DNA of 63,682 bases, counting the filler, from Octopus bimaculoides (taxonomy: Eukaryota): NCBI RefSeq assembly GCF_001194135.2. It is 8 parts of 6 records of this genome, joined end to end, with 100 filler letters (N's around TTAATTAATTAA, not from the genome) between each part and the next. Parts side by side here need not be neighbours in the genome. Positions count along the whole stretch, not along the records: positions 42,499 to 49,859 come from NC_068989.1; 7 more parts are not named here. The stretch is one strand, 5' to 3'. This document shows positions 1-63,682 of the stretch, piece by piece; the stretch's first letter is position 1, and the number at the start of each line of letters is the position of its first letter. The translations under genes and the position numbers were made by a program. Under the pieces are notes generated by a model. The model was not told the DNA's origin, ran no database searches, and worked only from the letters and a program-made list of their open reading frames with translations.

Positions 1-1279
1 ATATATATATGGATGCTTGTGTGTGTATGTGTATGTGAGGTGTGCGTGTATGTACAAATACGCACATTGATATATATCTACATATCAAGAAAGGAAGAGA
101 CAAAGAAAGACAGGTAAACACAAATAGAAACAGAGAGATTCTATGGAGACAGACACGCCTACATTACGTCTATGTTTGTATGTACTGTTTCCTCGTTTAG
201 AGGAAGTTCACATGTACCTCCACACGATAATATGGAGACGCGTAGAATAATATACAGACGCGTAGTCGCCCATATTTGCAAATATCTGTGTATCACTATA
301 TAATATGTTTGTATGCTCCAATAAACCTATTAATTTTTCCGTCGTTCTTGTGTTAATTGAGATTAATTAATGTCCTCACAATTTCTACTTTACTGGTTGT
401 CTTAAACGAATTGCACTCTACTGGTACTTGCTCAACAGAGAATTGCACATGACTCTCATACGTAATACATAGTTCAAATATTCATAGAAATGAATATTCG
501 TGCACTTGTGTGTATTATTTCGATGACGGAAGGACAGAAAAAGAAGAAGATAATTGTGTGGGAAGATACGGAAGATTTTGGCGACGATTATGATTAACCT
601 TGGCAATATTTGTTAGGATATAATGAAGGGAAGATTATGAAAGGAGGTAAGTTTCTGGCTTTGAAACAGGAAAAAATAATCTGGCAGAACTGTGCATGGA
701 ATTTAGCTTGTACCTAGCTACCAACCTACAAACCTACCTACCTAACTACCTACCTAGTTAAGTAGGTTGGTAGGTAGGTAGATAGGTAGGTACAAAGTAA
801 TACGGAAGGACACCATCGTACACACACACACACACACACGCACGCACGCACGCACGCACAAATACGCACACACTGGGAAGCAGAGATAAACGCCTAAACA
901 CACACACGCATACTTACATACACACAACAAGCACACACATACACACACAAACATGAATATGCAGACTTCATACATAAATGTGTGTATATATATATATATA
1001 TGTACAAGGTTGAGGAGGGTATTGGATTTAACCAAACCCAAAAAGATACAGGTAATACCGAGTAAGTGCTGTATACCGACTAGTTTTTCCCCAGTCGTTG
1101 TATGAACAGGATTAGGGATTATAAGTCGTGTATTAGCGTGTACATGTATAAATATATAAAAAGATAAAGAGAGCCAAGAATCTCTTTATCTATTATTTAG
1201 GAGTTACTGGTGGTGGTGGAGGTGGTGGTGGTTGTGTTGGTGGTGCTGGTGGTGCTGGTGGCGCTGGTGGTGGTGCATG

Positions 1280-1680
1280 CTAATTTAGCAGGTATTTTAT
1301 CTTGAGGCATGTTGACTACAATCAAGAATCTTCCTTAGGACTCTTGCAGAATGTACTATGGTTCATTTCCTGCAGGTCGACAATGCGACTTTCAATTCCA
1401 ATCTCTTTCAGTGTGTTAGGTACCATTTTGTAGGTTGCGTGAAAGGCATCAATTTCTACAGGAATAATTGCTGCCTTGGTGTTCCACTGGTTAAGTGCTA
1501 ATATTTATCAATTCTTCTCAATGTCTTGGGTATCTGCTATTAAATGGAATTGCAACGTCTATGATCTTTGTCTTCTGTACTCTACCGTTTGTCCTCTGTA
1601 GTTTATCATTTGAACTCATATCCTCTCTTTTTGCTTCAAAATATTCATAGGGTCGTTACGGTTACCCAGCTTGTCGGGCT
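1280..1680 (-). mobile_element. Decayed 3' end of an R4/Dong-like non-LTR retrotransposon (restriction-like endonuclease region)
   Basis: Frameshifted minus-strand translation gives KTKIIDVAIP...WNTKAAIIPVEIDAF...LKEIGIESRIVDLQ...ARVLRKILDC* (stop at 1316-1318). This resembles the D-x-A-x-P / IPVVIGALG / TARILRKVL C-terminus of RLE LINEs. A short 3' UTR and a (CCA)n-type tail follow. Confidence 0.6.
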
Positions 1681-2281
1681 TCCAATCTCTTAATTGGGAA
1701 GTACAAATCACTTGATAACAAAATATCGTAAAAAATACGAACACATATTAGCTCATATCTTTCTGAATGTAAACATTAACATGATGCTACTGTCGTATAT
1801 TAACGTTCTGAAATTTACAAACTGCCTACAGTACAAATATCGTGGCATAAGGGAATGAACAGTATGAGGCTGAATAATGATCATAGTGAATGTGCCTCGA
1901 AGGTTTGTTCAAGACAAACCAAATCTAGATCCTGTCTTCAGCTAAATAGCTGTGAGCAATGAAGTACTTAATATATTTCAGTTTTGGCATAAGCAAACGC
2001 ATCTTTTCTAGATTATATGGGGGTGGGTAATATATTATTTAAATTATTGCTAATATTGTGCTAAAAGCAAATTGTTTTATTATCATATTGGACGAAAAAT
2101 ATAATCCATTGGCTTCAAAATGTGTAAAGAACCTGTGGTAAATTATCATATCTTTTTACTGAACCGGATATCATAGCAATCGAGGAATTAGCTATTTAAT
2201 TACTCTTACGTTAGTGTACAAAAAATTTGGTCTGAGAAAACTAGATTCATTTCCATCTCTTATTATGCATCCATATATATA

Positions 2282-2825
2282 TAAGAATTGAAACTAGTTG
2301 GCACATTTATATACACTAGGAACTGAATTTGGCTTGTAATTAAATTCTGTAGCCAATAGTGTATAATCATAAAATATATTTTTGCTTTACAGGTAATGTG
2401 ACAGAGGTCCTTTGCATCTTACATATGTTATGTGTTTCCCATCGCAATCGATTGTACCACTTCCAGTACCCTCATTTAGAATACTCCCCACCCCACCGAA
2501 AAAAAAAAAGCGAATTTTTTTTTCGTTCAGCAAATGCCATGCAATCTACAAAATTTTAAATGAACATTAGGTGCTTCAAGTCATTTTTACCTGCATATTG
2601 TTTGAATCACTCACATATTCTAGGACTAATATGTAGGCATACATGCTAGCAAAACAAAGGAGCAAATAGGGTTAGTTGCACATAAGATGCAGGAAGGAAA
2701 ATATTTCCTATACAGAACTAAATAAAAGTGAAATGAATCTTCACAAGAAATTGGAAAAATTAAATAGTTTGAAAAAAGGAAGGAAGGTCGAAACATCACC
2801 AAAGAGTGTCATTTGTATATTTTTC
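2282..2825. repeat. Copy A of a ~540-bp local direct duplication
   Basis: Aligns colinearly with 4946-5471 at roughly 85-90% identity by eye, from TAAGAATTGAAACTAGTTGGCAC to CATCACCAAAGA. Confidence 0.95.
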
Positions 2826-3729
2826 AGTAAATTTCTATATATTTGTGTAGCTGAGGATTTCTCTGCATTTTACATTTGATGTAATACTCACATTGCTTAA
2901 ATAAATGGAGTCGCATGAAGCAATCGTACTGCATTGACTTTGGATATCCCTCTTGCTCATTTTGACTATATATATATATATATATATATATNNNNNNNNN
3001 NNNNNNNNNNNNNNNNNNNNNNNNNNNNNNNNNNNNNNNNNNNNNNNNNNNNNNNNNNNNNNNNNNNNNNNNNNNNNNNNNNNNNNNNNNNNNNNNNNNN
3101 NNNNNNNNNNNNNNNNNNNNNNNNNNNNNNNNNNNNNNNNNNNNNNNNNNNNNNNNNNNNNNNNNNNNNNNNNNNNNNNNNNNNNNNNNNNNNNNNNNNN
3201 NNNNNNNNNNNNNNNNNNNNNNNNNNNNNNNNNNNNNNNNNNNNNNNNNNNNNNNNNNNNNNNNNNNNNNNNNNNNNNNNNNNNNNNNNNNNNNNNNNNN
3301 NNNNNNNNNNNNNNNNNNNNNNNNNNNNNNNNNNNNNNNNNNNNNNNNNNNNNNNNNNNNNNNNNNNNNNNNNNNNNNNNNNNNNNNNNNNNNNNNNNNN
3401 NNNNNNNNNNNNNNNNNNNNNNNNNNNNNNNNNNNNNNNNNNNNNNNNNNNNNNNNNNNNNNNNNNNNNNNNNNNNNNNNNNNNNNNNNNNNNNNNNNNN
3501 NNNNNNNNNNNNNNNNNNNNNNNNNNNNNNNNNNNNNNNNNNNNNNNNNNNNNNNNNNNNNNNNNNNNNNNNNNNNNNNNNNNNNNNNNNNNNNNNNNNN
3601 NNNNNNNNNNNNNNNNNNNNNNNNNNNNNNNNNNNNNNNNNNNNNNNNNNNNNNNNNNNNNNNNNNNNNNNNNNNNNNNNNNNNNNNNNNNNNNNNNNNN
3701 NNNNNNNNNNNNNNNNNNNNNNNNNNNNA

Positions 3730-4330
3730 TGTATATATATGCATATGTGGGCACAGGACATCACGAAACGTGTACGACAAAAAGATACGAAGTACGAGTA
3801 TATGGAATATGAACTGTTTTTTCGAACAACGACAGACACAAATGGAAAACAAGACAAACAACACAAAAAACGACCCTTCATCAGTTGATGGCTGTTTTCT
3901 ACTCTCGTATTTCGAGCATTTAACAACAAGATACGCTTTCGATAAAACAGTTTCTCCCGCCAAGCAAATTAAATAAAATTTGGGATTTTGCGGAAGGTCA
4001 AGATTGGTAACACAAACAGGGCAGTGAAAACAAACAGGTAGGGCTGCTAAGCCTAAACAAAGTTGTATTGGCAAACGCGTAAATCAAGCTTGGACACAAG
4101 AGAGACAAGAACACGTCTTCCTTGATCCAACTACAACGGTGAGATAGAACGAAACACAAGTTAGGCGAAGAAAGATGGCTGATAGTCACGTGGGAGTCAC
4201 GTGAGCAAAGGAGGAATAGTGAGGGAGAGATAGTAACAGACACAGAACTGTGAATGGAGAGGAAAAAATTGGAGATAGGATTAGTGAAAAGAAACATGAG
4301 GGAGAGAAGGGGAAGAGGGAAGAGAGAGAA
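3730..4330 (-). mobile_element. Interspersed repeat tail, probably Penelope-like; same family as 58840-59260
   Basis: The minus-strand motif GCTTGGCGGGAGAAACTGTTTTATCGAAAG...CTCGAAATACGAGAGTAG...CAACTGATGAAGGG matches the plus-strand motif at 59140-59235. Confidence 0.5.
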
Positions 4331-4589
4331 AGCAAATGAGTAATAGGAGAGAATAATGAGAGAAGAAGAGGTAAAATAATCAAAGAGAGAAAGAGAAAAA
4401 CGAAAGAGTAAAAAGATAGAGTGCGAATCAGAATTATTAAGATAAAACTTACTTGGAAGAGGATGCCCCCATTAAAGTCCCAGTGTTTAGCTTAAAAATA
4501 TGAAAAATATATCAGGCTTCAATATTAGGGAATGAATGATATTTAAAAAAAATATGATGCATATACACACATAAACACATACACAAATA

Positions 4590-4895
4590 TACCTATACAT
4601 ATATAATGAAATTGTAGAAATATTACAAAGACCAAAAACATTGTAAAAAGCAAAATATCGATTGGTATAAAACAAAAGGTATTACAGAAATAGCCTGAAA
4701 AGAGCGATTCGCATAAATACGAAATGAAGGTTGCATATAGAACAACAGAAAATGAATAGTTTGATATGCTTAGAAACTTGGATGACAAATATATCGAATT
4801 TAGACAAAGAATAAATTATACAAAATAAACGTGATTTGACACAATATACACTAAAAATGTTGGCACTAACACACGATTGCAATTGAATTTAAAGG
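4590..4895 (+). mobile_element. Highly decayed Penelope-like remnant (RT C-terminus to GIY-YIG region)
   Basis: Broken frames give KYEMKVAYRTTEN, LYKIN and a terminal FKEH-like stretch; many stops and frameshifts. Confidence 0.3.
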
Positions 4896-4945
4896 AACAT
4901 TATTACACTTTAACTATTTGGAATTCTTGGCACATTAATGCGAGT

Positions 4946-5471
4946 TAAGAATTGAAACTAGTTGGCACATTTATATACATTAGGAACTGAATTTTCCTTT
5001 TAATTAAATTCTCTAGCCAATAGTGTATAATCATAAAATATATTTTGCTTTACAGGTAATGTGACATAGGCTCTTTGCATCTTACATATGTTATGTCTTT
5101 CCCATCGCAATCGATTGTGACACTTCCAATACCCTCATTTTGAACTCTCCCCACAAACATGATTTGTTTTCGTTCAGCAAATGCCATTCAATCTATAAAA
5201 TTTTAAATGAACATTAGGTGCTTCAAGTCATGTTTACCTGTATATTGTTTGAATCACTCACATATTCTAGGACTAATATGTAGGCATAAATGCTAGCAAA
5301 ACAAAGGAGCAAATAGGGTTAGTTGCACATAAGATGCAGGAAGGAAAATATTTCCTATACAGAACTAAATAAAAGTGAAATGAATCTTCAGCAGAAATTG
5401 GAAAAATTAAATAGTTTGGAAAAAGAAAGGTAGCTCGATACATCACCAAAGAATGTCATTTATATATTTTC
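4946..5471. repeat. Copy B of the ~540-bp local direct duplication
   Basis: Colinear with 2282-2825. Confidence 0.95.
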
Positions 5472-6055
5472 TCTTTAGTTAGAAGGCTCAGAATGACCAT
5501 TCACTGACTCATTGCTTTTTCTATTAGAATAACGACAGAGTGTCTACAACACTGGATTCTGGTTGAAGAATGTTTTGTATTTTCTGTGTATACATCCGTC
5601 ATCTTAAGACCAAAAGATAACACAGAATACGCCACAATGTACATACTTGCATATACGTATATGTGTGTGCGCGCGCGTGTGTGTGTATGTATGTCTAGGA
5701 TTCTGGAATAATTCATGTGCGTTTTTTATTAAATTTAAAAATCCACGCAGAAATAAAAAGCATTAGCAAAATGTTTTATGTTACTTAAAAGAGAGAGTTT
5801 TTCTCTATATAATAGTGTTTTGAGTTTTTAATTTTATTGAATTTTGTGTATCTTCACATCATGAAAATGGAATTTTAAGTTGACAAACTTGAGCATTTTC
5901 GACACCATTTACTTTTTGCATTTAATCGAAGTGTTATGCCCACCGTAGCTGGTCGTGAGATTTGTTCTCTGTGTGGAGAAAGAGCAATGCCTCAAAGTAC
6001 CGAGCACCGTTGGGTATTTTGACCTCAAGAACGGATCACACACCTCTCGACCATA

Positions 6056-6090
<35 letters not shown>

Positions 6091-7759
6091 NNNNNNNNNN
6101 NNNNNNNNNNNNNNNNNNNNNNNNNNNNNNNNNNNNNNNNNNNNNNNNNNNNNNNNNNNNNNNNNNNNNNNNNNNNNNNNNNNNNNNNNNNNNNNNNNNN
6201 NNNNNNTCACATAGTTAATATATATGTGTTTCAACACCTGTTGATGTCGTATTTCGTCAAAGGGAGAGGCCCCCTTAGCGACATACAATGCAAAAAAAAC
6301 AAGCAGGGTATACTTCAAAGCTAGTCGAACTGAAACCACTCCAGAAGTAAATAATAATAGCATATATTGATATTTTGAATTATTTTCTGTCCATCAGTAC
6401 CACATACCTACATCCTAATTTCCGAACTAATTTTTAATTGGTAACAGCTGATGCAGAACTGCTCCGCAGAAGAAGAGAATTCATATATTGTTTTAGAATT
6501 TGCTGAATAATGTAAACATTATCAATGTTACATACGTAATGTATGTGTATTTTTAATCTCCTGAATCTGCTGTATTTCGCCTAATTGTGATCTCTTTAAA
6601 GATGTGTATTGATCAAACTTACCTCATAGTTTTGTGGACAGATATTGCAAATTTTTTGTTCAGCATTCACATATGTTATAGGACGCCTCTCCAAAAAATC
6701 AAATATATAAATTGCATATTTGAGGAAAACATTGGTTTGAAATTTTGGCACCACAGTATTGGTAGTTATGTTATCAACGCCGAAAAGATGAAAACGAATG
6801 TCGATCCCGTGAAAGTTTGAAATCAGAACATAAGGACAGACGAAATGCCAATAAGCATTTTGCTCTGAACGCTAATTTTTCTACCATCTCGCCGCCTTAC
6901 ATTTGAGGAAAACATTAATATATATTATCGTAGTAAACTGATGTGTACGAACAATCAGAAATTTCGCGAGGAAATTTTAGTAGCGAAACTTAATAGCATA
7001 GATAAAACTAAGTGGAAGATATTTTATGTGTATCGTTCAGGAAACAATAACAGCTATTATTCTAACAGTTTTAAAAGTTAAGATAGAAAAGCTTGACATG
7101 AATGGGTGACATTAGAATATTTAAATGAGAAACACTAAATTTTATTGCGTAGCAGCATGTATCGTGAACGAACTTTTTTTCGTAAAAGAGTACGTTATAC
7201 AATACTTGTGTGGTAAAGCAATGATAAGTTGTTGAGTGGTATTACTCATGCCCACATGCTATTCCATTGAAAGAAGTAATAAGAGAAGAGAAATGTTTTC
7301 ACATTCTCTGTTTTTATCAGTTCGCTAAATGAAAGGGAATATAAACGAACTACCTAATTTATGCATTGCATTTTCTGCAACTATTCCCGCATTAGCAGAA
7401 ATTTAATTATACTAATCATTCTTCGAACTACTTGAAAACAAATAGCAGAATTGCACATCCTGGCTCAAATTGACTCCATTCACAAATGAGTGTATTCACT
7501 TGAACAAAAGTCCACATTGCAATGTTTATTAATACATAGGAACAGGCTATAAAATACTCTAACTCCTAATCCATTCCGATTTAATTTCGTTTTAATGTGT
7601 GCTAAAAGTATCTCACAGAGATAACAGAAATTTAGCAAATCGTATACGTATATAACATACATTAGGAATACACATATATAATAACAGTCCCTTCGTTGAT
7701 ATAGTAAGGTAAACCAACGCTAAATTTACTTACCTACTCACCGATAGGTACTTAATTTG

Positions 7760-8706
7760 TAAATAGCACTTAAGAAGGCGGGATATAAATATGAAATGAA
7801 GTATGATAAACAAGACAACACTAGTATAAATCATATTAAACAGAATTTGAAAAATAATAAAGTTAAAATTAGTGTATCTAATAAATATAATGAAATAGTA
7901 TATCCTAATAAAGAAATAGCGGAAACTGCCAATAATAGTCATAAACATAACATCATCAGTAAACACGACCATCCTCATTATAATAACAATACAAAACAAC
8001 TTAAGAATTACGAGCAGCACAAGAGAAAGAAAACTTAGAAAAAGAATATAAATCTTAATAATTGCCACCTTCCAAACAACACTAATGTAAACAAACCTAA
8101 AAATACCGCCAACATAAAAATAGAAACATTAAGGCAACAAAGAGAAAAGGCAAGAATAATCAAAATATGACAATTTACTATAATGATATGAATGACCATA
8201 ATACTCTAATTAATAGGGATAGGAACAACATAGTAAAAGAGAAATCTATACCATGTATGAGAAAAATTGACTCTCTGAATACAACCCAATTCTTTATCAA
8301 AGCAGGCCAACGAGAAAACAATTTGGTTAATTCCATTGCAAAACACTTAAAAGCGAAATTTATTAGATCCATCAGAATGGTTATTAATAAAAACTTCAAA
8401 GCATTAAATACGGAAAACTATTTAATAATAAACGTATTAGATTTGGATTTTCAGTTTCTCCTAATCATTTTAGGATAATATCTTCATTTAACCATAAGAA
8501 ACAAGATCAGTTCTATCAAAACAAAATTACTAAAACTGAACCTAGGACCGCCAATAATATTATTAAAATACCGAATAATCCTGCAATTAAAAATATCAAT
8601 ACTAATAATTATAACACTACTACACCACCCACAAATACAAATTGCAATTGCTGAGACCCTAATGTAAATTCGAAAGAAATTATAAAAGGAAAGACATTAT
8701 GTACCA

Positions 8707-8746
<40 letters not shown>

Positions 8747-8965
8747 TGTAACTACTAAGTTCTGTAGTTACATCTCGGAATTATAAGACAAAAAAATTAA
8801 CTATAGTTTAGAATGGTGTATTCTAGCAAAAACTCCGTCTTATACCAGTAACAATAAGCACTGTGAGCTTTATACAATAGAAAAAACTACTAATTTTAAT
8901 GGCCAAGTAACCTCTACTCAATAAATGATATGAAAATAAAATTTAGTTTGCATAAAGGCCAATTC
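7760..8965 (+). mobile_element. Decayed Penelope-like element (GIY-YIG C-terminal region)
   Basis: After the (TA)n tract, the frame reads TKFCSYISEL*DKKINYSLEWCILAKTPSYTSNNKHCELYTIEK. This matches the LSKYIW.LKD...Y.I.W.IL.K...Y...C.LC..EK pattern of PLE endonuclease C-termini. Confidence 0.6.
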
Positions 8966-8986
8966 GTATTCTCTAAGTTTCGTTAA

Positions 8987-9207
8987 CCCTTTAGTGTTCA
9001 GATTACTCTGTTAAATGTAATACTTTTTCACTCAAATTGTTTTGAATTAATCATGCATTATCTGATAGCTTTGAGATTTCGATGACGTGATTATTCATTT
9101 TTAGAATGTCAGTGTAGGTTAGGTGTGAGAGGCTAGATATCGCCAGTTTGAATATAAAACATGTAGAATATATTGGGGCGGATATGGCCGGTTTAAACAC
9201 TAAAGGG
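8987..9207. mobile_element. piggyBac-type MITE
   Basis: Perfect 12-bp TIRs CCCTTTAGTGTT / AACACTAAAGGG, flanked by TTAA at 8983-8986 and 9208-9211. A partial related end starts near 27177. Confidence 0.85.
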
Positions 9208-9689
9208 TTAAACCCGCTCATTCATGTATACGCCACTATCTCCTAGCTTAAATGTTATTAGCAGACATAATTATCAGCGTATTACCTCCCCTTAACCTTC
9301 CCGAACTTAACTAGCTTACGCATATCCAACCCACATTATAAATGACAAAAAAAAAGGTTGGTACATCCTACACTAGCTTACCCCAACCCACATTATCAAT
9401 AAATATTAATAAACCTAAACTACTTTCTACAGTAGCCTACTTCTTTCCTATAATTCTTTTCAGTCGGGAACTACCTACTCGTTTTACACGTTATATTAAC
9501 CCTCTTCTATCTTTTTTCTGATCTTATACTCTTTCCTGTAATATTAATTAATGCATGAGTGTGTAACACATAGTTACTACATGTGTATGTACACTTCTAA
9601 TACTTTCTAATACTTTTGAATCAATAGATACACTGGAATGTCTACCAGCTGATGTATATGTACGTATATATATATATATCATACATTTA

Positions 9690-9900
9690 CAGAAGGTATT
9701 AAAAATTACAGAAAAACAAAAGACGACGACAGGTGTATAAACAAGAAACAGGTGTACTTGTTTAGCCCTCGGGAATGTGAGAAAGTCTTTTGCGTTTCGT
9801 GCCTACGCTCTTCAACAGAAAGTAACACAAGGAAATATAGTGAGAATAAAACACTTTTGGAGCTAGATATCAATCATGGTGGCTACGCATATATAGCCAA
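9690..9900 (-). mobile_element. Penelope-type terminal repeat with a decayed hammerhead motif (9786-9822)
   Basis: Minus strand reads CTTT-CTGTTGA-A-GAGC-GTAG-GCAC-GAAA-CG-C-A-AAAG. The hammerhead layout is present, with defects at A6, U16.1 and one stem II pair. Confidence 0.5.
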
Positions 9901-11287
9901 TTAACTATTGCCGATTAACTACTGCTACAACTCTACTGCTATTACGACCAACGATCTCTGCTACTGTTGCTATTACGGCCAACGGTCACTGCCGCTACTA
10001 ACCACTACCAAAACTGTCACTACTACTACTACTACTACGAATACTTCTACTACAGCGAACGATTCTAGTCAACGCACAAGACAGCCATTATGTTACCACA
10101 CATAAAACGCTTCCACGTGGACTCTGATGACACCAGTAATAAATAATTACGAACTTTTCTTTTATTACACTTTTAAAAAATGTATTATCGATAAGGTTCC
10201 ATTTTTCATGAAGAACCGAAACATGTAACATATCACTGAGAAAATTTAAATTTATCTTATATAGTGGCGTTTTCAAACTTCTTTTTATAAATAAATATAT
10301 ACCCACTCGTATGCCGCCTATATTTTTTATGAATATATATATATATGTATATATATATANNNNNNNNNNNNNNNNNNNNNNNNNNNNNNNNNNNNNNNNN
10401 NNNNNNNNNNNNNNNNNNNNNNNNNNNNNNNNNNNNNNNNNNNNNNNNNNNNNNNNNNNNNNNNNNNNNNNNNNNNNNNNNNNNNNNNNNNNNNNNNNNN
10501 NNNNNNNNNNNNNNNNNNNNNNNNNNNNNNNNNNNNNNNNNNNNNNNNNNNNNNNNNNNNNNNNNNNNNNNNNNNNNNNNNNNNNNNNNNNNNNNNNNNN
10601 NNNNNNNNNNNNNNNNNNNNNNNNNNNNNNNNNNNNNNNNNNNNNNNNNNNNNNNNNNNNNNNNNNNNNNNNNNNNNNNNNNNNNNNNNNNNNNNNNNNN
10701 NNNNNNNNNNNNNNNNNNNNNNNNNNNNNNNNNNNNNNNNNNNNNNNNNNNNNNNNNNNNNNNNNNNNNNNNNNNNNNNNNNNNNNNNNNNNNNNNNNNN
10801 NNNNNNNNNNNNNNNNNNNNNNNNNNNNNNNNNNNNNNNNNNNNNNNNNNNNNNNNNNNNNNNNNNNNNNNNNNNNNNNNNNNNNNNNNNNNNNNNNNNN
10901 NNNNNNNNNNNNNNNNNNNNNNNNNNNNNNNNNNNNNNNNNNNNNNNNNNNNNNNNNNNNNNNNNNNNNNNNNNNNNNNNNNNNNNNNNNNNNNNNNNNN
11001 NNNNNNNNNNNNNNNNNNNNNNNNNNNNNNNNNNNNNNNNNNNNNNNNNNNNNNNNNNNNNNNNNNNNNNNNNNNNNNNNNNNNNNNNNNNNNNNNNNNN
11101 NNNNNNNNNNNNNNNNNNNNNNNNNNNNNNNNNNNNNNNNNNNNNNNNNNNNNNNNNNNNNNNNNNNNNNNNNNNNNNNNNNNNNNNNNNNNNNNNNNNN
11201 NNNNNNNNNNNNNNNNNNNNNNNNNNNNNNNNNNNNNNNNNNNNNNNNNNNTGTATTTTACTACTTGCTGTCCAATTTGAAAGGTAT

Positions 11288-11418
11288 ATAAAATCTTTTA
11301 CAAGAATTTATCAAGTAGCTAGCGTGAAAAAAACCTCAGAAGAAAAACGATGTTTGTTTTCCCCTTATGAGGTTTTTTTCACGCTAGCTACTTGATAAAT
11401 TCTTGTAAAAGATTTTAT
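11288..11418. repeat. Perfect 51-bp inverted repeat with a 29-nt spacer
   Basis: ATAAAATCTTTTACAAGAATTTATCAAGTAGCTAGCGTGAAAAAAACCTCA (11288-11338) is exactly complementary to 11368-11418. Confidence 0.95.
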
Positions 11419-11628
11419 CCTATTATTGAATTAATTAAATATATAACCGGAATATATTCAGTGTTGAATTTTATTCCAGAAAAACACATATACCGAGATG
11501 CGATTTAAAAAAGCCCGCTTTTACATAGATATATAGAGATAAACAATAGTCTATGTACTATGCCGGATACATGAGGTGTTCGTTTTGGTATGTTGAATCT
11601 TTTGTTTATTTTTATTTATTTTGACCAT

Positions 11629-11691
11629 ATTATACTGATGAGCAGAATTTATATATTGTCATGATAACTGCGAAATCGTTCGATATATAGT
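11629..11691 (+). ncRNA. Type I hammerhead ribozyme with a canonical core
   Basis: Stem I ATTATA/TATAGT (6 bp, one G:U). Core CTGATGA at 11635-11641. Stem II GCAG/CTGC. GAAA at 11672-11675. Stem III ATCG-TT-CGAT. Cleavage triplet AUA, with the cut predicted after 11685. Confidence 0.8.

Positions 11692-25358: not shown

Positions 25359-25359
<1 letters not shown>
24720..25359 (+). mobile_element. Internally deleted Helitron (Rep N-terminal fragment plus intact 3' end)
   Basis: HCKAKKYPGETTALCCSSGKVKLPAIPQLPEPLKKLL...SKHFQNKIRQ and HHRIGFLLP...PK match the Helitron Rep N-terminal region. The 3' hairpin CCCGGC-AAAC-GCCGGG (25332-25347) is followed by CTAG (25356-25359) and then T of a (TA)n tract. 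Confidence 0.85.
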
Positions 25360-25420
<61 letters not shown>

Positions 25421-25610
25421 GTATAGAGTCATCATTCTCACCACCACAAGATGCATACTCCTTTACTGAAAAGAAAGACTTGATCAGCCAGGCTTTAGTG
25501 AAAGAGTTAACGATTAGGGTAGTATGATTCAGAATCGCCGTTTCGGGCGTCACTGTCCAGAATTCAAATTCCATTGACCTCAACTTTTTAAGTTCAATGT
25601 TAACCCCTCT

Positions 25611-25671
<61 letters not shown>

Positions 25672-26274
25672 ACTCTCTTTCTGGATTGTACCTGTGATTC
25701 ATGGATCCAATCTCATCACATTGACAGGAGCTGTGAATTACATTAAGGGTATACCTGTATTATTTCTTTAACGGGGCACCCGCTTACGTATAAATATTCT
25801 AATTTCACGATAACGTTATTCGTTTGTTCAAACTACTGAATCCTCATCGTCGATGTATACACACGCGCGCGCGCACGCACACACACACACACACATACAT
25901 ACTCACACACGCACACGTACAGAGAGAGTGAAAGAGAGACAAGGAGAGGGACGGTATTGTATGCTACATAAAGAGTTCGTAATTTTACCAACAATTATCT
26001 CCCCATACATACGTACATTCATTCAACACAGAGAAACATACAAATCTGCATACATACATACATACATACATGCAGTAAACCTAATCGGTATCAATGCTTT
26101 CTATAACGACGTGTATCAGAAAACTAGTCTCTATAAATTACGAGGGCCCTGTTACATAACGAACCAAGTCGGTTTACTTGGTAAGCATTATTGGCAATGA
26201 ACATATTTTGTATTTTTTTAGGCTCTCGGAACTTAGATTGGCTGGCTTTCTGAAACCTCTGAAACACGAGCACT

Positions 26275-26324
<50 letters not shown>

Positions 26325-26424
26325 NNNNNNNNNNNNNNNNNNNNNNNNNNNNNNNNNNNNNNNNNNNNTTAATTAATTAANNNNNNNNNNNNNNNNNNNN
26401 NNNNNNNNNNNNNNNNNNNNNNNN

Positions 26425-27168
26425 GATATTTGTGATAAATTATTCTCCCAAAATGCTAATCTCAATACTCACAAACGAATTCATACTGGAGAGAAGCCAT
26501 ACCAGTGTAATATTTGTGGGGAGTCATTCTCTCAAAATTATCACTTGACAACTCACATTTACATTGATACATGGGAAAAACCAAATCACTGTGACATTTG
26601 TGGCAAATCTTTTTCTCTAAAGCATCATTTAACTAAACACAAACGCATTCACACCGGTGAGAAGCCTTACCATTGCAATGTCTGCAGTAAATCATTCTCT
26701 CAGAGGTGTAACTTAACTACTCACAAGCGCATTCACACAGGAGAGAGACCATACCATTGTGATATCTGTGGTAAATCATTCTCTGAAAATGGTCATTTAA
26801 CTAAACACCAGCTCATCCATACAGGAGAGAAATCATATTATTGTGACATCTGTGGTAAATCATTTTCTGAAACTGGACACTTAACTAAACTTAAGTATGT
26901 CCATACAGGAGAGAAGCCATATCACTGTGATGTCTGTCATAAATCGTTTTCTCAAAGTGGTGATTTAACTACTCACAAACGTATTCATACTGGAGAGAAA
27001 CCATACCGGTGTGATATTTGTGGTAAATCATTCTCTCGAAATGATAACTTAACTCAGCATAAACATATACATGCAAAAGTGAAACCATATCATTGCAATA
27101 TCTGTGGCAAATCATACTCTCAAAAACATTACTTAACTAAGCATATATGTATGCATATAAAACAGTAA
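26425..27168 (+). CDS. Tandem C2H2 zinc-finger protein, 3' part (9 fingers visible, 5' end cut by a scaffold join)
   Basis: Open frame from the gap edge to TAA at 27166-27168, with repeated C-x2-C-x12-H-x3-H units and TGEKP-type linkers. Fingers 2 and 6 each lack one His. Confidence 0.9.
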
Positions 27169-28022
27169 TTGTCTTAATCCTTTAGCATTTAATCTGGCCA
27201 TATCCAGCCCAAATATTCTNNNNNNNNNNNNNNNNNNNNNNNNNNNNNNNNNNNNNNNNNNNNNNNNNNNNNNNNNNNNNNNNNNNNNNNNNNNNNNNNN
27301 NNNNNNNNNNNNNNNNNNNNNNNNNNNNNNNNNNNNNNNNNNNNNNNNNNNNNNNNNNNNNNNNNNNNNNNNNNNNNNNNNNNNNNNNNNNNNNNNNNNN
27401 NNNNNNNNNNNNNNNNNNNNNNNNNNNNNNNNNNNNNNNNNNNNNNNNNNNNNNNNNNNNNNNNNNNNNNNNNNNNNNNNNNNNNNNNNNNNNNNNNNNN
27501 NNNNNNNNNNNNNNNNNNNNNNNNNNNNNNNNNNNNNNNNNNNNNNNNNNNNNNNNNNNNNNNNNNNNNNNNNNNNNNNNNNNNNNNNNNNNNNNNNNNN
27601 NNNNNNNNNNNNNNNNNNNNNNNNNNNNNNNNNNNNNNNNNNNNNNNNNNNNNNNNNNNNNNNNNNNNNNNNNNNNNNNNNNNNNNNNNNNNNNNNNNNN
27701 NNNNNNNNNNNNNNNNNNNNNNNNNNNNNNNNNNNNNNNNNNNNNNNNNNNNNNNNNNNNNNNNNNNNNNNNNNNNNNNNNNNNNNNNNNNNNNNNNNNN
27801 NNNNNNNNNNNNNNNNNNNNNNNNNNNNNNNNNNNNNNNNNNNNNNNNNNNNNNNNNNNNNNNNNNNNNNNNNNNNNNNNNNNNNNNNNNNNNNNNNNNN
27901 NNNNNNNNNNNNNNNNNNNNNNNNNNNNNNNNNNNNNNNNNNNNNNNNNNNNNNNNNNNNNNNNNNNNNNNNNNNNNNNNNNNNNNNNNNNNNNNNNNNN
28001 NNNNNNNNNNNNNNNNNNNNNN

Positions 28023-28330
28023 CCCCAGTTTCAGGCCTTCTAATTCCCCTGAATCCTATGGACTACTGTGTGCGGGGTGCAGTTGAAAAAGACACCAACT
28101 GCACTGCCTGCAACACCAAGGCCGAGCTGGTGGGGTTTGAAGATCTTCCCAGAGACACAATGAGGAATGCATGTGCCAAATTCTGGAGACATCGTGACAC
28201 TATGTTGGAAGCTAAGGGCAGCTACTTTGTGTAAACTGTTAATCACTCAGTCATAATTGCTTTATTTTTGGAAGGAACATTGTTTTTTTTTTCCCCTTTT
28301 ATGCAAACTGTCAAATTTTACTTGAACCTT
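28023..28330 (+). mobile_element. Tc1/mariner transposase 3' fragment (maT/rosa-like)
   Basis: Degenerate SPDLNPMDY motif, then GAVEKDTN...NTKAEL...ACAKFWRHRDTMLEAKGSYFV*. Confidence 0.75.
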
Positions 28331-28973
28331 ACATATATTAAATATAATTTAATAACTGTGCTGCTGTATTTCTGTTGAGCAAAGTGTTTCCATTTACTTT
28401 TCTTTCACTTTCACGTATTTGTGTACATCGTTAATATATATATGCATGAGGATGTATGTATTCATATATAAATTTATATGTACATGTATGCATTCATATA
28501 TATCTGTGTGTGTGTGTATATATACAGCTTGAGTAATAATTACTGGCAAACTAATGGACAGACCTGGACTGTAGTAGGTGTTTTTACATGCCACTAGTAT
28601 GGGAGCCAGTCAGACAGCACTGCCATCAACCATGCATGAATGCTGCTTTTTTATGTGCCCGTCAGGTGGCACTGACACCGGCTACACTTGAATGGTGCTT
28701 CTATGTTCCCCCAGCACGGGTATCAGTCAAGCAGCACTGGCATCAACCATGCTTAAATGATGCTTTTTATGTCCTCTGGCACTGGAATTGGTTCAACAGG
28801 TTTTCACAAATGGAAACACCTAGCATCATAGCATCATAATTTTGAAATATTTGTAGAACCTTCAAAAACTTGTTTATGTTTCTTGATTTATTATTAGTGT
28901 TGCTTAACATGCTTTGCTAAAATTGCTGTTTTTTACAGATATCATCAGAAACAGTTAATTAAAATTCATTAAA

Positions 28974-29600
28974 ATGACAGATCTATTGGACTTTCAAACA
29001 GGTCAAAATGTTGGTGCTCGTATGGCAGGCACTAGTGTAATGAAAACAGCCGAAATGTTTTGTGTATCAAGAAGTACTGTCTCAAAAGTAATGATAGCCT
29101 TTGCGAAAGAGGGTACGACCTCCTCATTGAAACAAAACTACAGAAAAACCCCAAAACTTTCAGATAGGGCCATCAGAATCTTATGCAAATTGTTAGAAAG
29201 GATCACAAAAGTACAGCTCCCAAAATTACTGCAGAGCTTAATGACCACCTCGAGAACCCAGTTTCCACAAAAACTGTTTGCCGGGAGCTGCACAAAGCCG
29301 GATTTTACGAGAGCGCTGTAATCAGGAAACCACTACTTTCAAAAACAAACGTTGTAAAGTGTTTAGAGTGGAGTAAAAACCTACAGAATTGGTCCCTAGA
29401 GCAGTGGAAGAATGTTATTTTCTCAGATGAGTCATCCTTTACCTTATTTCTGACCACTGGCCGAGTATATGTGTGGAGATAGCCAAAAGACGCATTTGAC
29501 CCAGACTGCCTTCTTCCAACTGTTAAACATGGAGGAGGATCTGTGATGATCGGGGGTGGGGGATGGCTATATCTTGGAAATCCACTGGCCCAATGGTTTC
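28974..29600 (+). mobile_element. Tc1-type transposase, frameshifted and 3'-truncated
   Basis: HTH region VSRSTVSKV, then VSTKTVCRELHKAG, RKPLLSK, WKNVIFSDESSF and TVKHGGGSVMI. Confidence 0.92.
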
Positions 29601-31645
29601 CTTTCATGAATGCAAATATAAGCTTTAGAATGTGCAAACTCGAACAATTCATGATAAACGTTGGTATAAAACACAAATTGTAATCACAAACCAGATTAAA
29701 TCATTTATTCAGAAAAGATTACAGTGAAGAAAACATTAAATGCTACATTGTAAAGTTAATGGAAAATATCCTTAGAATTTTAAATGAAGCAAGATCAGCC
29801 AATCGAAAGGTGCTGAACATTGTTTAAATTAGGTTATTGCAGATTATAGGATCCTTTAGTTGCATAGCATTGTGTTGATAAGTACAAATAAAGCTGCCTT
29901 TAAATGAAATAAATTTAATATAATAGAAGAAAATTTAGCTTTATGACAAAAAATATGATCAAAGAGGATTGTTGGAAGCATTTTTTGGTTTTTATTTATA
30001 AGTTCGTTTCTGTTGTTTTACCTTCTGTTTCATCACCAGAACTTGAACCTGGAAACATAATGAGAAAATTGTATAAAATATTGGCTTCAAGTAAGTTCAG
30101 GGAGGGGGATAGTTTATTATATTGACCCCAGTATTCAACTAGTACTTCTTTTACAAGACCTGAAAGGCAAAGTTGACCTCTGTGGAATTTGAACTCAGAA
30201 CAAAAGGATGGACAAAATGCTAAACATTTTGATAGGCATTCTAACAATTTGCCAGGTAGACACTTTGCTCAGTGCCCTGCTGATCCTGCCAGCTCGCTAC
30301 AGGACATCGATGTTTTGAAACTGACCTATTTTCCATTACATTTCAAACAGATTCAGCACTGAGTTGCTGAAGCAGAAATATCATTATAGCCAATATTCTG
30401 CTCAATACCATAGGCTTGCTTGTCAGTTGCTTGACCTCGACCATATGAGCATATCCCGTAGTGGTTGACAATTATATGAAGAATACACATGTTCTGCTAG
30501 GTGACTTGGCGCCACATTTCAAGACAGCTGTATCTGTTTTTTCATAAAACATTAACTGTCCATCAAAGACTCACCAGTAAATTTCAACATCTGAAAAGAA
30601 TATGACCATTTTGACCAAACCTCTTTTAGTATATGGATACATTTATTTCGTTGCCTTTGGAATCCTGCATTTTGATTGGTCGCAGGCTTTAATATCTCAG
30701 TCCCACTTTGAAAATTGCTATTCCATTCTGTTTGTTTATAAATGTCTCTATCTTCATAGATTCATTGTATTTCGCCAGACGACGGATGAATATCGCCTGA
30801 AGAAATGGGACGGTAACGCATCACCGAGAATTTACCTAATATTATGTAAAGTATTTTGTATTGGTGATTGACCACACTATTGAAACGCGAGCTATCTATT
30901 CTTTTTGTTCGTTGTATATACAGATGGAGATGATAATGATGATGACTACAAAGCTGAGGTTGTTAATTATGATGATGTCTATNNNNNNNNNNNNNNNNNN
31001 NNNNNNNNNNNNNNNNNNNNNNNNNNNNNNNNNNNNNNNNNNNNNNNNNNNNNNNNNNNNNNNNNNNNNNNNNNNNNNNNNNNNNNNNNNNNNNNNNNNN
31101 NNNNNNNNNNNNNNNNNNNNNNNNNNNNNNNNNNNNNNNNNNNNNNNNNNNNNNNNNNNNNNNNNNNNNNNNNNNNNNNNNNNNNNNNNNNNNNNNNNNN
31201 NNNNNNNNNNNNNNNNNNNNNNNNNNNNNNNNNNNNNNNNNNNNNNNNNNNNNNNNNNNNNNNNNNNNNNNNNNNNNNNNNNNNNNNNNNNNNNNNNNNN
31301 NNNNNNNNNNNNNNNNNNNNNNNNNNNNNNNNNNNNNNNNNNNNNNNNNNNNNNNNNNNNNNNNNNNNNNNNNNNNNNNNNNNNNNNNNNNNNNNNNNNN
31401 NNNNNNNNNNNNNNNNNNNNNNNNNNNNNNNNNNNNNNNNNNNNNNNNNNNNNNNNNNNNNNNNNNNNNNNNNNNNNNNNNNNNNNNNNNNNNNNNNNNN
31501 NNNNNNNNNNNNNNNNNNNNNNNNNNNNNNNNNNNNNNNNNNNNNNNNNNNNNNNNNNNNNNNNNNNNNNNNNNNNNNNNNNNNNNNNNNNNNNNNNNNN
31601 NNNNNNNNNNNNNNNNNNNNNNNNNNNNNNNNNNNNNNNNNNNNN

Positions 31646-31904
31646 AGTAACAAAAAGAAATTGAAACACTTCGGCTGCTTCACCAAACGCCAAGAATGCT
31701 AAGACCCACGACAGCCCAAGTAGAAAGAATAAACCAGCGATACCAAAAACACGTATTTTTCTTGTTTTGTGTTCAAATCTCTCGTTATGTTGCATTGAGA
31801 TAAGATGGCAGATAACGAGAGAAAACATGATAAGGTTGAAGGTAAGGATGATCGCCACGGGAGCCAGGAAAGCAGCATAGAAGTATGGCCTGGACAACCA
31901 ACAG
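31646..31904 (-). CDS. Adhesion GPCR exon encoding ECL2 and TM5-TM7 (runs into an N gap)
   Basis: Acceptor TTTCTTTGTAG at 31905. Frame CWLSRPYFYAAFLAPVAIILTFNLIMFSLVI...GLFFLLGLSWVLAFLAFGEAAEVFQFLFVT fits the secretin/adhesion 7TM pattern. Confidence 0.9.
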
Positions 31905-32348
31905 CTACAAAGAAATAGAAACTCAAATAAGAAAGCGACTTTGAAAGTTCAGTCAATGGTTTAAGAGTGAAAGAAGGATTAAAGTGAAGAGATTTTGATG
32001 CAAAAGGAAACGACATGACATCCTCANNNNNNNNNNNNNNNNNNNNNNNNNNNNNNNNNNNNNNNNNNNNNNNNNNNNNNNNNNNNNNNNNNNNNNNNNN
32101 NNNNNNNNNNNNNNNNNNNNNNNNNNTAATGTTGATATGGAAGGTGAGGACTACAGTAAGCTGCATTAGAAACAATATATTAGCGGGGTCATCTTCTATT
32201 GTACGTCAAATGGTAATTTTAATGTGAAGTTTTATTGTCTTTATAATGTCTAAATGAGATGTCTTGAGATGAAATTCACTGAAGATATGTATTTGTATAT
32301 AATATATAAATACATAGACCTAACTCCAGATTACAGGCAATTACCAAC

Positions 32349-32498
32349 CTTTTGTAGAGCAAAACTTGTAAGATGGTTACAGGAACAAAATACGTTCTCT
32401 CCAGATACGTAGGTGGATGTATTACAGCCTTTTGTTGACCAATGGGGATTCTGTCCAGAGAATTTATCCCAATAAACACATTGCAGGTTGGTGGCATT
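32349..32498 (-). CDS. Adhesion GPCR GPS exon
   Basis: 150 nt, phase 0/0, CAG acceptor and GTTGGT donor. Encodes NATNLQCVYWDKFSGQNPHWSTKGCNTSTYVSGENVFCSCNHLTSFALQK, with the C-W-W-C-CxC-HL|T GPS motif. Confidence 0.93.
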
Positions 32499-33191
32499 CT
32501 GAAAACAATTTAAATTATGATAAGCGAATTAAATTACGTTGTAATGAAAATACATGTAATGAACCTTCGCCAAACTGACAGAACAGACCATGGTCACAAG
32601 CGTTTGGTTATTATTGACATTGTGAATCATTGTTTGCATTGTGGCTTGACAAAACATTTCACCTCGTTTATGAATCTGTGTATGCTCTTATCATAGACAC
32701 CGAATCATCATAAGACATCGGATGGTATGATTATTGATGTACTTGAGGAACTACAAAATGACTTCCACGGCTGAAATTTGTTTCCTCGTAAGTTTACAGG
32801 GTCAGGGATGGCACGAAAGTAAATGACAAGAACAACAACAGTCACCATATGAAACCCCAAAGAAATTAATCAAATTAAAATACACAACCACAATCAATGA
32901 AGGCAATACACAGATATATCAAAACAATATACTGGTGGTACTAAATTACAAGACAAGCAATCGGATGTATACCCAATACGGACGTTATAAAGATGCAATA
33001 AGTTATAACTTTTCGTCTGCTGGTGCCATGACAAATATCTCTGTCTTGTGAGAGGCACGATTAATTGTTAATCCTCTATTTGGATTTAAATCTCGTCTTT
33101 GCTGAACCAATCAATACTTGTTGTGTTACACACTTTAAGAACTATTGCTTCCATAATCTGTGGTCAGTAACAGATATTGTTGCAGCTGCTG

Positions 33192-33251
<60 letters not shown>

Positions 33252-33345
33252 TCTGTGTCGCTGTGGTCACTATTTCTTTCAAGAGGAGTGAGGTATGATC
33301 GTGTAACGAAATATTAACAAGTTAGAATAAACACATAGTCATTAC

Positions 33346-33474
33346 CTGATCTTTTACATTGAATGATATTATAACTGGTTCATCAAGGCTGGTTATTTTA
33401 ACGTTAGGAATATTTGCAGCAATAATATGGCTGATAATTTTAGTATTTGCTTTGGTTCTAGATTTTTCTATTAT
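33346..33474 (-). CDS. Adhesion GPCR GAIN-domain exon
   Basis: 129 nt, phase 0/0, TTTACAG acceptor and GTAATG donor. Encodes IIEKSRTKANTKIISHIIAANIPNVKITSLDEPVIISFNVKDQ. Confidence 0.88.
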
Positions 33475-33939
33475 CTGTAAATAGAAGCCATTGAATACAC
33501 TATTTTATTTAGAAGAGTTTAATACATATAATTTAGAAGAGTTCAATACATTGTCAAAGCATGAAACGAAACATTAGAGTTGTTGTACTTAGACATCATT
33601 ACTTTGGTCAGTACAACAACTTAATACAAGATATATATATATATTACAATATGTATTGCATGTGAGGTCACAGCTGAGGGTTGTCTTTATTCTAAGGAAT
33701 GGATAATTTTATTTTATATCTAAATTGTTAACATTAAGGGTTGCTGGTATGTTTGTGTGCTTAAGAAAGACTCTTGACAATTAACGTATCCTGTTTTGAA
33801 TTCCACGCATAACAACTTGGGAAAACTGATTTCAGCCATAGTTTCTACTTGACAATAAACTTACCAATGGAATTCACACACACACGCATACATATATGTA
33901 TAAATACGTATATGTAAATATATATATATAGCGACACCA

Positions 33940-34470
33940 CTGAGAAAAACAAACGAAAAAATAAAAAGGACAAAGCAGTCATCCTTTTTGTTGTCACTCA
34001 CAACCTAAGGAACTTCAACATTGTGAAAGCCGCCAAATAATATCTCCTGATTCTCCAGCAATCTCCCAAAATGAATACTCTCATAAAAAACTCACCAATA
34101 ATATACAGCAGACGCCTAGCACCAGACTTTAAAAGCCTACTCACCAAGGTGAAATTTACATCGTACATTGAAACAATTCAAGTTAAAAAATGCGGGTTCA
34201 CTCGATGCGAAGAAATTGGAGAGATCTCCTTTAAAAACAAATAGATTTTCAAAGTCAATGCAAACATTAATTGTAAAACGAAAACCTTAATATACTGTGC
34301 AACTTGTCCACAAGTACTATAAAGAGTACTATATTTGTGAATCCGGAACAGGACTACATGACGAAGTTCGTGTACACAAGCAACAAATTTAAGACCCCTC
34401 TGTCAGAAACAGCAATTGCAGTGGAAACTTTGTCTGATCATGCGGACAGGAAAAATTCACATACGTATAC
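33940..34470 (+). mobile_element. Penelope-like GIY-YIG fragment inside the GPCR intron
   Basis: FVVTHN...IIYSRRLAPDFKSLLTK...VKKCGFTRC...INCKTKTLIYCATCP, followed by a frameshifted Y.GE/SGT-like region. Confidence 0.75.
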
Positions 34471-34591
34471 ATTTAAACATTGGTAGTTAGCTGGATTTTA
34501 TCAATATTGTTTCATGTATCATCAAAAAAATCTGAATTTGAACATTCTTTAGTCAGCTGGAAAAAGAAATATATACGTTTTTATTCCATAC

Positions 34592-34750
34592 CCTATATAG
34601 CTTATCATCATGCATGGAGAAAAATGAAACGCTTGAAATTCTTGATTTTTCCTCGTCTTTCAAAAGTTTTAATAAACTCTTTGGTAATGAAATGAAGTCC
34701 ATCATTGTAAAATCTTCCAGTTGTGGGTCTGGATATGAGCAGTTACACAT
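34592..34750 (-). CDS. Adhesion GPCR GAIN-domain exon
   Basis: 159 nt, phase 0/0, polypyrimidine CTCTCAG acceptor and GTATGG donor. Encodes ...FISLPKSLLKLL...RISSVSFFSMHDDKLYR. Confidence 0.85.
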
Positions 34751-35605
34751 CTGAGAGAAGAAAATAAAAGCGAAATTGACAGATAAATTTTTTTAATGTA
34801 CTACTGCTGCTGAATGTTGTTGACGTCATAAGAATTTATAAGCTTTCGAAAGAACGTGATACAATTTTGATTTGAAATAGTGGATCGCGAAGGACTGGAT
34901 TGAAAAACACTTGAATAGGAAAACATTTCACGAGAAACCTTCGAATGTTTTACTATCCAAAAGGATTTTTCAACCCAATATTTACATGCTACTATTTATA
35001 GCTTTATGTGATTCAAGATTTACTGCAAATAATGAATTATTACTACTACTGATCCTGTGTTTGTTAAAATTTCTTCTTCCACAACTACTACATTACTACA
35101 TTACAATGAACATAATAGCTAAAACTACCACTATCACCCACTACCACTACTTCATACGCAAGTAACCAGAAGTGTTTTAAATTTGGTCAACTAATCATTG
35201 GTGTATTCAATAGTCTTATGCTTTCTATCTCAAATTCTTACACATTCTCCAGTACCCAGTGACATGAATAAATTAGCATTTTGAATAAAATTCTTTCTCT
35301 GAAAACTTTCAACCACTGACATCATTGCTAGTATTTATTCCCGAAAGTAATTTAAGGCTAACCAAAAAGTGAAGCTGTAATGGATCAACCTACAAGAATT
35401 AGCAACGAACGCTTCTTCGAATTGCATCTTACTGCCTTCAAAACGGATTGTTACACTAGCGAAAGCAGTTCCGGACTTATAAACGATTGATGGTTAGTTC
35501 AAATAAACAAACGAATGTCTATCAAAACTCACACGGGTTTTTTTCAAGCAGAGAAGAAAACATAAAGATGATGGATATACAATACATTTAGACTATCTTT
35601 AACTA

Positions 35606-35654
<49 letters not shown>

Positions 35655-35806
35655 GTCTGTCTATCTATCTATCTAATATTTAAATTGCAGGCTCTATCCA
35701 GCTTTGTAACGTTACTACTTTTTGTAACAATAGAAATATATTTCATTTCAATATATTTTATCAACTTCAGTGTTTAGTACAAACGGTCAATAAGAAAGTA
35801 TTGTAC

Positions 35807-35978
35807 CATATTGTTTGCTTTCGTTTCATCAGTTTCATATAGAATTCCATAGACAAGACCGTTGAAAATGTCCCTCTTCACTTTGGTAACACCAATACCA
35901 AGATTAGAATATAAAACTTTGACTTGCTGCGCTTCCAGGGAAATCTTTTCTGAGATTGTTTCTATAACCTCCAGCATT
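35807..35978 (-). CDS. Adhesion GPCR GAIN-domain exon (most upstream exon found)
   Basis: 172 nt, TTTTTCGCAG acceptor (phase 2) and GTACAA donor (phase 0). Encodes MLEVIETISEKISLEAQQVKVLYSNLGIGVTKVKRDIFNGLVYGILYETDETKANNM. Confidence 0.8.
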
Positions 35979-36119
35979 CTGCGAAAAACAATTCAAGAAA
36001 ACAACTTTTAATTGCAGATAAATTTAGACCGATTTTAAGCAGTTGATTTAATAGGTTTAATATTTAATTTTTTGACAAAGCCTTCCTAGAAAATCAAATC
36101 CACTTTATTTTCAGGTAAA

Positions 36120-37115
36120 TAGTGAAAGTCTTGGAACAGAATCGTTCCGCCGTTTTTGTTTTGGTGCTCACCGGGCACACTTGCAATAAAATTACTAAGT
36201 TGCCGAAACTTCTAAAAGCAACAGTTTTATAATTTAAAGAACAGCGGAAGATTGATAGAAAAGAACACATGACTTGAAGTGATTCGAACCGCAATCCAAA
36301 GTTTCTCGCTGATCTTAAACGCTCGATTGAAACCAAGCCAAACGTATCTATGACAACACATGCAAAGAAACGCAATGAGTCTCTTTTCACAGTGTCCAGA
36401 GATGTGAACAGGAACCTTGCCATGACTAGCTATGTTCGATGACGACGTCACCTCCTTTCAGCCAGGGCCAAAACAATCAGAGCCGAGAGATGCCCAAAGC
36501 TTCTGTCATTCATCATCAATCACGATGCAGGAAAACTATCGTGTTTGTGAACGACAAGAAGTTTACTGTGGATGCTAAGGTGAATCGCAGAAATTCTTCA
36601 GTGATTGCATACAATCCTTCTCACATACCCCTGTGTTTGAGACTAAGAATCCTGCCTCTGCGACGGTATTTGTTGCCATGGCAAGTGATGGGAGTGTCAT
36701 GGATCCACATTTAATTGAGTCTAGCTTTAAGATCGGCACAAAAGAGTACTCGGACATCCTGAAGAACCCTCTGTTACCTTGGATGGAGCAGAAGTTTGGG
36801 CTTGACAATGTGGTGATCATCCAGGATTCTTTAAAAAGCAACACAGGCCTTCCTTGGTGAGAAGGTGCCATTTTTATGAGCGCCAACATCTCGCCCAGTA
36901 ATAGCCCACATCTCAACTTTCTCTTCATTACATTTTATGGAGCGTATTTCAAGCAGGGACCAATGCTTCACCACACTCGAGTGTCAAACATTTGAAGACC
37001 TGCATCGTGCGTGTGACACGCAAAATCAAAAAGACGGAGGTTTCGGCAGCTGCAAAAGAATTTCGTTCTCATGTGGAGGCAGTAATTGACTTAAACAGGC
37101 AGCCATGCTGAGCGA
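36120..37115 (+). mobile_element. Decayed Tc1/mariner transposase (maT/rosa-like)
   Basis: IVFVNDKKFTVD, TKNPASATVFVAMASDG, VIIQDS and PSNSPHLN occur in order across frameshifts. Confidence 0.85.
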
Positions 37116-37185
37116 TAAAAGTTCATAATGTAATAAATGTAACATTAAATCTATATCTGTCTACTATCATTATTTTAGTATTTCT

Positions 37186-37410
37186 TAAGGCGGGGAGCTG
37201 GCAGAAACGTGAGTAGGCCGGGTAGAGTGCTTAGCGGTATTTCATCAGTCTTCTTGTTCTGAGTTCAAATTCCACCGAGGTCGACTTTGCCTTTCATCTT
37301 TTCGAGGTCGATAAATTATGTACCATTTGTGTACTGGGGCTTGATCTAATCGACTGGCCCCCTCTCTAAATATTTCGAGCGTTGTGCCAGGACCAGAAAA
37401 GAGTATTTTA
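37186..37410 (+). mobile_element. Octopus-type SINE
   Basis: AAGGCGGGGAGCTGGCAGAAACG...GAGTTCAAATTCCACCGAGGTCGACTTTGCCTTTCATC. Related copies lie near 21273, 30090, 40945, 56930, 57538 and 61105-61700. Confidence 0.8.
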
Positions 37411-38113
37411 GTGTTTCTAACCAGTTTTATGTAAAGATTTCTCAATTTATCTGCAAGACCCGTCATGTTTGAAATTCGTAATTAGCTATAGATGTAATTA
37501 CATCAAAATCTATAAAAGAGAGGATGTTTGTGTGTGTGTATGCGTGAATGTGGTTTATGCACGTCCACAGATTAGCACGCATGTCGCTCCAATTTTAGGA
37601 GAAGATTCGGAATGACCCTATGTGCATTCTAGTGAACTTTCACTATCAGAGGTACCCGCGTATACCTGTAAAAATCGATAAACTTTTACCAATTTTGAAG
37701 TTTCTTGACATGGCGAAGTCAAATCTGTGCGTACGCGCATGAAGTAGATAGAGAGAGAAATTGTATGTTTGTGAGAGGGAGGGTGAANNNNNNNNNNNNN
37801 NNNNNNNNNNNNNNNNNNNNNNNNNNNNNNNNNNNNNNNNNNNNNNNTCTCTCTCTCTCTCTCTCTATCTTTCTTTCCCTCCCTTACATAAACATGCCAT
37901 TTATCTCTCTTTCTTTCTTTCTTTCTTTCGTTCTCACACACACACACAGCAACATTACACACAAAACACATGTTGCCAAAAAGAAATAGTAGCTATCATT
38001 TTATAGTGAGTATGCCAGACAGAAAGTGTGTGTATGTGAAGTTCTTTTGTTAGTGTGAGAGAGCAGCATGTGTGTGTGTGTAATGTTGCTGTGTGTGTGA
38101 GACAGGGAGAGAG

Positions 38114-38166
<53 letters not shown>

Positions 38167-38495
38167 AATGTGTGTAAGGGAGGGAGAGAGATAGGGAGGG
38201 AGAGAGATAAAGAGGGAGAGAGATAGAGGGGGAGAGAGATAGAGAGGGAGAGAGATAGAGAGGGAGAGCGCGCTCTCTCTATCTCTGCCGAATTGATGTA
38301 AACAAACCCATGTGGTCTGATTTTCACGTTTCTAGGTATTGTGCCGTTAATCGCCATTTCCAAAATATATTTATTTCAAATCACTTATCCGNNNNNNNNN
38401 NNNNNNNNNNNNNNNNNNNNNNNNNNNNNNNNNNNTTAATTAATTAANNNNNNNNNNNNNNNNNNNNNNNNNNNNNNNNNNNNNNNNNNNNAGAG

Positions 38496-38815
38496 AAGAT
38501 GAGGTATAAATAATGGTCACTGCCTATTTTTGTATTGTAGTAAATTTGCCTTACAGTTGTTTTCAGTAGTCATTATAGGTTCGTTGTTGGTTGATTTACT
38601 CAATCGGCTCACTGATCGGCTGAGAAACATTGAACGACCCAGAGAAGCAATGTTATTCTCATTAGAGCCGTTCGTTCAATTTTTCTCAGTCGATCAATGG
38701 ATCGATTGAGTAAACCAATCAATAACGAACCTATAATGGCTTCTAGACACAACTGTAAGTCAAATTTACAACAGTAAAGAAAAATATATAATGACCGTTA
38801 TTTGTGCCTTATCTT
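38496..38815. repeat. Long imperfect palindrome (~143-bp arms, ~80% identity, 34-nt loop)
   Basis: 38496-38637 aligns with the reverse complement of 38672-38815 along its full length. Confidence 0.93.
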
Positions 38816-39188
38816 GTAATATCACTCCGTATACCTGGAACACACCATGGATCTACAATATAGAACGGTGGTGGTCTATAACCCCGGACTCTGTCACCAA
38901 TATATGCGGAGTTCTTTACTAAGCCTGGCATATTAAAAGAAAGCTTATAAAGTATTTTGCCCGGATTGATCGTCCCTCACTAATAACTTTGTTTTATTCA
39001 CATATATTTCATGTTACGTTAAGAAGCGATGCTCGGTACCAGAATTTTCGACTCGATTCAAATATGACAAACTACTCAGAATCCTTGTTAGAATGAACAT
39101 CCGCATAATTGGGGTCTGAACCGGCTAACTTTTACTGGCATCAAGTCGTATAAGTTGTAACATATAAATACTTATATATATATATATA

Positions 39189-39245
39189 CTAGTATTCCCG
39201 TGTCATTAAAACATGACACGGATAAGTGTCATGTTTTAATGACAG
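39189..39245 (-). mobile_element. Helitron-type 3' terminus
   Basis: Minus strand reads CCGTGTCAT-GTTTTA-ATGACACGG-GAATA-CTAG, then T of a (TA)n tract. It overlaps a perfect 19-bp inverted repeat (39201-39219 / 39226-39244). Confidence 0.6.
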
Positions 39246-41571
39246 TAAGTAACCTGAAGGTGATATATATTAAAGTAAGCTGAAAGTGTGATATTTATAC
39301 ATTTATTACAGATTTTTTACAACACAACCTACCTGGCTGGATTCCTAATAAAGTTCATTCACCAAAAGTTATATAACATGATGATAAGCTTTTACGGTGA
39401 AACGTAGGTGAATCATAATACACATATTTTATTTAATATACGTTCACTGGCATATATTACCTATGGGTAATACAAATGAGTTCCCATATAAAATATAATT
39501 TTCAGATGCTAAAGTAAGCACATACATTTTAAACAGTACGCATATACAGCGTACAGTGTTGCTCCATTCTACATTCCAGGAAATATAACCTCATAACTTG
39601 CCTCTCCTAATATCTCCACAACTACATTGAATTTAACATATATACATACACAAACACACACGCACACATATACATGCACACACATACACATAAATAGTAT
39701 AATATATATCTATATGTGGAAGTATGTATATATGTATATATGCACGTGCGTGGTAGAAGCTGTTGCATAAATCTGTGAACGTTGTGTGGTGTGGCCACAT
39801 GGTTACACGTATTTGCAAGTGTGTAAGTGTGAATAGTAACACCGCGTGCATGTGTTTATTGTCCGAGTATGTGTGCACGTTCGTTTTTGAGATTTTGTAT
39901 CTTCATATTATTCTTTTTTTTATCGTTGCTGAGTGTGTTGTATGAGTGGGTGTATATATAAGTTGCCCGGTGCATATAATGTAGGTTCATAGTGTGTGCG
40001 CACGCCTGTGTGTACTCGCGCACGTGCACTGCTACAATAAATGTATGTATGTGTATGTGTAAGTTGAAGGCATGCGTGTGTCCGGTGTAATTTCGTGCAC
40101 GTTTGCATATTAATGTGTTTTTATGGGGTGGGGCGGGGGATGTGTGTATCTGGTATAGTGCATGAATGAATGTCTTGTGTGTGTGTGTGAGTGTATGTGC
40201 ACATGCGTGCGTGTGTGCGTGCGTGTGCGCGTGTCGTTGTTGTGTGTTGCAATTGTATAAGTCGTTTGTGTGATGTGATTAGGAGAAACTAATTGGGTGT
40301 GTTGCATGTTATGTATGATGACTATACTTCAGCTTATCTCCCCTACATCACTCATCAAACTCTTTTCTTTTATTTTCTCACTTCCTGTGACATTTTGAGT
40401 AGATTTTTAACTTCGTTATAATTTTTTTCTCTTTCCGCTTTTTCCTCTTCTCTGGTTCATTCCTCTGATGAAAGACTTACATCCGAAACGTCAAAATTAT
40501 TTTTATCTCTATTTCACTGTGCATGAAACTAATAAATTTAACTTTTATTGTATTATATCTTATCTTTCGTGTTTGGTTTTATTTCCATCTATCAGTGGCT
40601 CATAACGGATATACATCTACCAACTCTACTTCGATTCTTATAGTTCTTACATAACTAGATTTTGACTTCAGGTTACCATTAAATTACACTTTCTATCTTA
40701 TACTTTTTACTTTCATTTTGGTTCTCCATTTTGAGGGTGATCCCATACACAAAAAATGCAACCTGTCTCCACGCAAGTTCACATCGAACAACATTGAAGT
40801 GTCAAGCGTCTAATGAGTGCGAATGCGCAAGAAACAGGCTGAAGTAAGCTACTTACCAGTGCTTGAAGTTTAGTGTTGACAAAAACCGAACTTTTAAACC
40901 AACCCACATATATATATTTCTACACACAATATATACAATATTGTTTCAAATTTTGGCGCAAGGCCAGCAAGTTCAGGGGGTAGGGGTAAGTCGATTACAT
41001 CGACCCTAGTACGAAGCTGGTACTTATTTTATCGATCCCGAAAAGAATGAAAGGCAAAGTCNNNNNNNNNNNNNNNNNNNNNNNNNNNNNNNNNNNNNNN
41101 NNNNNNNNNNNNNNNNNNNNNNNNNNNNNNNNNNNNNNNNNNNNNNNNNNNNNNNNNNNNNNNNNNNNNNNNNNNNNNNNNNNNNNNNNNNNNNNNNNNN
41201 NNNNNNNNNNNNNNNNNNNNNNNNNNNNNNNNNNNNNNNNNNNNNNNNNNNNNNNNNNNNNNNNNNNNNNNNNNNNNNNNNNNNNNNNNNNNNNNNNNNN
41301 NNNNNNNNNNNNNNNNNNNNNNNNNNNNNNNNNNNNNNNNNNNNNNNNNNNNNNNNNNNNNNNNNNNNNNNNNNNNNNNNNNNNNNNNNNNNNNNNNNNN
41401 NNNNNNNNNNNNNNNNNNNNNNNNNNNNNNNNNNNNNNNNNNNNNNNNNNNNNNNNNNNNNNNNNNNNNNNNNNNNNNNNNNNNNNNNNNNNNNNNNNCC
41501 TACTTATCTCCCTTAGATTTATTTTCATATTTCACACAAAACAAGTACTCTTTTCGTTATCGCAGAAGTAT

Positions 41572-41957
41572 TTGTTGGCACTCCGTCGCTTACGACGTCG
41601 AGGGTTCCAGTTGATTCGACCAACGGAACAGCCTGCTCGTGAAATTAACGTGCAAGTGGCTGAGCACTCCACAGGCACGTGTACCCTTAACGTAGTTCTC
41701 AGGGATATTCAGCGTGACACAGTGTGACAAGGCTGGCCCTTTGAATTACAGGCACAACAGAAACAGGAAGTAAGAACGAGAGAAAGCTGTGGTGAAAGAG
41801 TACAGCAGGGTTCGCCATTACCCCCTGCCGGAGCCACGTGAAGCTTTTTTAGGTGTTTTCGCTCAATAAACACTCACAACGCCCGGTCTGGGAATCGAAT
41901 CCGCGATCCTATGACCGCGAGTCCACTGCCCTAACCACTAGGCCATTGCGCCTCCAC
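41572..41957 (-). mobile_element. tRNA-derived SINE, full length, 13-bp TSD
   Basis: TSD ATCGCAGAAGTAT at 41559-41571 and 41958-41970. Pol III A/B-box head and CAA tail; roughly 90% identical to 57000-57380. Confidence 0.92.
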
Positions 41958-44542
41958 ATCGCAGAAGTATATTTAATTGAAATCAAATATTTGAACAAAT
42001 TATCTTAACTTTCTAAATAGTTGTGAATTAATCTAGACTCGCATACGTTTCAAAAACACTCTATAAACGACCTCATATCAATTCTTTGTTTTTTTTATGA
42101 GTTATATACAGAGAAACAAAATCATTCGTGGCATTTCATGTTATTCTGTTATTTATCTATTTCTGGTTGTTCGCTGATCGCCTCAGCCTCCCTTCACCCC
42201 TACTACCACCATCATTACCTCTGTCACAACCACTACAAACATTAGCATCGCCGTCACCACCACCACCTCCACCACCATCACCATCCAGCACCACTACTAT
42301 CGCCGCCGCCGCCGCCACCACCACCACCACCACCACCAGGCCGTTGTATGTTCGCCATTTGTCAACCAATATGAAAACAAAACTCACTTTTGTTTATGNN
42401 NNNNNNNNNNNNNNNNNNNNNNNNNNNNNNNNNNNNNNNNNNTTAATTAATTAANNNNNNNNNNNNNNNNNNNNNNNNNNNNNNNNNNNNNNNNNNNNAT
42501 ATATATATATATATACCTGTGTGTGGGAGTCAGTGTGTGTGTGTATGAATGTGTGCGTGCGTGTGTGTCTGTGTTTGTCCCCCACAGCCGGTTGACAACT
42601 GGTTTTAATGTGTTTAAGTACTCGAAATTTGGTAGTCCGTCGAAAGAACCCGAGAGGATAAGTACCAGGCTTAAGATTATTGGGTTCGAGTCATTGGGTT
42701 AAAAGTTCTTCAAAGCGATGGCCTAGCATGGCCGCCGTCTAATGATTGAAACAGTTAAAAGATAAAATATAAGATATATTTATGTACGTATATATATATA
42801 TATATATAGTTCATATGTATATATCTGTATATATGTATATGTATGGATATGTATATATGTGAATATATATGTGTATATATATTTATATAAACACACACAC
42901 ACACATATATATATATTAGATTATGTACAAGTAAGATACTGAGGTGGAAAATACCAAAATACTCAAGTTTGCTTCACAAGCAGGTAAAACAAATTACTAC
43001 CTTAAAATATCAATCTTCAATCCTAGCAAGAATGCTACACACACTCGACATGTAGTAATAGATAAAATGAAATTTCTCATCTAGGCAAATTAATAACCAA
43101 CTGCAAATCTTCCGTTATATAAGAGGGAAAGAAAAACATCACCACTTCTTAAACTGTGGGAAACTTCCTCAATTTACTCTTTGTTCGAAGATCTACCACA
43201 AAATAGATCAACGTTTCCTCAGGTAAACATCTAAGCTAAAGAAACTGGCACTAACTAGAAATCGATGAAGTATTTTATGACAGATGGTGTAATAATACGA
43301 TACTAGTTTTCTCACAATATATTCATAATAATGTCAGTAAGGAAATATGAAAATATATAGCTTCACTTCAGTGTCCGTGGTTAAATACTTATAGTCACTT
43401 TGATATCTCAGATGATACAATACACAATTGAAAGCGTTATGCAAACGCTATGTGTATTCCTTTTTATCACACAGCTATGCTGGTAGTTCAATTGTTGTAG
43501 TTGCACCCAAGGCTTGATTTTGTAAATCACTCACTCGTTACCGTGGCATTAGAGTTGGCGTATCTTAGGCTGTAGCTTAGACTATACATCTCGATGGATC
43601 CCATCCTCCTTTAAGCTGAATCTAAGATGCAGCTAATGAGCTGTACTCATTAACGAAAGCTAATGAAATACTAATCAAATCTATCGAACTGTCACTGATT
43701 ACTATGGTAAAGTAAAATCCTCACCTTGCTACTTAGGTATTGCTGAAAGTATTGTGAAGCGAATTATTTTATTAGCCAAGGGCAGAGTACATTAAAAGAC
43801 ATATCGGAGAATCTTATTGATTTAGTTTATCTGCTACTTCGAATTTGAGGTAGCCATTAGCAAAATGTTGCAATCTATATGATCTATCTGGAAACCTTGA
43901 TTGTGAAACTGATATGATTTTGTAGTAACTAGATCAAACACAAAATAAAAGAATATAAAGATGAACAGGCATAAATGGATTCGGTTATAATATGGAAGTC
44001 AGCAATACTGTTAAAAGCTGTACATGAATATACGCCACTATACGTTGCAGAATATTGTAGGTGAGTCATTTAACGCAAAACTGACGCACTCCTTGCTATG
44101 TAGACTTTATACTAATCCACTTTGTAACGTCAAATACACGCATTCACATTAACAAAAGTGCCAATTTCGGCCGTTTTGCTTTCCAATTATGTTTGTACTT
44201 CATTATGATTATATCTCACTATCTGTTGACTCATAGCAGGGTTGGGGGTAACATATGAATTTTTTGCATCGTGTAATGCTTATCTGTTAGGGAAAAATTA
44301 CATTTATGAAAAGTATTATCATGCTTTATTCTAACTTTTTTTTTATTCTTGCACTGAGTTTAGTGTCTTCAGAAGTTTTAATCGATTACCTCAATACCAA
44401 TACTTATTATACTGTAGTAATACTTTATCGATATCAAATTTTCAAATCTCTAAGTTAAGTTTTTTAAAACCGGTATTGTGCTGAAGGTGTAAAAACAAAC
44501 ATGAAAATATGGTTGGTGACATATAATATTATATATATATAT

Positions 44543-44764
44543 ATTGTGGAGATGTACTTGCATAGCAAGTGACCTGATCTGAGATCGTGTGCTGGAACGA
44601 AAACAATTGCAGCGTGGAAGGTGTTTATAAGACATTTAAAATAACACACAAAAACCGTTAGATTCACTTCAACATTTAAATTTAATTTGTCAAAATACTT
44701 TCGTCGCTTTGAGACCGCGACCTGTTCACTGACAAAGTTCTGTGCTGCTTCTGTATTGTGTGTA
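44543..44764 (-). mobile_element. Interspersed repeat (probable Penelope-type terminal repeat) hosting the variant hammerhead
   Basis: Complex sequence between a (TA)n tract and an N gap. The assignment is inferred from the embedded hammerhead fold and the microsatellite flank. Confidence 0.45.
44686..44736 (-). ncRNA. Minimal type I hammerhead-like ribozyme with a swapped G3:C8 core
   Basis: Minus strand reads TTTGTCA-GTGAACA-G-GTCGC-GGTCTCAAA-GCGAC-GAAA-GTAT-T-T-TGACAAA. It has a 7-bp stem I, a 5-bp stem II closed by G10.1:C11.1, GAAA, a self-complementary AGTATT stem III and a UUU triplet. Confidence 0.65.
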
Positions 44765-46788
44765 NNNNNNNNNNNNNNNNNNNNNNNNNNNNNNNNNNNN
44801 NNNNNNNNNNNNNNNNNNNNNNNNNNNNNNNNNNNNNNNNNNNNNNNNNNNNNNNNNNNNNNNNNNNNNNNNNNNNNNNNNNNNNNNNNNNNNNNNNNNN
44901 NNNNNNNNNNNNNNNNNNNNNNNNNNNNNNNNNNNNNNNNNNNNNNNNNNNNNNNNNNNNNNNNNNNNNNNNNNNNNNNNNNNNNNNNNNNNNNNNNNNN
45001 NNNNNNNNNNNNNNNNNNNNNNNNNNNNNNNNNNNNNNNNNNNNNNNNNNNNNNNNNNNNNNNNNNNNNNNNNNNNNNNNNNNNNNNNNNNNNNNNNNNN
45101 NNNNNNNNNNNNNNNNNNNNNNNNNNNNNNNNNNNNNNNNNNNNNNNNNNNNNNNNNNNNNNNNNNNNNNNNNNNNNNNNNNNNNNNNNNNNNNNNNNNN
45201 NNNNNNNNNNNNNNNNNNNNNNNNNNNNNNNNNNNNNNNNNNNNNNNNNNNNNNNNNNNNNNNNNNNNNNNNNNNNNNNNNNNNNNNNNNNNNNNNNNNN
45301 NNNNNNNNNNNNNNNNNNNNNNNNNNNNNNNNNNNNNNNNNNNNNNNNNNNNNNNNNNNNNNNNNNNNNNNNNNNNNNNNNNNNNNNNNNNNNNNNNNNN
45401 NNNNNNNNNNNNNNNNNNNNNNNNNNNNNNNNNNNNNNNNNNNNNNNNNNNNNNNNNNNNNNNNNNNNNNNNNNNNNNNNNNNNNNNNNNNNNNNNNNNN
45501 NNNNNNNNNNNNNNNNNNNNNNNNNNNNNNNNNNNNNNNNNNNNNNNNNNNNNNNNNNNNNNNNNNNNNNNNNNNNNNNNNNNNNNNNNNNNNNNNNNNN
45601 NNNNNNNNNNNNNNNNNNNNNNNNNNNNNNNNNNNNNNNNNNNNNNNNNNNNNNNNNNNNNNNNNNNNNNNNNNNNNNNNNNNNNNNNNNNNNNNNNNNN
45701 NTATATATATATATATATATATTAAAATTAATCAAGGACATACTAAGTATGTCTACTTGCTTGAAATAACAGTCAAAACTCGTTATTAAATCGCCGAAAA
45801 ATACACTGGTGATAACTACAGAAATCAAACGAAGGCAAATTTGGTTAAGACAATCTACTTACAAACATTTAAGTATTTAGATTCACGTGGACTAGTTTCT
45901 GCATTGGCACAATATGCCCTATCTTCTTCAACATGCATTGCCAGGATAAGAGATTCCCAACCTATCCTTCTGAACTCTGTGCCGCTACTGATTCGCTTCG
46001 CGCCGAAATCACAGCAGCTTCCCAAAGTAAAATAATCTCGTTACAGTATTACGAGAAAAATAATTTATTAATCCCTCGGCTATCTAAATGCTACTTTTTG
46101 GCCTGCTGTCGCTTGTCTCGTTGATTCTGTTATTATCATTCTTAAATTAGTCACATTAACGATACCTTTGTAAATTAATTATATATATCATACGCACATA
46201 CACAGACATACATATGTTTATATATGACGACGGCTTCTGATCATGATTTCCGTTTACCAAATTCTGCCTAACACAGTATTAGTCAGTTTCCAGATTAACA
46301 TAAAAGATTCTTGATCAAAGTTATTTGCAGTGGGATTGCGCCTGAAACTCTTTACTTGAGATGTAAATTTCTTAACCACGTAGTAATGTTTGCACCATAA
46401 CAAAAAGGAAAATACACACTTGAAAATTATATATATTACTCCTTAGCTAAGAACGCTCTTTGAAGGGGATACAGTATCCTATCGAATTGATCAGCTGTAA
46501 CTTTTATGGATAGTATTGATCTATTATATGCACGTAAGCACACATATTAGAGAAAACGGTGTAACCAATTGAATCGATATCGGAACGATGTAAAGCGACA
46601 TCGAGCCCAGTGACTTTTGAACGCAGAGTATAAAAGTGATTGAGATAAACGCTTGCGTTTCTACACTGTTTGTTCTGAATTATTTCACGTTCGACCAATG
46701 AATTGTATTTACTTCAGTGCAAGCTTAAATTTAATTTTAATCTGAATCAATAATCTCGGAGATTCACTGAGATAAACTTCTGAAGCAA

Positions 46789-47010
46789 TACGTGGTGTTA
46801 TTGAAATGTTCCTGGCTTTGGATAAAAGAATGTAGAACAGAATCAGCTAATTATGTTTTTATCCAATATATCCCCCTCTCAGATTCACTCACTTATTGCA
46901 GGGATCCTCCAGTTGTCTAAGTCCTGTAAAAGAACTCGGAAGTTTGGACCTCGAATCAAGCCTTTCGCGATACCCTTAAATCCAGAAACTTTCCAGCACT
47001 CCCTCATGTA
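46789..47010. mobile_element. Mariner-type MITE, decayed
   Basis: Imperfect TA-flanked TIRs: TACGTGGTGTTATTGAAATGTTCCTGGCTTT versus reverse-complement TACATGAGGGAGTGCTGGAAAGTTTCTGGATTT. Confidence 0.5.
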
Positions 47011-50000
47011 GGTCCCCTGTTTAACTGGATGTTGTTAGAGTTCATTGCCGACTTCATTGAAATGAATTTGGTCTAACAGGATTATTGGGAACTACCTGCA
47101 TGTTTGCTACCATCTTCATAAACGTAGACTCCTGCTTCTGTTTGGTGAAATATGCACTGGAAAATTAGAGCAGCGGCAATTTTTTTGGAGCATGCAAGCT
47201 ACATTGTCAATATAGGCAAACTTACAGATTTTCGATGATATTTAAAGAGAGGAAAGGTAAGATTTAAGATAAATTAGAACACTTAATTTGTAATAGATAA
47301 TTAAATTTTATATTAAACATTTATATTATAATGACAGAATTCAATATGGAATTTTTAATTTAGTGGTTGGCAGTGAGGCTACAGATTCGATAGACCTGAA
47401 TTGGTAGCACCTTGCGTATTTTAGCTAAGTTTCTTCGTGATATAGCTTTTACTTTTCGGTTCTCCTCGGTTCTTTGTTGAACCTATAAATTAAACATCAA
47501 TCAAGTATTGACATCTGAATAACTGACCGTACCCAGCTCCTAAAGTTCATTGCCAGAATGTTAGTTCTGTATCGTGGCGTTGTAACTTGAAATAATAACA
47601 TATTCATCAGACATCATCACGATAAACGTTTCCCGTCTGGCGAAGAGAGAATAAGTACCAGTGATATATTAAATTTTGTTTAATATATTGAAGTTGCTTT
47701 TATTGCTTTGCACAGAAACTGGACGTGTGCCTAATAGACAGAAAATCAATTATGTTACTCGGTTGTTTATACAAGTTGATTGAAGTTAGTTACTAATTAG
47801 ATATGAATCTGTGACTGGCTCATAAATTAGGCAGCAGATAACATTTTAATGTGTTAAGTTGAGAGAGAAAGTCATTTGAATATTGTACTCACAGCGTATT
47901 AACACGACAAAGGCATTGGAGAATAAATAATATATATGTGCTTAGATAAGAGAACAATTCAAATTCAATGTAGGTAATTATCTGAAGAAAACTAAAATAT
48001 ATTTGAAATCGCTATAACTGACAAGTGTAACAAACAACATTTTTCACAAACACCTGATTATCCGACGCTTGTTTTCCTCACTAATGTATAAACTGGAAAC
48101 CTTCCAAAAAAAGAATGATATAATGTATCTTTATTATTTAAGGATAACCTTTCGGACTTTAAAAGATGTAATTGTTTGAAATTCTCTTGTGAAAAAACAA
48201 AAAAAACAAAAACAAAGGAATATGTCAGATAAATATGTACAAAAGAAAAGCTAACTGAAACAACAGCAAGTATCGTTTGTTATTTCCAGTGTTGAAGATT
48301 ATGAGATAGTTTAGCACTTTATTAACTGTTAAAATATAACTTAACAATTTGTACACATTATTCAAAGAATTTCTGCCTACAGCAGAAAGTATATTACCTG
48401 ATTAATGACAAGCAGAAGAGAAATAAAATAAATGCAATTATCTATTTATGCGTGAATCTTTCACTTTCTTTAAGCTGCCTTACCTTTGAAGTTAGCTAGT
48501 TGCATGTATGATAGAGTTAAAACATTTTCCGCTCATGTAAGTCTATGCAGTATATTGCGGTGAGGAATGCAGAGCAGGAGATAATGTGGAGGTGATGAAA
48601 GATCATAACACTGTTTCGATTCTCGTATGTGCATTAATTTTTGTCACGTTGCTAATATCTGAAAAAACGTTGAATTGCGTAATGTCGGACTATATCAATT
48701 CTAGAAAAAATAAAAAGCATTATATTGTGACGAGAAGAATTTAACAAATGGTAAACTTCTTGCAATGATTAACTTTGAACTTACAAATATGCATTCCAAA
48801 TTCAGTATATCGCCTTTCATCATAAGACTAACTCCGTATATGGCCATAAATCACTTGCGAATGTATGAAACTCGCAATAGTTACGTAGGGGAGATTTTTA
48901 AGTGATAATTTGTGGATATTGTAACGAGTTGTAAAAATAAGATAGCAAAATATTTCTAAGATAACGAAAGGAAAATAGAAACGTTATGAATTACTACCGA
49001 TGTTTAGCCATAGATGAGTTTTGATTGAATAAATCTATAGAAGGTCTGTAAAAGGTCTGTAGAATATTTATAGAAAGTTTATAGAAAGTACTTCTGATGT
49101 TACCAATCTGTGCTGCCTTACTTCTGGGTATACAATAGAATATGTCTTACCTTTATATTTAAATATGGCAGGGTGTGATACGAGTTAGATTTAGCAATTA
49201 TTTCTTGCAGCTCGACTGATCAGTTAGAGGTATTTGCATCAACATTAGTTGCAGCTTATTGGATTGACAATTTGTCAGTGTACGGAGAGATATAACCATA
49301 TAACCACGGTTTATATCTTAAAAACGACACCGTACAAGTCACATTGAAATAACACTCGACTATTGATGGCATGTCAGAATAGCTGAAAATGTGTGTACCT
49401 CGTAGCGCGAAAGAACGTAATAAGCATTTAAAAGAACGAAACGCTTGAAACTGATGACTGTTTATTTACATTGCCTGAGGTTAGTCAAGATGGTATTTAG
49501 TTCCAGATCGACCTTGAAGAAAGCAAACCTCTGATAGAAAATATTTTATGCGGGCCATGTATTTTAGGGATATTTAGAACAATTTTAAATAAGTATTTTA
49601 AATAAAACCATGATAAACTCTAGGCAAAGATTTTGTAGCTGCGACATACCGCGGTATTTTTAGACGTTGTATATTTTGGAACACATTATACAATGCATCC
49701 TTTCCCCATTTTTTATAACGATAGGAGACCGCACTGATATTTACAAAAACGTGAGAACTCGAATATTTTAAATGCACCAAACAGTACCGATATATTTCTT
49801 TGTAGGAAAGAGCAACATAAACGAGCATCTCTGCTTTAAGACAGTATATATATATATATNNNNNNNNNNNNNNNNNNNNNNNNNNNNNNNNNNNNNNNNN
49901 NNNTTAATTAATTAANNNNNNNNNNNNNNNNNNNNNNNNNNNNNNNNNNNNNNNNNNNNTATATATATATATATATATATATATCTGTCTTTCTTTAATC

Positions 50001-51039
50001 TTACCACCTGAACATCATCTTCTGCTGAATATTGTATCCTAAATATATCTCTTTCTCTTTATCTTTCCCTCCCCACCCTACAGCACATCATTAACACTTC
50101 TTTCTCCCTCTTTTCTCTCTTCTACTTTTCTCTCACCATTTCTTTTCTAGCTCTTCGCCTCTCCCTTCAACTAACCGCATGACGCATTTGGATTATAATA
50201 AACCCGTCTCTACTTCTTTACATCTTCTGTACTCACATTCCTCCCCCGCTCTCTTTCTCTCTCTCTCCCTCTCACTTCACATCCACCTCTCACTCAGTCC
50301 GCCTCCACCTCTCATTCACTCCACCTCTCACTCATTCCACCTCCGCCTCCCCCTCTCACTCGTTCTATCTCCACCTCTCTAACTATCTAAAGTATAACGA
50401 GTAAACGAACAAGTAGATTATTATATAGACATATATCTCAGAACAACGAATAGTTTATTTATAAGGGTTTCGTAATCCGGTCAAAATATTTGTTAAACTT
50501 TCTGCAGATACAAGTATACTAGGCTAACAAAACAAGAAAAAGGCAATTCAGAGTCTTAATTCGATGTCAAGTTCCAGTACCAGTCGAATTTGTAAATCCA
50601 TGGTTGAATTACCGAGTGAATATGGTATATTTTTATAGAATGATATATGAACAAAAAAAGGAGTAAATAATGGACTTTATACATTTATTTTTGCGTAATA
50701 GATTTACAACTGTTTCAGATGTGCATTTGGGTGCGTTCATGGTTCAATCTAATTAATCGAATTGATTTCATATTCAGTGTACTGATACACTTTTATAGGC
50801 TAATTAATAAAGTGAAAGTAATTTTCGCTATAAATCAATAAATAAAAAGTTATTAGTAATTAAAGTTTGACATTTTTGGTATGACTGTTTTGATAGTAAG
50901 AAGCGGAACATGAGAACTCATTTGTGTATTGCTATAGTTACATTCTTTGAAAAGTGTTTTATCTGCGAGGAAGCGTGTGTTGACAAATTTGACGCTGTGT
51001 TCTGTGTGATTATAGCAGCAAGCTCCTGTAACTTCGCTT

Positions 51040-51130
51040 CTATTACGGAAAAATTGAAAACAGAGGAGGACACTGTGTCGTACCTTCAAGGAAATGGTAT
51101 TATACTCAAAAGAAATTATGCAAAAAGAGG
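51040..51130 (+). mobile_element. Possible Merlin (IS1595-like) transposase N-terminal remnant
   Basis: NFASITEKLKTEEDTVSYLQGNGII resembles Merlin N-termini (T.E..I.FLQ..GII). Short and recognised from memory only. Confidence 0.3.
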
Positions 51131-52197
51131 CATGTTATGTGTGGGAACATGTAGTGGGAACATGTACTGTAATTCCCGCTGCTTAAATGTTTGTTTTTTA
51201 AGCATATTTAAATTGTAATTAAATATCTTTAAATTTTAGTGTTTATCGCACGTAACGTTTTGTTCATCGCATTAAATGTATATTGAATGCTTAAATGTTT
51301 GTTTACTCGTTTCTTTTTGTCATTGAGCATTGAGATGGTTGAGAGGTGTGCTAAAAATGAGAGCTAAATAAGATTTTTTGGATAAATCTTCGAATTAACA
51401 TAAACATTTATTTACATGAAAGAAAATTACCGGAGACCTTTCATCTAATTCTTCTAAATCTTTCTGTTAAAGTCGTAATGTATTTATCGCAAGTAACGTG
51501 TTGTTTATCGCATTTGCAGTAAACACAGGTGGTTGTGGGTGGGCTAAAAATAACAGCTAAATAAGATTTATTTACATGAAAGAAAATTACCTGAGACATA
51601 ACACATGTTGTTTACAAATTTTGACAACACGTGCTATTTTCAGAATGTTGACGACAAAATGTGCAGGCACATACAAATTGATAGCTTCGAAATCCTGTTT
51701 CCTGACTGAGTGAAAATGATCAAACTTTAAACCCCTATAACGTTTTAAAAACATTTTTCTGGAAAAAATGAAATAACTCCAGCAATTCAGTTTGGGAAAG
51801 TGTATTATTGTTAAAATTTTCGGTAAACTTTACTTTGTGAAATGCTGGCAACGAAACCGAAAAGATCCACGGGAATTCGTAAGTGCTGGACATTTAACAG
51901 TGATAGTTAGAGTCAGTAATAAGGGATTAAAATAAATTATAACGTATGAGTTTTTTGTATGTATATAGCATGTATGTATATACATACACAAGGATTACAT
52001 TCATATTAAGCGAAAGAGACTCCACAGTTTCGTAGCGATGATGTCCACAAAACTATAATAGCTCCATACCAATGAGAAAATACAAAAATTCATTAGAATT
52101 ACGAATATGTTTTATTCCTCCCGCTAAAATGCTAAAACTGTCAAGGCGATTCTCTCCCCTGCCACTGATGAAAACAGACCAAAAACCGAAACGCTGC

Positions 52198-52228
<31 letters not shown>

Positions 52229-52903
52229 TGTATGTATGTATGTATGTATGTATGTATATGTATATATGTATATGTGTATACATGTAGATGAATATATATA
52301 CATGAATATACATATATATATATATATATATNNNNNNNNNNNNNNNNNNNNNNNNNNNNNNNNNNNNNNNNNNNNNNNNNNNNNNNNNNNNNNNNNNNNN
52401 NNNNNNNNNNNNNNNNNNNNNNNNNNNNNNNNNNNNNNNNNNNNNNNNNNNNNNNNNNNNNNNNNNNNNNNNNNNNNNNNNNNNNNNNNNNNNNNNNNNN
52501 NNNNNNNNNNNNNNNNNNNNNNNNNNNNNNNNNNNNNNNNNNNNNNNNNNNNNNNNNNNNNNNNNNNNNNNNNNNNNNNNNNNNNNNNNNNNNNNNNNNN
52601 NNNNNNNNNNNNNNNNNNNNNNNNNNNNNNNNNNNNNNNNNNNNNNNNNNNNNNNNNNNNNNNNNNNNNNNNNNNNNNNNNNNNNNNNNNNNNNNNNNNN
52701 NNNNNNNNNNNNNNNNNNNNNNNNNNNNNNNNNNNNNNNNNNNNNNNNNNNNNNNNNNNNNNNNNNNNNNNNNNNNNNNNNNNNNNNNGTGTGTGTGTGT
52801 GTGTGTGTGTGTGTGATAGTGTTTATAATATGTGTTCATGTACATGAGAGAGGCTGTATTTCAGAATGTGTATTTCTCTTTTTCCTTCCCCTCTCTGGAA
52901 CTT

Positions 52904-52937
<34 letters not shown>

Positions 52938-53536
52938 TTCCCCCTCTACCTTTTCCTCTTTCTCTCTCTTTCACTCTATCTCTCTCTCTCTCTCTCTCTC
53001 TCTGTCTGTTTGTCTCCTTCACTTTATCTTCTTCTCTTTCTCTCCCTGTCTTTCTTTCTCTTCCCTCTCTCCCTCTCTCTGCTCCATATTTGCTTTCAAG
53101 ATTGGTTCAATGTTGACATGACTTTATTTTGGCTGTCTTTATTGCTCCTCTATATTATTAACACAACTTTTACTTCCAAACGTGACCCATTTGTTTCAGT
53201 TACGAGTGTTTGTGTGTATCTATGCGTGTGTGTGTACAATATGTTTGTATATACATGTACACGTGTGAGCGCATGTATAAATGTATGTATACATATGTTT
53301 GCCCATACTCCACACATACATGTATATATATATATGTATGAAACACCACTTCTGTATTGAATACTTGCTCGGGTCATACATACACACAACTGTATACACG
53401 CACACATGCACAGAAAATGACACGTATATGGCACAATAGTACATACATGTATATGTAAATATGTGTATGTACGTGTGTGGTTGTGTGTATCCTTGTATGT
53501 ATGTATTATATATATGTATGCATATATGTATGTGTG

Positions 53537-53579
<43 letters not shown>

Positions 53580-53881
53580 GTATATATATGTATGTATATA
53601 TGTATGTATATATATATATATATTCATATATATATATGTATCTATATGTGTATGTATAGAAATGCATTTATATATATATATATTTATAAATATGTATGTA
53701 TATATATATATATAGGTATATATATAAATACGTATATNNNNNNNNNNNNNNNNNNNNNNNNNNNNNNNNNNNNNNNNNNNNNNNNNNNNNNNNNNNNNNN
53801 NNNNNNNNNNNNNNNNNNNNNNNNNNATACATATACGTATATATATATAAATATGTATATATATACGTATATATATATGTG

Positions 53882-53934
<53 letters not shown>

Positions 53935-54954
53935 ATATATATATAAGTGTGTGTGTGTGTATTCTGCGTGAATTGGGAGTCGGTGGCAAGTGAAAGTTTG
54001 TAAATAGAATAATAAACCTACACCTTATATTGACTATAGAAAATATTAGGGCATCTAAATGCCTGTAATGGAAAAAAAGGGGCATTGTACTAAAGCCTAA
54101 TTTTTTTCTGTTACGGGGTTTATATGCCATTAATATTAGATTACACTGTGTAACACGATTTTTGTCCTTGGATAGGAACTCTTATTTTCTATTTCCTTAT
54201 CCCTAGAAAGTATGAAAAACGGTTAATGTTTCCTTTAAACTTTGCTTTTCGTAACATTTATTCAAACCCCAAAGAATCCCTCTCAACACATGACTATGAT
54301 GCTTCCGCTCATTATCAGAGATGCATATATTGTCAGCCACTAAGGGACATGCCCATGTGTTTAAAGTCAAGCAACTGACACGCAAATCTGTGCTATTAAG
54401 CAGAATATTTGCTATAACGATATTTTTGCTATAGCAACTCAGAGCTGAATTTGTCTGAAATGTAATGGAAAATAATTCCAAAACTTTGATGTCCCGGTCA
54501 CAAAAGCAAAGTTTGAAGGGGACAGTAGTCATTTCCTTTGATTTCTAAATAGAAGCAAATAGGAACTAACAGTTATAGACCAAAGACGAAAAAAAAAATT
54601 CGAATTTTTTTAGTGTTACTTCCTATAGTCAACATACAGTGAAGGATTATTTACAAAATATGTGTAGAAATGTAGACGTACTATATATCTTTATTTTTTA
54701 TCTTTTACTTGTGCAGACACCGGACTGCGGCCATGCTGGGGCACCACTTTAAAGAATTTTAGTCGAACTAATCGACCCCCGGTAGTTATTTTCGTTTTAA
54801 GTCAGATACTTATTCTGACGGTCTCTTTTGCAGAGCCTCTGAGTTACGGGGACATAAATACGCCAACACCGGTTGTCAAGCGGCCGTGAGGGACAAACAC
54901 ATACACACACAACCACACATACATACATACATACATACATACATACATACATGC

Positions 54955-54985
<31 letters not shown>

Positions 54986-56102
54986 NNNNNNNNNNNNNNN
55001 NNNNNNNNNNNNNNNNNNNNNNNNNNNNNNNNNNNNNNNNNNNNNNNNNNNNNNNNNNNNNNNNNNNNNNNNNNNNNNNNNNNNNNNNNNNNNNNNNNNN
55101 NNNNNNNNNNNNNNNNNNNNNNNNNNNNNNNNNNNNNNNNNNNNNNNNNNNNNNNNNNNNNNNNNNNNNNNNNNNNNNNNNNNNNNNNNNNNNNNNNNNN
55201 NNNNNNNNNNNNNNNNNNNNNNNNNATATATAAAGTGCCACGCAGTGGGACTGAACTCAGAACTATGTGATTGGGAAGCGAACTTCTTAACACACAGTAA
55301 CGTCTCCGCCTATATAAATACATAATTTAAACAAAAATGGGTCCAGAGAAATAACTGAGAGTGGCTAGTGGCATGCAGTTGAACAAGAAACACAGATACA
55401 AAATATAGGTATAACAAATGCCATACAATATAATTCGCGATTTCTTAAAATTATTATCTCTGCTTCTTGAGGACGCAGCATAATTGCCATAATGACACTT
55501 ATGCTTAGCTCCACACGAAAAAGGGCAGATAATTTCAAAGATCAAGAATTCTCCAAAGATGACATTAATGAAAAGGATATTCTTATTGTTTGGAGATAAG
55601 AAGACGACCATGGAGACGTTCTGCTCAAGTTAGACAGAGACAACAATGGAGGAATGTACGAATTAACATAGAGAGTTGCATCGATATTGATTGAGCATTA
55701 TTGAATTCACTTAATGTTGAATTGAGTCTCTCACCCATCCGTTGATCTTCCAATAATGCTCTCTGTTTATAAATGTAGTTTTTGTTTACTTTAGGAAGGA
55801 AAGCTGAATAAATAAAGATTCGTTAAATAGCAACGAGTCGAATTGGTTCGTTTTTTCATCTCATGCTATCAAAATGGCCTTCGTGAAATCTAATTTCACA
55901 GATCTTTTATTCAAATTCAAATACAAAGAAACAGGAAAAAAAGAGAAATGAAAAGGGAAAAACAAACAAAAGAAGAAAGCAGTGGGGTAAAGCAGCAGAA
56001 GACGATGGGGGAAAGGGTGAGGGACCAGATAACTCAGAACAGATTGTGTGGTCAGCCGCGCCCCGAGGTGATGATCGCGATGGCGTTTCCGCGGAGATTG
56101 GT

Positions 56103-56763
56103 CAAGTTGATCTGAGTTCGTTGACTTTTATTGTACATGTTATACATTAAGCGGGTATCTGCTGGGATAATTATCAGAACTACGAAAATAATTCAACAGT
56201 TGTTTACAAATAAGGAATTAATTGGACTCAGATATTAAAATATTTTAGTTCACGCCATTATACCTATTTTGCGGAGGAAATTGGTAATATGGGGACCTAC
56301 AACGCCTGACGTCTAGAGGGCGACTGACACAAACTGATAGTAGCTGGCTAGGTTCCTGTATCTATGATTTTTTCCTTCTTCCGATGCAGCAAAAGTCGAA
56401 ATATTCACTGACACGACCCTATACTTCTGTCTTCAATATTGTAATAGTTCTAGGATATGTATCATATAGTCGAGTGGTTGTAGAATGACGTAAGCGGTAG
56501 CTCTAAATCTATTTCTATTCAACAACGGCCACGTTAAATCTACAGCAAGCTGATCCGAGTTCGTTGACTTTTATCGTAACATGTTATACATTTAGCGTAT
56601 ATCTGCCAAGATAATTATCAGAACTAAGAAGATAATTCAATTGTAATTATCAACGTAATGAACCATCTGAGATAATAATTTTACATGATGATTATATTAT
56701 AGAATATTAGTTTACAAATAAGGAATTAATTCGTCTCAGATATTAAAACATTTTAGTTCACGC
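56103..56763. repeat. Local direct duplication (56103-56254 versus 56547-56763, second copy ~70 bp longer)
   Basis: Shared GAGTTCGTTGACTTTTAT...GATAATTATCAGAACTA...GTTTACAAATAAGGAATTAATT...TTTTAGTTCACGC. Confidence 0.9.
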
Positions 56764-56999
56764 ACATTAACGACATAGTGACAGTCCTGCGTGGGTTACA
56801 ATCATTGATATTATACGACGTAGAGCAATGCTTCTCAACCATCATGAACCCCTTATGATTCCTATTTAACTCAACAAGACCGATGTTTAAAAAATCCTGT
56901 TATATCTTTATAGTATTATCAGGAATTGTAAGGCGGCGAACTGGCAGAATCGTTAGCACGAAATGTTTTGCGGTATTTCACCCATAGCTACCTTCTAAG

Positions 57000-57380
57000 T
57001 GTGGAGGCGCAATGGCCCAGTGGTTAGGGCAGCGGACTCGCGGTCATAGGATCGCGGTTTCGATTCCCAGACCGGGCGTTGTGAGTTTTTATTGAGCGAA
57101 AACACCTAAAGCTCCACGAGGCTTTGGAAGGGGATGGTGGCGACCCCGCTCTCACCACAACTTTCTCTCACTCTTACTTCCTGTTTCTGTTGTACCTGTA
57201 ATTCAAAGGGTCAGCCTTGTCACACTGTGTCACGCTGAATATCCCCGAGAACTACGTTAAGGGTACACGTGTCTGTGAAGTGCTCAGCCACTTGCACGTT
57301 AATTTCACGAGCAGGCTGTTCCGTTGATCAGATCAACTGGAACCCTCGTCGTCGTAAGCGACGGAGTCCCAACAACAACA
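57000..57380 (+). mobile_element. tRNA-derived SINE, full length, 10-bp TSD, nested in an older SINE
   Basis: TSD ACCTTCTAAG at 56990-56999 and 57381-57390. A box TGGCCCAGTGG (57013-57023), B-box-like GGTTTCGATTCCC (57056-57068) and (CAA)n tail. The host SINE resumes at CTCAAATTCCGCCGAGG. Confidence 0.93.
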
Positions 57381-58270
57381 ACCTTCTAAGCTCAAATTCC
57401 GCCGAGGTGGACTTTGCCTTTCATCCTTTCGAGGTCGATAAATTAAGCACCATTTGAAAACTGGGGTCGATGTAATCCCTACCTCCCCCAAGCTACCCTT
57501 GTTACAAAATTTAAAATAAGATTATTAGGAATTGTATTAGGCGGCGAGCTGTGAGAATCGTATGCATGTCGGACTATAATGCTTAGCGGCATTTCGTCCG
57601 TCTTCACATTCTGAGTTCAAATCCTGTCCAGGTCAACTTTGTTTTTCGTCCTTTTGGGGGTCGATAAAATAAGTACCAGTTGAAAACTGGAGTCTAGACA
57701 ATCGACTTACCCACTTCCAGAAATTGCTAGCCTTGTGTTAAAAGTTGAAATCCTTATTAGAAATTGTATTAAAAAGTGTGAAAATATTTTGTGCATTGTG
57801 ACCAATTTATTTCACATGAATATTAAGCAACAAAATCCTATATGGATCATCAAATAAAGGACCATATGGACTCCGGTTCAGAACCACTGACGCTGAGTTT
57901 ACCGAGAGCGAATGCGACAAAACAAGGAACTTTGCATGACTATATGAGAGATATGTGTGAGAGCCTAACAGCAACGTAACATATAGGGTCGTTCTAACTC
58001 ACTCTTTGTTTGATTATAACATGTAACATAGGGCGTCCATTTTGACTCACTCTGTTTGCATATGGGGATCCTTACATTAGCAAAACTGGGTTAATGCTTC
58101 GTAATCTAAATGTAGGTATATCTAATAAATATCTCGCTGTGGTCACATATGCGTCTATGTATGTTTATATGTGTGTATGTATGCATTCATGCAAACTTCC
58201 ATATATATGCATGTGTGAATTCTATGTATGTGTGTAGCGAGAACATGCAACTTTACATACACACATACAC

Positions 58271-58315
<45 letters not shown>

Positions 58316-58416
58316 NNNNNNNNNNNNNNNNNNNNNNNNNNNNNNNNNNNNNNNNNNNNTTAATTAATTAANNNNNNNNNNNNNNNNNNNNNNNNNNNNN
58401 NNNNNNNNNNNNNNNA

Positions 58417-58740
58417 TTATGAGGTGTATAAATTAATCACGTCAAATGAGACCATGATTGTTCCTTCCTTGACTTTCTTTGGGAGGTGATTTAACATATC
58501 CAAGTCATCTCTGATATAGCTATTGATGTATTTAAGGAAGGGTTTTAGGAGGATGTCCATAAATAGACTTAGTCTGTGTGTTTCACAGGCTGGGCCAGCT
58601 ATGATGGGTTGCAGTTTAGGTCCCCCGGGTTTGGTGTATGTATGTATGTCTTTGGTGATTTTTTGATGATCTCATTTATGATTTGGCTTTTGTGTATTTT
58701 TGGCAGACCATAGAAGAGGCTAGGCTTGCATCTGAAGTTT
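58417..58740 (-). mobile_element. Penelope-like RT fragment
   Basis: FYGLPKIHKS...PIIAGPACETHRLSLFMDILLKPFLKYINSYIRDDLDMLNHLP...MVSFDVINLYTS. Confidence 0.9.
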
Positions 58741-58750
58741 GTTAGAAAAT

Positions 58751-58781
<31 letters not shown>

Positions 58782-58839
58782 GCTTATCTGTTTATCTATC
58801 TCCTTCTCTTGTTCTTCTTCCTTTCTGTTTTTCTCTCTC

Positions 58840-59260
58840 ACCCTTTCCCTATTTTTCTCCTCTCCCCTTGACCGTTCCCTCTCTCTCTCTTACTCTTCCT
58901 TCTTGACTTTCTCGTTGCTCACATGTGACCAACGGCCATTCTTTCTTTCTTCTACTTCCTTCCTAAAGACAAGACATACTTTTATCTGTCTCTTCTCAAA
59001 GCTCTTTTTCCAGCGTTCCCCACTTTACATTGTCTTGGCTTAACAGCCCTCACCATTTGTTTTTACTATTTTGTTCTCACAGTCCTGTTTTTGTTACCAC
59101 TTTAACCCTCCGCAAAAAATCTCAAATTTTATTTAATCTGCTTTGCGGGAAAGACTGTTTTAACGAAGTTGCATCTTGTCCTTACCTTCGAAACATGGAG
59201 TAGATAAAACAAGGGACAACTGATAAAAGGAATGTTCTTTATGTTGCATGTCTCTTGGTT
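58840..59260 (+). mobile_element. Repeat tail of the same family as 3730-4330
   Basis: Shares the GCGGGAAAGACTGTTTTAACGAAG...TTCGAAACATGGAGTAG...CAACTGATAAAAGG block. Confidence 0.5.
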
Positions 59261-60059
59261 GCTCTATCTTTGGAGCATACAAAGTTATTATTCTTATATG
59301 AAAATGCTATTGACAGTAACTTCAAAGTTCCAGCCAGCTAAGGTATCAGCTAACTATGTATATATACATATATTTATATGAGTGTATGTATCTTCATGTC
59401 TGTATTTGTCTCCCAGCACCATGTGACAACTGGTGTCGGTGTGTTTACAGCCCCATAACTTAGCAGTTCAGTGAAAGATACTGAGAGAATAAGTACCAGG
59501 TTTAAAGAAACAAAAGAAAATGTACTTCACTCGATTCGTTTGGCTAAAATACATTAAGGCAGTGCCCCAGCATGGCCACAATCTAATGACTGAGATGCAT
59601 AAAAGATGAAAGATATCCCCTTTATCCACTAAGTAGGAGTTTAACATGTCATATGTCATCTTCAATTCGAGTTATGATGACATGTCTTGCTTTGGAAATA
59701 AATCAAAGTGTTATTGATATTTTGATCAAATATCTTGCCGCAGGGATATATATATATTATGTATTATATATTTATGAAGAATTACAAGCTACTGATATTG
59801 TTCAATTCTTTGGATAATTCTGTCAGTTCACCAGTGTAGTGTACTTTGTGACCTCTGTTTTGGGTGCATTGACGGAAAGGATGAAAAATGGGAATTTTTA
59901 TTGCAAAAATAATGATTACGTGATGTTATTGCATGTTGAGCGTAAAATCAATTAAGCATGCAAGTGTTGAATCTGTAAGTATGTGTGAATATATGTGTAT
60001 GTGTGCTTGAATGTGATTATTTGTGTGTAGGTGTTTATGTATGGGCTTGCATGTATGTG

Positions 60060-60099
<40 letters not shown>

Positions 60100-60281
60100 C
60101 ATGTGGCAGATTTGACGTGTNNNNNNNNNNTGTATATGCATGTGGCAGATTTGACGTGTGTGAGTTTTGTGCATACACGTGTGTGTGTATATGTGTGTAT
60201 GTGTGCATGTGTGCGTATATGTGTGTGCGCATGTGTGTGTATTTGTGTGTGTACACATATGTATGTATGCATGTGTGTGTT

Positions 60282-60348
<67 letters not shown>

Positions 60349-60754
60349 ATGTGTGTGAGTGTGTGTGTGCATGTATGGTAGGGTAATTCCTATTCTGTCT
60401 TTCTCACTATTTTCCTNNNNNNNNNNNNNNNNNNNNNNNNNNNNNNNNNNNNNNNNNNNNTTAATTAATTAANNNNNNNNNNNNNNNNNNNNNNNNNNNN
60501 NNNNNNNNNNNNNNNNAACAAAAAAAAAAACGTTGCTAAACAACAATACACAAATTCTGTCCAACCTAAATTGCCACACAATTCACTGGAAATCAATCAA
60601 TAACTAGAGATATTGAAAATGACCTTCACTGAATTTTTCAGTATAAAATACAGAGCCATAAGACTGAAGCCTTTTAAGTTTTATCTTTTGTCTTTTTCTT
60701 GTTTCAGTTATTGAACTGTGACCATGCTGGGGCACTGCCTTGATGGGTTCAATC

Positions 60755-61059
60755 CAGGGGTTCTCAACTATTTTTTTATCTATGGAACTCTTTGATTACT
60801 ATTTTATTCTGGTGGACTCCTCATAGCCATTCGATGTTTAAAAACTAATTAAAAAACTTCTTTCAAATTTCTTATTTGGTTTTTCCCTGCATTAACTTGT
60901 GTAGGTTGAACCATGTAAATTGTTATACCAATAAATACATCTAAAATCAAATTTTCCAGAGACCCTGAAAATATTTTCCAGAGGCCCTTAAAATATCCAA
61001 TTTATTATTTTGCTGTGTGAACTCCCAAAATCTTATCTGGACCCCAGTTGAAAACCACT
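60755..61059. mobile_element. hAT-type MITE
   Basis: Ends CAGGGGTTCTCAACT ... AGTTGAAAACCACT resemble CAGGGGTTCTCAACC-type hAT TIRs; no TSD confirmed. Confidence 0.5.
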
Positions 61060-61104
61060 TTTTGGTGGTGGTTGAAATCTGGGTACAGTTGATTAATCAG
61101 CAAC

Positions 61105-61700
61105 AGTAACTAGTTTCAAATTTTGGCACAAAGCCAGCAATTTTGGGGGAGGGGCTAAGTCGATTACATCAATTCCAGCGCTCAACTGGTACTTATTTTA
61201 TTGATCCCGAAAGGATGAAAGACAAAGTCAACCCCAGAGGCATTTGAACTCAGAACTTCAAGACACAAAATGTCACTAGATATTTTCCCTGGCATGCTAA
61301 CAATTCTGCCAGTTCATCCCTAGGTTCCAAATTTTAGCATAAAGCCATAAATTTTGGGGGAGGGTGTAAGTCGATTTACATTGATCCCAGTGGTCAACAG
61401 TTACTTGTCTTATTAACCCAGAAAGGATGAAAGGTGAAGTTAAACCGCGGTGGAATTTGAACTCAGATCTTAAAAGACAGATGAAATGCTACTAAGCATT
61501 TTGCTTGGCATGCTAACGATTCTGTCTGCTCGCCAGCTTAATCAGCCTTAGTAATTAAAAGGTCATTTATCTTATGAACACCTGAAGGATGAAAAGCAAA
61601 TTTCACTGACCTCAGCAGAATTTGAACTCAAAACATAAAGAAACTGTTACTAAATACCACAAGGCATTTTGTCAGATACTCTAAGGATTCTACTGATCCA
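61105..61700 (-). mobile_element. Cluster of three same-orientation SINE copies or fragments
   Basis: GAAAGGATGAAAG...GAATTTGAACTCAGA recurs near 61208, 61420 and 61585. Confidence 0.75.
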
Positions 61701-62037
61701 AATCAGTTCTACAAATCAAGTTCTACAAGTTCTATCAAGTTCTACAAGTCAAGTAGAGAAACAGGTTTGTTTACATTAATCTTTCTTATCTTATTTTTTA
61801 TTTGTTTCAATCATTGAACTTCGGCAATGTAGGGGCCACCACCTTGAAGGGTTTAGTTGAACAAATTGATCCCAGTATCAATTTAAGCCTGTTACTTATA
61901 CCGTTGGCCTCTTTTGCTGTACTGTTAGGTTATAAGGGCATAAACAGACCAAAATTAGTTGTCAAGTGGTAGTGGGGGATAAATACATACACAAAGATGA
62001 ACACAGACACACACACGTGTATGTGTATGTATGTATA

Positions 62038-62086
<49 letters not shown>

Positions 62087-63682
62087 ACACACACATATAC
62101 ATATACATTTATGAATACACATATACACACATATGATGAGCTTCTTTCAGTTTCTGTCTACCAAATTCATTCACAAGGCTTTGGCCTGAGGCTATAGTAG
62201 AAAACACTTGTCCATGGTGCCACGCAGCAGGACTGAACCTGGAATCATGTGGTTGAGAAGCAAGCTTCTTACCACAGAGTCACACCTGTGTGTGTGCATC
62301 TATATATATATATGATGGGCTTCTTTTAGTTTCCATGTACCAAATCCATTCGCAAGCTTTGATCAGCCTGTGCTTATTGCAGAAGACACTGGCCCAAGGT
62401 ACCATGTAGTGAACTGAACCTGGAACCATATGAAAGTAATTCATAAAATGCAGATTCTGCTTTCAATAAATTTATATCTTATTTTTTTCACCCGCTATTA
62501 ACAATGGGCAAATCAATGAATATATACATTTGTTTACGTTCTCAAGAAGAAGAAAAAAGGTCTAGGAAGCTAAGTCAGCATGATATTGGCCTACTCACCA
62601 AAATGTTAAAGGTTTTTATCTTGCCAGCAAAACTTCCTTGTATGTACCATTGACAAATTTCATTTAACTTTCAATAGCCCACTTCACATAACTGCAAATA
62701 GATACCATGATGATGCATATTTGACTGTCATAGGCATTTGAGCAGCAAGGTACAATACATAATTCACTAAAATACTAGAGGTTTGTAACCAGTCAATGAA
62801 ACCTTCGTTGTATATACTATTGACAAATTTCATGTAACTCTTAAAAGCTCACTTCGCATAACTGTAAATAAATGTCATGAAGGTGCATAGTTCCTTTTCA
62901 CAAGGCTTTGAACAGCAGGATATAGAATAATTCATGAATGTTTCATTAACTTTTAATGTTGACCTCCGAACTTGATAAGAGTATGAAAAAAAAAAAAAAA
63001 AGTCCTGCTGCATGCTGTTGTTACGTTCAGAAAGAGAAAGACATTTAACAGCATAATAACACATGTGCAAGCAAACACACAAATACACACAAACAAACAT
63101 GCATGCACACAAAATTCATTACATATACCCATCTCGCACGGCAACACCTCGCAGGAATTGCAGCGGATAAAAAGAAAAAGATCAAAAATATTTTTAAAAA
63201 AAAGGAAAACACGTGTTCCTGAAGACAATAATTTATAGCTCAGGTAGCTTTGTGTCTAAGTCAAAAATCAATAATTTATGGCAAGATAATAAACTAGGTA
63301 AACTGTGTCAAGGGGAGTTACATGTAGTATTACACACTGTTTACTGTAGGAAGGGTTCCATCCATAAAAGAATTATCAGGAGTCTAGCACCATATTTGTG
63401 TCACAGTATTGCATAATTTACCATGTCTCCACCATCCACAGTTAAATATATCAGTTTTGTGCATAATAATAAGCGTGAGTTGATTTAAAAGGGGAAATGA
63501 ACATATTGGTTGCATCTTTATATCTAGAAAGTTAAATAGGGCTTGAAAATAAAAATATTAAAAAAATAATGTTTTGTCTTTAATCCATTATCTTTTTACT
63601 TGTTTCATTTGTTGGATTATGGCCATGCTGGGGCACTGCCTCGAAGAGCTTAGCCAGACAAATCAATCCCAGTACTTATATA

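What the first reader, a model, noticed from the sequence alone, without database searches (positions are those of the whole stretch)
44686..44736. Hammerhead ribozyme fold with a natural compensatory G3:C8 core swap
The minus strand has complete hammerhead topology: a perfect 7-bp stem I, a perfect 5-bp stem II with the G10.1:C11.1 closing pair, GAAA and U16.1-H17. The core is GUGAACA rather than CUGANGA. The two changed positions, 3 and 8, are exactly those that form a tertiary Watson-Crick pair (Martick and Scott 2006), and the engineered G3:C8 double swap is known to rescue activity. Stem III has no room for a loop but is self-complementary (AGUAUU, two G:U), as in dimer-acting Penelope-associated hammerheads, and the extra nucleotide after A9 recurs in other relics here. 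If this repeat is abundant, it is a ribozyme family that standard CUGANGA searches would miss. Whether it has been described is unknown to me; activity is inferred, and the UUU triplet is suboptimal.
Basis: partly seen in the sequence, partly recalled or inferred. Interest (0 to 1): 0.9.

Follow-up and report, generated by a model that had tools for sequence, protein, structure and literature searches.

The report
Hammerhead-like motif with swapped core pair
A 51-base stretch folds on paper exactly like the small, dimer-acting hammerhead ribozymes of Penelope-like retrotransposons, but with one core base pair flipped (G3:C8 instead of C3:G8). I could see only this one copy, so whether it is a working new variant, a dead relic or a coincidence is still open.

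Summary
On the minus strand, 44736..44686 reads UUUGUCA|GUGAACA|G|GUCGC-GGUCUCAAA-GCGAC|GAA|AGUAUU|U|UGACAAA. That gives a perfect 7-bp helix I, a perfect 5-bp helix II closed by G10.1:C11.1, GAAA, A15.1/U16.1, U17, one unpaired base after A9 and a self-complementary helix III.

This architecture is already described: it is the type-I "minimal" hammerhead of Penelope-like elements (PLEs) and animal retrozymes. Natural covariation at 3:8 is also known, but only as U3:A8. The G3:C8 state is the only possibly new part.

With all consensus features required, a Markov null expects about 1e-6 (G3:C8) to 1e-4 (any core with two or fewer changes) per 50-kb window, so pure chance is unlikely but not excluded.

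The motif lies 147 nt from an element-like end that abuts a (TA)n tract. An assembly gap sits on its other side, and the far side of that gap starts with (TA)n, as expected for a PLE insertion.

Four things count against a working family:
- I could reach no second copy.
- Helix III is very weak (-0.2 kcal/mol).
- UUU is a poor cleavage triplet.
- Rfam gives no hit, though it also misses a genuine PLE hammerhead.

Weights: compensated hammerhead variant about 0.5, chance about 0.3, dead relic about 0.15. Interest is moderate.

The parts
44730..44736 (-). Helix I, 5' strand (UUUGUCA; positions 2.7-2.1)
   Evidence: Seven Watson-Crick pairs with 44686-44692. Kept in the minimum-free-energy folds.
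44723..44729 (-). Core box GUGAACA (G3 U4 G5 A6 A7 C8 A9). Differs from CUGANGA at positions 3 and 8 only.
   Evidence: It is the only GUGANCA...CGAAA match in the piece.
44722..44722 (-). Unpaired G between A9 and G10.1
   Evidence: This is a stated hallmark of PLE minimal hammerheads (PMC4209133). The same bulge is present in the Anolis consensus and in the Podarcis copy L032:8959.
44703..44721 (-). Helix II (GUCGC/GCGAC, closed by G10.1:C11.1) with the 9-nt loop GGUCUCAAA
44700..44702 (-). G12 A13 A14
44694..44699 (-). Helix III element AGUAUU (A15.1...U16.1). Within one molecule it gives 2 bp plus a 2-nt loop (UA). Between two copies it gives 6 bp with two G.U pairs.
   Evidence: The duplex energy is -0.2 kcal/mol.
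44693..44693 (-). U17. The predicted cleavage is 3' of this base, so the new 5' end would be at 44692.
   Evidence: Inferred from the hammerhead numbering applied. Not tested.
44686..44692 (-). Helix I, 3' strand (UGACAAA; positions 1.1-1.7)
44546..44685 (-). 140 nt downstream of the motif. It ends in two small hairpins and an AC-rich tail (..GUACAUCUCCACAA) directly against (TA)n. Proposed as the 3' end of a retroelement insertion.
   Evidence: The geometry is like the Anolis PLE, where reverse transcription starts in an AC-rich stem-loop about 85-130 nt past the cut site and the copy lands in AT-rich DNA (PMC11167929). This is an inference.
44521..44545 (.). (TA)n tract on the left of the proposed insertion
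44765..45701 (.). Assembly gap of 937 N that hides everything upstream of the motif on the minus strand
45702..45724 (.). (TA)n tract directly on the far side of the gap. It may be the other half of a split microsatellite target.
   Evidence: (TA)n is a preferred PLE target (PMC8557442), but (TA)n tracts are common in this piece.

Best explanation
The motif descends from the type-I, dimer-acting minimal hammerheads carried by Penelope-like retroelements and their non-autonomous derivatives (animal retrozymes). It sits about 150 nt from the 3' end of a minus-strand insertion into a (TA)n tract, and most of that insertion is hidden by the assembly gap. Its source copy carried a compensatory flip of the C3:G8 tertiary pair to G3:C8.

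Proposed mechanism (inferred, not shown): in a transcript holding two or more copies, or with help from the element's protein, two motifs pair through AGUAUU to build helix III. The G3:C8 pair holds the core together. The 2'-OH of residue 8 and G12 carry out acid-base catalysis. The RNA is cut 3' of U17, between 44693 and 44692.

I expect the rate to be low, for three reasons: the swapped pair rescues activity only partly, helix III is very weak, and UUU is a poor triplet.
For: 1. All non-swapped consensus features are present and both helices are perfect.
2. The features that Cervera and de la Pena list as hallmarks of real PLE hammerheads are all here: a base between 9 and 10.1, G10.1-C11.1, and palindromic 15.2-16.2 with loop 3. 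Genuine PLE copies show the same layout (Anolis consensus; Podarcis L032:8959 and 17648).
3. With those features required, the chance expectation is 1e-6 to 1e-4 per 50-kb window.
4. The only two core changes fall on the two bases that pair with each other, and they stay complementary. If two unselected substitutions were spread at random over the 51 nt, this exact outcome would have odds of roughly 1 in 10,000 (my arithmetic).
5. The C3G/G8C double mutant partly restores cleavage in a PLE hammerhead. A 3:8 covariant, U3:A8, is abundant in nature.
6. The context fits an insertion: (TA)n on both outer sides, an assembly gap, and an AC-rich hairpin-bearing end 147 nt past the cut site. PLEs target AT-rich and (TA)n DNA and disturb assemblies.
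7. U17 avoids the G3-C17 mispairing trap implied by PMC3884650. This last point is speculative.
Against: - Only one copy is visible. There is no other copy in the piece and none in the metagenome, genome or viral collections or by the protein route. None of those collections is expected to hold this eukaryotic genome.
- No RT/GIY-YIG reading frame is visible, and no ORF starts at helix II as it does in Poseidon-type PLEs.
- Helix I (7 bp) is longer and helix II (5 bp) shorter than in typical PLE minimal hammerheads.
- The intermolecular helix III is about -0.2 kcal/mol.
- The minimum-free-energy fold pairs A7-C8 with G15.2-U15.3, which competes with the active fold.
- The 219-nt segment is not unusually structured (z = +1.0).
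- Going from C:G to G:C needs two transversions with no wobble intermediate, and each single mutant is inactive. This makes the swap a rare evolutionary event, and I found no report of a natural case.
- (TA)n tracts are frequent in this piece, so the 'split target' may be coincidence.
Confidence: 0.5

Rival explanations
1. Chance look-alike. Two nested short inverted repeats next to a GAAA in AT-rich non-coding DNA happen to mimic a hammerhead. A reader who would accept any two core changes and find a story for them picked it out.
For: - With the core relaxed to two or fewer mismatches, and only the stems required, 0.09 such motifs are expected per 50-kb window. A multi-gigabase genome would hold thousands.
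- The string GUGAACAGGUCGC...GCGACGAAA on its own occurs by chance in at least 7 unrelated GC-rich bacterial contigs.
- No second copy was found.
- No Rfam hit.
- The fold z-score is only -2.35.
- Real genomes are richer in hairpins than a Markov null.
Against: - Once the a-priori consensus features are required, the expectation drops to 1.3e-4 per window for any core with two or fewer mismatches, and to 1e-6 for G3:C8. Those features are G10.1:C11.1, A15.1:U16.1, H17, a self-complementary helix III and 7+5 perfect pairs.
- There were zero hits of even the loose descriptor in 72 kb (single strand) of real animal DNA.
- The two deviations fall exactly on the one core pair known to tolerate a swap.
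- The Rfam negative carries no weight, because Rfam also misses a genuine PLE hammerhead.
Confidence: 0.3
2. Dead relic. A canonical C3:G8 retroelement hammerhead copy picked up two unselected substitutions after insertion, or in a lineage that no longer needed cleavage, and is inactive.
For: - Most genomic PLE hammerheads are single, truncated copies.
- Hammerhead cleavage is not needed for PLE insertion in vitro, and PLE clades without hammerheads proliferate well, so selection on the core can lapse.
- The weak helix III and the UUU triplet fit decay.
Against: All 24 stem positions and the other 11 conserved core positions are intact, so the copy does not look decayed. Two random hits landing on 3 and 8 and staying complementary is very improbable.
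Confidence: 0.15

Closest known systems
Minimal type-I hammerheads of Penelope-like elements (min-HHR; Cervera and de la Pena 2014, PMC4209133). Also Lunse, Weinberg and Breaker 2017, RNA Biol 14:1499, cited from reference lists only because the paper itself was not readable here.
   Same: Open helix I; an unpaired base between A9 and G10.1; G10.1-C11.1; GAAA; a tiny palindromic helix III that can only form properly between two copies; a single dispersed copy next to AT-rich DNA; core covariation at 3:8 occurs in this class (U3:A8).
   Different: The core is G3:C8 rather than C3:G8 or U3:A8. Helix I is 7 bp (usual 2-5) and helix II is 5 bp (usual 6-8). No PLE ORF or pLTR is visible, and no ATG sits at the start of helix II.
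Canonical metazoan type-I hammerheads in non-LTR retrozymes and satellite repeats (newt, Schistosoma Sm-alpha, mussel, coral; PMC7229834)
   Same: Helix I of about 6 bp and helix II of about 4 bp; helix III of 1-2 bp capped by a 2-4 nt palindromic loop; dimer-dependent cleavage; low-GC repeat context; a possible tandem array hidden in the assembly gap.
   Different: No recognisable loop 1/loop 2 tertiary contact motif. There is a bulge after A9 and a swapped 3:8 pair. No tandem repeat is seen. The 219-nt segment is not rod-like (z = +1.0).
Engineered C3G/G8C hammerhead double mutants (Martick and Scott 2006, from memory; tested in the Anolis PLE hammerhead, PMC11167929)
   Same: The same two bases are exchanged and keep the Watson-Crick tertiary pair.
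   Different: Those are laboratory constructs with partial rescue. This one is a natural genomic sequence of untested activity.

Membership tests
Hammerhead ribozyme (any type) | Three-way junction: helices I and II flank the core, with helix III between GAA and the cleavage site | tested here: met
   Helices I (7 bp) and II (5 bp) are perfect. Helix III exists only as 2 bp plus a 2-nt loop, or as an intermolecular 6-bp duplex of -0.2 kcal/mol.
Hammerhead ribozyme (any type) | Conserved core C3 U4 G5 A6 N7 G8 A9 ... G12 A13 A14 | tested here: not met
   The core is G3 U4 G5 A6 A7 C8 A9 ... G12 A13 A14. Positions 3 and 8 differ.
Hammerhead ribozyme (any type) | Watson-Crick tertiary pair between positions 3 and 8 | tested here: met
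   G3 and C8 are complementary. Whether they actually pair in three dimensions is inferred from mutant rescue in other hammerheads.
Hammerhead ribozyme (any type) | G10.1:C11.1, A15.1:U16.1, and H (not G) at position 17 | tested here: met
   All are present. Position 17 is U.
Hammerhead ribozyme (any type) | Site-specific self-cleavage giving 2',3'-cyclic phosphate and 5'-OH ends | not testable with these tools
   No RNA data or bench assay was available.
Hammerhead ribozyme (any type) | Match to the Rfam hammerhead covariance models | tested here: inconclusive
   There is no hit at E up to 10, even on 125 nt. A genuine canonical-core PLE hammerhead (L032:8959) also gives no hit, so the models do not cover this subclass.
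PLE-associated minimal hammerhead | Unpaired nucleotide between 9 and 10.1, and palindromic 15.2-16.2 with loop 3 | tested here: met
   G at 44722; AGUAUU is self-complementary with G.U pairs.
PLE-associated minimal hammerhead | Long helix II (6-8 bp) and short helix I (about 2-5 bp) | tested here: not met
   Helix II is 5 bp and helix I is 7 bp. Compare L032, with 6 bp and 2 bp.
PLE-associated minimal hammerhead | Lies in the pseudo-LTR of an element encoding RT plus GIY-YIG endonuclease | not testable with these tools
   The upstream part is a 937-N gap. No ORF longer than 76 aa exists in the visible sequence. Only the distance to an AC-rich end next to (TA)n fits.
PLE-associated minimal hammerhead | Belongs to a multi-copy family that shows compensatory changes in the helices | tested here: inconclusive
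   No other copy in the piece or in the reachable collections. The source genome itself could not be searched.
Metazoan non-LTR retrozyme | Head-to-tail tandem repeats of 150-450 bp, each with one type-I hammerhead | not testable with these tools
   Only one unit edge is visible, and the gap begins 28 nt upstream of the motif.
Metazoan non-LTR retrozyme | Highly self-paired (rod-like) monomer RNA | tested here: not met
   The 219-nt segment has z = +1.0 on the minus strand and +1.4 on the plus strand. The unit may be incomplete.

The most novel reading that the evidence does not exclude
This genome carries an expressed family of dimer-acting, retroelement-borne hammerheads whose catalytic core is fixed as G3:C8. 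That would be the first natural hammerhead with the purine/pyrimidine orientation of the 3:8 pair flipped. The state is reachable only through two transversions across an inactive intermediate, and it is invisible to CUGANGA descriptors and to Rfam.
Probability: 0.3. Interest if true: 0.6.

Novelty: new variant of a known kind. Interest (0 to 1): 0.4.

Why it matters
If a G3:C8 family exists and cleaves, three things would follow.
- It would be natural, evolutionary confirmation that position 8 acts through its sugar and its pairing, not its base identity.
- It would show that retroelement hammerheads can cross a two-transversion fitness valley.
- It would mean that current descriptor and covariance-model censuses of animal hammerheads undercount. 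Rfam already misses the whole PLE minimal class.

If this is a single copy, it is a curiosity with no wider consequence.

Tried and rejected
- Rfam on the whole piece and on 125 nt around the motif gave no hammerhead hit. I rejected this as evidence after the positive control failed in the same way.
- Repeat search, tandem-repeat search and low-stringency blastn of 44546-44764 against the rest of the piece found no second copy.
- Exact-pattern scans of the collections returned only GC-rich chance strings without helix I: metagenome contigs (14 hits), bacterial and archaeal genomes (6 hits) and viral contigs (11 hits), inspected.
- The protein route to Logan/NCBI assemblies failed. The 99-codon open frame across the motif has no relatives, and three ORFs of the piece are not on record.
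- A PLE protein alignment used against viral contigs found nothing.
- A Tenebrio PLE locus (L033) showed no recognisable hammerhead with my loose pattern.
I did not pursue it, since no open stretch exceeds 76 aa.
- The 99-codon open frame on the minus strand is not significant. About 1.7 such stretches are expected in the piece (my arithmetic).
- Several key papers were not held: Przybilski and Hammann 2007, Martick and Scott 2006, Nelson and Uhlenbeck 2008 and Lunse 2017.

Full report
**What is there**

The piece (42499-49859) is AT-rich, microsatellite-rich, non-coding, eukaryote-type DNA. It has a 937-N assembly gap at 44765-45701, no tRNA genes and no ORF above 76 aa.

On the minus strand, 44736..44686 reads UUUGUCA GUGAACA G GUCGC GGUCUCAAA GCGAC GAA AGUAUU U UGACAAA. 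My own descriptor found this and nothing else in the piece, even at loose settings. Its parts are:
- Helix I: 7 Watson-Crick pairs.
- Helix II: 5 Watson-Crick pairs, closed by G10.1:C11.1.
- Core: G12 A13 A14, A15.1, U16.1 and U17 are present.
- One base is unpaired after A9.
- AGUAUU is self-complementary.

The predicted cut is between 44693 and 44692.

**Is it more than chance?**

The 51-mer folds only modestly better than shuffles (z = -2.35).

I used 40 and 96 Mb of first-order Markov sequence with the piece's composition. Expected counts per 100 kb of single strand, which equals one 50-kb window on both strands, are:

| Requirement | Expected count |
|---|---|
| Stems as good as these, any core with two or fewer mismatches | 0.09 |
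| Same, plus the a-priori consensus features (G10.1:C11.1, self-complementary helix III with A15.1:U16.1, H17) | 1.3e-4 |
| Those features with a Watson-Crick swap at 3:8 | 7.7e-6 |
| Those features with G3:C8 | 1.1e-6 (about 0.05 per 2.5-Gb genome) |

The loose figure means thousands of look-alikes per large genome. The full-feature figures multiply the factors as if independent and rest on a simple null, so they could be off by an order of magnitude. The loose descriptor also found nothing in 72 kb of real animal DNA.

The core-plus-helix-II string alone is not diagnostic. It occurs by chance in several GC-rich bacterial contigs.

**What kind of thing it resembles**

Cervera and de la Pena (PMC4209133) defined the type-I hammerheads of animal genomes and the minimal hammerheads of Penelope-like elements (PLEs). 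Their features are:
- helix III of 1-2 bp with a 2-4 nt palindromic loop, or none at all;
- activity as dimers;
- a conserved unpaired base between 9 and 10.1;
- G10.1-C11.1;
- palindromic 15.2-16.2;
- thousands of mostly single, truncated copies per genome;
- low activity in vitro.

The candidate has all of these structural marks.

I checked the layout on real PLEs. The Anolis Poseidon consensus reads CUGAGGA-U-GCCUGC..GUGGGC-GAAA-CGU-C across its tandem junction. A Podarcis locus fetched through a PLE protein search carries CUGAAGA-U-GACGAG..CUCGUC-GAAA-CGU-C twice, in inverted orientation. So the 'extra nucleotide after A9' and the 'stem III with no room for a loop' are the signature of a described class, not anomalies.

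**The Rfam negative means nothing here**

Rfam 15 gives no hammerhead match for the candidate even at E up to 10 on 125 nt. It gives none for the genuine Podarcis PLE hammerhead under the same settings either, nor at the gathering threshold.

**The G3:C8 question**

- Single C3G or G8C changes abolish cleavage. The double change partly restores it, and this was shown in the Anolis PLE hammerhead itself (PMC11167929; review PMC8495972).
- Natural covariation at 3:8 is known, but as U3:A8. It is seen in several bacterial and metagenomic hammerheads (PMC3088659) and in about 1,300 Schistosoma motifs.
- My literature searches found G3:C8 only as an engineered variant. Several key papers were not readable, so 'never seen in nature' is not established.
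- U3:A8 is reachable from C3:G8 by two transitions through a U.G wobble. G3:C8 needs two transversions through a mismatched, inactive intermediate. That would explain its rarity and is what would make a real family notable (my inference).

**Context**

On the minus strand the motif is followed by 140 nt. These end in two small hairpins and an AC-rich tail directly against a (TA)n tract at 44521-44545. Upstream, the sequence runs into the gap after 28 nt, and the far side of the gap starts with (TA)n at 45702-45724.

PLEs prefer (TA)n or AT-rich targets, and they cause assembly problems (PMC8557442). In the Anolis element the cut site is at ORF +26. Reverse transcription starts in an AC-rich stem-loop at +111-118, with an optional 30-40 nt tail, and the copy joins AT-rich DNA. 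That places the element end about 85-130 nt past the cut site. Here the distance is 147 nt.

This fits a roughly 1.15-kb, 5'-truncated or non-autonomous insertion. It is an analogy, though, and (TA)n tracts are frequent in the piece. No RT/GIY-YIG frame is visible, and no ATG sits at helix II as in Poseidon-type elements.

**Points against activity**

- The intermolecular helix III (AGUAUU with itself) is worth about -0.2 kcal/mol, against -4.6 to -7.5 for typical six-base palindromes.
- The minimum-free-energy fold pairs A7-C8 with G15.2-U15.3.
- UUU is a poor triplet (established knowledge, from memory).
- The 219-nt segment is not rod-like as retrozyme RNAs are.
- PLE hammerheads are weak in vitro even with canonical cores, and the Anolis one needs its protein.

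**Copy number, the decisive test, could not be run**

There is no second copy in the piece and no other hammerhead box pair. None of the reachable collections holds the source genome:
- Pattern scans of metagenome, prokaryote-genome and viral contigs returned only chance strings.
- The open frame across the motif has no relatives.
- ORFs of the piece are not on record.

**Verdict**

I weigh the readings as follows:

| Reading | Weight |
|---|---|
| Genuine retroelement-type hammerhead whose source copy carried a compensated G3:C8 core | about 0.5 |
| Chance look-alike | about 0.3 |
| Dead relic with unselected changes | about 0.15 |

I favour compensation over decay because every other constrained position is intact and the two changes fall exactly on the two bases that pair with each other.

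For novelty, at most this is a new variant of a known kind. Interest is 0.4.

Noticed in passing
window 42570-42750: A SINE-like segment with a tRNA-type B box (GGTTCGAGTC at about 42684) and an A/T-rich tail, sitting between TG/TA microsatellites. A short related string (GAGAGAATAAGTACCAG) recurs at about 47640-47662.
   Followed up: no
window 42778-42916: Rfam sub-threshold hits to mir-297, mir-466, mir-3149 and mir-1277 (best 48 bits against a gathering score of 90) all fall on TA/TG/CA microsatellite. I take them as low-complexity artefacts.
   Followed up: partly
window 44765-45701: A 937-N assembly gap bordered on the right by (TA)n. The sequence that would decide the finding (tandem copy or retroelement body) lies inside it.
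   Followed up: no
L032 8959-9012 (+) and 17648-17701 (-): A Podarcis muralis PLE locus carries two identical canonical minimal hammerheads in inverted orientation, with the ATG of the PLE frame at the start of helix II. Rfam 15 detects neither, so the PLE minimal class is outside the current Rfam hammerhead models.
   Followed up: partly
L004 (minus strand, about 8548-8595 in reverse-complement coordinates); L015-L020: GC-rich bacterial contigs contain the exact string GTGAACAGGTCGC...GCGACGAAA. L004 even has a 5-bp helix-I-like pairing. These are chance look-alikes that show how little the core plus helix II proves on its own.
   Followed up: partly
L025 71-99: A 403-kb IMG/VR contig carries CUGAGGA-U-GUCGC..GCGAC-GAAAC with a canonical core. 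However, there is no U16.1/H17 junction that I could place and no Rfam hit at the gathering threshold, so it is probably chance.
   Followed up: partly
window 44464-44764, minus strand: A 99-codon stop-free frame runs through the motif, the (TA)n tract and into the flank. It has no protein relatives, and a stretch of this length is expected by chance in the piece.
   Followed up: yes
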